The notes beneath the pieces were generated by a model. That model saw only the letters and a program-made list of their open reading frames with translations, had not been told where the DNA came from and did not search any database. Positions 1-49,500 of a DNA stretch of 49,500 nt are shown here, piece by piece. A program made the position numbers and the translations under genes. Numbering within the stretch: position 1 is the stretch's first letter; each line of letters starts with the position of its first letter. The stretch spans positions 1 to 49,500 of IMG/VR virus record IMGVR_UViG_3300048599_000494; one strand, written 5' to 3'. The stretch is from a virus (lineage: Duplodnaviria; Caudoviricetes).

Positions 1-31
1 TCCCATCCCTCTCCACCCGCCCCCCGCCGCA

Positions 32-361
32 TCAGCACGTCGTGCAGGGCTCCCCGCCGATGTCCCCGGCCCCCCCATCCCCCGGCGCCGGCAGCTCGAT
101 CGGGTCGGCGCTCCAGTCGCGGAGCCACGGCGCCGCCTCGCCCGAGCCGGGCGGGAGCGGGAAGCGCCAGACGAAGAACTGGTCACGCCCGACCGGTGCG
201 AAGGGCCGCGGCGGGTGCGCCGCCGGCGTGGGGGCCGCGGGCCGCGGCGACGCGGGCGCGTCGGGGTTGGCCCGGAGCTCGGGCGCCATGAGGCCGAACG
301 TGGCGAGCCCGAGCAGGCCGCCGAAGGCCAGGTACTTTCCGTTTCGCTTCAGGTACGTCAT
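32..361 (-). CDS. Small hypothetical protein with N-terminal hydrophobic/signal segment
   Basis: MTYLKRNGKYLAFGGLLGLATFGL..., GAGGT RBS, conserved in the second copy. Confidence 0.65.
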   Translation of the reverse strand: MTYLKRNGKYLAFGGLLGLATFGLMAPELRANPDAPASPRPAAPTPAAHPPRPFAPVGRDQFFVWRFPLPPGSGEAAPWLRDWSADPIELPAPGDGGAGDIGGEPCTTC

Positions 362-423
362 GGGAACCTCAGGTGAAGGGCCGCGGCGGCAACGCACCGC
401 CGCGGCCCCTTGGGCGAAGTCGT

Positions 424-1392
424 TCACGCGGTCGCGCTCTTGGGGAGCGGTTCGATGTCGGAGAGCCGAAGGGCCTGGGCGGCCTCTTGGGCACGGGAGA
501 ACGAGAGCCGGGCGTAGTGCTCGGTCATGTTGACGTGCGAATGCCCGAGCAGCGCGGAGGACGCGTCGAGCCCCCGGCGATCGCGGATGACCGTGGCCAC
601 GGCGTGGCGGAGCTGGTGGGGCGTCCACACCTCGACGCCGGCCCGCTCGCACGCGCGGCGGATGGACGCCCGCACGACGTTCGGGGCGATGGAGCGGCGC
701 CGGCCGCGGCCAGCGCGGGGGAAGATGGGGTCACGGGGGCACAGCGGGCGCTGCCACCTGCCGAGCACCACCATGGCGTCGGGGTTGAGCGGGATCTCCC
801 GGGGCTTGCCGAGGTGGGCCGTCTTGTGCTGCCGGCACACCAGCCGGTACGCGCCGGCCTGGTCCTCGAGGACGTCCCGGTTCTCGGCCAGGAGCACCTC
901 GCTCAGCCGGGCGCCGGTGAGCATGAGCACCCGGCACACGTCCCCGACGGCGCCGGGGAGGAACGCCAGGGCGGCCCGAACCTGGTCGAGCTCGGCGGGA
1001 CGGACGGGATCGGTCTCGCGGGCCGCGGAGCGGTGCGGGGGGAGAGACCGGACGCAGGAGAGCTCGGCGAGCACGGCCGCGGGGAGCGAGTACTCCTCGA
1101 CCGCCCACCGCGCGAATCGGCGGACGCGGGCAAGCGACTTGTTGATGTACACCCGGGAGAGGTCATCCGCGACAAGGTCGTTCATCCACCCCCGGACGGT
1201 GACGCGGTCGAGGTCGACCAGACGGACGCGGCCCCCCGCGTAGCGCAGGAGCGAGCTGAGGGTGCTGGCGAGATTGAGGTGCTCGCGCGTCGGGGTCCCG
1301 TCCGCGTGGCGGTAGTACACCCTCGCGTGAGCGATGTACAAGGGGACCAGGTCCGCCAGGGTGGCGGGCGTGCGGGCAGCGTTCTGGCGCAT
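424..1392 (-). CDS. int: Tyrosine recombinase / phage integrase
   Basis: Catalytic motifs TGARLSE (R), HKT (K), HQLRH (HxxR), LLGH and TEHY (Y). Confidence 0.95.
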   Translation of the reverse strand: MRQNAARTPATLADLVPLYIAHARVYYRHADGTPTREHLNLASTLSSLLRYAGGRVRLVDLDRVTVRGWMNDLVADDLSRVYINKSLARVRRFARWAVEEYSLPAAVLAELSCVRSLPPHRSAARETDPVRPAELDQVRAALAFLPGAVGDVCRVLMLTGARLSEVLLAENRDVLEDQAGAYRLVCRQHKTAHLGKPREIPLNPDAMVVLGRWQRPLCPRDPIFPRAGRGRRRSIAPNVVRASIRRACERAGVEVWTPHQLRHAVATVIRDRRGLDASSALLGHSHVNMTEHYARLSFSRAQEAAQALRLSDIEPLPKSATA

Positions 1393-1517
1393 TGCCAGGA
1401 GCTCCGGGGTGGACCCTTGTAGATTCGCGGTCCCCCGACCGGGTCCGGTTCGGGGGCAGGCGTCCGGGGTATCAAGCCGGACGCCGGGAGATTAACACCC
1501 ACTTCGGCTGTTTGCAA
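1393..1517 (-). promoter_or_regulatory. Integrase/early-operon promoter and structured 5' leader
   Basis: TTGCAA(1517-1512)-17bp-TAATCT(1494-1489) with extended TG. Hairpins at 1460-1484 and 1432-1456 are conserved in copy 2. Confidence 0.6.
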
Positions 1518-1547
1518 GGCTGGCCCTGAAAAAGGCCCGCTCGGGTC

Positions 1548-2126
1548 TCACCGCTCCCCGCGCACCTCGATGTTCAGCCCGTAGTGCTTGAAGGGCCACG
1601 GCCCGCCGGAGCGGTTCAGGACGATCGCGTGGTACCGGATGCCATCGTCGATGGCGTCGCTGAGCCACGCCGCCGTGTCGGCACCCAGGTACCCGAGCGC
1701 CTGGCCCCGGTGATTGAGCACCAGCACCGCGCACGGATCGACGGGATTATCCGGCTCCTGGACGAGCTGAAGGCGATCGCCCGCCCGGCACCGCCGCACG
1801 AACGCTTGCCGACGCGACCCGTCACGATTTTGGAACTGCACCCCTCGGACCCGCGTGCGGAACCTGAGGTAGTCGCCCTCAAAGCGACCCCGCCGGCTCG
1901 ACTGCCCGGGCTGAGGCCGGGCCGCAGAACCGGACCCGAAACTCATCCCGATGCTCGCCAACGCCAGAATTACCAGCACGGATAAGCCGATCCCACCCCA
2001 GAAGTGGAACGGAGACGCCGGCGGCCAGGATGCCACGGCGACGAGGAGCGTCACCATGCACCAGAGCCAGATGACGGTGATACACCCACCGCGAGCAACA
2101 CTCGCGCCGCACCCTCGATTGCCCAT
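1548..2126 (-). CDS. Membrane-anchored HIRAN-domain protein (cargo/moron)
   Basis: Two N-terminal hydrophobic helices; HIRAN motifs VRGVQF, EPDNPVDPCAV and LGYL. Confidence 0.85.
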   Translation of the reverse strand: MGNRGCGASVARGGCITVIWLWCMVTLLVAVASWPPASPFHFWGGIGLSVLVILALASIGMSFGSGSAARPQPGQSSRRGRFEGDYLRFRTRVRGVQFQNRDGSRRQAFVRRCRAGDRLQLVQEPDNPVDPCAVLVLNHRGQALGYLGADTAAWLSDAIDDGIRYHAIVLNRSGGPWPFKHYGLNIEVRGER

Positions 2127-2150
2127 GTCCCGGCTCCCACTCGCGCGCTG

Positions 2151-2284
2151 AAGAAAAGGCCGCCAGCGCCCGGGTGATAAGTCCGGGCCTGACGGCGTGG
2201 CCTTGCTTGCGGTCTACGGCCGCTCCCGGTTGGCCCCGGGACCCGGCGGGGGGAGCTCCTGGGAAGGAACCCTCGCCGGGGAAA
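2151..2284 (-). ncRNA. Putative structured RNA/terminator trailer 3' of the tRNA fragment
   Basis: Four consecutive hairpins ending in a U-tract. Copy 2 shows loop changes and an extra compensating C-G pair. Confidence 0.5.
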
Positions 2285-2330
2285 GCGGGCGGCGGGATTT
2301 GAACCCGCGACGATCAGCTTGGAAGGCTGA
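2285..2330 (-). pseudogene. tRNA-Gly(TCC) 3' half, att core
   Basis: TCAGC-CTTCCAA-GCTGA anticodon arm, GCGGG-TTCAAAT-CCCGC T arm and CGCCCGC acceptor strand; no normal D arm. Confidence 0.9.
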
Positions 2331-2414
2331 GTCATCGCCCCCTTCTGGGGCCGCCGGGGCTATCCCCGGGGGGTCTCCGACGCCCGATACTTGCGCATTC
2401 ATGGCGCGGGTCAA

Positions 2415-2473
2415 GTGGGACTCGACCGGGGGGACTTTGTCCCGCGGATCTTCGGCGTTCGTGTCCCACGGAT
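2415..2473. repeat. Candidate att arm-type binding repeats
   Basis: TGTCCC(G/A)CGGAT at 2438-2449 and 2462-2473, plus an inverted GTGGGAC at 2415-2421. Confidence 0.45.
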
Positions 2474-2525
2474 TAAGCCGCCCCCATAGGTGCACCGCCA
2501 GTCCCGGGGCGTCTAGGGTGGGGTC

Positions 2526-4058
2526 ATGGCCAAGAAACCACGCACCGCCGCCCCGTCCCCGACACCGCCCGCCCCCGCCGCCACCGAGCGGATCGCCACG
2601 GACATCCTCCCCCTGGCCGTGCCGATCGATTCCCTGCAGCTGGACCCGGCGAACCTCCGCACCCACGGGCCCCGGTCTATCGAGGGCGTGGCCAAGAGCC
2701 TCGAGCGATTCGGGCAGACAAAGCCGATCGTGGTCGACGCCGCCGGCGTGGTGATCGCCGGGAACGGGACCCTCGAGGCCGCCCGCCGGCTTGGCTGGAC
2801 CCGCCTGGCCGTGGTCCGGGCGGACCTGGTGGGCGAGGAGCGGACCGCCTACGCCATCGCGGACAACCGGACCGCCGAGCTGTCCGCCTGGGATGAGGAC
2901 GCGCTCCGGGCCGCCCTGGGCTCGATGGAACCGCCCGCCCGCCTGGCCGCGGGGTACACCGACGCCGAGCTGGCCCAGGTCATGGACGATCCGAAGCGGC
3001 CGATGGCGGAGGACGAAGTCCCGGCGATCCTCCCGGGCCACGTCGCGCTCCCCGGGGAGATCTGGCAGCTGGGGCACCACCGCATCATGTGCGGAAGCTC
3101 CACGAGCCTCGAGGACGTCCACCGCCTGATGGACGGGGAGAAGGCCGCGCTGTGCGCCACCGACCCGCCGTACCTCGTCGACTACACCGGCGAGCGGCCC
3201 GGGAACACCGGGAAAGACTGGTCTGGGACCTACAACGAAGTCGAGATCACCGACGCGGCCGACTTCTTCCGAGGTCTCTTTGCCGCGGTTCTGGAAGTGC
3301 TCGCGCCCCACGCCGCGATCTACTGCTGGCACGCGCACAAGCGGCTGGGCGTGATTCAGACGGTTTGGGCCGAGCTCGGGATCATCGACCACCAACAGCT
3401 CGTCTGGATCAAGCCATCGCCGCTCTTTGGTCCGTCGCTCTACCAGTTCCAGCACGAACCCTGTGTTGTCGGGTGGAGAGAAGGAAGCAAGCCGAGCCAC
3501 GGGAACACCCAGTCCAGCACGGTCTGGATCGTCCCCTGGGACCCGTACACCACGGTGGTGCACGCCGAGGACGCCGACGTCTGGGTCCTGGATTGGGAGG
3601 GCAAGAGCCGGCCGGTGAAGAACGAGCACCCCACGCAAAAGCCCCTGGAGATCTTCGCCCGCCCCATCCGCAAGCACACCCAGCCCGGCGCCCTGGTGTT
3701 CGAGCCGTTCTCCGGCTCCGGCTCCCAGCTCATTGCGGCGCACCGCCTGGGCCGCCGGTGCCGGGCCATGGAGCTCTCGCCAGTGTTCGTCGACGTCGCC
3801 ATCCGCCGTTGGCAGAACCTCACCGGGGAGCCCGCCCGCCTGCTCACGCCGGACGGGCCGGGAATGACCTGGGAAGAGGCCCGGGCCTCGAGGGGCCTAC
3901 AGACCACTCCGGCGCCGGCGGCCGCGGAGAAGGCCCCGTCGCCCCGCGGCCGCAAAAAGAAAAACCCCCCGGCGCCCGCTTCCGCGGACGCCGGGGGGGA
4001 CCCCCGCCGAGCCCTTGCGGGCGCCGGCGGGGATCCTGGAGTGCCGGCCAGTCATTGA
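2526..4058 (+). CDS. ParB/Srx N-domain fused to an N6/N4 DNA methyltransferase (beta class)
   Basis: FGQTKPIVVD..IAGNG..ADNR ParB-like segment; TDPPY, HPTQKP and FEPFSGSGS motifs. Confidence 0.92.
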   Translation: MAKKPRTAAPSPTPPAPAATERIATDILPLAVPIDSLQLDPANLRTHGPRSIEGVAKSLERFGQTKPIVVDAAGVVIAGNGTLEAARRLGWTRLAVVRADLVGEERTAYAIADNRTAELSAWDEDALRAALGSMEPPARLAAGYTDAELAQVMDDPKRPMAEDEVPAILPGHVALPGEIWQLGHHRIMCGSSTSLEDVHRLMDGEKAALCATDPPYLVDYTGERPGNTGKDWSGTYNEVEITDAADFFRGLFAAVLEVLAPHAAIYCWHAHKRLGVIQTVWAELGIIDHQQLVWIKPSPLFGPSLYQFQHEPCVVGWREGSKPSHGNTQSSTVWIVPWDPYTTVVHAEDADVWVLDWEGKSRPVKNEHPTQKPLEIFARPIRKHTQPGALVFEPFSGSGSQLIAAHRLGRRCRAMELSPVFVDVAIRRWQNLTGEPARLLTPDGPGMTWEEARASRGLQTTPAPAAAEKAPSPRGRKKKNPPAPASADAGGDPRRALAGAGGDPGVPASH

Positions 4059-4438
4059 TCGGGCTCGAGGCTCACCTCCGCCATTGGGGGCCGGCTTCCC
4101 GACTCGGGATCAACACCAGCGCCCGATCGATTTTCAAATGCCCCCATCGCCTCACCGCACTTCTTCACGAACTCGCCGATGGTAAGCGTTCCGGCCCGGG
4201 GAGCCGGAGCCGGGAGTACGACCACGCCCGCGAGCCGCTCGGCGCACCGCCCCTGGCGGAGCGCGATCACGAACTGGCGGTCCGTCATGCGCGGGCGCCC
4301 CACGCGGGCCGCCCGCATCTCCACCGCGAACTTCACCAGCGCCGGGTCGAGGCGGCCGGGGCCATAGAGGTCGGCCTCGGGGCCGTTCGTGCGGGCCCAC
4401 CGCCACGCCCGCTGCCATTGGATCTTGGCGTCCTTCAT
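4052..4438 (-). CDS. Hypothetical protein
   Basis: ATGA coupling to the upstream ORF, GGAGG RBS. Confidence 0.55.
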   Translation of the reverse strand: MKDAKIQWQRAWRWARTNGPEADLYGPGRLDPALVKFAVEMRAARVGRPRMTDRQFVIALRQGRCAERLAGVVVLPAPAPRAGTLTIGEFVKKCGEAMGAFENRSGAGVDPESGSRPPMAEVSLEPDQ

Positions 4439-4689
4439 TCCGCGTCCTCCTGGGCACGGAGCAGAATGCCCTCCTCGCCGCTCCGGATCCGGACCGCCGG
4501 GACACACCAGCCGATCGTGTTGGGACGTGAGAGCCGCCACCAGCTCCCGTTCGGGGCCTGGGCATAGTGCCGGATGACGCGCCCATCGGGGTAATCGACG
4601 GGCAGCGCGACCGCCGACACCGCCACGACGACACCCTCGGGGTTCCAGAGAACGCGGACGTCTTCACGCGGGAGATCAGCGATCGTCAC
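4435..4689 (-). CDS. Hypothetical protein
   Basis: GTGA/ATGA overlaps on both sides; globular composition. Confidence 0.6.
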   Translation of the reverse strand: MTIADLPREDVRVLWNPEGVVVAVSAVALPVDYPDGRVIRHYAQAPNGSWWRLSRPNTIGWCVPAVRIRSGEEGILLRAQEDAE

Positions 4690-4961
4690 GCCGCACCCCC
4701 AATCCGCACCATCGCCCCCGCGTCGTTCATGACGTGGGTCGCCCGAGCCATCGGCTCGAATTCGTGCGAGAAGTCCGCCTGGTTGACCTTGGCCTCGGCC
4801 TCGGCCGGGCTCGACGCCAGGACGCGGGTAGAGCCCCAGGATCCTCCCCGGCCCTGGAACTCCACGCGGTACATCGTGTCGTTGGAAGCGGCCTCCGGCC
4901 AGGGGTTGATGCCCATGTCCGCGGCCACCTGACGGAACGCGCTCAGCGTTGCATCGTTCAT
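4686..4961 (-). CDS. Hypothetical protein
   Basis: AGGAG RBS; first gene of a three-gene coupled operon. Confidence 0.65.
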   Translation of the reverse strand: MNDATLSAFRQVAADMGINPWPEAASNDTMYRVEFQGRGGSWGSTRVLASSPAEAEAKVNQADFSHEFEPMARATHVMNDAGAMVRIGGAA

Positions 4962-5103
4962 CTTCGACTCCTGCCCTTTCGGGCCCCCCTACCTGTCACA
5001 CCGGTAGGCCGCGGCCCGCGAGACGTCGCGGGCACCCCCATGTGTTACCATCCCCCCATAGCAGTAGCAAGGCGATCGCGCGTCATTTCAGATGGATTTT
5101 TCC

Positions 5104-5454
5104 ATGCCAAACCGACCACCCCGAGTCTGTGCCGAACCCGGATGCGGCGCCGTGACGCGGAGCGGACCGCGCTGCCCCCGCCACACCCGCCAGCGCCCCG
5201 CCTGGCCCCACCGGAAGGACGCCGCGGCCCGGGGCATGGGCTGGGCCTGGACCAACACCCGCCGGAAGATCCTCGCGCGGGACACCGTGTGCACGATCTG
5301 CCGACGCATGCCGGCCACCACGGTCGACCACATCACGCCGCGGTCGGCCGGGGGCACCGATGACCCCGCGAACCTCCGCGGGGTGTGCAAGCCCTGCCAC
5401 GCCGAAAAGACGAAACGGGAGTCCGCCGCTGGGCGACGGGCCTCCCGCTCGTGA
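5104..5454 (+). CDS. HNH endonuclease, HK97 gp74-like packaging type
   Basis: CAEPGC..CPRH N-terminus, CTIC..VDHITPRSAGGTDDPANLRGVCKPCHAEKT. Confidence 0.9.
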   Translation: MPNRPPRVCAEPGCGAVTRSGPRCPRHTRQRPAWPHRKDAAARGMGWAWTNTRRKILARDTVCTICRRMPATTVDHITPRSAGGTDDPANLRGVCKPCHAEKTKRESAAGRRASRS

Positions 5455-5590
5455 CGGCACCTCCCTCAAGGTGCCGTCGCTCCGCGCGCCGACTTCAGGA
5501 GCACGGGCCGCCGACGGGATGCATCCCGCGCCGGCGGCCCGGTGGGTTCAAAGCGGCGAGGGCCCACGACAAAGGGGTCTTCGCCGCCAG
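5451..5590. terminator. Hairpin cluster between convergent transcription units
   Basis: GACGGCACCT-ccctca-AGGTGCCGTC and further GC stems (GGGCCGCCG..CGGCGGCCC; GGCGAGGGCCC..GGGTCTTCGCC). Confidence 0.5.
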
Positions 5591-5598
5591 CGAATGGT

Positions 5599-5958
5599 TC
5601 AGGGGGTCTGCGACTGGTCGACGGCGTGGAAGGTGACCGACGCGCTGGCGGACCAGGTGACCTGGAGATTTCCGTTCCCGTCGTTGTACGCCGCGGGGAA
5701 GGGGCCGATGAGCTTCTGAGCGCCGGCACCGACCGCCACCACGACGTTGCTCACGGTCTGCGCCGGGTAGGTCGAGTCGCCCCCACGCGAGGTGACCTGG
5801 GCGGCGACGGTGACGTTGATGGAGCCGCCGCTCCCGTTGATGACCCACAGCGTGGTATTGAGGCGCTGGTTCGCCACCGAGTCGCCGCCCGCGCTGGCGT
5901 TGTTGGCGGTCATGGTGGTGCCGGTGATCGCGGCGCGGGACGGGGTGATCTGTGCCAT
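5599..5958 (-). CDS. Small beta-rich putative virion structural protein
   Basis: Thr/Ser/Gly/Val-rich; has its own promoter box and RBS; ends the tail gene block. Confidence 0.7.
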   Translation of the reverse strand: MAQITPSRAAITGTTMTANNASAGGDSVANQRLNTTLWVINGSGGSINVTVAAQVTSRGGDSTYPAQTVSNVVVAVGAGAQKLIGPFPAAYNDGNGNLQVTWSASASVTFHAVDQSQTP

Positions 5959-6027
5959 GGTCGATGCCTCCGTGCATTCAAGGTGCCGATGCGCGGCACA
6001 CTAGACCGCCCCGCCCCCCGCGTCGAT

Positions 6028-6264
6028 TCAGCGCACCAGGATGGAGTCCATGTCCACGGCGTCGCGGATCACGGTCCGCTTCGCGCACGCCGGGACCTCG
6101 GGGGCCTCGGCCGCCCGCGGGATCCCGAAGGCCTGTCCCGCCGCCAGGACGAGCCCTGAGGCCCGCCGGTCGTACGTGGGCTCGAGGACGGCCGCGCCGC
6201 CGCGGATCGTCCTGGCGAGCTCGTCGGCCCCGGGGAAGAGGCTGGATCGTTCGTCCGTGCTCAA
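6028..6264 (-). CDS. Hypothetical protein
   Basis: GAGGTG RBS; fills the gap in the operon. Confidence 0.5.
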   Translation of the reverse strand: MSTDERSSLFPGADELARTIRGGAAVLEPTYDRRASGLVLAAGQAFGIPRAAEAPEVPACAKRTVIRDAVDMDSILVR

Positions 6265-6272
6265 TGGTCACC

Positions 6273-7028
6273 TCACCAGATAAACGCCACCCCGCCCGTC
6301 CCGCCGTCGAACCCCGCCGCCGCGCCGCCGGATCCGAACCCGCCGCCGCCCCACGGGGGCGTCCCGCCGGCGATCGCCGCGGCGATCGAGGACGCCCCGC
6401 CCGCCCCGCCTCGAGCGCCGCCCGAGACGCCGGCGCCGCCCTGGATGTTGATGTGCCCGCCCGACGCTCCCCCACCGCCGCCGCCGAACCGCGTCCCGCC
6501 GCCCACTCCGCCGCCCCCGCCACCGCCGATGATGACCGTGGTGCCGTCGTCCACCGAGGAGTTGCCGGCCGTGCTCCCGTCCGCGTCCCCCACGCCCACG
6601 GCGCCGCCGACGCCGGACGCCCCTACGACCACCGCCACGCCCGCGCCCGGGGTCTGCCCGGTGTAGAGCCGGAGCGCGGTTCCGCCGCCGCCGCCGCCCC
6701 CGCCGTGGTCCCCGCCCGTCCCGGCGCTCGTGAACCCGCCGCCGCCCCCGCCGCCGATCGCCACCGCCCAAAAATGCGTCACGTTGTCGGGGACGGTGAA
6801 CGTGTACGAGCCGGGCGTGGTGTACACCACTACCCCGTGGCGGGTCTGGTTCATGGGCACGAGCCCGTCCGCGTCCAGGGACGCCACGCCGCTCGCCTGG
6901 CCGCGGCCGGCGATCACCGCCGCGAGATCCTGGAGCCCGCTGTACAGGTCCCCGCGCGCCGTCGCCGGCGAGTCGGTCCCGTTATCGACGTTGGTGGTGG
7001 CGAAGGTGGGGGATGCTGGCCAGGTCAT
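6273..7028 (-). CDS. Glycine-rich tail fibre protein
   Basis: YTTPGSYTFTVP..AIGGGGGGG motif and many Gly runs; GVASLDADGLVP fibre motif. Confidence 0.8.
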   Translation of the reverse strand: MTWPASPTFATTNVDNGTDSPATARGDLYSGLQDLAAVIAGRGQASGVASLDADGLVPMNQTRHGVVVYTTPGSYTFTVPDNVTHFWAVAIGGGGGGGFTSAGTGGDHGGGGGGGGTALRLYTGQTPGAGVAVVVGASGVGGAVGVGDADGSTAGNSSVDDGTTVIIGGGGGGGVGGGTRFGGGGGGASGGHINIQGGAGVSGGARGGAGGASSIAAAIAGGTPPWGGGGFGSGGAAAGFDGGTGGVAFIW

Positions 7029-7062
7029 GGTGGCCCACCCTAGAGCCCGCGCCCGCGCGGGT

Positions 7063-9108
7063 CTACGCCGCCATCCCGACCGACACCGCCACGCGCGAGG
7101 GCTTGTACCCGCCCGAGCTCCCGCCCGACGCGATGGAGAAGTTCCCGTTGGCGGGGTCGGTCCAGCCCGGGTTCGAGTTGACCGCGGCCGCGTCGGCCTC
7201 GGCCTTGTACTGGAGGAACGTGCGATGGGAGGTCCCGCCGCCGGCCGTGTTCGTGACCACGGTGCCCGCGTTGTTCGGGGAGTAGATGCGGTTGGTCGAG
7301 AGGAGGTGGTCGGTGAAGTCCGCGCTGAGGGTGCGGACGTCGGTCCCCCGCGCATCCCAGATGGAGTTGTGGTGGAACTGGCACCCGGCGATCGCGTCGG
7401 GGAGGATGAAGAAATACCCCGTGGACGCCATCGCGGTGTACGCCTGGTTCTCGTAGAGCTCGAACCCGGAGGTGGTCTGCGCCGCGTCGGGCTCGAAGAA
7501 CCGCCCGCCCGAGTTCCCGTAGATGATGTTGTCCCGGACCACCATGTCCCGCGCGTTGTAGAAGAGCACTTGGCCACCGTCGGTCAGGCCAGTGCAGACG
7601 TTCCGCTCGCACACCACGTCCTTGAGCCAGCAGTTCTCGCCGCCGCCGCCGTTGCTCGCGTCCCACGCGCGCCGGGTGCCGGTCATGAGGTTGTCCCGGA
7701 TGTTCCAGCACAAGCGGTCCGAGCCGTCGGCGCCCGCGGCGTCGGTGTTGATGCAGTAGTTCCGCCCCGCGCCTGGCCCGAAGGTCATGTAGGCGCAGAG
7801 GAAGTGCCCGCGGAGGGCGGGGTAGATGTGGTGGTCGAGGGTGAGCAGGGCGTTCCCGGTGCCGGTGATCGACCCCCCCATGAAGAACATCCACTGGTTC
7901 TGTTTCACGAAGAACGAGGACTCGATCGACTGTGGCTGGGAGACGTCGCAACCCCAGAACCCGAGCCCGCTGCCCGTGTCCGCGTTCCCCGCGCCGGTCA
8001 CGACCACCGCCTTCTGGTCCTTCCCGTTGAGGAACTGGCAGTCGCTGAAGATCAGGAACTGGGCGGCGCTGACCCCGGCGACCAGGCAGCTCACGTTGAC
8101 AGCGATGTCCCCCGAGACGTTGTTGGTGTCGATGTAGATGCGGTGCCAGCAATGGTCGGTGGCGGTCTCGGCGCCCGTCGTCGCCGAGATGGAGAGCTTG
8201 GCGATCTTCGCCCGCGCGGTGCCCCACGCGATGAACTTGGAGCCCGTGTCCCCCTGGAAGGACCCCGAGCCGCCGACGGTGTACGCGAGGGTATTTCCGC
8301 CCCGGAGGTGGATGGTCCGGTTCGACGCGGGCGTGGTGCCCATCGCCTCCTTGCGGGGTCCGGTGCTGGTGGAGATCCCGCCGGCGGCGGTGCCGACGGT
8401 GATATAGATCTTGTTCGACCGGCAGATGGAATCGGTGGGGGCGATCGCCGCGGCGTGGTCGTACGAGGTGAACGCGTTCGCCTTCGTGAGGGTGCGCACG
8501 TCACCCGCGGTGATCTGCACGAGGATGTTGCTGTTGTCGATCTTCCCGTTGATCGTGTAGAGACCGGCCGGGACGTTGGCGCCGGTGAGCGTGCCGCTGG
8601 TGATCGCGAACCCGTTGGGGTCCAGCCCGTCGTTGGCGGCGTTCCCCGAGTCGGCGTCGTACCACCGGTCATTGGTGATCGCGTGCTGGGTGACGGTGAG
8701 CGCGACCGTCGCGGACGCGGTGACGGTCTGGCCGAGGGAGTTCTTCCCCGAGACGTCGCAGGTGACCTCCTTGCTCCCGGGCTCGAAGAACCGGACCGTG
8801 CACTCGGGGCCGACCTGGTCGGTGTGGGTATCGACCGTGGTAGAGCCGACAATGTTGTTGATGATCGGGACGCGCCAGGTGAGCGTGAAGGTGTGCTGGC
8901 CAGCCTCGGCCCCCCCCGTCACCCGCCAGCGGTACTCGAGGTCGCGGTAGGGCTTGCTCGTTCCGGTGGCCGTGGTCGCCGAGCCCGAGAGGTGGAAGCA
9001 CGCCGGCACGCCGCTCGCGCTCGAGCGGGACGCCGCGATCGCCGCCGTGATCGAACTGATGACCGCGATCGGATTCCCGAGCCACGACCGCATGTGCCAG
9101 GTTGCCAT
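7063..9108 (-). CDS. Putative fibre/depolymerase with Ig/PKD-like N-part and parallel beta-helix
   Basis: Repeating IRDN/VRDNII/FHHNS beta-helix rungs, NPGWTDPANGNFSI ending, GGAGGT RBS. Confidence 0.7.
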   Translation of the reverse strand: MATWHMRSWLGNPIAVISSITAAIAASRSSASGVPACFHLSGSATTATGTSKPYRDLEYRWRVTGGAEAGQHTFTLTWRVPIINNIVGSTTVDTHTDQVGPECTVRFFEPGSKEVTCDVSGKNSLGQTVTASATVALTVTQHAITNDRWYDADSGNAANDGLDPNGFAITSGTLTGANVPAGLYTINGKIDNSNILVQITAGDVRTLTKANAFTSYDHAAAIAPTDSICRSNKIYITVGTAAGGISTSTGPRKEAMGTTPASNRTIHLRGGNTLAYTVGGSGSFQGDTGSKFIAWGTARAKIAKLSISATTGAETATDHCWHRIYIDTNNVSGDIAVNVSCLVAGVSAAQFLIFSDCQFLNGKDQKAVVVTGAGNADTGSGLGFWGCDVSQPQSIESSFFVKQNQWMFFMGGSITGTGNALLTLDHHIYPALRGHFLCAYMTFGPGAGRNYCINTDAAGADGSDRLCWNIRDNLMTGTRRAWDASNGGGGENCWLKDVVCERNVCTGLTDGGQVLFYNARDMVVRDNIIYGNSGGRFFEPDAAQTTSGFELYENQAYTAMASTGYFFILPDAIAGCQFHHNSIWDARGTDVRTLSADFTDHLLSTNRIYSPNNAGTVVTNTAGGGTSHRTFLQYKAEADAAAVNSNPGWTDPANGNFSIASGGSSGGYKPSRVAVSVGMAA

Positions 9109-9162
9109 GAGCAGACCTCCGTGTCCGCCCCACACTACGCGCCCCTGGCCGCGGGGCAAGCG

Positions 9163-9918
9163 CTACGCGGCGCCCGCGCCGAACCGCCCGAGCACGCGCG
9201 GGATCTCGATCCCGGGCGGAGGGGCCTGCCTGGGGATGGAGCCGGTGATCGTCCCGACCACCGCGGCCGCCGGCATCCCCGGCTCGCACCGCGCGGTGAT
9301 GCCCTTCCCGGCGAGCCGCCAGTACCCGAGCAGCTGGTCCCGGCGGATGTCGCGGGGGGACTTGTCACGCCGCGCGAGGCCCCGGAACGCCGCGGCCCCG
9401 ATGTTCACTTTCCAGGTGGCCAGCTCGGCGATGCGGCCGTCGACCTGGGTCCCCGCGGTCGGGGTCCCGTTGGAGCCGATCGCGTCGAAGGACGTGGTCG
9501 GGGTGCCGGTGGAGTACGCCGTCGCGGTGAACGCCGAGCTCGTCGGGTTCTCGGGCGCCCCGTTGACGTAGGGGGTGATGAGGTCCCCCGGGTAGTCGAT
9601 GACGCACCCCAGCGAGTGCCACCGCCCGGTGGCGAGGGAGCTGGTCCCCGCGACGTTCCGCTGGGTCTCGGCGGCGACGGGCCGCGAGCTGATCCGGAGG
9701 ACGGGGTTGGACCCGTCGTGCACCGCCACCCGGACGTTCATGCTGGCGTTGGTGCCCCACACTGTGAGCAGCGCGTTGTCCCCGGAGGTGGTGCTGATCG
9801 AGTCGAACCACGCCCACATGTGGATCGCCAGGACGGCCTGGCCGTTGAACAGCGCCCCGAGCGCGTTGGCCCCGAGGCGCATGTAGTTCGAGGTGTTCTT
9901 CGAGAAGTCCCGGGACAT
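9163..9918 (-). CDS. LamG/concanavalin A-like lectin domain virion protein
   Basis: GRWHSLGCV..YVNG..DGRIAELATW..LLGYWRL pattern. Confidence 0.8.
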   Translation of the reverse strand: MSRDFSKNTSNYMRLGANALGALFNGQAVLAIHMWAWFDSISTTSGDNALLTVWGTNASMNVRVAVHDGSNPVLRISSRPVAAETQRNVAGTSSLATGRWHSLGCVIDYPGDLITPYVNGAPENPTSSAFTATAYSTGTPTTSFDAIGSNGTPTAGTQVDGRIAELATWKVNIGAAAFRGLARRDKSPRDIRRDQLLGYWRLAGKGITARCEPGMPAAAVVGTITGSIPRQAPPPGIEIPRVLGRFGAGAA

Positions 9919-9942
9919 GGGGCTGGGTGTGGAGGGGGGGGG

Positions 9943-10923
9943 TTAGGTGGCGGCGAGGGCGGACTCGACGGGGGTGAGGGTCACGGCCTGGTTGGTGTCG
10001 GTGCTGTGGAGGGCGGCGCCGGAGTTGTTCACCACGACGAGCGACCCGTACCGGTTGGCGGGGATGAAGCGCCCGACCACGGCCGCCTGGACGGTGCCGG
10101 TGGCCTGGGCGGTGCAGACGAAGGAGCCGATGTACTGGAGCTGGGGGAGGGACGCGGTGAGGTTCGCGGAGTACCCGCTGTACGCGGCGTCGGTGCCCGA
10201 GACGTTCGCGGGATTGTCGGAGCCCGCGGTCGCCGAGCTCGAGGGGGCCCAGTAGAGGTCGATCGTGTTCCCGGCCGTGGGGGTGGCGGCGATCTCGAAC
10301 GTGGCCTTGACGTCGTAGGCCTCGCCGTGGGTGGCTCCCAGGTCGAGCTTCGCGGACTGCCGCGCGGCCCCGTTGGCCACGCTCGCCAGGGTGATCGCGG
10401 CGTCCCCGCCGGAGTTCTTGATGACCTTTGCCGTGCCGTGCTGGACCCGGCCGACGCCCGCCAGGAGCACGTACACGGCGCCGGTGGTGTCCGTCTTGAG
10501 CGCCCTGGCGTTGGTCCCGTCGCTCCCGCCGGCGAGCATGACCTTCGCGGGCGTGGCCGCACCGGTCGCGCCCACGGGATCGTCGATGGTCTGCACCGCG
10601 GTCTGGATAGCCCCGACCTCGGTATCCAGGTACCCACCGATGGCGGTCAGCAGGGTGACGATCGACCCGACCTCCGTGTCCAGGTACCCGGCGATCGCCG
10701 CCAGGGTGGTTTCCGAGGCCGCGCCCGCGGGGAGCGGGAGAGTGGTCGCGCTGATCGGCTGGGTGGCCTGAAAGAACGTGCCGGTCACCGCCACAGACCC
10801 GGTGATCGACATCGACCACGCGCCCTGCTGCTCGGCCTTGTGGTGCGGGACCTCGTCGCCCCCGTCCGTGGTGGACTTCAGGGACTTCAGTGCGCCGCTT
10901 CCGTCTTTGACGCTGAGTGCCAT
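9943..10923 (-). CDS. Putative fibre/adaptor structural protein
   Basis: VAVTGTFFQATQPIS..LPLPAGAASETTLAAI fibre motif; internal repeat AIxGYLDTEVGxI twice. Confidence 0.75.
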   Translation of the reverse strand: MALSVKDGSGALKSLKSTTDGGDEVPHHKAEQQGAWSMSITGSVAVTGTFFQATQPISATTLPLPAGAASETTLAAIAGYLDTEVGSIVTLLTAIGGYLDTEVGAIQTAVQTIDDPVGATGAATPAKVMLAGGSDGTNARALKTDTTGAVYVLLAGVGRVQHGTAKVIKNSGGDAAITLASVANGAARQSAKLDLGATHGEAYDVKATFEIAATPTAGNTIDLYWAPSSSATAGSDNPANVSGTDAAYSGYSANLTASLPQLQYIGSFVCTAQATGTVQAAVVGRFIPANRYGSLVVVNNSGAALHSTDTNQAVTLTPVESALAAT

Positions 10924-10947
10924 CGCCGCCTCCGTGCTGCGCCGACA

Positions 10948-13900
10948 CTAGACGCCGGCGAGCCAGCCGGACTGGTTCGGGTCGGAGAAATCCAGCATCC
11001 CCTCGTCCGACGTGGCGCCCGGGTCATCGGGCGCGTCGCCACCGAAGCCCCGGACGTACACGTCCACCACGGCGTCCGCAGGGAGATCGTCGGGCCCGTA
11101 GAGCCGGAGCCGCGGGCCGGGCGACGTCGAGCGGTCGACCATCTCGTAGGTCCACCCCGCGCCCGTGCCGTTGAATGTCACGTTCACGTGCGACACCACC
11201 CCGAACCGCTCCGGATCCAGGGGCACCCGGAAGTCACCGACGCCCAGCCGATAGCCGGCGCCGAGCTCGGCCGTGTCGATGTCGTTGAGGAACTGCTCGA
11301 CCGCGATCCCCCGGACCCGGATCGTGAGCTCCGTGATCCGCGGCACGTAGAACCCGCTCGAGGGGTGCGCGGTGACCGTGACCGTCACCCGGAAATACCG
11401 GGCCTCGAAGGTGCGCACGATTGCCTGCTCGACCGAGAGCGGCCCGCTCCACGCCACGCCGTCGATCGACCACTCGAAGGTGACCTCGGCCGCGCCAGAA
11501 ACGCCGTACTCGATCCACGGGGTGGCCGCGACCACCGCCCCGATGTCCATGGTGTGGACGTAGGAGATCGGGGACCGCGGCTGCATGTTCCACCGGGACC
11601 ACAGATCCCAGCTGGTGACGCCGATCGCCGCGAGCCCGTCCCACGTGGTGTCGTCGATCGCCTCGAGCACGGGGCCGAAGCGGTCCGAGATCCGCTGGCA
11701 GTCGGTGAGGGTCCCCGGCCAGTTCATCGCCCGGGCGTTCTCGGAGCGGATGAAGCCCCCGTCCGCCACCTCGGTGAGGATCGCGTCCGTGAAGATCGCG
11801 TTGACCGATTCGTTCCCCGCGGTGTCGATCATCTTGATGCCGAAGGTCCACAGCCCGGCGCCCGGGATAAGGGCCTCCCACGGGCTCGCCCCCTCGAGGA
11901 TCTCGGTGTGGAGCCGGGTCATGGACTCCCACACCGGCGAGGCGGTCTGGGCGGTGTACCGGATGAGGACGCCGGCGATGTCGGGGGGGATGACGCCGAG
12001 GTCGAAGGTGTACCGCCGGGTCCCGTCGGCGAGCTGGGTGACGGAGAAGGACGCGACATCGGGCGGCGGGAGGACGTTCCCGAGCACGGTGTGCTCCGCC
12101 TCCACCCACGCGCTTGTGCGCCCGAGCCGGGTGATCACCCGGAGCCGGATGTCGTAGGTGGTCCCCACCTCGACCTGGTCCAGGGTGACGGTGCTGTTCG
12201 TGAGGGGGAGCCGGCGATACCAGAACGGGAGCGGCGGGCCGACGGCGCCGCCGTTGGACTGGCGGATCCCCACCTCGGCCTCGACCGGGAGCGGCCGCTG
12301 GGAGCTCGGGCGCCGGAGGATGATCACCATGCGCGGGGCGTACGAGCCGTCCCCCTGGCGGACCATCACCCAGTCGTCGGAGCGGATGTCCTCGATGACG
12401 GGGGTCTCGGGGCCCGCGTGGTAGATGGGCGCCGAGCGCACGCCGGGGTCCCACGCGGGGATCTCCCCGACGTCCGCCAGGTGCACCGCGGGCGCGTGGT
12501 CTACCAGCGTGAGCCGGGCGGCGAGGTTCGAGTCGGGCTCGATCCGCTGCACCACCATCTCGCGCGTCTCGAGGCCCAGCAGCCCCACCACCGCCAGGTC
12601 CCCGACCTCCGGGTGCGGGGCGCCCGCGGAGACCGGCCCGGTGAGGTCCAGCCGGGTGTATTCCCCGCCGGACCCGCTGATCGCCAGCGCCGCCTGGAAG
12701 ATGGTCCCGTCCGCCTTGCGCACCCGGATCCCGTACTGCACGCCGGCGTCCATCGTGATGGTCTCATCGACCACCACGCCGCGGAGATCTCCGCCAGAGT
12801 CGACCACCAGCGCCGTCACCCGGGCCCCCACCGACTGCGTCTCGCCCCACGCATAGTGGGAGAGGAGGACCAGGTCCCCGCGCGTGCACGCGAGGTGCTC
12901 GACGTCCATCCCCAGCTCGATCGTCTCGGGGCGGAGCTGGGAGACCGCCAGGTGGTACCGCCCCTGGCGCCACACGAGCTCGGGGCTGGTCACCCCGAAC
13001 AGCTCGAGGGTCTCAAACTTCGTCGCCGGCGGGAGGAGCGGCGCCGGGTTGCCGAAGGCGTCGAGCCCGCCGATCTGGTACCCGTCGTTGAGCACCAGCC
13101 GCTCGTCCCGCTGGTACCCGTTGGTCTCGTCCAGGAACTGGACGCGCAGGCAGTGGACCTGCTCGGGGAACACCTTGCGCCCGCGGAACCCGTAGGAGTT
13201 GCGGGGGGTGATGACCTGGACGGGGACCGTCTGCGGGCGATCGCGGACCACCGAATAGAGCCCCTCGCGCATGCCGAAGGACGCCCGGCCCGCCGCGGCG
13301 ACGTCGCTCAGCCGCTCGAACACCGTGCCCGGGAAGTCCAATACGGCGTTGAACGCCCACCCGTCGTCGGCGCAGGCCTCATGCCAGGCCTGGAGCTCCT
13401 CGAGGTCGATCCGGGCGTCGGAGAGCGGCCGGGCGTTGACCGCGCCCTGGAGGAGATATCGGTACAGGCTCGCCGGGTTGTTCGTGGCGCGCACCACCCA
13501 CAGCCCCTCGCCGGCGTCCCAATCCTGCACCACCGACCGGACCATCACGGAGAAGTTATCGATGACCCCGTTCAGCTGGTCGGTGGCCTTGATCCGCATG
13601 GCGACCAGGGCCCGCCCCGGCGCCGTCACCGGGTTCTCGTTCGTGATGGTGCGCAGGGCCGACCAGTACACGTCGTCCAGGAGCCGGGTGTCCTCCGAGT
13701 CCGGGGTGATGCGCCGGAGCCGGACGTCGTACTGGCCCCGGGGGACGGCCCACGCGAGGGACCGCCGGATGGGGGTCGCCTGCTCGGCCGTGACGCCGAT
13801 CGTGGAGGTGTACACGCTGGTGTCGTACCACGTGCCCGCCAGGCCCACGCTCGACTCGGAGTCCGCCTGGAGCCGGAACACCCCGCCGGAGCCGGCCGGG

Positions 13901-15777
13901 CCCCCAGGAATGGTCGCCCACGCCCCCCCACTCGCGGGCGTCACCCACCCGAGCGCCACGGCGCCCGTGGTTGACCGGGCCTCGACGCGGAGCCGGACCC
14001 GGTGCCACCCGCGCGAGAGCCGCACCGGCGCGCTCGCGTGCGCAGCGTAGTTGGGCGGGGCCGCGGGGCCGCCTGCCGGTTCGTGCGACCCATACCAGCT
14101 GACCACCATCCGGCCGTCCACCTCGAGGTCGATCGCGTCCGACCCGTCCACGCCGAACTGGTAGAGCCCGCCGTTTTCGGGCGCGTCGGGATCCCGGAAC
14201 CACCCCTCGACCACCCAGCTGTAGTTCGTGGCCGGGAGGTACGCCGGCTTCGCGCGGGGGAACCCGAGCCCCCACTCGACCGCCGTGGTGATGTGCACCC
14301 CGCCGCCGCGCTGCACCTCGGGGGTGCGGAACAGGAAGTCCATCTGGCGGGCCTCGGTGGGGGAGCCGGCCGCCCCAGCGTCCCCGTTCACGCGCGTCCA
14401 GACGCCGAGCCCGGTGGGCGAGTACTCCACCAGCACCCCCACGGAGAACGGGTCGCGCCCGCCGTCGGAGCGGATCCGCGCGAGGCCGGTGGGGAAGAGG
14501 ACGTCCACGGAGATCTCGTCGGCGCCCGCGGCCGTGGTGCGCAGGGACCAGCCGGCCGACTCCTCGAGCAGCACCTGGAGCGGGTCCTCGAACACCGTGT
14601 CGGGGAAGAGCCGGATGGGCTCGTCATCGGGGTGCCCGGCCCGGGTCTCGACCTCGACGCCGTCGAACTCCTCGAGCGCGGTCTCCCCGATCTGCAGGTC
14701 AGAGAGCTCCTTCGGCCCGTACCCGCAGTCGAAGAGGAGCCGGAGGTACTGGTCATCGCCGGAGACCTCGGTGTAGGGCATGGCGGCGTACGGGGGCACC
14801 AGCCGGTGGAACCCGAGCACGTCGACCCACGGCTCGTACGGCCGGGCCTCGTTGCGGGCGCCGGCGATCGTCGGGGACGCCTGGTCCTCGGTGCCGAGCC
14901 TCGACTTCGAGGGCGGCGCGAGGGCGTTCATCGCCAGCGTGACGCCGATGGTGGCCGCCCCGACCACGATGGCCGACCCCACGGTCCCGAGTGCCGGCAC
15001 CAGCGCGGGCCCGAGCACGGCCGCCCCGGCGATCAGCGCGAGGGTCGCCACGATCCGCAGCGCCCCCTTCCCGCCCTCGCTCCCGCCCGTGGGTACGGCC
15101 GCCACTGTCACCACGCGCCCGGCCTTGGGGCGGACGTGGCGCCAGTGGTCCCGGGGCACCTCGACGGCGCCCACGAAGAGCCGAAGCAGCGGGTGGGCCT
15201 CGAGGCCCGCCGCCGCGAGTACTTCCACGAGGTTCCCGCCCGCGGGGACCTGGGCGTCGATCCGCCGGCCGAAGGGCCGATCGCGCCCCGCGACCTGCAC
15301 CGCGGCCCCTTTTACAAACCCGCCGCCCGCGGGGGGGGTGTTTGACACGGCCAGCCGGTAGCACCCCACCAGCCGCCGCCGGAGGGAGAGCTGGCCCATC
15401 CGCTCGACCACGGTGGTGCGGCACGGGCCGGGGGCGTGGAGCACCATCCCGGGGGCCACGACCACGCCGACGTGCCAGGGCCGGCCGCTGAGGCGATACA
15501 GGGCGACGTCCAGGGCCTGGGCGTCCGCCGGGGCCACCGGCGTCCACCCGGGTCCGCCGGGCCCCAGTGCCCCGCCCACGGCCGCCGTGACGTCCTCGCC
15601 AGCCAGGGCCGAGGAGTACTCGACGTCGGCGAGCTCGACGCCCAGCTGGTCCGCGTACACGAGCCGCGCGAGCCCCCAGCAATCGCACCCCTCGCGCGTG
15701 CGCCCGCGGTCCTTCCAGGGCAGGCCAACGAAGGGGGACGCCCAGGACGGGATCTCACGCGGAGCGGGGGATTTCAC
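10948..15777 (-). CDS. Tail tip protein: NlpC/P60 + TAP-I-like + J-like host specificity protein with a PA14-like insertion
   Basis: GCDCWGL..WHVGVV..VLHA (NlpC/P60); GQYDVRLRRIT and TNNPA J-type motifs; GTGA-coupled start. Confidence 0.88.
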   Translation of the reverse strand: MKSPAPREIPSWASPFVGLPWKDRGRTREGCDCWGLARLVYADQLGVELADVEYSSALAGEDVTAAVGGALGPGGPGWTPVAPADAQALDVALYRLSGRPWHVGVVVAPGMVLHAPGPCRTTVVERMGQLSLRRRLVGCYRLAVSNTPPAGGGFVKGAAVQVAGRDRPFGRRIDAQVPAGGNLVEVLAAAGLEAHPLLRLFVGAVEVPRDHWRHVRPKAGRVVTVAAVPTGGSEGGKGALRIVATLALIAGAAVLGPALVPALGTVGSAIVVGAATIGVTLAMNALAPPSKSRLGTEDQASPTIAGARNEARPYEPWVDVLGFHRLVPPYAAMPYTEVSGDDQYLRLLFDCGYGPKELSDLQIGETALEEFDGVEVETRAGHPDDEPIRLFPDTVFEDPLQVLLEESAGWSLRTTAAGADEISVDVLFPTGLARIRSDGGRDPFSVGVLVEYSPTGLGVWTRVNGDAGAAGSPTEARQMDFLFRTPEVQRGGGVHITTAVEWGLGFPRAKPAYLPATNYSWVVEGWFRDPDAPENGGLYQFGVDGSDAIDLEVDGRMVVSWYGSHEPAGGPAAPPNYAAHASAPVRLSRGWHRVRLRVEARSTTGAVALGWVTPASGGAWATIPGGPAGSGGVFRLQADSESSVGLAGTWYDTSVYTSTIGVTAEQATPIRRSLAWAVPRGQYDVRLRRITPDSEDTRLLDDVYWSALRTITNENPVTAPGRALVAMRIKATDQLNGVIDNFSVMVRSVVQDWDAGEGLWVVRATNNPASLYRYLLQGAVNARPLSDARIDLEELQAWHEACADDGWAFNAVLDFPGTVFERLSDVAAAGRASFGMREGLYSVVRDRPQTVPVQVITPRNSYGFRGRKVFPEQVHCLRVQFLDETNGYQRDERLVLNDGYQIGGLDAFGNPAPLLPPATKFETLELFGVTSPELVWRQGRYHLAVSQLRPETIELGMDVEHLACTRGDLVLLSHYAWGETQSVGARVTALVVDSGGDLRGVVVDETITMDAGVQYGIRVRKADGTIFQAALAISGSGGEYTRLDLTGPVSAGAPHPEVGDLAVVGLLGLETREMVVQRIEPDSNLAARLTLVDHAPAVHLADVGEIPAWDPGVRSAPIYHAGPETPVIEDIRSDDWVMVRQGDGSYAPRMVIILRRPSSQRPLPVEAEVGIRQSNGGAVGPPLPFWYRRLPLTNSTVTLDQVEVGTTYDIRLRVITRLGRTSAWVEAEHTVLGNVLPPPDVASFSVTQLADGTRRYTFDLGVIPPDIAGVLIRYTAQTASPVWESMTRLHTEILEGASPWEALIPGAGLWTFGIKMIDTAGNESVNAIFTDAILTEVADGGFIRSENARAMNWPGTLTDCQRISDRFGPVLEAIDDTTWDGLAAIGVTSWDLWSRWNMQPRSPISYVHTMDIGAVVAATPWIEYGVSGAAEVTFEWSIDGVAWSGPLSVEQAIVRTFEARYFRVTVTVTAHPSSGFYVPRITELTIRVRGIAVEQFLNDIDTAELGAGYRLGVGDFRVPLDPERFGVVSHVNVTFNGTGAGWTYEMVDRSTSPGPRLRLYGPDDLPADAVVDVYVRGFGGDAPDDPGATSDEGMLDFSDPNQSGWLAGV

Positions 15778-16268
15778 AGCTGGCCTCCAGCCCCCCTGAA
15801 CAGCGCCGGATTCCGGCTGGGGGTGTACCGGTCGGGGGGGCACGGTTCGGAGAGGACGGGCTCCGGGTGGAGCTCGCCCTCGATCCGGAGCTCGTCGTAC
15901 GAGACGTCGCGGAGTACGAGGTGGATGGGCCCCTCCTCGACGGTGGAGGGCTGGGAGCGGAGCACCAGCTCGATCGCCACCTCGAGGTCGCCGGCCAGGG
16001 AGCGGATGGTCTCGACGAACCGGCGGTCGACGTTGTCGATCACCAGCCGCGCCTGGGGCGGGGCGTCGGGGACGTTCGACGCGCGGACCACGTCGAAGGG
16101 GAAGAACTGGTAGGTCTCACCGCGGGAGACGGTGTTTTCCCCGCCCGAGCACACGCGCACGGGGATCCCGAGCGACGCGTGGGTGAACGTGAGGAGGGTG
16201 ACGAACTCGGCGCTCGTCTCCTGGGCGAACACCGCCTCGAGCCCCGAGCTGGAGAGACGGCCGGGCAT
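15774..16268 (-). CDS. Minor tail protein, DUF1833-like
   Basis: LLTFTH..YQFFPF..LVIDNV..PCPPDRYTP..PALF; typical position before NlpC/P60. Confidence 0.85.
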   Translation of the reverse strand: MPGRLSSSGLEAVFAQETSAEFVTLLTFTHASLGIPVRVCSGGENTVSRGETYQFFPFDVVRASNVPDAPPQARLVIDNVDRRFVETIRSLAGDLEVAIELVLRSQPSTVEEGPIHLVLRDVSYDELRIEGELHPEPVLSEPCPPDRYTPSRNPALFRGAGGQL

Positions 16269-16285
16269 GGGTCAGCGGGCGAGGT

Positions 16286-16741
16286 TCAGGCCTCGTAGTC
16301 GTCCCAACCGCCGTTCGCGTTCACCGCGGACGCCGAGTTGAAGTCGATCTGGATCGCCTGGCCGGGCGCCACGACGGTCTCCCGTTGCGTGACCGGGATG
16401 ATGAAGGAGCCATACCCCTTCAACTCGCCCTCCCAGATGACCGTCCCGCCCGACCCCATGTTGGAGAGGTTCTCGAGGCCCGTACCGCCGGCGGAAGATC
16501 CGGGGTTGTTGGTCCGGGTCGCGACGGGGTTCCGCGCCGTCCCCGCCTGGCTGGTGTTGCCGAGCACCACGCGGACGCGCACGGTGGCGAAGGAGCTGGA
16601 CGTCGAGTCGAACTCGATGCGCGGGCGGGGTAGCGCGAGCGCCGTGGCGGCGGGCGCGGTGAGACAGATCATGCCCTTCCAGCTGCCCGTGGACGCCGCC
16701 ACCTTCGCGCTGGTGAATTGACTCCAGTTGGACCGTGCCAT
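16286..16741 (-). CDS. Hypothetical beta-rich structural protein
   Basis: AAGGAGG RBS; lies within the tail module. Confidence 0.7.
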   Translation of the reverse strand: MARSNWSQFTSAKVAASTGSWKGMICLTAPAATALALPRPRIEFDSTSSSFATVRVRVVLGNTSQAGTARNPVATRTNNPGSSAGGTGLENLSNMGSGGTVIWEGELKGYGSFIIPVTQRETVVAPGQAIQIDFNSASAVNANGGWDDYEA

Positions 16742-16756
16742 GCTCGCCTCCTTGCG

Positions 16757-17476
16757 TCAGTTGATCGCGCCGCCGCCGACGCCGCCGTACCCGCCGTCTT
16801 CGACGCCACCGTAGACCGGACCCCCGGTCGAGTCACCATCCCCGATCATCGCCGCGGTGTACGAGTCGTCCGCGTTCCCGCTCCCCGCCGGCTCGAGCTC
16901 CAGACCGAAGTCCTGGGGCAAGAGCATGATGAAGTCCTCCTGGGCGGGCGGGGCGGCGCCGAGCAGCGTCATCACGTCGACCGCGTACGGGTCCTCCCAC
17001 TCGACCGCGTCGTCCGCGATCGCCGAGTCTCCGACGTAGCCCCCGACCATCATGAGCGACCACGGGTCCTCCGGGTCGGGCGGGTCGGGGTCACCGTCGA
17101 CCTGCTCGGTGCCGGGGAGCATCTCCGCCTGGAACCGGACCACCCACCGGCCGAGCGATCGGGGCGAGAGCGGGGTATACCGCGGGAGCCCGACGATCCG
17201 CCAGTCCGCGACGTTCCCCGTGCTCGGGCGCGTGAGCTCGAAGGGCAGGGCGCCGCCGGCGATCGTCTCGAGGAAGAACGCGTCGAACGTCTCCCACTGC
17301 TCCTGGGTGAAGTCGAAGGTGAACTCGGCGACGCGCACGTTGGCGGAGTTGCGGCGGCGGACCTTGTCGGGCCCGGCCGACACCGCCGTCCTCAGCGTGA
17401 GGTCCGGCGGGGTCTCCTGGTACTCCTTCAGCCGGGGCTCCGGAGGGAGCGACACCGGCCACACCGCGTCTGCCAT
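16757..17476 (-). CDS. Distal tail protein (lambda M-like) with acidic C-terminal extension
   Basis: WPVSLP..RTAVSAGPDKVRRR..FDAFF..GGALPF; follows the tape measure gene. Confidence 0.8.
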   Translation of the reverse strand: MADAVWPVSLPPEPRLKEYQETPPDLTLRTAVSAGPDKVRRRNSANVRVAEFTFDFTQEQWETFDAFFLETIAGGALPFELTRPSTGNVADWRIVGLPRYTPLSPRSLGRWVVRFQAEMLPGTEQVDGDPDPPDPEDPWSLMMVGGYVGDSAIADDAVEWEDPYAVDVMTLLGAAPPAQEDFIMLLPQDFGLELEPAGSGNADDSYTAAMIGDGDSTGGPVYGGVEDGGYGGVGGGAIN

Positions 17477-17488
17477 GATGCGCCCACA

Positions 17489-19543
17489 CTAGCGCCCCGC
17501 GGCTCGCCGGCGTAGCCCGAAGGAGTCTGCCATCGTGCGATCGACCGAGCCGTCGCTCAGCGCCCGCTTCATCTCGTCGCGGATGAGCACGCGCACCGTC
17601 TGGCGCCCGTCGGGGCCCTGGTGCGAGGTGACCTCCGGCCGGGAACCCGATCCCCGCTGATCGATGACCTGGACGGAGACGTTCGCCGGCGTGGACTTCA
17701 CGCCGAGATCTCCGCCGATCTTCCGCAGCGGGGCGAACGCCCACTCCGGGTGCCCGGCCTCGGCCGCGACGGCGCGCATCGCCGGGAAGTGGGTCCGCTG
17801 GTTGAGCACCATCCCGCGGGCGGCCTTGTGCACGGGAGGCCGAGCCTCGAGCACGCCGCCGCGCGCGAAGCCCACGCTCGCCTCTGCCACCGCGCCCTGG
17901 ACGTCGGCCCCGGGGGACTGCGAGAACAGGTTCCCGAACCCGGCGCCGAGACTCGTGAATAGGGGCTTGAACACCAGGGCCTGCGCCGCCATGGAGAGCA
18001 GCGTCTTCGACCACGACTTGGCCAGGTCCTCGAGGTTCATCTTCCCATCGATGGCGAAGTCCGCCAGGGCGTCGCCGGCCGAACCCGCGAACCCCGTGAT
18101 CGCCTGGGTGCCGTTCTTCGCCAGCTCGGCCATCCGCTCATCCAGGACGGCGACCTTCTCCGCCGCGCCGCCGGCGGCGTCCGCGATCCTGTCGAAGCCG
18201 GTCATCGCGTGCCGGGACAGCGCCCCGCTCACGTCCAGGAGCCGGTCGGCGTTCGAGACGAGCTGCCCGAGCCGCAGCGAAACTCGCCCCACGCCCACGT
18301 TCCACTGCTCAAGGAACTTCGATTCCGTGAGGTCGGCGAACGGGTCCGCGTCCCGGAGCGCCTCGAATCCCCGCTTGGCCGCGTTGATCCCGTCGTTGAA
18401 GGGCTTCAGCGCGGTGTAGATGCTCATGGTGAGCCGCGGGAACACCGTGGCCATCGCGCCCGCGGCCGTCTCGAGGGTCGCCGAGAGGGTGTCCAGAATC
18501 GCGATGTTGAACCCCTGCTGGAACTCGGACCGCAGCATCGGCCAGGACGCCCGCAGCATGTCCACGACGATCCCGTACGCGCCGCGCACGGCGAGCTCGG
18601 CCGTCGCCTTGACCAACTTGCCCATGTCCTGCAGCACGACGTTCAGCTGGTCGACCAGCGGCCCCTTGCCCTCCGAGAGCACCTGGACGGCCACCTGGAC
18701 GCCGCGCTCGACCACCTCGGGCACCGCGGCGATCGCCCCAGCTACCGCGTTCGCAGCCTTCTCGAGGTCAGGGGCGATGCGGGTGAGGACGTTCACGCGC
18801 AGCCCCAGGAGCGCCTCCTCGATGCGCCCCACGGCGTCGTTGTACGCGGTGAGCTTGGCGACCTGGTCCTCGGTGAAGATGACGCCGAGCCGCCGCGCGC
18901 GCTCGATCTGGATGGTGAGACCGCGGACGAACCCCTCGCTCTCCTTCAGCCAGGTCACGAACTGATCCCCGCCCCCGCGCCCGAAGAACTTCTCCGCCAG
19001 GCGGAGCTGCTCGGCCGAGCTCCCCGCGGACTCGATACCCCGGGCGATCGCCGGGAGCAGCTCCGAGAAGTTCTTCACCTGGCCGTTCGCGTCGGTGAGC
19101 TGCACCGCGAAGGCGCCGACCTGCTCGACCAGCTGCCCCTTGTCCACCATCTCGGCGACCACGCGCGAGGCCTTCCCCGCCATGGTCGCCAGCTTCTCGA
19201 ACTCGACGCCCGATTCCTTGGCCGCGAACCGGAGCCCGGAGAGCTCCTCGGAGGACACCCCGAGCCGCTTGGCGGCCTTGCCCAGCTTGTCCACCTCCTC
19301 GGACGCGGCGTTGAACCAGTGCACCAGCCGGGACGCACCCACCGCGGCCACCCAGCCCACGAAGATCGTCTGTGCCGCGGAGATCGCGCGGCCGATCCGC
19401 TGGAAGCTGGCCGCCACGGCCGCAGCGTGACGGGTGGCCACGCCCTCGGAGCGCTGCAGCTGGCGCTCCATCCGGCTCAGGCCCGCCATGAGGGGCCCGG
19501 TGTCGCCGGTGATCACCACGTCCATCTGGCCGATCGCGGGCAT
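17489..19543 (-). CDS. Tail tape measure protein
   Basis: 684-aa Ala-rich helical protein; FARGG..AEAG.PE..PLR C-terminal motif; position. Confidence 0.9.
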   Translation of the reverse strand: MPAIGQMDVVITGDTGPLMAGLSRMERQLQRSEGVATRHAAAVAASFQRIGRAISAAQTIFVGWVAAVGASRLVHWFNAASEEVDKLGKAAKRLGVSSEELSGLRFAAKESGVEFEKLATMAGKASRVVAEMVDKGQLVEQVGAFAVQLTDANGQVKNFSELLPAIARGIESAGSSAEQLRLAEKFFGRGGGDQFVTWLKESEGFVRGLTIQIERARRLGVIFTEDQVAKLTAYNDAVGRIEEALLGLRVNVLTRIAPDLEKAANAVAGAIAAVPEVVERGVQVAVQVLSEGKGPLVDQLNVVLQDMGKLVKATAELAVRGAYGIVVDMLRASWPMLRSEFQQGFNIAILDTLSATLETAAGAMATVFPRLTMSIYTALKPFNDGINAAKRGFEALRDADPFADLTESKFLEQWNVGVGRVSLRLGQLVSNADRLLDVSGALSRHAMTGFDRIADAAGGAAEKVAVLDERMAELAKNGTQAITGFAGSAGDALADFAIDGKMNLEDLAKSWSKTLLSMAAQALVFKPLFTSLGAGFGNLFSQSPGADVQGAVAEASVGFARGGVLEARPPVHKAARGMVLNQRTHFPAMRAVAAEAGHPEWAFAPLRKIGGDLGVKSTPANVSVQVIDQRGSGSRPEVTSHQGPDGRQTVRVLIRDEMKRALSDGSVDRTMADSFGLRRRAAGR

Positions 19544-19545
19544 GA

Positions 19546-19857
19546 TCAGGTCTCCACGCCGAGCGCGGCGATCGCCTTGGCCGCCAGCCGCTCGGGGTCA
19601 GGGGTGTCGACGGGGGTGGCGAGGGACGGGTACACGTCCGCCGGCGTCACCGGCGACTTCGGGTTGGCGATCGCATTTACAAGCGCGGCGGCGAGGATGC
19701 CGAACCGAAGGTCCATGCGGCGCTCCCACTCGTGGTGCAGGGAGATCATCGCCCCGAGCTCCTCGAGGGCCACGCCGCGGACCTGGGAGGGGGTCAGCCC
19801 CCAGAGGGCGCCGGCGGCGAGGCCTGCGCGCCCGAGCCCGCCGGCTGGGTAGGGCCC
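19546..19857 (-). CDS. Tail assembly chaperone, -1 frameshift extension (gpGT-like)
   Basis: The -1 frame from G GGC CCT (19857-19851) stays open to a stop just before the TMP gene. Confidence 0.65.
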   Translation of the reverse strand, partial: GPYPAGGLGRAGLAAGALWGLTPSQVRGVALEELGAMISLHHEWERRMDLRFGILAAALVNAIANPKSPVTPADVYPSLATPVDTPDPERLAAKAIAALGVET

Positions 19858-20198
19858 GGCGCCGGGGCCGCCTCGTCCCCCGCCATCGGCCCGACCATCC
19901 GACCGACCGCGTCCATGAACCCGGGCACGCACGCGACGAACGCCGGCCAGGCCTTCCCCTCGCCCGCCCACAGCTTGGCCTGGTCGGGGTGCTTGCCGGT
20001 GACCGCCGCCACGAACCCCACGACGGTCGCCAGGGGGACGTTCCGGGCGACCACCGCGGTGCCGCTCACCATCCCCGCGGCGATGTCCAGGAGCGGCCGC
20101 CCGACCTGCTCCTCGATGCGGAGGAGCGTGTCCACGTCGAACTCGACGCGGTACTCCTGGTCCAGCTTCACGACGACGGACGGGGTGGAGGTGGACAC
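19794..20198 (-). CDS. Tail assembly chaperone (gpG-like)
   Basis: Between tail tube and TMP; slippery heptamer near the 3' end. Confidence 0.75.
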   Translation of the reverse strand: MSTSTPSVVVKLDQEYRVEFDVDTLLRIEEQVGRPLLDIAAGMVSGTAVVARNVPLATVVGFVAAVTGKHPDQAKLWAGEGKAWPAFVACVPGFMDAVGRMVGPMAGDEAAPAPGPTQPAGSGAQASPPAPSGG

Positions 20199-20243
20199 GG
20201 CGCGGGCTCCGGAGGGGCGGGGCGGGCGGGAGGTGGGGACGGA

Positions 20244-20681
20244 CTACGAGTTGGCCTCGAGGATCGGCTTCCCGGTGACAACGAGGGACATCGCGGAGGT
20301 CAGGGCGCCCTTCACCGGGGCGGACTGCCCGATCGACTGGACGTACCCGCCGAACGAGATCCGCTTGGTGTACCCCGGGGGGAGCAACAGCCGGAAGTTG
20401 CGGTAGGTCCCGGCGGCGAGGTCGGCCCGGAGGCCGTTCTGCGTGGCGTCGTCCTGCAGCATGTTCACCTGGAAGGTGACGTCCGACGCCTCTCGCGTGG
20501 TGGGGATCTTCTCAGCGAACCCGTCCGCCGAGTCCATTGAAGTCACCTCTTCGAAGAGCGACCGGATCTCGGGCCCCTCGATGTCCTTGACCTCGGCGAT
20601 GGTCGTGAACACCTCGGGGGACCCGCCGTCGCCCTTCTGGAGCCGAGCCGAGAACGCCGCCTTTGCCCTGGGAGCTGCCAT
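20244..20681 (-). CDS. Major tail tube protein
   Basis: FTTIAEVKDIEGP..EVTSMDS..EKIP..VTGKP motif typical of siphovirus tube proteins. Confidence 0.88.
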   Translation of the reverse strand: MAAPRAKAAFSARLQKGDGGSPEVFTTIAEVKDIEGPEIRSLFEEVTSMDSADGFAEKIPTTREASDVTFQVNMLQDDATQNGLRADLAAGTYRNFRLLLPPGYTKRISFGGYVQSIGQSAPVKGALTSAMSLVVTGKPILEANS

Positions 20682-20744
20682 GTCCGACCTCCGTGTCGAA
20701 AGAGCTGGGGAACTGCGCCGACACTAGACCCCGCGCGGGCGCGG

Positions 20745-21179
20745 TCAAGTCTCGGCGAAGAGCGTGGTGTAGTCCTGGCGGACCCAGTGCACCTGGAACT
20801 CATCGACGTAGGACGCGTCCTCGTCCTCGAGCCAGATCCCCCCGACCTCGACGGTGTGGTCGACGCCCCGGTCATTCCAGAGGAGATCCCCCTTGTACCC
20901 GTTCAGGACGCCGCGGAGCGCGTCGGCGATGCGCCGTGCCTCGATCGCGTCCCTGGCGTAGACGTCGATCTGGTACCGCGCAGCCTGGTGGCCGGTCGCG
21001 CCGCTGTGGGTGACATCCTCCTGGCCGGAGATCTTGGTATACACGGCGCACGGGTACACGACTTTCTGCCCCTCGCGGACCTGGCGGATGTCCACGGGCT
21101 GGATCCCGCCCGGGAGGAGCGGCCCCACCGCGGCGTGGTTGCGGAGGTACCGGAAGAGCGCCGATTCAAAGCCGAGCAT
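20745..21179 (-). CDS. Tail terminator (DUF3168-like)
   Basis: YPCAVYTKISG..RYQIDVYA..ARRIADALR. Confidence 0.82.
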   Translation of the reverse strand: MLGFESALFRYLRNHAAVGPLLPGGIQPVDIRQVREGQKVVYPCAVYTKISGQEDVTHSGATGHQAARYQIDVYARDAIEARRIADALRGVLNGYKGDLLWNDRGVDHTVEVGGIWLEDEDASYVDEFQVHWVRQDYTTLFAET

Positions 21180-21805
21180 TACCGCCTCCGGGACTTCTTC
21201 GCCGCGGCCTTCTCTACCGCCTTGGCGATCTCCACGCGCAGGCGGGCGGCGATCGCCTTCTCCGCCTCCGCGCGCTTGGTGTCGTACGCCGGCCGCATGA
21301 ACGCCTTCGGCCTGGAGCCGGGGTGCTTGGCGCCCTTCTGCTCCCCGGCCGCCCCCGTCTTCCGGTCCCGGACGGTGGAGCCCCCGCCCAGCGCGTGGGG
21401 CGCCGTCCCAAACTCGACCAGGTGGGCGTAGTTCCGGGGGTACACCTTCCCGGTGATGTTCTTCGCCACCTCGCCGCGCTTGAGCAGCTTGGCCTTGACG
21501 GCCCGCCCCTTGTCGTTCACCTCGAACGCCTTCCGCTGGATGGTCACCACGGCGACGTGGCGCGTGGGCCGCCCCTTGGCGTCCTGGGATCCCTTGACGC
21601 CGCGGGTCTCCGTGACGATCGACTTCTTCAGGGCGCCGGTGCGGACGCTCACCCGGCGGCGGGCCTCGTCCCGGATGACCACCGCGCCCTCGCGTAGGGC
21701 GTTGCGCACGGCCTGCTTCGTCACCTTCGTGCCGGCCTCCTGGGCGGCCTTCACGATGTCGGAGACCCCGACGACGAACTTATTCCCGAGCACCGAGCGC
21801 GTCAC
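21179..21805 (-). CDS. HK97 gp10-like tail completion protein
   Basis: RTGALKKSI, YAHLVEFGT and HPG..AFMRPAYD motifs. Confidence 0.88.
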   Translation of the reverse strand: MTRSVLGNKFVVGVSDIVKAAQEAGTKVTKQAVRNALREGAVVIRDEARRRVSVRTGALKKSIVTETRGVKGSQDAKGRPTRHVAVVTIQRKAFEVNDKGRAVKAKLLKRGEVAKNITGKVYPRNYAHLVEFGTAPHALGGGSTVRDRKTGAAGEQKGAKHPGSRPKAFMRPAYDTKRAEAEKAIAARLRVEIAKAVEKAAAKKSRRR

Positions 21806-22167
21806 GCATCACCCCCGGCACCCACCTCGTGGGCCTCGGCGAGCAGGGCGAGCCACCGGCGCCGGCCCCGGTTGGCCCCGCCCTCGGGGACGTCCAGGAC
21901 GTCGACGATGTCGTAGGTGGAGCCGTCGAACTCGAGGCGCCAGGTCGGGTCGACGTCCGAGCGATACCGGACGGTGAACCGGCGCCGCTGGGTGGCGGCC
22001 CGCTTGGACGCGTCCGGGAAGTACGCCTCGGAGCCCGAGACCGCCTCCACCTTCGCCCATACCGGGTTGCCCGCCGGCCGATAGGACGTCGCCTGCGCCC
22101 CGAGCTGGTCCTCGAGGGCGTAGGGACGGAGGAGCTGGATCTTCTTGTCGAGCTCGCCGGCGTTCAC
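21802..22167 (-). CDS. Head-tail adaptor / head closure protein
   Basis: MNAGELDKKI..VWAKVEAVSGSE..FTVRYR..YDI. Confidence 0.88.
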   Translation of the reverse strand: MNAGELDKKIQLLRPYALEDQLGAQATSYRPAGNPVWAKVEAVSGSEAYFPDASKRAATQRRRFTVRYRSDVDPTWRLEFDGSTYDIVDVLDVPEGGANRGRRRWLALLAEAHEVGAGGDA

Positions 22168-22182
22168 GGGGCGCGACCCTCC

Positions 22183-22446
22183 CTAGACGATCGCGATGAT
22201 GCTGGTGGCAGTGGTCCCGGTCGACCACACGCGCGACGCGCGGATGGGATGGATGACGCCCGCGGCGAGGCCCACGAAGGTGACCGCGGCCCCGCCGGCC
22301 ATCGTCACCTTCACGTCACCGGAGACGCCCACGTAGAGGCCGCGGCTCGTGTCGGTGAGGTCGGTGCTGTCGCTCGGGGTCACCGCGGACGCGTTGATGG
22401 CGGGAGCGGTCAGGCCAGCGGTCATCGTGTTGAAATTGTCAGCCAT
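22183..22446 (-). CDS. Head spike base protein (RcGTA Rcc01079-like)
   Basis: PA..A.AVTPSDSTDL..RGLYVG..GDV.V..HPIRASRVWSTGTTATSIIA matches the family pattern as recalled. Confidence 0.8.
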   Translation of the reverse strand: MADNFNTMTAGLTAPAINASAVTPSDSTDLTDTSRGLYVGVSGDVKVTMAGGAAVTFVGLAAGVIHPIRASRVWSTGTTATSIIAIV

Positions 22447-22457
22447 GGGGAACCTCC

Positions 22458-23048
22458 TCAGTACAGGCGGCCGAGCGCAAACGGGCCAAGCTTCTGGCGC
22501 ATTTGCTGCTCGGCGAAAGTGGTGGGAACAGGGGACCGGTTGTCGTACATGTCGGCGACCAGCGTGAGGATGGCCACGCGGATCGCCTCGGGGACGTCGT
22601 CGGCGGCGGGGCCGTAGCCCGCGGAGTACTGCAGGTGCACGGAGCCGAGCCGCTCGCTGATCGCGGGCCAGGACTTCCCGGGCATGAGCGCGAGCTTCCC
22701 TGGCTCGGAGCCCGGGACGATCTCGAAGTCAGTCCCCTCCGCCAGGGGGGTGTACGCGGACGCATCGGGGGCCCGGTACTCGAGGGTGGTCACCGCGATC
22801 AGCGGGCACTGCGGGATGACGATCTCGGCGCCGTCCGCATCCCAGCAGCTTGGGAACCGGTCGAGCCACCCGTCCCAGGTCTGCTCGATGAACACCCGAT
22901 CGGTGTACGCCTCGGCCATCGTCCTGGCGGCCACGATGTACGCCGAGATCATGGCGTCGTCATCGTCGATTTCGACCTTCGCGTGGAGCTTGGCCTCGGC
23001 GACGGTGACCGGTTCCAGCGCGGGGTGGGTATTGATCCTCGTCCGCAT
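22458..23048 (-). CDS. Head-tail connector (HK97 gp6 / phiE125 gp8-like)
   Basis: EPVTVAEAKLH..YIVAAR..AE.YT..YSAGYG..VPEAIR.AIL..MYDNR. Confidence 0.9.
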   Translation of the reverse strand: MRTRINTHPALEPVTVAEAKLHAKVEIDDDDAMISAYIVAARTMAEAYTDRVFIEQTWDGWLDRFPSCWDADGAEIVIPQCPLIAVTTLEYRAPDASAYTPLAEGTDFEIVPGSEPGKLALMPGKSWPAISERLGSVHLQYSAGYGPAADDVPEAIRVAILTLVADMYDNRSPVPTTFAEQQMRQKLGPFALGRLY

Positions 23049-23155
23049 GCGTCCTCCTCACACACCTCGAGGTCCCGGCGGGGTGGCGACCAGCCCATAT
23101 GGCCGTCCCCCGCCGGTTCCTCGGATGCCAGCGCCACACGGCGCCGGCCGGATTC

Positions 23156-23425
23156 CTACTGGTGCACGTCGGGGGGATCGCCCTTGGGAGCGGCGGGGTT
23201 GGGTGGGGAGGTCTCGCGGCCCTTGGGGCGCTCCGTCCGGGCCGCCTTCTCGCGAGCCCCGCGGCCGGCCGCCGTCTCCTTCTGCGGGGCTGGAGGAGCG
23301 TCCACGGGCTCGGCGAACCCGCCCGCGATGAACTCCCGAGCCTGCGCCTCCGGAAGGTCGTGCACCTCGCCCGACCGAAGGACGCCGCTGGGACCGGCAC
23401 AGAGGGACCGCATCTTCACGCGCAT
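23156..23425 (-). CDS. Small head-region hypothetical protein
   Basis: GEVHDLPEAQAREFIAGGFAEP motif common after capsid genes; AGGAG RBS. Confidence 0.7.
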   Translation of the reverse strand: MRVKMRSLCAGPSGVLRSGEVHDLPEAQAREFIAGGFAEPVDAPPAPQKETAAGRGAREKAARTERPKGRETSPPNPAAPKGDPPDVHQ

Positions 23426-23463
23426 GGGGAGCTCCTCGAGGGACGCGAGCGGACAGGCGGGGA

Positions 23464-23748
23464 CTAGGTCCCGGCGATGATGCCGGCCCCCCGGCACGCC
23501 GCCAGGAGTGTGTTGTACTTGTCCGCCAGGTCCCGGAAGTTGTTGTTGAGGGTGGTCTGGTTGAACGCCCCGCCGACGTCCGCGATGGTGCCGTCGGCCG
23601 TCCCCACGGAGACCGCCAGGTCCGCGATCGCGGACGCCTGCACGCCGTTCGCGGTGACCGCCCCCCCCTGGAAGTCGATGGTGGCCCCGCTGCCGACTAC
23701 GAGCTTCGCGCCCCCCTGCTCCACCCGTAACGCCGTGTTCTCGAACAT
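23464..23748 (-). CDS. Head fibre/decoration protein
   Basis: QASAIADL..DLADKYNTLLAACRGAGII trimerisation-like ending. Confidence 0.7.
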   Translation of the reverse strand: MFENTALRVEQGGAKLVVGSGATIDFQGGAVTANGVQASAIADLAVSVGTADGTIADVGGAFNQTTLNNNFRDLADKYNTLLAACRGAGIIAGT

Positions 23749-23818
23749 CGCCGCCTCCGTCCGTGAAGGGCCCGCCCCGCCGCCGCCACCCTAGACCCCT
23801 CACCCCTGGAAGGCCAAA

Positions 23819-23848
23819 GCCGCGGGGGCCGTTCCTGGCCCCCGCGGC
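23819..23848 (-). terminator. Intrinsic terminator-like hairpin
   Basis: GCCGCGGGGGCC-6nt-GGCCCCCGCGGC followed by TTT on the minus strand. Confidence 0.55.
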
Positions 23849-23881
23849 GTGTAGAGATTGCGCCGTCCATGGCGCCGCCGA

Positions 23882-24331
23882 TTAAGCGGTGCCTTCGGCC
23901 GGGGTGGCGAACAGCTCGCGCCCCGCCACCGTGGAGTGGAGAGACGCCGGGCCGGTCCGGAGGTTGTGCTTGATGGCGGTCACGGAGTCGATAACGGCGT
24001 TCCCCGTGGCGCGGTTGACCACGCACCGGAGGTACCGCTTCCCGGGCCGCACGATGGTCGCCTGCAGGATCTTGTTGTTGTCGGTGGTCGGGGTGAGGAC
24101 CGCCGACTTCGAGCCCTCCAGGTCGGTCCAGTCGTCGGCGACGCCGTTGTCGCTCGACTGCTGGATCTTGATGTAGGTGTCCGCCGAGGCGGAGATCGCC
24201 CCGAAGGTGGCGATGAAAGTGACGGCGTCGCAGTCCTTGCAGTCGACGCTGGCGGAGTTCTGCACGCTGGTGCCCGCGGCAACCGCGTTCATCACGCGCT
24301 CCACGGAGTGGTTGTTCATGAACGATCGCAT
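23882..24331 (-). CDS. Capsid cement/decoration protein (jelly-roll type)
   Basis: IKIQQSSD..WTDL..KRYLR motif; directly after the major capsid gene. Confidence 0.72.
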   Translation of the reverse strand: MRSFMNNHSVERVMNAVAAGTSVQNSASVDCKDCDAVTFIATFGAISASADTYIKIQQSSDNGVADDWTDLEGSKSAVLTPTTDNNKILQATIVRPGKRYLRCVVNRATGNAVIDSVTAIKHNLRTGPASLHSTVAGRELFATPAEGTA

Positions 24332-24350
24332 GGGGTCTGTCCCTTCGTTG

Positions 24351-24390
24351 GCGCCGGCCGGGGGGCCCGACGGCCCCCCGGCGCCGGCTG
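24351..24390. terminator. Strong hairpin downstream of the major capsid gene
   Basis: CCGGGGGGCC-cgac-GGCCCCCCGG. Confidence 0.5.
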
Positions 24391-24458
24391 CACTTCACGG
24401 GTGTCAAAGCATGGGGGTGGGGTAGACGCTCAAGGGGGAGAGGACGCCGCCGCGGGGC

Positions 24459-25796
24459 TCAGGCGAGCTTGACGCGGGCGAACGCTTCCTCGACCGCCGG
24501 CCCGCCGTCCACCTTGCGGCGGACGAGGTAGGCGATCTGGTTCTGGAGGGCGTAGGTCTCCTGGAGCACCTGCATGCCCAGGTCGAGCCCGTCGACGATC
24601 CAGTAGTAGTTGAACGCGCCGAGGATGCCCACGTACTGCCCGGTGGTCAGCGTCGAGGGGATCCACTCCGACTCGTTCACCGGCATGTCGAGCAGCCGGT
24701 CCGGCTCGCCTGCGACCACCGAGGGCTGCCAGAGGTACTGGCCGTTGCCGTCCTTCAGCTTGCGGATGAGCGCGATCAGGGTGCGATGGAACATCCACTC
24801 GGCCGTGCGGCGGTACATCTGCTTCAGGTGGAACTTCGCGGCGATCAGCCCGTCGACGGTGGGCGCCGTGGTGTTGTTCCCGGTGGAGACGTCGCGCGAG
24901 GTCGAGATTCCGTCGCTGGACGCAGTGAAGAGGCCCAGGGGCTGCCCGGCGCCGGAGCCGGAAATGAACCCCTGCTCCTCGAGCTCCGCCGCGTCGCGGG
25001 CGATCTCCTGGCGGACGATCGACTCCGCGCTCATCACCGACGAGCGGAGCAGGTCGCGCGAGACGGGGACCAGACCCGTCATGTAGTGCGGCGACAGCGA
25101 GCGCTTTCCGAAGCGGAGCGACGTGTCGGCCGTGGGGGTGGTGAGCTCGCCGCCCCACGCGAACGTCGCGGTCTTCGCCGTCCGCCGCGGCGCGCCGATC
25201 GACTGCGCCGACGTGGTGAAGAGCCGAGCCTTGGACCGGATGAACACCTGGTCATCAAGGTCCTTCAGGAGCTCACCGACCCACTCCTCCGGCGCGACCA
25301 GGAAGCCGCCCTGGACGTCGATGTCGGACTGGAGCGCCCGCTGCTCGCCGACCAGCACAGACCGGAAGGCTTCCCGGTACTCGGGGGTGTGGCGCCGGTG
25401 CTCGGCGGATCCGGGAAGATACCGGAACTCGGCCACATCGCGGCTCCCGCGGCGGCGGAGCTCCCACCGGTGAACGCGGCCGGGCTGGGCGCCCCGAGTG
25501 TCGCGCGGCTCTTCCCGCGGTCCGGCCGGGTCGCGGCCCGGGGTCTCACCGCCAGCGCGGCGGCCGCGGGACTCCTCGAGCTCCCGCTCCTCGCGCTCGA
25601 GGCGGGCCTGGCGGGCCTCCTTCGCCTCGGCCGCCTTGATCTCGTCCTTCAGCCGATCCGACTCGGCGAACGCGGCGTCGACCTGGCGGGTTTCATCGTC
25701 GCTCAGGTCGCGATTCGCCTTCTTCGCGGTGTCCATCAGAGCCCGGGCATCGGCGATCGCCTTCGCCCGCTTCTCGCGCATTTCCTGCAAAGTCAT
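24459..25796 (-). CDS. Major capsid protein, HK97 family
   Basis: Coiled-coil delta domain; GGFLVAPE, GSGAGQPLG and LKDGNGQYLWQP motifs. Confidence 0.95.
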   Translation of the reverse strand: MTLQEMREKRAKAIADARALMDTAKKANRDLSDDETRQVDAAFAESDRLKDEIKAAEAKEARQARLEREERELEESRGRRAGGETPGRDPAGPREEPRDTRGAQPGRVHRWELRRRGSRDVAEFRYLPGSAEHRRHTPEYREAFRSVLVGEQRALQSDIDVQGGFLVAPEEWVGELLKDLDDQVFIRSKARLFTTSAQSIGAPRRTAKTATFAWGGELTTPTADTSLRFGKRSLSPHYMTGLVPVSRDLLRSSVMSAESIVRQEIARDAAELEEQGFISGSGAGQPLGLFTASSDGISTSRDVSTGNNTTAPTVDGLIAAKFHLKQMYRRTAEWMFHRTLIALIRKLKDGNGQYLWQPSVVAGEPDRLLDMPVNESEWIPSTLTTGQYVGILGAFNYYWIVDGLDLGMQVLQETYALQNQIAYLVRRKVDGGPAVEEAFARVKLA

Positions 25797-26035
25797 GGTC
25801 CGAACCTCCGTGCATTGGGGGTGCGCCGGAGGTCGAAAAAGGCCGCTATCGGGTGCGCGGGGGAAATCGATCGCCGGCGCGGATGTGTGTCCGCTTCCGA
25901 GCGATCCGCCGTCCGCCGCCTCGGCCGATGGGGATCACCGTCACTGCTCGATCATCAGAACGCCGCCTCGGCACCTGTGAGCACGCAGCCCGATGGGATG
26001 TGCGCCGACACTAGGCGGCGCCGGGGGAACGTCAA
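25797..26035 (-). promoter_or_regulatory. Capsid promoter and ~210-nt structured leader
   Basis: TTGACG-16bp-TAGTGT; RBS-occluding hairpin; duplicated 12-mer. Confidence 0.6.
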
Positions 26036-26637
26036 GCCGTCGCTTCGTAATACCGGAGCTCCGCCGCCCGGAGCCGCGCCTGGTCCATGGCCTTCGCCCG
26101 CTCGAGGGACCGCTTCGCGATCTCGGTCTGGGGGTACGCCGGATAGGTGACCACGGAGACGTCGAAGAGCTCGACGTCGATCAGCTGGCGGAGCCAATAC
26201 TGGATCCCGTCCTCCGTCTTCTCCTTCACCCACTTGTCGTCCCGGGTGAAGAACCCGAACGACATCTGGTTGATGTCCCCGCGCTCGACGGAGACGGCGA
26301 GATCCCGGGCCAGCTGGGTGTCCGGGAGGTCGATCTCGACGCGGAGGCCGTGGGCGTCATCGGCGAGCCGGAGCGTCTTCGACGCCGCCCGCCCGAGCAC
26401 CATGGAGCTCTGGTGGTCGAAGAGGGCCCGGACGTCGTCCTTCCCCTCGAGCGCGGTGCGGAACGCGCCCCGCTTGACCACCTCGTAGAACTGCCCGCCG
26501 ATGGGCTCGGACTTCTGGTCGTAGACCGCGGCGTACCCCACGAGCGTCAACTTCCCGGGCTCGCTCGCGCGGACCGCCCGAAGTTCCGCCTTCACCGACG
26601 AACGGACTTCACGCTTGGCGTTCTCGACTACGGGCAT
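26032..26637 (-). CDS. Prohead protease, HK97 family
   Basis: GYAAVY, ALFDH..LGR, QMSFGF and DVSVVTYPAYP motifs. Confidence 0.95.
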   Translation of the reverse strand: MPVVENAKREVRSSVKAELRAVRASEPGKLTLVGYAAVYDQKSEPIGGQFYEVVKRGAFRTALEGKDDVRALFDHQSSMVLGRAASKTLRLADDAHGLRVEIDLPDTQLARDLAVSVERGDINQMSFGFFTRDDKWVKEKTEDGIQYWLRQLIDVELFDVSVVTYPAYPQTEIAKRSLERAKAMDQARLRAAELRYYEATA

Positions 26638-28424
26638 ATGCCCTCCTTGGCCTGGCCGCCGAGGCGGCGCCGGATGATCTCGCCGGCCGCCGCGGCGTCC
26701 GCGTCGGCCCGTCCCCCGTCCCCCCTCTCCCACACCGTCAGGACTTCTTCGACGGCGCCGACGCCGGCACCGCCGCGGGCCCGCATGATCGCCCCCCCCA
26801 GCTGCTGGACCGACTGCTCCACGTGTCGCTCGGCCACCTCGAGCACCACCGCCGGCACGAAGTCGGGGTCGGCCCCTGGATGCGTGACTCCGCTCAGCGT
26901 GCCGATCATCTCGATGCCCGAGAAGATGACCCCGCGGACGTCGTCCACGCGCCCGGCGTAGTACCCGTCGGCCCACTTCTGGAGCTCGTCCAGGCCGAGC
27001 TTCAGGGCCCGCCGGGCGCGGTCGGCCTCGATGCGGAGAACCCGGGCGACAGCGCCCTGGAGGTACGCGGCGCCGGCCCTCGCGAGGATCTCCGCGCCGG
27101 CAGACAGGTCAGCTCGGGCCCCGCCCGTATCGCTGGATGGATCCGCCGTTCCGCCATTGGCCTTCCCCGTATCGGTTGCGGGGTCCTTCGCCCCCGGCGC
27201 CGGGGCCGCCTCGAGCTTGGCCGGGGTGGTCATGTTCGCCGGGGCCAGGTACTGGTCCCCCTGCTCGATCGCGTTCTGGTTCTCCCGCCGCCGGACGTCG
27301 TTTACGCTGAGCCAGCCCCACTGGCGCCCGATGGCGTACGCCTCGTACCGGGCCTTGAGGTCCCCGCGGAGCAGCGCGTCGGTGAGGTGCTCGACGTACA
27401 TCGTCCCGCGCTCGCGCGGGGTCAGGAGCTTCAGGTTCGCTTCCTGCTCGAACCGGGCCATCCACCCGCCGAGCCCGTCGGTGACGTACTCGATCGCCTG
27501 GTGCTCGATGTTCGAGAAGGTCGCCCGGTCCAGCTTCGCCACCTTGTGCGGAGGCACGCGGAACCACCGGCAGATCTCGTCCACCGAGAACGCCTTGGTC
27601 TCCAAGAACTGCGCGTCGTTGGGGGGCACCGCGAAGGGGACCCAGTCCATGTCCTCCTCGAGGAGGGCCACCCGGCCCGCGTTCTCGGCCCCCGAGTACA
27701 TGGCCTGGATGGACTCCCGGAGGTTCTTCCGGCCGTCGGGACTCAGCACCTTTTTCGTCTTCAGCGCGCCCGAGGGCCGGGCGCCGTTGCTCCAGAACCG
27801 CGCCGTGAACTGGTCGGCCGCCATCGCGGACCCGAGCGACTCCCGCGCGAGCGCGATGACGTTGGCCCCGACCAGCCCGTCCTTCGAGGGGCCGCGGAGA
27901 TGGAACACGTCCTCGGCGGGGACGGCCGTCTCGGACCCGTCGTCCTCCCGGTAGAGGTACTCGATCCGCCCGTCCTGGCGGCGGCGGAGCTTCACCCGGG
28001 ACGGATCCCACGGCCAGAGGCCCAGCGGGCGCCCGTTGCCAGCGCGCTCGATCTCGGCGAACCCGTTCCCCCACAGGAGCGCGGAGCAGATCAGGAACTC
28101 CCGCACGCCCATCGCCGGGGCCAGGTCGGTGTTCGCCGTGACGTTGAGCAGGTGGGCCACGGGGTGGTCCCGGAGGGCCTCCCGGCCCTCGTCGGCCACC
28201 CGGCGATAGACCTTCAGGGGCAGCTTCGCCACGTCCTCGGAGACGGCGCGGGTGCAGGCCCACACGGTCGCGAGGTTGCGCGCGGTGTTCTCGTTCACGG
28301 CGACGCCGGCCTTGGAGAGACCGCCGCCGAAGAAGCTGGTGAGCCACGCACCCGGACGGGCCAGCGTGGACTCCTCCCCGCTCCTGGCCCGGAACGCCGC
28401 AAGCGCACCGCCGACAAAGCCCAT
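26628..28424 (-). CDS. Portal protein, HK97 family, with C-terminal extension
   Basis: LLWGNGFA, VFHLR, DAQFLE, ICRWFRVPP, FSNIEHQ and LLRGD motifs. Confidence 0.95.
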   Translation of the reverse strand: MGFVGGALAAFRARSGEESTLARPGAWLTSFFGGGLSKAGVAVNENTARNLATVWACTRAVSEDVAKLPLKVYRRVADEGREALRDHPVAHLLNVTANTDLAPAMGVREFLICSALLWGNGFAEIERAGNGRPLGLWPWDPSRVKLRRRQDGRIEYLYREDDGSETAVPAEDVFHLRGPSKDGLVGANVIALARESLGSAMAADQFTARFWSNGARPSGALKTKKVLSPDGRKNLRESIQAMYSGAENAGRVALLEEDMDWVPFAVPPNDAQFLETKAFSVDEICRWFRVPPHKVAKLDRATFSNIEHQAIEYVTDGLGGWMARFEQEANLKLLTPRERGTMYVEHLTDALLRGDLKARYEAYAIGRQWGWLSVNDVRRRENQNAIEQGDQYLAPANMTTPAKLEAAPAPGAKDPATDTGKANGGTADPSSDTGGARADLSAGAEILARAGAAYLQGAVARVLRIEADRARRALKLGLDELQKWADGYYAGRVDDVRGVIFSGIEMIGTLSGVTHPGADPDFVPAVVLEVAERHVEQSVQQLGGAIMRARGGAGVGAVEEVLTVWERGDGGRADADAAAAGEIIRRRLGGQAKEGICP

Positions 28425-28427
28425 GGG

Positions 28428-28601
28428 TCAGCCTCCGTGCTCGCCGCGCCGACGCCGCGACTCCGCCATGGAACCGCCCGCCCCCAGCACCATCAAGAAC
28501 CCCCCGCCCACCATGGCGGCGGCCCCCGGCGTGAACACCACCCACACCCCGGCGACGAGCAGAGCGAGCCCGAGAATGGCCAGGATGTCGTAGAGCGTCA
28601 C
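28428..28601 (-). CDS. Small two-TM membrane protein between terL and portal
   Basis: My translation: MTLYDILAILGLALLVAGVWVVFTPGAAAMVGGGFLMVLG...; 57 aa, absent from the ORF track; HK97-like position. Confidence 0.7.
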   Translation of the reverse strand: MTLYDILAILGLALLVAGVWVVFTPGAAAMVGGGFLMVLGAGGSMAESRRRRGEHGG

Positions 28602-28603
28602 CT

Positions 28604-30283
28604 TCAAAGGACCTCGATGCCGCGGGTCTCGTACACCGACTTCAGCCCGCGGCCCACACTAGCACGGCCAAGCGCCATGAGCAGCGCCACGACGCCGTCG
28701 ATTCGCTCGCGGGACTTCTCCTTGTCCGGCATCTTGTTGCCCGACGGGCCCTGGCGCCACACGACGTTCGACGCCTGCCAGGTGAGCACCGGGTTTGGAT
28801 CGATGTGCAGCCCCTTCGAGACGTGCAGCCGCTCGAGGTCCTCCGCCGGCCCGGTGAAGTTGGAGTAGGTCTGCCGGAACTCGAGGACCGGGAGACCGTC
28901 CTCGTCCTGGAGTTCCTGGCACAGGGCCGCCGCGCGGTACGGGTCATAGGCGAGCTCGCGCACCACGAGCCCCTCGAGGATGACCCGGATGTCTCGGCGG
29001 ATGCGTCGCAGGTCGACGATGTCCCCCTCCGTCGGGAGGATGAACCCCTGTCGAATCCAAGTGGGGTACAGCACGCGATCCCGCTTCGCGCGGGCACCAG
29101 CGTGATCTGCAGGGCACCAGAAAAACGGGATCACGTCGTACTCCGGGGGGCGGCGCACCTTGACCTTCCGGCGGGCCGCCTGGAGGTCGGGGTCCTCCGG
29201 GGGCAGCTCGTTCGGGAACACGAGCACCATGGCTGTCAGGTCCGTTGTCTTCGACAGGTCGAGCCCCACGAACACCTCGCGCCCGTGGTAGTTATCGAGC
29301 TTCAGCCGCCGCCGGCTGAGACACTCCCGCCACTTCGAGAGCGACAGCGCCGCCTTTGTCGACTGGCTCCACACGTTGAGGCGGGTCTGTTTGAAGATCG
29401 CCTCGTTGGACGGGATGCCCTCCGCCTTGCGCACGTCCGAGCGGACGGCGTCGGGCTTGATCGACACCCCGTACATCGGGTTGGCCTTCCGCCACGTCGC
29501 CTCGGACTTCCAGTCGTCCTCGTCCTGGGCGGCGTAGATGACCGGGAGGAACTCCGGGTCCTCAAACACCCCCTGGATGCACTTCAGCCCGTACTCCCAC
29601 AGCTCGTACGAGAAGTGCCCGATGTCGTCGCCGGCGGTCGAGATCACGAGCTCGAGGGGCTGCCGGCGGGTGGAAGAGCCGGAGGTGAGCACCTCGTAGA
29701 GGTCGGCGCTGGTGTGCGCGTGGATCTCGTCGATGATCGCGGCATGGGGGTTGGACCCGTGCTTGGTCTCCGCCTTCGAGCTGAGCACCTCGAACCGCGA
29801 CCCGAGGTTGGGGCACCAGAGGGAGGACTTGAAGATCTCCACCGCCTCCGAGAGCGACCTCGAGGACATCACCATCGACTTCGCGGGGTTGAAAACGTAC
29901 CCCGCCTGCTCCTTGTTGGCGGCCGCGGCGAACACCTGGGCGCCGTGTTCGTTGTCCGCCACCGTGAGCACCAGCCCGAGCGCCGCCAGGAGCGTCGACT
30001 TCCCGTTCTTGCGGGGCACCCACAGGTGGGATCGCCGGTACCGGCGCGTCCCGTTGGGCCGCCGCCACCCGAAGAGCCGCCGGACGTACGCCGCCTGCCA
30101 GGGCTCGAGCCGCACCAGCTGGCCAGCCCACTCGCCCTCGTGGTGCCGACAGAACGTCTGGATGAACCCGCACACCCGGTCCGCCTCGGCGGGGTCGTAG
30201 TACCACCCCTGACGCCGGAGCTCGGCGTCCATGCCGCGGACAAGGCGGGAACCTGAGAGACCGGGGTCGGCGGAGCGAGACAC
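28604..30283 (-). CDS. terL: Terminase large subunit
   Basis: Walker A PRKNGKS, Walker B IIDEIH, ISTAG, GLDLS and RIDG motifs. Confidence 0.97.
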   Translation of the reverse strand: MSRSADPGLSGSRLVRGMDAELRRQGWYYDPAEADRVCGFIQTFCRHHEGEWAGQLVRLEPWQAAYVRRLFGWRRPNGTRRYRRSHLWVPRKNGKSTLLAALGLVLTVADNEHGAQVFAAAANKEQAGYVFNPAKSMVMSSRSLSEAVEIFKSSLWCPNLGSRFEVLSSKAETKHGSNPHAAIIDEIHAHTSADLYEVLTSGSSTRRQPLELVISTAGDDIGHFSYELWEYGLKCIQGVFEDPEFLPVIYAAQDEDDWKSEATWRKANPMYGVSIKPDAVRSDVRKAEGIPSNEAIFKQTRLNVWSQSTKAALSLSKWRECLSRRRLKLDNYHGREVFVGLDLSKTTDLTAMVLVFPNELPPEDPDLQAARRKVKVRRPPEYDVIPFFWCPADHAGARAKRDRVLYPTWIRQGFILPTEGDIVDLRRIRRDIRVILEGLVVRELAYDPYRAAALCQELQDEDGLPVLEFRQTYSNFTGPAEDLERLHVSKGLHIDPNPVLTWQASNVVWRQGPSGNKMPDKEKSRERIDGVVALLMALGRASVGRGLKSVYETRGIEVL

Positions 30284-30292
30284 GCGCCCACA

Positions 30293-30862
30293 CTACGCGC
30301 TTGCGCGCTTCCCCTTCGAGGGTTTCGGCGGCGCGGGGCCCCCACCACCAACAAGTTTCCAGAGCTGCGCCGGGTTGTCCCCGTCGTCGGGCACCTCGGG
30401 TCGCACCACAACTCCGCCCGGCTCGATCTGGATGCGCGAGCGCGCCGACGGCGTGAGCCCGAACTCCCGCTCGGACTTCAGCAGCAGCTCGTCCAGGCGG
30501 CGGAACTCGCGGGCCTGGGGGAGCTCGAGGATCGCGCGGACGTTGCCGGCCTCGTCCTTCACCGGATAGGTGGTCGCGTGGGGCCCCTTCTCGGCGAGGA
30601 ACGTTCGGAGCTCCAGCCACCGCGCGAAGTTGGTGCAGTAGCGCCCGAAGGTCCACACGTCCGCCGTGGTCAACACCCGCATGGCGAGCATCACCGGCGA
30701 GAGCTGGAGCCACACCTCGCGCGCCTGAGGCCCGAGCCAGGACGGGGGGCCCACCTCGCCGGCGGGCGGGATGGGCTCGTTGTCGTTGAGACGCCGCCGG
30801 CCGGGGTTTCCCTGGGCCTGTTTGAGCGCCGTGGGCTTGGGAGCAGGGCCGCGGAGCCCCAT
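30293..30862 (-). CDS. terS: Terminase small subunit, P27 family
   Basis: GPAPKPTALK..GNPGRR, PPSWL and EFGLTPSARSRI motifs. Confidence 0.95.
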   Translation of the reverse strand: MGLRGPAPKPTALKQAQGNPGRRRLNDNEPIPPAGEVGPPSWLGPQAREVWLQLSPVMLAMRVLTTADVWTFGRYCTNFARWLELRTFLAEKGPHATTYPVKDEAGNVRAILELPQAREFRRLDELLLKSEREFGLTPSARSRIQIEPGGVVVRPEVPDDGDNPAQLWKLVGGGGPAPPKPSKGKRASA

Positions 30863-30924
30863 TGCTGACCGCCTTTCCGCCGGGCGGAACCCCGGCCTAT
30901 GGTCCCCCGCCGGCCCGTTCCGGG

Positions 30925-31050
30925 CCCCCCCTTCAAAACCTGCGCCCGTAAAAACCGAGGGTACACGGTCGGTACAGGCGCCCCTGTGCAGAGATCCGAC
31001 CCCCCCCTACCCCCTACCGACCCCTACCGACCCCCGACCACCCCCGAACC
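30925..31050. other. Probable cos/packaging region with 10-bp tandem repeats
   Basis: Non-coding DNA upstream of terS; GGGGGGGTCGGATCTCT..TTTTT pattern; CCCC(T/C)(A/G)(C/A)(C/A)xx-like units at 31001-31050. Confidence 0.55.
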
Positions 31051-31181
31051 TTGGGGTAGTGCCACCCGAACGCCGCCGTCGGCCCGTGGCGGCCCCGTGA
31101 CGAGCCCTGGGCGGGGTGGCCCACGCGTCCACCCCACAGCGCCCCTGCCCGCCTGACGCGGCCCACGCCCGGGCGTGGGCC

Positions 31182-33497
31182 CTACTGGAGCCCGGGAACG
31201 AGACCCACACCGATCGCCACGGAGAGCTGGGGCGGGTACTTCGTGGCAGCACCGCCGCTGGGCGCCGCACCGATCGTGATCAGCGACACCGCGGGCTGGG
31301 TGTTCACCTCGCACGGCCCGATGCTGGGCGTGGCCGCCCGAGCCCGGTAGTTCCGGTCGTACTCCCAGCTGAACGGGAGGGACGCCGTGCCCTGGCCAGA
31401 GAGGCCCGTGGCGGGATCGGCCAGGAGCGTGGGCTCTGCGCCCACCGCAGGGGAGGTCGTGTTGTCCCGGTACGCCGTGCCCTGGTCGTAGCCCCAGCGG
31501 AGGGTGGACCCCGAACCGCTGTTGGACTTCTGGATGGTCGAGCTGTTCCACCAGGCGCAGTTCTTGTACCCGCTGGTGGGCAGGTCCGACCGCTCCGACC
31601 CCGCCGCGGCGTTGGCCGCAAGCATCTGGCGAAGGGCTGAGTTGTCGACCTGCGCCGAGAATAGCTCGTTGAAGGCCCGGCACCGCTGAAAGACGCCGGT
31701 GGGGGCGTTACCGGGGTCGGCGATGAAGAGGTGGGTGTTCCCCGAGCCGCCTTCGTGCACGCGGACGTGCCCGCCGATCGCGTCGGTGGAGTCGGCACGC
31801 TGCACGGTGATGTTCCCCGAGACCGTGATGGCCGCGGGGATGTTGATCGTGATCACCGTGCTCTCAGGCCCCGGCACCGGGGGCGTGTAGACGTACGTCT
31901 GGATCGGGTAGGCCCCGTCGATGTTGGGGGTGCACGCCGACGCCGAGATCACGCAGAGGTCGCCCACACGCGAAAGCATGTTCACGCCGGACAGCGTGAT
32001 GGTGAGGGTGGTTCCACCCGTGGTCCCCGACGCCACGGTCCAGTTCGAGGGGGCGATGAAGCGGATCGCGTTGACGGCGTCGGTGCCGATGTCCTGCAGG
32101 TCCAGGTCCCATGCCCGGTTGATCCACATGCCGCGGCGGGCGAAGGACGCCGAGAAGAGCCCCACGGCCCGGTTCCACGTCGAGGGGAGCCGGTGTTTCA
32201 GGTTGTCGTTGATGCGGATGAAGTTCACGACGTCGTACGAGGGCTCCGTGCCGGCGCCGCCCTCGAAGGTCTCGTCGATGATCCACGCCCGGGCGTTCTC
32301 CGAGTGGCACCTCGAGGTGGTGATGAAGGGGCAGCTCCCGAGCGTCCCGTTCGTCTTGCACCCGTGGGTGTGGTTGCGGGAGATCGGATTGAGCATCACC
32401 ACCAGGCCGACGTCGTGCCCCGTGGCGCCGTCGCTGTGGCAGTAGAACGGGGCGCCACGCCGCGCCGACGCCCCGAAGTCCGGGAGTGTCCCGTAGATCG
32501 CGTCGAGCTGATAGACGTACATCTCCTGCCCGCCGAAGGCGTTGTAGCTGGTGATCAGGGCGCCCTCGCCCACGGAGGGGTTGGTCATGTACCCGACCTT
32601 GAGCCGGTCGTACGTGAGGATCCCGCCGGCGCCGCCGGTGGAGTTGAGCTGGATGCAGCTGTGCGCGGAGCCGCCGTAGACCACGGCGCAGTCGCTGAAC
32701 ACGCACTCCTGGGTGCCCGAGATATCCGCCACCAGGGGGCACCGCTCGTTGGCGGCGTTCTGGATGCAGAGGCCGATCAGGTCCACGCCCTCGATGCGGC
32801 ACCCGTCCACCTGGGTCACCTTGATGCCCGCCGCGGCCGTGCCCCGGGAGATCATGACGATGCCCGCCGGCGAGCCGCCGCCCACGTTCACGTGCACGAT
32901 GGTGTCCGACCCGGAGACCTGCAGGTAGAACGAGTTGGAGGTGTTCTGGCAGTCGGTCGCGTTGGCGCACCTGGTGTACGCCACCTCCGCCCCGTCGCGG
33001 ATCGCCGAGAGGGCGCCGTTCCCCCGCACCCACGTGAAGTCGGTGATGCCGGCGAACGTCTTCGTGTACCGGTTGCCCGCGGCGTTGGTCCACGCCCCCG
33101 CCTGGTACGCGCTCTCGAGCTGGAAGGACGTGATGATGGGGTAGCCGGTCCCGTGGCGCCCGATCGTGACCCGGGCCGTGGCAAGGTCCAGGAGCGAGAG
33201 CCCGTAGAACACATCACCGCCCTTGAGGCTGAAGCGGATGTTGCCACTGCCCACGTTGTTCCCGATGAGGGTGATCGCGTCGGCCCAGTGACGGACCTGC
33301 CAGGGCGAGCCCGACGTCCCGGCGCCGCTCCCGCCCGACGAAGAGCCGCCGGCGTTCACCTCGATGTACTTGGTGGTCGCCCGGGCGGAGGGGCACGCCG
33401 CGAGCCGCGTGTTGTACAGGTTCCGCAGCTGGTTGATGAGGGCGACCGTGCCCGCCTGGGCGAAGGACGCGATGAGAGACGTGTATGCGCTGCCCAT
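31182..33497 (-). CDS. Large beta-rich putative fibre/polysaccharide-binding protein
   Basis: GTSGSPW..FSLKGGDVF pectate-lyase-like start, beta-helix-like composition, IGPCE ending. Confidence 0.7.
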   Translation of the reverse strand: MGSAYTSLIASFAQAGTVALINQLRNLYNTRLAACPSARATTKYIEVNAGGSSSGGSGAGTSGSPWQVRHWADAITLIGNNVGSGNIRFSLKGGDVFYGLSLLDLATARVTIGRHGTGYPIITSFQLESAYQAGAWTNAAGNRYTKTFAGITDFTWVRGNGALSAIRDGAEVAYTRCANATDCQNTSNSFYLQVSGSDTIVHVNVGGGSPAGIVMISRGTAAAGIKVTQVDGCRIEGVDLIGLCIQNAANERCPLVADISGTQECVFSDCAVVYGGSAHSCIQLNSTGGAGGILTYDRLKVGYMTNPSVGEGALITSYNAFGGQEMYVYQLDAIYGTLPDFGASARRGAPFYCHSDGATGHDVGLVVMLNPISRNHTHGCKTNGTLGSCPFITTSRCHSENARAWIIDETFEGGAGTEPSYDVVNFIRINDNLKHRLPSTWNRAVGLFSASFARRGMWINRAWDLDLQDIGTDAVNAIRFIAPSNWTVASGTTGGTTLTITLSGVNMLSRVGDLCVISASACTPNIDGAYPIQTYVYTPPVPGPESTVITINIPAAITVSGNITVQRADSTDAIGGHVRVHEGGSGNTHLFIADPGNAPTGVFQRCRAFNELFSAQVDNSALRQMLAANAAAGSERSDLPTSGYKNCAWWNSSTIQKSNSGSGSTLRWGYDQGTAYRDNTTSPAVGAEPTLLADPATGLSGQGTASLPFSWEYDRNYRARAATPSIGPCEVNTQPAVSLITIGAAPSGGAATKYPPQLSVAIGVGLVPGLQ

Positions 33498-33510
33498 GGG
33501 GCTCTCCGGT

Positions 33511-33903
33511 TCATGCCCCCCGCGGGGGGAGCGCGCGGACCTGGCGGATGAGCTCCTCGGCCACCGCCATCTGGTCCCGCACAAGCTTGGTCATTTCGGC
33601 ACGTTCAACGCGCCGCTCGGCGACGTCGTTCTCCCGGAGCCTCTGCAGCTCCGCCTGGTGGCTCGCGGAGATCGACTTCAGATCGCTGGCGTACCGCTCC
33701 GCCGCCTTCACCGCGGCCTCGGCCATGGCCTCGATGCGCCGCTCGTACGCCGTCGCCAGGGCGGCCGCCTGGGCGTCCCGGCGGGGGAGCTCGACCTTCA
33801 GGAGCCAGTACACGATCCACAGGACGATGCCGGCGGAGCCGATGTTGCTCACCGCCTTGGTGACGTCCAGGAAGTCGTTCGCGGACTCGCACAGGGTCAT
33901 CAT
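33511..33903 (-). CDS. Holin-like single-TM coiled-coil protein
   Basis: IGSAGIVLWIVYWLL TM segment followed by a coiled coil; lysis-module position. Confidence 0.55.
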   Translation of the reverse strand: MMTLCESANDFLDVTKAVSNIGSAGIVLWIVYWLLKVELPRRDAQAAALATAYERRIEAMAEAAVKAAERYASDLKSISASHQAELQRLRENDVAERRVERAEMTKLVRDQMAVAEELIRQVRALPPRGA

Positions 33904-33939
33904 GGACCGCTCCTCAGGCAGCGCCGGGCGCCGCGGGCG

Positions 33940-34485
33940 TCAGGGCAGGACGAGCGTCTTCAGCACCTCGAAGAGACCGGGGGCGATCGAGTTGACACCC
34001 TCGCGGATCGTGAGCATTTGGGCCTCCAGGGCCATCCGCTGCTCGGGCGTGACGGTTGCGAGGGCCTTCACCCAGTCGGCCAGGGCCGCGTTGGCGGCCC
34101 CCTGGGGCTCGGTCACGCGGGTGGTGATCTCGAACCCCTTGGCGACCAGCTCCCCGCCGTCGTAGAGCTCGTCCACCTTGCCGGAGATGTCGGTGTTGGA
34201 GCGGACGAGGATCTTCCCGGGGACCACGAACTCGCGCGACGCCAGGCCGCCGCCGATCGCCTGGATGGTCCCGTCACCTTCGATGGTGGTGCGGTAGAGG
34301 GGCCCGGAGCTGGTGACCGTCTCCTGGCCCTCGCTGTCGGAGTAGGCCAGCTTCGACGCCGAGACCTCCGACGCCTGGACGCCCTCGCGCGACTGCTCGA
34401 AGGTCGGGCCCACGGACTGGCACCCGGAGAACACGGCGAGGGTGGCGCCGGCGGCGATGCAGGCAAGGCGGGAGATGCTGCGCAT
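33940..34485 (-). CDS. Lipoprotein
   Basis: Signal peptide with FSG-C lipobox. Confidence 0.7.
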   Translation of the reverse strand: MRSISRLACIAAGATLAVFSGCQSVGPTFEQSREGVQASEVSASKLAYSDSEGQETVTSSGPLYRTTIEGDGTIQAIGGGLASREFVVPGKILVRSNTDISGKVDELYDGGELVAKGFEITTRVTEPQGAANAALADWVKALATVTPEQRMALEAQMLTIREGVNSIAPGLFEVLKTLVLP

Positions 34486-34547
34486 GATGGTGGCTCCTGG
34501 GCTGGTCGGCCGACCCTAGACCGCGCCCGGTGCCAGTCAACCCAGCT

Positions 34548-35552
34548 TCACGGGGTCGCGGTCCAGTACGCGGGCGGCGTCCCATCGCGCGCCATGTCGT
34601 GGACGGGGACGTAGATCACGCGTCCCTCCGCGCGCCAGAGGGGCACGAAGTTGGACCGGTGGTCGCGCCCGAACATCCCTACGGGCCTGCCGGGCTGGTA
34701 GCACCCCCGCGGCGAGCCGATCCCGCTGTCGTTGCTCAGGAGCACCGCCCGCGTCTCCGGGGGCACCGCGTACGGCGCCGGCGGGCTCCAGTAGCTGGTG
34801 GGGCTCTCGAGGACCGACCACGCCGTGGTGATGCTGGGGAGCTGGCCCAGCGCCGAGCGCGGGTAGGGGTGGCCCTCGGTGTGGACCGTGAAGCCCCAGC
34901 ACGTCGCGTAGGCGGCCGCCAGGGCGGCGCACGAGTCGATCGCCTGGTCCCCGCCCGACGCGTCGAAGGCGATCTCGCACCGGGGCGTCCCGTCGGCCCG
35001 GCGAAGCCACTGGAGCACCGTGTAGAGCCGCTCCGGGAAGTTCTCAGGGCGGACCGCCGCTCCCCCATCCTCCCAGCTGGCCGTGCGAAACCGCTCCGGC
35101 CGCATCGCCTTGCGCCACGCAGGGGAGTTGGTCGAGAAGAACCCCGGGACGTACACCGTGACCCGCTTCCCCCGCGCGGAGAGCTCGTCCAGGAGGGCCT
35201 GGAGCGTGTAGAGCTTCCGCATCCCGCCCACGTCCTGGGCGAACCGGGTGGCCAGCTCGATCTCGTACTGGCGCCCCGCGGGGGCCAGGCCGAAGGGGAA
35301 GAGGAGGACCCGGTCGTAGGACGTGGCCGGCAGGGCGAGGAGGTCCGCCGAGCCGCCATGGCGCATGAAGTCGAAGTCCGCCCGGTCCCACGCCTGCTCC
35401 CCGTACACGAGCACCACGGACGGCACACGGGTGGCCTGAGCCGCGGCGATGGACGCCGCCTGGGCCGCCGGCGGCGGGGGCGCGTGGAGCACGCCGGCGA
35501 GCATCACGAGCAGGAACGCGATCACGAGACGGAGGGGGCGGAGACTTCGCAT
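34548..35552 (-). CDS. Exported protein with signal peptide, possible hydrolase
   Basis: MRSLRPLRLVIAFLLVMLAGVLHA signal; alternating alpha/beta pattern; family not recognised. Confidence 0.65.
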   Translation of the reverse strand: MRSLRPLRLVIAFLLVMLAGVLHAPPPPAAQAASIAAAQATRVPSVVLVYGEQAWDRADFDFMRHGGSADLLALPATSYDRVLLFPFGLAPAGRQYEIELATRFAQDVGGMRKLYTLQALLDELSARGKRVTVYVPGFFSTNSPAWRKAMRPERFRTASWEDGGAAVRPENFPERLYTVLQWLRRADGTPRCEIAFDASGGDQAIDSCAALAAAYATCWGFTVHTEGHPYPRSALGQLPSITTAWSVLESPTSYWSPPAPYAVPPETRAVLLSNDSGIGSPRGCYQPGRPVGMFGRDHRSNFVPLWRAEGRVIYVPVHDMARDGTPPAYWTATP

Positions 35553-35582
35553 GCGGGGGACCTCCGGGCTGGTCCGCCGACC

Positions 35583-36149
35583 CTAGACCGCCGGCTCCCG
35601 CGGGCCAATGAGCTCCAGCTGGGACGCCCCGGACTTCTTCGACTTCTTCCCCTTGCCCCGGCGGAGCTGCTCGAGGCACGCCGCGGCGGAGAAGTCGTCC
35701 GCCTGGTTGAGGAGACCGACCGACACGTGGGCGCCCGGATCCGCCCCGGGCTCGACGTAGAACTTCCGCACCGAGAGCGACACCACCTGGGCGTCGTCCA
35801 CCCAGAACCCCATCTCCGTCATGACGTCCAGGATGGGCTTGGCGAAGTTGTCGACGTCGCCGGACCCGAGGTTGTCGGCGTGCATGAGATCAGCCGGCCA
35901 CCCGGGCCCGGCCATCTGCTTCTCTCGCTCGAGGGCGATCGCGATCTCGACCTTCACCGGGCACCGGAGCGGGGCCGCCGGCACCTTGGCCGTCGCGAAC
36001 AGCCGGATCGCCTTCCGCCAGGGCTCGATGCGCGAGGGCGTGTAGATATGGGCGAACGCCTTGCCCGCCTTCGACCGGCGCACCTGGGTGGCGGGCCGGG
36101 GCTGGGGGAGCGGGGTTCCGTGCACGATGAACGAGATCCAGGTCTTCAC
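35583..36149 (-). CDS. rusA: RusA-family Holliday junction resolvase
   Basis: GTPLPQPRP, DVDNFAKPILD and WVDDAQV motifs. Confidence 0.9.
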   Translation of the reverse strand: MKTWISFIVHGTPLPQPRPATQVRRSKAGKAFAHIYTPSRIEPWRKAIRLFATAKVPAAPLRCPVKVEIAIALEREKQMAGPGWPADLMHADNLGSGDVDNFAKPILDVMTEMGFWVDDAQVVSLSVRKFYVEPGADPGAHVSVGLLNQADDFSAAACLEQLRRGKGKKSKKSGASQLELIGPREPAV

Positions 36150-37072
36150 GCGACTCCCCCCGCCATACTTGGCCCGTTGATAATCAACACCTCTGGAGCC
36201 TCCATCGGCCGCGCCCCGCGGCCGCTCATCGCGTGAAGGTTTTTCTGCATGGTCTTCTCCACGAAGGTCCACCCCCGATAGAGCTCGCGGTAGCGCGGGC
36301 TGTCGTACGCCGAGACCACGATGCGGGCGTGCCGGTACGCGCGTAGGGCGTCCGCGAGCCTGGCGTGGTCGTCCTGGGCACCGAAGAGTCCGGCGCCGGC
36401 GTGCGTGAACTCGTGCAGGTACCGCCCCCCGCCGCCGCCGGACGTCGCCACCCCGTCCTCAGAGAGATTGGACCGACTCTCCGCGGCGTAGGGCGGGTCG
36501 GCATAGATGGCTGTCTCGGGGCAGTCCTCGAAGCGGTCGATGATCTCGAACGCGTCCCGCTGAAGTACGACCGCGTTCAACAGGCGCCGGTGCCAGGCCG
36601 GCATGCTCTCGACCGCGTTCCGAAACCGCTGGGTCGGAGAACCCCCATTCTTGGTCCAGCGTACCGCGATCTGGTAGTCCGGACGGTCCGTGCCGGCGGT
36701 GCCGTTCCGACCCATCCACGAGGCGATGAAGAACCAATAGGCCCGCTCGAGCGCCGGCTCCTCCGGCACCAAGGGCTCAGACTCGAGGAACGCCTGGGCG
36801 TCCTCGAGGAGCCCTTCGCACATCACCACACGCTGGAGCCGCTCGTACAGCATCTCCGCCCACCCGACCTCCTGGATGATCCGGGCGAGGTTGGTGATGT
36901 CCCCGTGCAAGTCGTTGACCGTCTCCTTTTGGGCCGGGGGCTTGGCCAGGATGACCGACAGCGCCCCTGCGAACGGTTCAAAGTACTGCGTGTGCTCGCC
37001 CAGCTCTGCGACGATCTCGGGGGCGAGCGTCCGTTTTCCCCCGAACCACGGCGCCAACGACCTTATCTTCAT
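36146..37072 (-). CDS. DNA adenine methyltransferase, Dam/D12 class
   Basis: PWFGGK, EPFAG, VNDL and YADPPY motifs. Confidence 0.93.
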   Translation of the reverse strand: MKIRSLAPWFGGKRTLAPEIVAELGEHTQYFEPFAGALSVILAKPPAQKETVNDLHGDITNLARIIQEVGWAEMLYERLQRVVMCEGLLEDAQAFLESEPLVPEEPALERAYWFFIASWMGRNGTAGTDRPDYQIAVRWTKNGGSPTQRFRNAVESMPAWHRRLLNAVVLQRDAFEIIDRFEDCPETAIYADPPYAAESRSNLSEDGVATSGGGGGRYLHEFTHAGAGLFGAQDDHARLADALRAYRHARIVVSAYDSPRYRELYRGWTFVEKTMQKNLHAMSGRGARPMEAPEVLIINGPSMAGGVA

Positions 37073-37424
37073 GACGTTCGCTCCTGGCGGCCGCGATCAC
37101 GCGCCGCACCCTGTAGTCCGCCGCCACCAAGATCTCCCCCAGCGTGAACCCCCACACCCGCACCATGGGGTTATGGAGATTCGCGCGGAACCGGCACTCC
37201 GCCTCCCGCGCGCCGGAGTGGCCGTGCTCGTTGAGCGACGCCGAGATCTCCGGCCACGACGCGTCGAGGTGCTTCCGGGCCAGGTGGGCGAGGAGGGCCC
37301 GGGCCAGAACCGCCCGCTCCGATCGCTGCCCGTCCAGCACGCGCCACAGCTCAACGCCGGCCACCTCGAGGACCTCGTCCCGGACGGCATCGATCAGCAC
37401 CGTGGACGTCGCGGGCGGCACCAT
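36978..37424 (-). CDS. DnaA domain IV-like HTH protein
   Basis: RSERAVLARALLAHLARKHLDASWPEISASLN..HS pattern. Confidence 0.65.
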   Translation of the reverse strand: MVPPATSTVLIDAVRDEVLEVAGVELWRVLDGQRSERAVLARALLAHLARKHLDASWPEISASLNEHGHSGAREAECRFRANLHNPMVRVWGFTLGEILVAADYRVRRVIAAARSERHEDKVVGAVVRGKTDARPRDRRRAGRAHAVL

Positions 37425-37747
37425 CAGCTCCCCATGTCCATGAGCCGGTAGCCCCGCTGGACCTTGAAGAACGCCATCTTGGTGCGGTCCTCGACGTCGG
37501 CGCCGAAGCCGAAGAACCGGCACCACGCCTCGTCCGTGGCCTCGTAGGCTATGAACGGGTGGGCCGGGAACTGCCATCGCCGCGGATGCTTCGGGACCCG
37601 GGCGTCGAAATAGATGCGCATCCCGCCGGCGAAGGCGCTCAGGCCGGGGTCTGCCATCAGTCCGGAGCTCGTACGGAGCCGACGGAGCTCCTCGAGGTGG
37701 TCGGGGTGGAAGAGGAGGTCGGTGGTGCTTGCGAGATTCGGATACAC
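37424..37747 (-). CDS. Hypothetical protein
   Basis: Operon-coupled; AGGAG RBS. Confidence 0.6.
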   Translation of the reverse strand: MYPNLASTTDLLFHPDHLEELRRLRTSSGLMADPGLSAFAGGMRIYFDARVPKHPRRWQFPAHPFIAYEATDEAWCRFFGFGADVEDRTKMAFFKVQRGYRLMDMGS

Positions 37748-37749
37748 GA

Positions 37750-38400
37750 TCAGCTCCTGAGGAACGCCGCGTCACGCGAGCGGTTCCGGTTGAGGTTCGC
37801 CATGAACGCCTCCCGGCGCTCGGGCTCGATCCACGTCAGGCCGCACGCGGTGAACGCGTCCTCTTCCCGCGGGGTCGGCACCGGGACGCCGTCGACCCCG
37901 ATTAGCCGCCCGTCCCGGGACGCGTCCGCCTCGGGCTGGATGCCGTGGTGACGCTTCCATGCGTGCAGGAACCACTGACCGAAGTCCGTGGGCCCGGTGC
38001 GCATGAGCTCGATCCACCCCCGGTTGGCGCCGTCCCACGCCCAGCGGTGGATCTGAACCCGGACCTGGAACTCGGCGCCGTTGTCCTGCCGATGGAGGTC
38101 CACGAGGACGTCGCAGTAGCCGAACCCCCTCTTGAACCCCTTCAGGGGCTTGGCGACGGGCACGGTGCTCGCCCCGAAGAGCCCCTCAACGGCCATGGTG
38201 CGGTCCATCGCCTCGAAGAGCACGTCGGGCCCGCCCTCGGCCGGGGCGCGGCAGGTGAACTCCAGGTCCCCGACGTCGGGCCGCTGGCGCCGCGCCGAGC
38301 CGACCAGAAGCACGTCGGGGCCGCGGAGCCCCCACATGTCCTGGATGCATGCCGCGGCCGCCAGGGCGTCCTGGAGCAAGAGACGATCGCCAGCGCTCAT
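37750..38400 (-). CDS. Minimal family X DNA polymerase-like protein (palm + thumb)
   Basis: VGSARR..VGDLE, RTGP and PTPREEDAF..GLTWIEPERR motifs. Confidence 0.85.
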   Translation of the reverse strand: MSAGDRLLLQDALAAAACIQDMWGLRGPDVLLVGSARRQRPDVGDLEFTCRAPAEGGPDVLFEAMDRTMAVEGLFGASTVPVAKPLKGFKRGFGYCDVLVDLHRQDNGAEFQVRVQIHRWAWDGANRGWIELMRTGPTDFGQWFLHAWKRHHGIQPEADASRDGRLIGVDGVPVPTPREEDAFTACGLTWIEPERREAFMANLNRNRSRDAAFLRS

Positions 38401-38414
38401 CTTCCGCCTCCCGC

Positions 38415-40250
38415 TCAGTCGAGCTGCTCGTCCTGATCCCCCACCGGCCCGTCGTACCCGGTGGCTGGCCTCTTCTTCCCCGGCTTCTTCGCGGGAGCAA
38501 TCCCGCCGGCTCGCGCGAGCTCCGACGGAGCCGCTTCGGGGTCGCGCTCGATCTTCGTGGCCCTGGGCATGAAGTCCGCCACCGTGGGCCGGGGCCCGAG
38601 CTCCGCCTCGACATCGATGCCGAAGGCCTCGCACACCGCCTCGGCCAGGCCCGAGCCGCCGTCGGCGTGGGAGTGGAAGAGCCCGAACTTCCGGTGGCAC
38701 CCCTTCTCGAGCGCGACCAAATGCTCGAGGGACGGCTCCGTCACGAGCTTGAGCAGTCCGCGGAACTCGGCGCCGGGGAGGATCTTCTCGGGCTTGGCGT
38801 TGTACGCCTCGAGCTTCCGCACCAGCGGGTGGTCCCGGAAGATCTGGTACATCGCCCACGCGCCCGGCACCTTGGCCATGGCCGCGGCGAGGGCGGGCTC
38901 CAGCTTCTTGGCCCGCGCCATGAGCGCGTCCCCGAGCTCCCGCCGGGCCTTCAGCTTGGGGTCCTCCTGGAAGCGGTAGGGCTCGACCTTGACCGCCTCG
39001 TCCTTCCGCGCCGGCTTCATCGCCTCCCTGGCCGCCTCGACCACCTGGAAGCGGTCGATGAACGCCGGGACCTCGACGCCGAGCTTGGCGACCGAGGAGA
39101 GGGCCAGGTCCTTCGGCCGCTCCTTTTTCGGGAGCTCCTTCACCGCCTTCGCCACCCGGTGCCCGGCCGACTTCACCGCTCGCTTCGTGGCGGCGGCCTT
39201 GGACGCGAAGCACCCCTTGTTGGTGCACACCCCGGCCTTGGGCTCCTTGTGGCCGCGATCACCGTACCGGCTCTTGGACGACTCGAGGGTGAGGGCGAAC
39301 TCCGGCTCGCCGGACTCGAAGAGCCCGGGGTTGTTGGCAGAGTTGTGCGGGCACTCGACGCACGCCGGCTGCCCGGCGAACGGGACGGTGAGGCTCCACG
39401 GGACCTGGTGCAGGGAGAGCAGCCGCTGGGACACCAGCTCCCGCAGCTCGTCGATGCCCAGGGGGAACTCGCGGAAGTAGTCGTCGCCCTTGGGATCCCC
39501 GGCGGCCGCGGCGTCGGCCAGGTGGGCCCGCTGCTCGGGGTCGGCCACCTTGGCGATCTCGCGGGCGTGGAGCAGTGGAAGCCGACCCGTCGCCACCAGC
39601 TCCCGCTCCTTGGGGCCGAACCGGGCGAGGTACATCCGGTCCCGGATCCACTGCTCGGGCTTGCCGAAGTACTCCGCGGCCTTGCGCACCGCCTGGCGGC
39701 GGGCCTCGACCTGCTGAGCGACGGGGAGCTGCAGGTTCGGCTGCTCGCCCTGGGGGGGCTCGGCCGTGGGCCCCAGCGCCGCCTGGGCCTCGTAGATGTC
39801 GATCACGTGGGCGACCACGAGCGCCTCGTCAACGGGCGAGAGCTCCTTCCGCTGCATGTTCTCGATGCCGCGGAGCACCATCAGGTCGGCTTCGGACTCG
39901 GTGTACATGACCGACGCGTCGATGTCCTCCCACCCGAGCAGCTTGGCCGCCTCGAGCCGGCGCCGGCCAAACACCAGGCGGTAGTCCTGTCCGTTCGCCT
40001 CGATCGCCTCGACGCCGATCGGTTGCTGGAGCCCGTGGATGGCCATGGACCGCGCCAGCTCCTCGACGTTCGCCGCGGTCGGATCCTCCAGCCGGTTCGG
40101 GGAGTCGTCCACGGCGATCCTCGCGATGGGGATCCGCACCCACAGCCTCGACCGCCGGGCGTGGTCGAGCGTCTCGATCTTCGCCGGCGCCGCCGGCTTC
40201 CCCGCGTCCTTCGCCCTGGACTTCTTCGACTTCGTCGCTGTAGCAACCAT
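38415..40250 (-). CDS. ParB/Spo0J-like protein with Cys-rich middle region
   Basis: HGLQQPI, LVFGRRRLEAA, ENMQRKELSPVDEA and CVECP..CTNKGCF. Confidence 0.88.
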   Translation of the reverse strand: MVATATKSKKSRAKDAGKPAAPAKIETLDHARRSRLWVRIPIARIAVDDSPNRLEDPTAANVEELARSMAIHGLQQPIGVEAIEANGQDYRLVFGRRRLEAAKLLGWEDIDASVMYTESEADLMVLRGIENMQRKELSPVDEALVVAHVIDIYEAQAALGPTAEPPQGEQPNLQLPVAQQVEARRQAVRKAAEYFGKPEQWIRDRMYLARFGPKERELVATGRLPLLHAREIAKVADPEQRAHLADAAAAGDPKGDDYFREFPLGIDELRELVSQRLLSLHQVPWSLTVPFAGQPACVECPHNSANNPGLFESGEPEFALTLESSKSRYGDRGHKEPKAGVCTNKGCFASKAAATKRAVKSAGHRVAKAVKELPKKERPKDLALSSVAKLGVEVPAFIDRFQVVEAAREAMKPARKDEAVKVEPYRFQEDPKLKARRELGDALMARAKKLEPALAAAMAKVPGAWAMYQIFRDHPLVRKLEAYNAKPEKILPGAEFRGLLKLVTEPSLEHLVALEKGCHRKFGLFHSHADGGSGLAEAVCEAFGIDVEAELGPRPTVADFMPRATKIERDPEAAPSELARAGGIAPAKKPGKKRPATGYDGPVGDQDEQLD

Positions 40251-40261
40251 CCTGGTATCCT

Positions 40262-40741
40262 TTACCACCCCCGCTCCGCCGCGATCTGGCGCAGGTCATC
40301 CGCCGCGGCGTGGTACTCCGCCGGGAGGTCTGCGCCGGGAATGTCGAACAGCCCCCGCTGTCCCCGGACCTTCACCGTGGGAAGCGCCCTCGCGCCATAC
40401 GCCGGGTGACACCACGGGCCCGTGGCCCAGCGGAACCCGCCCGGGGCCCCTGTCCACGGCGTTCCCTGCTCCCACCGGAAAGCCCCGCCCATCCACACGA
40501 TGCCGATCACCTTCCCCATGCGTGCCTTCATCGCGTGCATCGCCAGGACGGGCGACGCCGGGCACTCGGCCCATCGCTCGTGCGCCCACTGGCAGATCTC
40601 CGGTGTGAACCACGCGAGGTTGAGCCCCGCCTGGATGAGCACCGGCCCGACGTAGCCGAGCGACCGCTTCCGGTTCTCGATCCTCTTCCCGCCGAAGATG
40701 ATGGCGGAGCCCATGGGCTCGCACACGGTGAGGCACTTCAT
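40262..40741 (-). CDS. ASCH-domain protein
   Basis: LTVCEP..IIFGGKRIENR..GPVLIQAG..RGQRGLF. Confidence 0.85.
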   Translation of the reverse strand: MKCLTVCEPMGSAIIFGGKRIENRKRSLGYVGPVLIQAGLNLAWFTPEICQWAHERWAECPASPVLAMHAMKARMGKVIGIVWMGGAFRWEQGTPWTGAPGGFRWATGPWCHPAYGARALPTVKVRGQRGLFDIPGADLPAEYHAAADDLRQIAAERGW

Positions 40742-41229
40742 GTTCCGCCTCCCGGGAGCAGCCGCGGCATGCCCCCGCTCGCGTACACCTCAGGGAGCTG
40801 GGGACGGACCCACTCGCCCACCGTCTTCCCGCCCGGGAGCATCACGTCCGCCAGGAACTCGCGCTCGACGGTGGAGATCCCCACCGCGCACGCCTCCAGT
40901 TTCGCCTTGATCACCAGCAGCAGCGCCCGCCAGGTCGACCGGCACGCCTGCTCCCAACGGGCCTGGACGGCATGGTCCGGCGCGATCGCCCACTTCTGTC
41001 CCCGCCACCCCTCGGTGAATCGCTTCTCGTTCTTCGCCGGGAGCGGGAGCGTCATCCGCACCGCCAACAGGACGCCGGAGACGTCCTTCAGCTTGAAGGC
41101 GATTATCGCGCGTCCCGGCTCGGTGGCGTAGGCGAACGAGTCCGCGCCGTACCGCGCGAGGACCGACTCGATCTCCGCCCGGCTCTTCTCCACCGGCACC
41201 GACGTCTCGGACGCGAACTTCCCGCTCAT
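40738..41229 (-). CDS. Conserved phage hypothetical protein
   Basis: TSVPVEKSRAEIE..RYGA..WRALLLVIKAKLE..EFLA pattern; ATGA coupling. Confidence 0.75.
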   Translation of the reverse strand: MSGKFASETSVPVEKSRAEIESVLARYGADSFAYATEPGRAIIAFKLKDVSGVLLAVRMTLPLPAKNEKRFTEGWRGQKWAIAPDHAVQARWEQACRSTWRALLLVIKAKLEACAVGISTVEREFLADVMLPGGKTVGEWVRPQLPEVYASGGMPRLLPGGGT

Positions 41230-41774
41230 GACACCGCTCCATTCACCAGCACCACCGTGCTCTTCTCCGCCACCACCGCCCCGCTGTCCCGGAACCGCGC
41301 GAACTCGACCTCGGCCCCCTCGACCACGCGCCCGGAGTTGTCGGCCCACAGCACCATCACCGTCCCGCCCTTGCTCCTCAGGCGGATCACGACCCGCCGA
41401 TGGCCGTCGGGGTGCTTCCAGACCTGGCCCACCTCGAGCCACGGCGTCTCGTCGCCCCACCGGCGCCGACCGTGCTGGAGCCTGACCGGCGGCCGGGCCG
41501 GCACCGCATGCCGCGGGGGCAGCGGGACCCTCGAGGGCGGAGGAGAGGCCGGGGGCGGCGGGGGGGGCGGGGGCGCCACGGCCGCGGGCGCCGGCGCCGG
41601 GGCGGGCGGCGGGGCCGGCTGGACCTGGGAACGCTCGTGGAGGATGGAGACGGCCTTCATGATGTACTCCGCGTCGTCTTTCGCGATCCCGTACGCGACT
41701 ACCCGCCCCGCCCCGTTGCACAGCTGGCCGAACTCCGTCTTGGCCCGGGTGTACTGCTTGAACGTCCAGCTCAC
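41226..41774 (-). CDS. Hypothetical two-domain protein with Pro-rich linker
   Basis: GTGA/ATGA coupling on both sides. Confidence 0.6.
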   Translation of the reverse strand: MSWTFKQYTRAKTEFGQLCNGAGRVVAYGIAKDDAEYIMKAVSILHERSQVQPAPPPAPAPAPAAVAPPPPPPPPASPPPSRVPLPPRHAVPARPPVRLQHGRRRWGDETPWLEVGQVWKHPDGHRRVVIRLRSKGGTVMVLWADNSGRVVEGAEVEFARFRDSGAVVAEKSTVVLVNGAVS

Positions 41775-42025
41775 ACGTCCCCCAGCCGCTCGAGGTCCCG
41801 GCGCCGCTCGGCGGCCCGCACCCACTTCGCCCAAGTCGCCGGCTTCATGTACCTCGACCCGTGGGCCCCGTCCTGCCGAGTGCAGTTCGGCCGGATGTAG
41901 AACACCCACTCGGCGTCCGCGCTCTGGACCTGGCGGACGTCGTACCGCCCGCGGGACCAGATCTGCCCCGGGACCGCGACCGGGTCCCGGGGCCGCCGAC
42001 GCCGCTTCCCGCCGCGGGCGCTCAT
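41771..42025 (-). CDS. Hypothetical protein
   Basis: ATGA coupling. Confidence 0.6.
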   Translation of the reverse strand: MSARGGKRRRRPRDPVAVPGQIWSRGRYDVRQVQSADAEWVFYIRPNCTRQDGAHGSRYMKPATWAKWVRAAERRRDLERLGDV

Positions 42026-42435
42026 GCCTTAGCCTCCGGGGGCGCGTCCGCCCGGTCCATCACCCGGAAGAAGTACTGCACCTGGGTGAACGCGATCAGC
42101 ATCTCCTGCTCCCGCTTCTCGCACTCGCTGCGGATCGCCACGAAGCCATCGCCAGTGACGGAGCGGGGATCGTTCAGCAGCACCCGAATCGACTCAAAGC
42201 TCTCCATGCCCGCCGTGATCGCGCGCACGACGAGATGCAGGGCTTCACGGGTCACGGGGCCCTCGAGCACGAGGTCTTCGGCCTCGATGCCGCGAACGCA
42301 ATCCGCACCCCGGTACTGCTCCAAGCTCTGCTCCCGGATGATCTCGAGGGCCTCGTCGTACGCCCGGTCCCGCCGACGGATGTACAGCCACGGATTGATC
42401 CACCACCACCACGGCCGGCAGTCACGCGTGCTCAT
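42022..42435 (-). CDS. Hypothetical protein
   Basis: ATGA coupling. Confidence 0.6.
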   Translation of the reverse strand: MSTRDCRPWWWWINPWLYIRRRDRAYDEALEIIREQSLEQYRGADCVRGIEAEDLVLEGPVTREALHLVVRAITAGMESFESIRVLLNDPRSVTGDGFVAIRSECEKREQEMLIAFTQVQYFFRVMDRADAPPEAKA

Positions 42436-43130
42436 GCCCCCACCGCCTCACGCTCGACCTGGGCCGAGGCCTTCCGGTGCACCGATCGGAACGTCTGCAC
42501 GGCCGCCTTCACCCGGGCCGCGACCTTCTCCCCCACGTTGAGCGCGGCGCCGAGATCCCCGTCCGAGTCGATCACCTTCGCCACCGCGCCGATAGTCGTG
42601 AACCCGGCCTTCACCAGCCGCCCCTTATCCAGCTCCGGGATGTCGAGCTCGTTCACCGACGCGTCCAGGTGCTCGTCCACGCCCTCGGCGTGCTCGTGGT
42701 CCTCCTGGCGGGCGGCCTCGTCCCGGGGCTTGGGCGCCGAGGGCTTCTCGATCGAGGGCGGCGGCGGGGGCGTGTAGAGCGGCATCTCGTCGGTGAGCCC
42801 GTCGAGCTCCGGGGAGTCGGCGTCCTGGACAGTCTCGGTGATCGTGTTCCCGTAGAACCGGATGGACGCCTCGAGGTTGGAGATCTCCTGGATGGCGTCG
42901 TAAACGCGGGCCTTGGCCTCGGCGAGCTCCAGCTCGCTCACGGCGCCGCCGGCGGCCTTGGACTTGAAGAGCTCCGCCAGCTGGGCCTGGAGCCCGTCCC
43001 GCTGCTCAAACGCCTTCTTCCTGGCCGCGGAAGCCTCGGCCTTCATCCCCACGCAGAACCGGATCCGGTTGCACACCGCCAGGGAGAACGGAGAGTCCGA
43101 CGCGAACTTGTTCTTCGGCTTCTTCGCCAT
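42432..43130 (-). CDS. Coiled-coil protein with C-terminal HhH / RNAP alpha-CTD-like domain
   Basis: SVNELDI..RLVKAGFTTIGAV..LNVGEKVAARVKAAV; GAGGT RBS. Confidence 0.6.
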   Translation of the reverse strand: MAKKPKNKFASDSPFSLAVCNRIRFCVGMKAEASAARKKAFEQRDGLQAQLAELFKSKAAGGAVSELELAEAKARVYDAIQEISNLEASIRFYGNTITETVQDADSPELDGLTDEMPLYTPPPPPSIEKPSAPKPRDEAARQEDHEHAEGVDEHLDASVNELDIPELDKGRLVKAGFTTIGAVAKVIDSDGDLGAALNVGEKVAARVKAAVQTFRSVHRKASAQVEREAVGA

Positions 43131-43183
43131 GGTGACCTCAACACCCACCCACTCCCGCCGACGAATGACGACAGGGGACGGCG

Positions 43184-44275
43184 CTACGCCGCGCCGCCCC
43201 CCGCGCGTCCCACTGCTGGTCCCCCCGCCGAGTACTCGCGGCCCACGCTCTTGCAGGCGGCGCGGCAGACCCGGTCGTACACCTCGTCGGCCCCGAGCAG
43301 CTCCACCTGGCCGGGGAGCACCACCCGGCGCTGCACGATGGCCCGGGCCGACGGGAACACCGCCTCGACCGCTCCACGCACCGGGGCGTCCGCGGACGGG
43401 AGCCGCCGGGCGAGGATGTCGTGGAGCTGGTCCTCCAGCTGGGCCGCGGGGCGGACCTGGACGGCGTCCGCCGCGTGCGCGGGGCCCGACGAGCCACCCA
43501 TGCTCCCCCCGGCACCCGCGGCCTCGCGGAAGAGGGGCTGGCCGCTGTTGAGGAACCACACCACGAACTCCCGCATGGACTTTCGGAGCTTGCCCTGGGC
43601 CTTCACGGCCTTGCCGGACGCGAGAGCGTCCCGGACACGGGCGGCCCCGTGACGATCTACCAGCCGCTGGGCATCCTCCCGACGGAAGTCCCCGCCTTCC
43701 CGCCTTTGCAGCAACGCGACAACGCCGCCGTCGACGTCGTCGTCTTTCAATTCTCGTCTAAACAGGAGGTCCGCCGCGGCGGACTCGGAGTCCGCCCTGG
43801 CGGACTGGTTGTCCGCCACCGCGGACCGCGGGGGGGGAGGGGTAGTCCGCCGTGGCGGACTGTCGACCGCCGGGAGAGCCGCCGGCGGAGGGGGGGATGC
43901 CGAACCCCGGCGCTGGGCGAACGACCGGCCGGGGAACAGTTCCCAGGCTCCGTGGCCGTTCTTCGTGGACAGGCCGGCTCGCTCGAGCTCGGCGAGGGCG
44001 TCGTACATCGCGGACTTCGAAAGGCCAGATTGGGCCATCAGGGCGGCGCGAGAGGGCAAAGAAGTGCCGTCGCGCGTGGAGCGGTGCCGGAGCAGCACCA
44101 GGAGCACCTTGGTCGCGGAGGGGGAGAGTCCGGCCAGGGCGCCCGAATCGACGAACCAGTTCAGCACGGGGAACCACCGGCCGTCCTCGACGGGCTCCGC
44201 GAAGCGGACCTCGACCACGGGCTGGTCCGAGTTGATGACGGTGGTGTGGCGGGCGTCGGGCATGGATGCCTGCAT
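43184..44275 (-). CDS. Replication initiator (winged HTH, lambda O-like organisation)
   Basis: LSPSATKVLLVL..SLPSRAALMAQSGLSKSAMYDALAELERAG; internal iterons; start uncertain. Confidence 0.75.
   Translation of the reverse strand: MQASMPDARHTTVINSDQPVVEVRFAEPVEDGRWFPVLNWFVDSGALAGLSPSATKVLLVLLRHRSTRDGTSLPSRAALMAQSGLSKSAMYDALAELERAGLSTKNGHGAWELFPGRSFAQRRGSASPPPPAALPAVDSPPRRTTPPPPRSAVADNQSARADSESAAADLLFRRELKDDDVDGGVVALLQRREGGDFRREDAQRLVDRHGAARVRDALASGKAVKAQGKLRKSMREFVVWFLNSGQPLFREAAGAGGSMGGSSGPAHAADAVQVRPAAQLEDQLHDILARRLPSADAPVRGAVEAVFPSARAIVQRRVVLPGQVELLGADEVYDRVCRAACKSVGREYSAGGPAVGRAGGGAA
43744..43860. repeat. Putative replication origin: four palindromic iterons plus a short AT-rich patch
   Basis: GTCCGCC-nn-(G/C)GCGGAC at 43769, 43790, 43811 and 43845. 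Confidence 0.75.
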
Positions 44276-44352
44276 GGGGTTCTGGAGGGGGCCGGCCCCG
44301 GCCTGGGAGACGCGGGGCCGGCCCTGGGGTGGGGGTCTATCGGGGCCTGAGG

Positions 44353-44649
44353 TCAGTTCTTCGGGGCGGGGCGGACGGGCGGGGCGCAGGTCTCGCACGC
44401 GCACGGTCCGGTGTACCCGTCGGGGTGGCGCGCCAGCCGCCACGTCGCACGGAGGGCGTCCTCCCGGTTCATCGCCTCGAGGGCGGCCCGGGTGGGAAGC
44501 GGAGGCGGATAGAGCAGCGGGTTGGAGTGGTCGAACCGGGGCGCGAGGATGTCGCGGATGCGAGCCAGCGGGTCGAGGCTCCAGGCGATCCAGAACAGCC
44601 CGACGACGGCCGCGGCTTCCAGGATGAGGTGCAGGATCGAAACGGTCAT
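44353..44649 (-). CDS. Small membrane protein with CxCxxC
   Basis: N-terminal hydrophobic helix; GGAGG RBS. Confidence 0.55.
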   Translation of the reverse strand: MTVSILHLILEAAAVVGLFWIAWSLDPLARIRDILAPRFDHSNPLLYPPPLPTRAALEAMNREDALRATWRLARHPDGYTGPCACETCAPPVRPAPKN

Positions 44650-44797
44650 GAGGGCCTCCAGTCCCAAGCGGCGGAGCGCACGCGAGGGGAACGAACGGGG
44701 CAAACGGGGTGGGGTGGAGCACGGTCCCCGGGCACGCGTCCAGGCGGCCGCGCTCCACCCCTGCATGCCCGCGGCGCACTCCGCGGGCGTGTCGTGG

Positions 44798-45766
44798 TCA
44801 GAACGGGATGTCGTCCTCGGTGATGGGCTCGTACCCGTTGGCCTCTCCCGTGGGAGCGAATGTGATCGCACTCCCCGACGGGGGCGGCCGCTCGGGCTGG
44901 ACGGGCGCAGGCGCCGGAGCCGCCGGCACGTACACGGGCGCCGCACCAGCACCCCCGGGGGCACCGCCAGCGGCCCCCGGGGATGCTGGATTGAGCCCCG
45001 CCGCGGGCCCTCCCTGGCCAGACGGGGGAGCGCCGCCGACGGAAGGATCGCCGGCGGAGGTCTGGAACTCTTTCAGGTATTGCTGCATCCGCGGCACCAG
45101 CCCGCGGGGGACGTCGAACACCTCTCGCCCGGCGGCGTGCTCGGCCGCGGCGGGGTCGATGCGCCCGAGCCAGAGCATGAACCCCGTGTAGGTCGCCCCC
45201 TGCTCGGCCAGGGCCTGCTTGAACTTGTCCGCGTTGGCCATGCCGATCGGGCGACCGTCGAAGGCCGCGCCGACTGGCTGTGTGACGGGGCCAGCGCCGA
45301 CGGGGACTCGGAGACCGCCAGCGCCCGGCGCCGCGCCACGGGCCAGCCCGACGCCCGGGACGGCCTTCGACTGAGCGACCGCGGCGGCGAACCGGCGAGA
45401 CACCGGCGGGGTGGGCTCGTACCCGTCCACCGGCTGCGCCCAGACGACGATGTCCATCTGAGTCTTCCCGAAGTACGTGACGGGGCCGGCCATCACCCCG
45501 ACCTTCCGACCAACCCAGTTGTCCGTCTCCTCGCCGAGCATGGCGCCGAGCACGTCGAGGCGGGTGTTGTTGAGCTTCATGGGCTTGGGGTACCCCACGA
45601 AGTGCAGGAGGTGGACGGGCTCCTCGCCGATCTGGAAGCCGCGGTCATCGGTCACCGGCTCGAACACGGTCTCGAGGCCGTGGATGACCATGACGCAGAC
45701 ACGGTCCGCGAACGGGAGGTCGGTGTAGTGGAGCCACTTGTGACGACGGAGCTCGGAGATCTTCAT
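44798..45766 (-). CDS. Putative ssDNA-binding protein with SSB C-terminal tail
   Basis: KPMKLNNT..GEETDNWVG domain, Pro/Gly/Ala linker, terminal EDDIPF. Confidence 0.75.
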   Translation of the reverse strand: MKISELRRHKWLHYTDLPFADRVCVMVIHGLETVFEPVTDDRGFQIGEEPVHLLHFVGYPKPMKLNNTRLDVLGAMLGEETDNWVGRKVGVMAGPVTYFGKTQMDIVVWAQPVDGYEPTPPVSRRFAAAVAQSKAVPGVGLARGAAPGAGGLRVPVGAGPVTQPVGAAFDGRPIGMANADKFKQALAEQGATYTGFMLWLGRIDPAAAEHAAGREVFDVPRGLVPRMQQYLKEFQTSAGDPSVGGAPPSGQGGPAAGLNPASPGAAGGAPGGAGAAPVYVPAAPAPAPVQPERPPPSGSAITFAPTGEANGYEPITEDDIPF

Positions 45767-45774
45767 GGGGTTCC

Positions 45775-46089
45775 TCAGTGAGTTTCGTGGGAGAGCGATG
45801 GCGGGGGCGGGTACCGCTTCGGCGGCGGGGGCGGCGAGCCCTGAGGGCGACTTTCGATGGGAGGCGTCCGGGTCGCCAGCGCGGCTTCGGCGGCGTCGAT
45901 GCGAGTAACGGCCTTGTGGAGTTCGAACGCGGCGGACCTGGTCGCCTGAAGGGCCGCCGCAAACTGCCCAAAGGCCGGCGTGGGGAGCCGCTCGAGCGTC
46001 TGGAGCTGGCGCTCCAGCTCGTCCAGCTTGTGCGCCAGCCGCACGGCGTCCCGGCGGAGACGATCCATCCTCCAGGTGCTGATGCTCAT
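45775..46089 (-). CDS. Hypothetical coiled-coil protein
   Basis: ATGA coupling. Confidence 0.55.
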   Translation of the reverse strand: MSISTWRMDRLRRDAVRLAHKLDELERQLQTLERLPTPAFGQFAAALQATRSAAFELHKAVTRIDAAEAALATRTPPIESRPQGSPPPPPKRYPPPPSLSHETH

Positions 46090-46364
46090 GCGCCGGCCTC
46101 CGGGGAACCCTCGTCCGAGTCGGAGAAGTTCCGTGCAACGAACTGGGCGCAGACCTGGAACTGCACCGCGGCGAGAAGCCCGAGAAGGGCGGTCGAGTTG
46201 CCGTTGGCGAAGAAGCACACCACCTGGTTCTGGGCGCCGGCATCCTGGTGGCGGGGCTCGAGCACGATCGCGCCCATCGTCGAGCGCGACTTGAGCTCCT
46301 GGACGAGCTCCATGATGGTGCACGTCGAGAGTTCCGGGTTGGGGTTCGGTGCCGCGTCATCCAT
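46086..46364 (-). CDS. Hypothetical protein
   Basis: GGAGG RBS; overlapping operon structure. Confidence 0.6.
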   Translation of the reverse strand: MDDAAPNPNPELSTCTIMELVQELKSRSTMGAIVLEPRHQDAGAQNQVVCFFANGNSTALLGLLAAVQFQVCAQFVARNFSDSDEGSPEAGA

Positions 46365-46590
46365 GGCGCACCGCCTCCACCGCCGCGCCGCCGAACGCCT
46401 CCGCAAAGGACGTCGGCGCGCCGGGCGTGGCGATCAGGAACGGTGCCGGCACGGCGACGAACCGAGCGCCGGCGGGGTCGAGGACGCCGCGGGCGTCGTC
46501 CGCCAGGCGGCGGGCGATGTGCCGGGCCGCGCGACGCGCCCACGAGATCTCGCCGGCCGTGGGCTCGAGGACGGTGGGCGCATCACCCAT
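46357..46590 (-). CDS. Hypothetical protein
   Basis: GGAGGT RBS; 8-nt overlaps. Confidence 0.5.
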   Translation of the reverse strand: MGDAPTVLEPTAGEISWARRAARHIARRLADDARGVLDPAGARFVAVPAPFLIATPGAPTSFAEAFGGAAVEAVRHG

Positions 46591-46900
46591 GGGCCACCTC
46601 CGGGTGGGCATCGATCCACGCCTGGAGCGCGGTGAGCTGGGGCGGGAAGCGGTCGCACCGATCGATGTCAGCCCGGGCCTTGAGGAGCGCCTCACGCGCG
46701 AGGTTCAGCCGGCGATGCTGGGTCCCGCTCCGCTCGAGCATGCGCACGAGCTTCTCAATGCCCGCGAGCTCCATCGTCAGGTGGTGCCGCGCGAGGCCGA
46801 GGTGGTACGCCAGGACGGCGCAGTCCTCCCGCGTGAGCGGGAACGGGGCCGGGACCGAGAACTTCTCGGGAACCGGCGCAGATGCAGCGGACATGACCAT
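46583..46900 (-). CDS. Hypothetical protein
   Basis: GGAG RBS; helical composition. Confidence 0.55.
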   Translation of the reverse strand: MVMSAASAPVPEKFSVPAPFPLTREDCAVLAYHLGLARHHLTMELAGIEKLVRMLERSGTQHRRLNLAREALLKARADIDRCDRFPPQLTALQAWIDAHPEVAHG

Positions 46901-46992
46901 TTCGCTTCTCCCAGGTTGAAGCACAGAACCCCCGCACACCCCGACCCCCCCGACCGGCCCCTCCCATCCCTCTCCACCCGCCCCCCGCCGCA

Positions 46993-47322
46993 TCAGCACG
47001 TCGTGCAGGGCTCCCCGCCGATGTCCCCGGCCCCCCCATCCCCCGGCACCGGCAGCTCGATCGGGTCGGCGCTCCAGTCGCGGAGCCACGGCGCCGCCTC
47101 GCCCGAGCCGGGCGGGAGCGGGAAGCGCCAGACGAAGAACTGGTCACGCCCGACCGGGGCGAACGGCCGGGGCGGGTGCGCCGCCGGCGTGGGAGCCGAC
47201 GGCCGCGGCGACGCGGGCGCGTCGGGGTTGGCCCGGAGCTCGGGCGCCATGAGCCCGAACGTGGCGAGCCCGAGCAGCCCGCCAAAGGCCAGGTACTTTC
47301 CGTTTCGCTTCAGGTACGTCAT
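46993..47322 (-). CDS. Small hypothetical protein (copy of 32-361)
   Basis: Two aa differences from copy 1. Confidence 0.65.
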   Translation of the reverse strand: MTYLKRNGKYLAFGGLLGLATFGLMAPELRANPDAPASPRPSAPTPAAHPPRPFAPVGRDQFFVWRFPLPPGSGEAAPWLRDWSADPIELPVPGDGGAGDIGGEPCTTC

Positions 47323-47384
47323 GGGAACCTCAGGTGAAGGGCCGCGGCGGCAACGCACCGCCGCGGCCCCTGGGGCGAAGTCGT

Positions 47385-48353
47385 TCAGGCAGTCGCGCTC
47401 TTGGGGAGCGGTTCGATGTCGGAGAGCCGAAGGGCCTGGGCGGCCTCTTGGGCGCGGGAGAACGAGAGCCGGGCGTAGTGCTCGGTCATGTTGACGTGCG
47501 AATGCCCGAGCAGCGCGGAGGACGCGTCGAGGCCCTGGCGATCGCGGATGACCGTGGCCACGGCGTGGCGGAGCTGGTGCGGCGTCCACACCTCGACGCC
47601 GGCCCGCTCGCACGCGCGGCGGATGGACGCCCGCACGACGTTCGGGGCCATAGAGCGGCGCCGGCCGCGGCCCGCGCGGGGGAAGATGGGGTCACGCGGG
47701 CACAGCGGGCGCTGCCACCTGCCGAGCACCACCATGGCGTCCTGGTTGAGCGGGATCTCCCGGGGCTTGCCGAGGTGGGCCGTCTTGTGCTGCCGGCACA
47801 CCAGCCGGTATGCGCCGGCCTGGTCCTCGAGGACGTCCCGGTTCTCCGCCAGGAGCACCTCGCTCAGCCGGGCGCCGGTGAGCATGAGCACCCGGCACAC
47901 GTCCCCGACGGCGCCGGGGAGGAACGCCAGGGCGGCCCGGACCTGGTCGAGCTCCGCGGGGCGGACGGGCTGGGTCTCGCGGGCGGCGGAGCGGTGCGGG
48001 GGCAGAGACCGGACGCAGGAGAGCTCGGCCAGGACGGCCGCGGGGAGCGAGTACTCCTCGACCGCCCACCGCGCGAAGCGGCGGACGCGGGCAAGCGACT
48101 TGTTGATGTACACGCGGGAGAGGTCATCCGCGACAAGGTCGTTCATCCACCCCCGGACGGTGACGCGGTCGAGGTCCACGAGACGGACGCAGCCCCCCGC
48201 GTATCGCAGGAGCGAGCTGAGGGTGCTGGCGAGATTGAGGTGCTCGCGCGTCGGGGTCCCATCCGCGTGGCGGTAGTACACCCTCGCGTGAGCGATGTAC
48301 AAGGGGACCAGGTCCGCCAAGGTGGCGGGCGTGCGGGCAGCGTTCTGGCGCAT
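47385..48353 (-). CDS. int: Tyrosine recombinase / phage integrase
   Basis: Same R-K-HxxR-H-Y motifs as 424-1392. Confidence 0.95.
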   Translation of the reverse strand: MRQNAARTPATLADLVPLYIAHARVYYRHADGTPTREHLNLASTLSSLLRYAGGCVRLVDLDRVTVRGWMNDLVADDLSRVYINKSLARVRRFARWAVEEYSLPAAVLAELSCVRSLPPHRSAARETQPVRPAELDQVRAALAFLPGAVGDVCRVLMLTGARLSEVLLAENRDVLEDQAGAYRLVCRQHKTAHLGKPREIPLNQDAMVVLGRWQRPLCPRDPIFPRAGRGRRRSMAPNVVRASIRRACERAGVEVWTPHQLRHAVATVIRDRQGLDASSALLGHSHVNMTEHYARLSFSRAQEAAQALRLSDIEPLPKSATA

Positions 48354-48477
48354 TGCCAGGAGCTCCGGGTTGGACCCGTGGATGAATCGCTGGTCCCGAC
48401 CGGGTCCTGGTCGGGGGCGGCGTCCGGTTTCTCAGGCCGGACGCGGAGACGTTACCACCGTCTTCGGACGGATGCAA
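48354..48477 (-). promoter_or_regulatory. Integrase/early-operon promoter and structured leader, copy 2
   Basis: TTGCAT(48477-48472)-17bp-TAACGT(48454-48449); same stems as copy 1 with diverged loop and linkers. Confidence 0.6.
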
Positions 48478-48502
48478 GGTCCCGCCCCAAAAACGCGGGC
48501 AC

Positions 48503-49219
48503 CTACGGCGCGACCATTTCTTCCGGCTTGGTCGGCACGAAGCGATGCCAATCGTCCGGGAGCGGTAGCCTCGGGGCCGGGACGACGGTAAGCGTCCTTT
48601 GGGTTCCGACCCCGTCGGCGATCTCGAACTCGACCGGGACGTCCTGCCGCACCTTGGCAAGCTGCTGGAAGTACTTCATCACGTCGCCGCCGAGCCGGAC
48701 GCCGCCGATCGCCAACACCCGGTCGTTGATGTGCAGACCGGCCGTCGCCACCGGCGAACCCGGGGTGACATCGGACACCAGCAGCGTCCCGCGATCGACC
48801 AGCAGCCCGAGATAAGCCGGAGCCGGGGCACATGCCACAGCGGTGACCACCTCGTAGCCCGTGGGCGAGGTGTACCCAAACCCCGGGGCGTACTGGGTGA
48901 AGTACCCACCGACCTCGGTCTTCGAGTCGACCACCGACACGAACTCCGCCCCGAGCTTGGCGCCCTCCCTCGACAGGTAGTTCCGGACGGCCCATGCATC
49001 CATCCCATCCATCCCGACCAGACGGATCTGCGCAATCGGAATGCCGGGCACGGGGCTCGGGCCGGTCGTTTTATCGAACACCGCCACCCGTTCAAGAGGC
49101 GTCGGCGATTTGACGACATCCACGGGCATTGCAGCAACGTCGCAACGAAGGACCGTGCATGCCGGAAGAGCGAGCAGAATCGACGCGAGGGCGATGGCGA
49201 GGGTGAAGTGCGTTCTCAA
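48503..49219 (-). CDS. PDZ-domain lipoprotein (cargo/moron)
   Basis: AAGGAG RBS, TTG start, LPA-C lipobox; YLGL..VSDVTPGSPVATAGL..DRVLAIGG PDZ motif. Confidence 0.82.
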   Translation of the reverse strand: MRTHFTLAIALASILLALPACTVLRCDVAAMPVDVVKSPTPLERVAVFDKTTGPSPVPGIPIAQIRLVGMDGMDAWAVRNYLSREGAKLGAEFVSVVDSKTEVGGYFTQYAPGFGYTSPTGYEVVTAVACAPAPAYLGLLVDRGTLLVSDVTPGSPVATAGLHINDRVLAIGGVRLGGDVMKYFQQLAKVRQDVPVEFEIADGVGTQRTLTVVPAPRLPLPDDWHRFVPTKPEEMVAP

Positions 49220-49240
49220 GGGGGGCGTCTCCTTGACCAA

Positions 49241-49376
49241 TAAAAGGCCGCCAGCGCCCCGGGTGAGAAATCCGGGGCCTGACGGCGTGGCCTTGCTTGC
49301 GGTCATCTGGCCGCTCCCGGTTTGGCCCCGGGACCCGGCGGGGGGAGCTCCTGGGAAGGAACCCTCGCCGGGAAAA
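49241..49376 (-). ncRNA. Putative structured RNA/terminator trailer, copy 2
   Basis: Homologue of 2151-2284. Confidence 0.5.
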
Positions 49377-49422
49377 GCGGGCGGCGGGATTTGAACCCGC
49401 GACGATCAGCTTGGAAGGCTGA
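49377..49422 (-). pseudogene. tRNA-Gly(TCC) 3' half, att core
   Basis: Identical to 2285-2330. Confidence 0.9.
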
Positions 49423-49500
49423 GTCATCGCCCCCTTCTGGGGCCGCCGGGGCTATCCCCGGGGGGTCTCCGACGCCCGATACTTGCGCATTCATGGCGCG
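49423..49500. mobile_element. Start of a further related prophage copy (attP-like arm)
   Basis: Identical to 2331-2408. It is phage arm sequence, not the 5' half of a host tRNA. Confidence 0.7.

Follow-up and report, generated by a model that had tools for sequence, protein, structure and literature searches.

A putative antisense RNA next to a tRNA attachment site covaries with three sites in the leader of a phage integrase

We identified a predicted structured RNA, encoded beside a tRNA attachment (att) site on the phage side, that would act as an antisense RNA by binding the leader of the integrase (Int) transcript at three sites and blocking Int translation after integration; we consider this reading likely. 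Its sequence-based part is established, i.e. the layout of the locus, the covariation at three sites, the position of one of these (site A) over the start region and, in two genomes, the location of RNA and target on separate contigs. Across ten independent loci, three stretches of the RNA covary with three leader sites (A, B and C) in antiparallel order, and this comparison identifies RNA and leader as a predicted, covarying RNA-RNA recognition system that is part of a conserved system.

The window, i.e. the whole stretch of 49.5 kb that was analysed, is a viral record in full, from a Planctomycete-type phage. Genes for terminase, portal, capsid and tail lie in one unit of ~47 kb, and on either side of this unit is a copy of the integration region. 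The two copies are similar (95.5% identity over 1.5 kb), and the order on the minus strand in either copy is phage end, tRNA-Gly 3' fragment, trailer, cargo gene, promoter-like site, leader and integrase. Features of the window given below are on this strand unless stated otherwise. A contig from an independent run spans the same junction, and the record may be either a tandem array or an assembly of two variants. Because the tRNA is a fragment without the D arm, both junctions are attP-like or tandem; neither copy has a full tRNA in front of the trailer. Searches among viral contigs found no close relative, and two pattern scans returned zero matches.

The att core (2284..2331 in copy 1, 49376..49423 in copy 2) is the 3' part of a tRNA-Gly(TCC), i.e. 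the anticodon arm, the T arm and the acceptor 3' strand. The original prediction had recognised a tRNA-Gly fragment here, correctly: it is the 3' part of the tRNA, the D arm is missing and the Rfam score is 28.1 bits against a gathering score of 29. The sequence 5' of the core in copy 1 is phage-derived, and the homologues have a full tRNA at that place. In both copies this phage sequence (2331-2355 and 49423-49447) can re-close an acceptor-like stem, to the point that ARAGORN calls a tRNA, and the attP state may therefore give rise to a tRNA-like precursor. The predicted trailer RNA of copy 1 (2153..2283, ~130 nt) lies 3' of the core and is predicted to fold into H1 (2280-2242), H2 (2241-2224), an H3 region (2223-2209) and a terminator-like hairpin (2202-2158) followed by a U tract. 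None of 200 shuffles was as stable (z = -3.13). Site A (2252..2262) lies at the top of H1, site B (GUAGA, 2213..2217) is predicted to be single-stranded and site C (UAUCA, 2175..2179) occupies the loop of the terminator-like hairpin. The trailer RNA of copy 2 (49242..49375) carries A at 49354-49344, B (GAUGA) at 49307-49303 and C (UUUCUCA) at 49270-49264. The terminator rule of our scan picked up part of the copy 2 hairpin only and missed that of copy 1. Comparison of the window with a close relative gave no changes in 1360-1519 and 2071-2299 and 21 substitutions in 1520-2070.

The short tyrosine integrase (322 aa; 424..1392 in copy 1, 47385..48353 in copy 2, 98% identical) is 40-100 aa shorter at the N-terminus than its long relatives, the missing segment presumably being the arm-binding domain, and its nearest named relative is from a Phycisphaerales bacterium. 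No Xis family match came up in three scans of window ORFs (40, 67 and 141). The integrase leader of copy 1 (1393..1487, ~95 nt) is separate from the trailer RNA and led by its own promoter-like site (1489..1517, TTGCAA-17-TAATCT); it consists of hairpin 1 (1484-1460) with C' at 1474-1470, hairpin 2, B' at 1423-1419 and A' at 1405-1395, the last containing GGAG. In copy 2 the promoter-like site (TTGCAT-17-TAACGT) and leader together span 48354..48477, with C' (UGAGAAA) at 48434-48428, B' (UCAUC) at 48385-48381 and A' at 48366-48356, and the predicted leader fold buries the start region. A strict promoter scan found no promoters; the loose pattern TTG-N3-(16-18)-YA-N3-T was present in 11/12 leaders and in 8/988 genome windows. 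In both copies leader GGGUCC (1411-1416) can pair in cis with GGACCC (1441-1446). A strong 15-bp hairpin with a weak T tail separates int from the ORF that follows (375-410 and 47336-47371, minus strand) and is a possible attenuator or processing site.

Between the RNA and the leader lies an exchangeable cargo gene, encoding a HIRAN domain protein in copy 1 (1548..2126) and a PDZ domain protein in copy 2 (48503..49306). Most homologues lack the copy 1 gene. The start of the PDZ ORF as called falls inside the RNA, and its true start is likely to be further on. The cargo slot is bounded by the terminator-like hairpin and the int promoter, and its HIRAN and PDZ occupants are unrelated; inserts like the window cargo come after the trailer in two further loci, L237 and L256.

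The original prediction had proposed that the trailer RNA pairs with two leader sites, and the six words on which it relied are all present where it placed them. CCAGGAGCTCC and its complement occur within the 49.5 kb at four places only, i.e. site A and its target in the two copies. From the window alone the complementarity signal is modest: an 11-nt run was reached by chance in 24/1,776 genome windows and 19/1,000 leader shuffles, and a colinear 11+8 pair in 14/1,776 genome windows and 7/1,000 shuffles. With accessibility taken into account (duplex energy plus opening cost), site 1, which is our site A, has an energy of -9.5 kcal/mol, reached in 2/404 genome windows. Two-strand co-folding did not favour the pair (-7.3 kcal/mol, 94/296 windows as good, best structure without site A); since bases within a closed hairpin are barred from pairing in this model, it was replaced by the duplex energy plus opening cost. 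Plain duplex folding of whole RNAs was uninformative. Of the two proposed contacts, the first stands, as it covaries across loci and is energetically favourable, and the second does not. Site 2 (CCGGGUCC, 2239..2246) is buried in stems, with an unpaired probability of 0-0.13 in the RNA, and nine homologues gave no excess of pairing there (42,874/100,000 permutations as good); it was rejected as a conserved contact and is probably incidental. Chance accounts for this match, and is favoured more generally by the 71% GC content, by the palindromic core and by the occurrence of foreign matches of 9-10 nt. The targets had also been described as kept in copy 2 while neighbouring linker bases diverged; the words are indeed present in copy 2, but the diverged linker includes a compensatory pairing site. 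Conservation of the sites in copy 2 is by itself weak evidence, because the copies are 95.5% identical over 1.5 kb.

Loci of the short-integrase clade were drawn from metagenome and genome scans and from five overlapping sets of whole genomes, with 301-401 genomes per set. Trailer and leader were both present in ten independent loci (window copy 1, L001, L081, L232, L233, L235, L237, L245, G220 and G827), which came mostly from Phycisphaerales-family genomes; copy 2 of the window was kept outside the statistics and L002 is a duplicate of L001. The trailers are diverged (53% mean column identity over nine aligned), and in eight of the loci the trailer lies directly behind a full host tRNA, seven times a tRNA-Gly and once a tRNA-Ala. 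The structured RNA trailing a tRNA, with complementarity over the integrase start region, that had been proposed from one sequence is supported, and the complementarity covaries. Two loci without a recoverable trailer were left out (L082 in G002, where the contig end cuts the trailer, and L215 in G725), and neither assembly holds the full tRNA copy. L219 was kept outside the counts since its leader precedes another ORF, as were the short integrases without a nearby tRNA (L189, L191, L204, L220, L223, L224 and L228).

Site A pairs the first trailer hairpin with the start region, at positions between -18 and +5 across loci. The words at this site in the ten RNAs are CCAGGAGCUCC, CUCGCAG, GAACA, GUCCUGGC, UCUCGG, CGUCAUGGG, UCCUUGGGUC, UGUGGUCCGC, CCUCGA and UUGUUCCGAG; every one of these words has its complement in the leader of the same locus. 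Over eight loci the cognate sum was reached by 2/40,320 permutations. The site A rule was noted from the first three loci, before the others, and validation was carried out on the seven later loci, for which the true assignment was the best of 5,040 (1/5,040). The own match was the strict row maximum in 7/10 loci; a foreign leader outscored it in L001 (5 nt) and L235 (6 nt). The start codons of L233 and L237 were picked with the match in view, and without these two loci the own match was the strict maximum in all five other validation rows. As a control we used 33 tRNA-adjacent long-integrase loci, in which the mean cognate and non-cognate matches at site A did not differ (4.45 vs 4.46; 10,732/20,000 permutations). 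A conserved CCU-loop-AGG apex, considered early, was true of the first three loci only and was rejected.

The original prediction had noted site A among the conserved leader partners and had missed B and C, two loop contacts that change jointly between the window copies. Site C pairs a late trailer hairpin loop, usually that of the terminator-like hairpin, with the loop of the first leader hairpin (4-7 nt; 1/200,000 permutations, validation 11/5,040). These values were obtained with the leader hairpin cut at 32 nt; a 40-nt cut mis-called L245 and L235 and gave 49/40,320 (validation 9/120). In L245 the score comes from a middle loop rather than the terminator loop. At site C, a YUNR motif was seen in 11/11 RNA loops and 9/11 leader loops; these loops were hand-picked, so the motif is not counted as evidence. 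Site B pairs the middle of the trailer with the leader around -27 (79/100,000 permutations, validation 29/5,040), and is absent from L237 (3 nt). The B and C contacts are 4-7 nt long in most loci, and their windows were fixed after the loci had been viewed. An automatic chain of three loops was equalled by 0/200,000 permutations, and the accessibility-aware energy by 0/100,000 (validation 8/5,040); own pairs beat shuffled pairings across the ten independent loci. By this energy the best contact was A in 7/10 loci, C in two and B in one.

The two copies in the window behave as two alleles of the same system. At B both sides change, from GUAGA/UCUAC in copy 1 to GAUGA/UCAUC in copy 2, and at C both sides change from UAUCA/UGAUA to UUUCUCA/UGAGAAA; crossing the B partners between copies keeps 3/5 pairs. 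B and C are predicted to be largely unpaired in RNA and leader alike. In two genomes (G220 and G827) the integrase adjoins an inverted tRNA fragment without a trailer, and a search with the shared tRNA core led to a full tRNA on another contig, followed by the trailer. Because the shared core is an exact match of 39 nt, the two contigs are presumably the ends of one element. Used as out-of-sample tests, the RNAs matched their own leaders at A/B/C with 6/5/5 nt in G220 and 10/10/4 nt in G827, and since RNA and target are on separate contigs in these genomes, they cannot belong to one transcript and would have to pair in trans. In its sequence, the trailer RNA thus shows the hallmark of trans-encoded antisense RNAs in general, i.e. 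complementarity that covaries with a target encoded elsewhere.

These results bear on the reading in which the matches are due to chance, DNA-level inverted repeats, protein sites or cis folding of a single read-through transcript. The letters vary between loci while the complementarity stays, the sites lie in loops and the long-integrase control is flat, all of which argue against chance, despite the base composition and foreign matches described above. Cis folding is opposed by the two genomes in which RNA and leader are on separate contigs at opposite element ends, and in the window by the terminator-like hairpin and cargo gene that separate them. This reading is largely refuted, and we regard it as highly improbable.

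If the trailer RNA is an antisense repressor of Int, the following sequence of events can be proposed. Integration would put the trailer RNA behind the host tRNA promoter and so lead to its transcription. The RNA would then be released or stabilised, probably by RNase E, or the unprocessed precursor would be active; these routes are likelier than simple 3' processing because host profile hits over the cut-off were 0/5 for RNase Z and 5/5 for RNase E/G. Recognition would begin with kissing loops at C and B, after which A would pair across the start region and block the initiation of Int translation, i.e. repress rather than activate. The level of Int may then set the direction of recombination, as suggested by integrases without the long N-terminal segment and by the scans in which Xis was not found, and the element would be locked in by an RNA that integration turns on. 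For simple integrases, PMC3694055 describes Int expression level as controlling directionality, and PMC8138268 places Xis only with arm-binding integrases; an RNA lock after integration fits both. Through its variable loops, each element would have a specificity of its own. A promoter-like site in the window upstream of the att core, TTGACC-16-AAGTAT, could drive the RNA before integration and counts against strict integration dependence. On the other side of this argument, L001 has a hairpin with a T run, read by eye, ahead of the att core.

The effect could instead be reversed or positive, with the leader acting on the trailer (e.g. on its termination) or with binding opening the leader and activating Int. 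The position of site C in the loop of a terminator-like hairpin would suit the former, and the copy 2 leader, predicted to bury its own start region, would suit the latter. Against a reversal, the strongest contact is over the start region in 7/10 loci, and G220 and G827 have no int gene behind the trailer for read-through to reach. We think such an effect unlikely.

Repression of Int by the trailer RNA is also compatible with a further role, in which the same pairing would give immunity: with the first ORF blocked, translation would be uncoupled or transcription would terminate early, silencing the co-oriented replication genes behind int, in the manner of P4 CI and P1 C4. Such protein-free immunity is possible, and we put it forward tentatively. 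Family scans of the ORFs found no recognisable CI/Cro switch in the window (no CI-, Cro- or Xis-family match among 40, 67 and 141 window ORFs), although most early ORFs are without a family, so that a divergent repressor could escape. Int is first in a long co-oriented run with an HTH_36 replication-initiator-like gene, and a co-oriented ORF lies close behind int in L081 and, by eye, in L245, L001 and L082. Rho scored over the cut-off in 4/5 hosts, and the L237 match is to a coupled leader ORF of 46 codons, with a stop codon that overlaps the start of int. The arguments on the other side come from the same regions: hairpins with T-rich tails lie behind int in L233, L186 and L237, as does the 15-bp hairpin in the window, the leaders lack a U-tract terminator, and the L081 element spans only ~2.7 kb by appearance, with host-type genes beyond.

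Several known regulators resemble the putative trailer/leader system in part. PMC5320573 describes C4 of P1/P7 as a multi-stem RNA whose loops pair with separate targets, one over a ribosome-binding site, and whose variable loops set specificity. The trailer RNA resembles C4 in that its loops match separate sites, one over the ribosome-binding site, a likeness seen here at the level of sequence. C4, however, lies inside the transcript it controls and is cut from it by RNase P, whereas the window RNA lies at the attachment site behind a tRNA, with a terminator-like hairpin and a promoter-like site between it and its target and with different contigs in G220 and G827. It further differs from C4 in its integrase-leader target, its three contacts and its lack of an Rfam match: no C4 or other family matched the trailer RNA in the window at the gathering score, and the C4 covariance model had no match at E<=5 in 1300-2450, nor at E<=1 in 11 homologous loci. 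No icd/ant-like genes were found. For P4 CI and Gifsy-1 IsrK, PMC4825925 describes an antisense RNA that pairs with two non-contiguous leader sites and maintains lysogeny. P4 CI is cut from the transcript of its targets seqA and seqC and causes termination. P4 CI thus shares a transcript with its targets, which flank it in one leader, whereas all three targets here are in a separate leader, and trailer RNA and leader form distinct units that two assemblies place on different contigs. The predicted system would work like C4 and CI and belongs to neither, because Rfam gave no match and RNA and target are encoded at different places.

Mycobacteriophages of the BPs type have an integration-dependent immunity in which attP lies inside a repressor gene and control is by proteolysis; a simple Int acts without Xis, its level setting direction (PMC3694055). 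The likeness is that the regulator is altered by the act of integration; what integration would yield here is an RNA from the host tRNA promoter. Int lacks the N-terminal 40-100 aa of its long relatives and no Xis family match was found, so that an arm-binding domain and Xis may both be absent. No repressor family was found at the att site or elsewhere in the window, so that the BPs feature of attP inside a repressor gene was not seen. Lambda sib resembles the present system in tying RNA-level control of int to the integration state and differs in that it works in cis, through the 3' end of the int message. ColE1 RNA I likewise uses three stem-loops for recognition but is a perfect cis-antisense transcript. 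A search of literature titles and the starts of abstracts, in a collection from which most subscription journals are absent, found no description of a tRNA-trailer antisense RNA against an integrase leader, nor a paper on phage regulation in this phylum.

Temperate elements with simple integrases must stop excision after insertion, and the solutions known to us use proteins, i.e. Xis, proteolysis tags or repressors. tRNA genes are the commonest kind of insertion site, and this family of loci would offer an RNA solution to excision control that is coupled to them. More speculatively, a class of integrative elements might sense integration by RNA alone: insertion into a tRNA gene would put a three-loop, lock-and-key RNA under the host tRNA promoter, this RNA would replace both Xis/arm-site control and a protein repressor, and its rapidly changing loops would define immunity groups, so that near-identical phages could share one tRNA site; we hold this with considerable doubt. 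The RNA pair has no Rfam entry, and the natural allele series, with two alleles in one contig, makes binding, specificity and integration dependence directly testable by reporters. If the arrangement is general, tRNA 3' trailers at attL merit a systematic search, and orthogonal RNA/leader pairs would be usable as translation switches.

Some loci show variations on the layout. In L081 (5950-8600) the RNA pair occurs in an apparently minimal element with an integrase, a weak HTH gene and few ORFs; host-type genes resume after ~2.7 kb, and the RNA/leader system is probably not confined to full phages. In L237 (1331-1471) site A is directed at the start of the 46-codon leader ORF, the stop codon of which shares bases with the integrase ATG, and the trailer region is longer, with apparent repeated hairpin units. 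L219 (607-905, in G497) has a short trailer behind a tRNA-Gly(TCC), of which 12 nt are complementary to the first hairpin of the leader that follows (6-9 nt with foreign leaders). Behind this leader comes an ORF of ~200 aa, and a short integrase overlaps with it at its start. The window itself carries a phage-promoter-like repeat family, TTGAC-N17-TAG-N2-T, at 20708, 25995, 34500 and 35533 (minus strand), and a -35 similar to it lies upstream of the att core, near 2410. It also encodes two DNA methyltransferases, of which one is ParB-like in its N-terminal part, and another protein that is ParB-like (2526-4058, plus strand; 36146-37072 and 38415-40268, minus strand).
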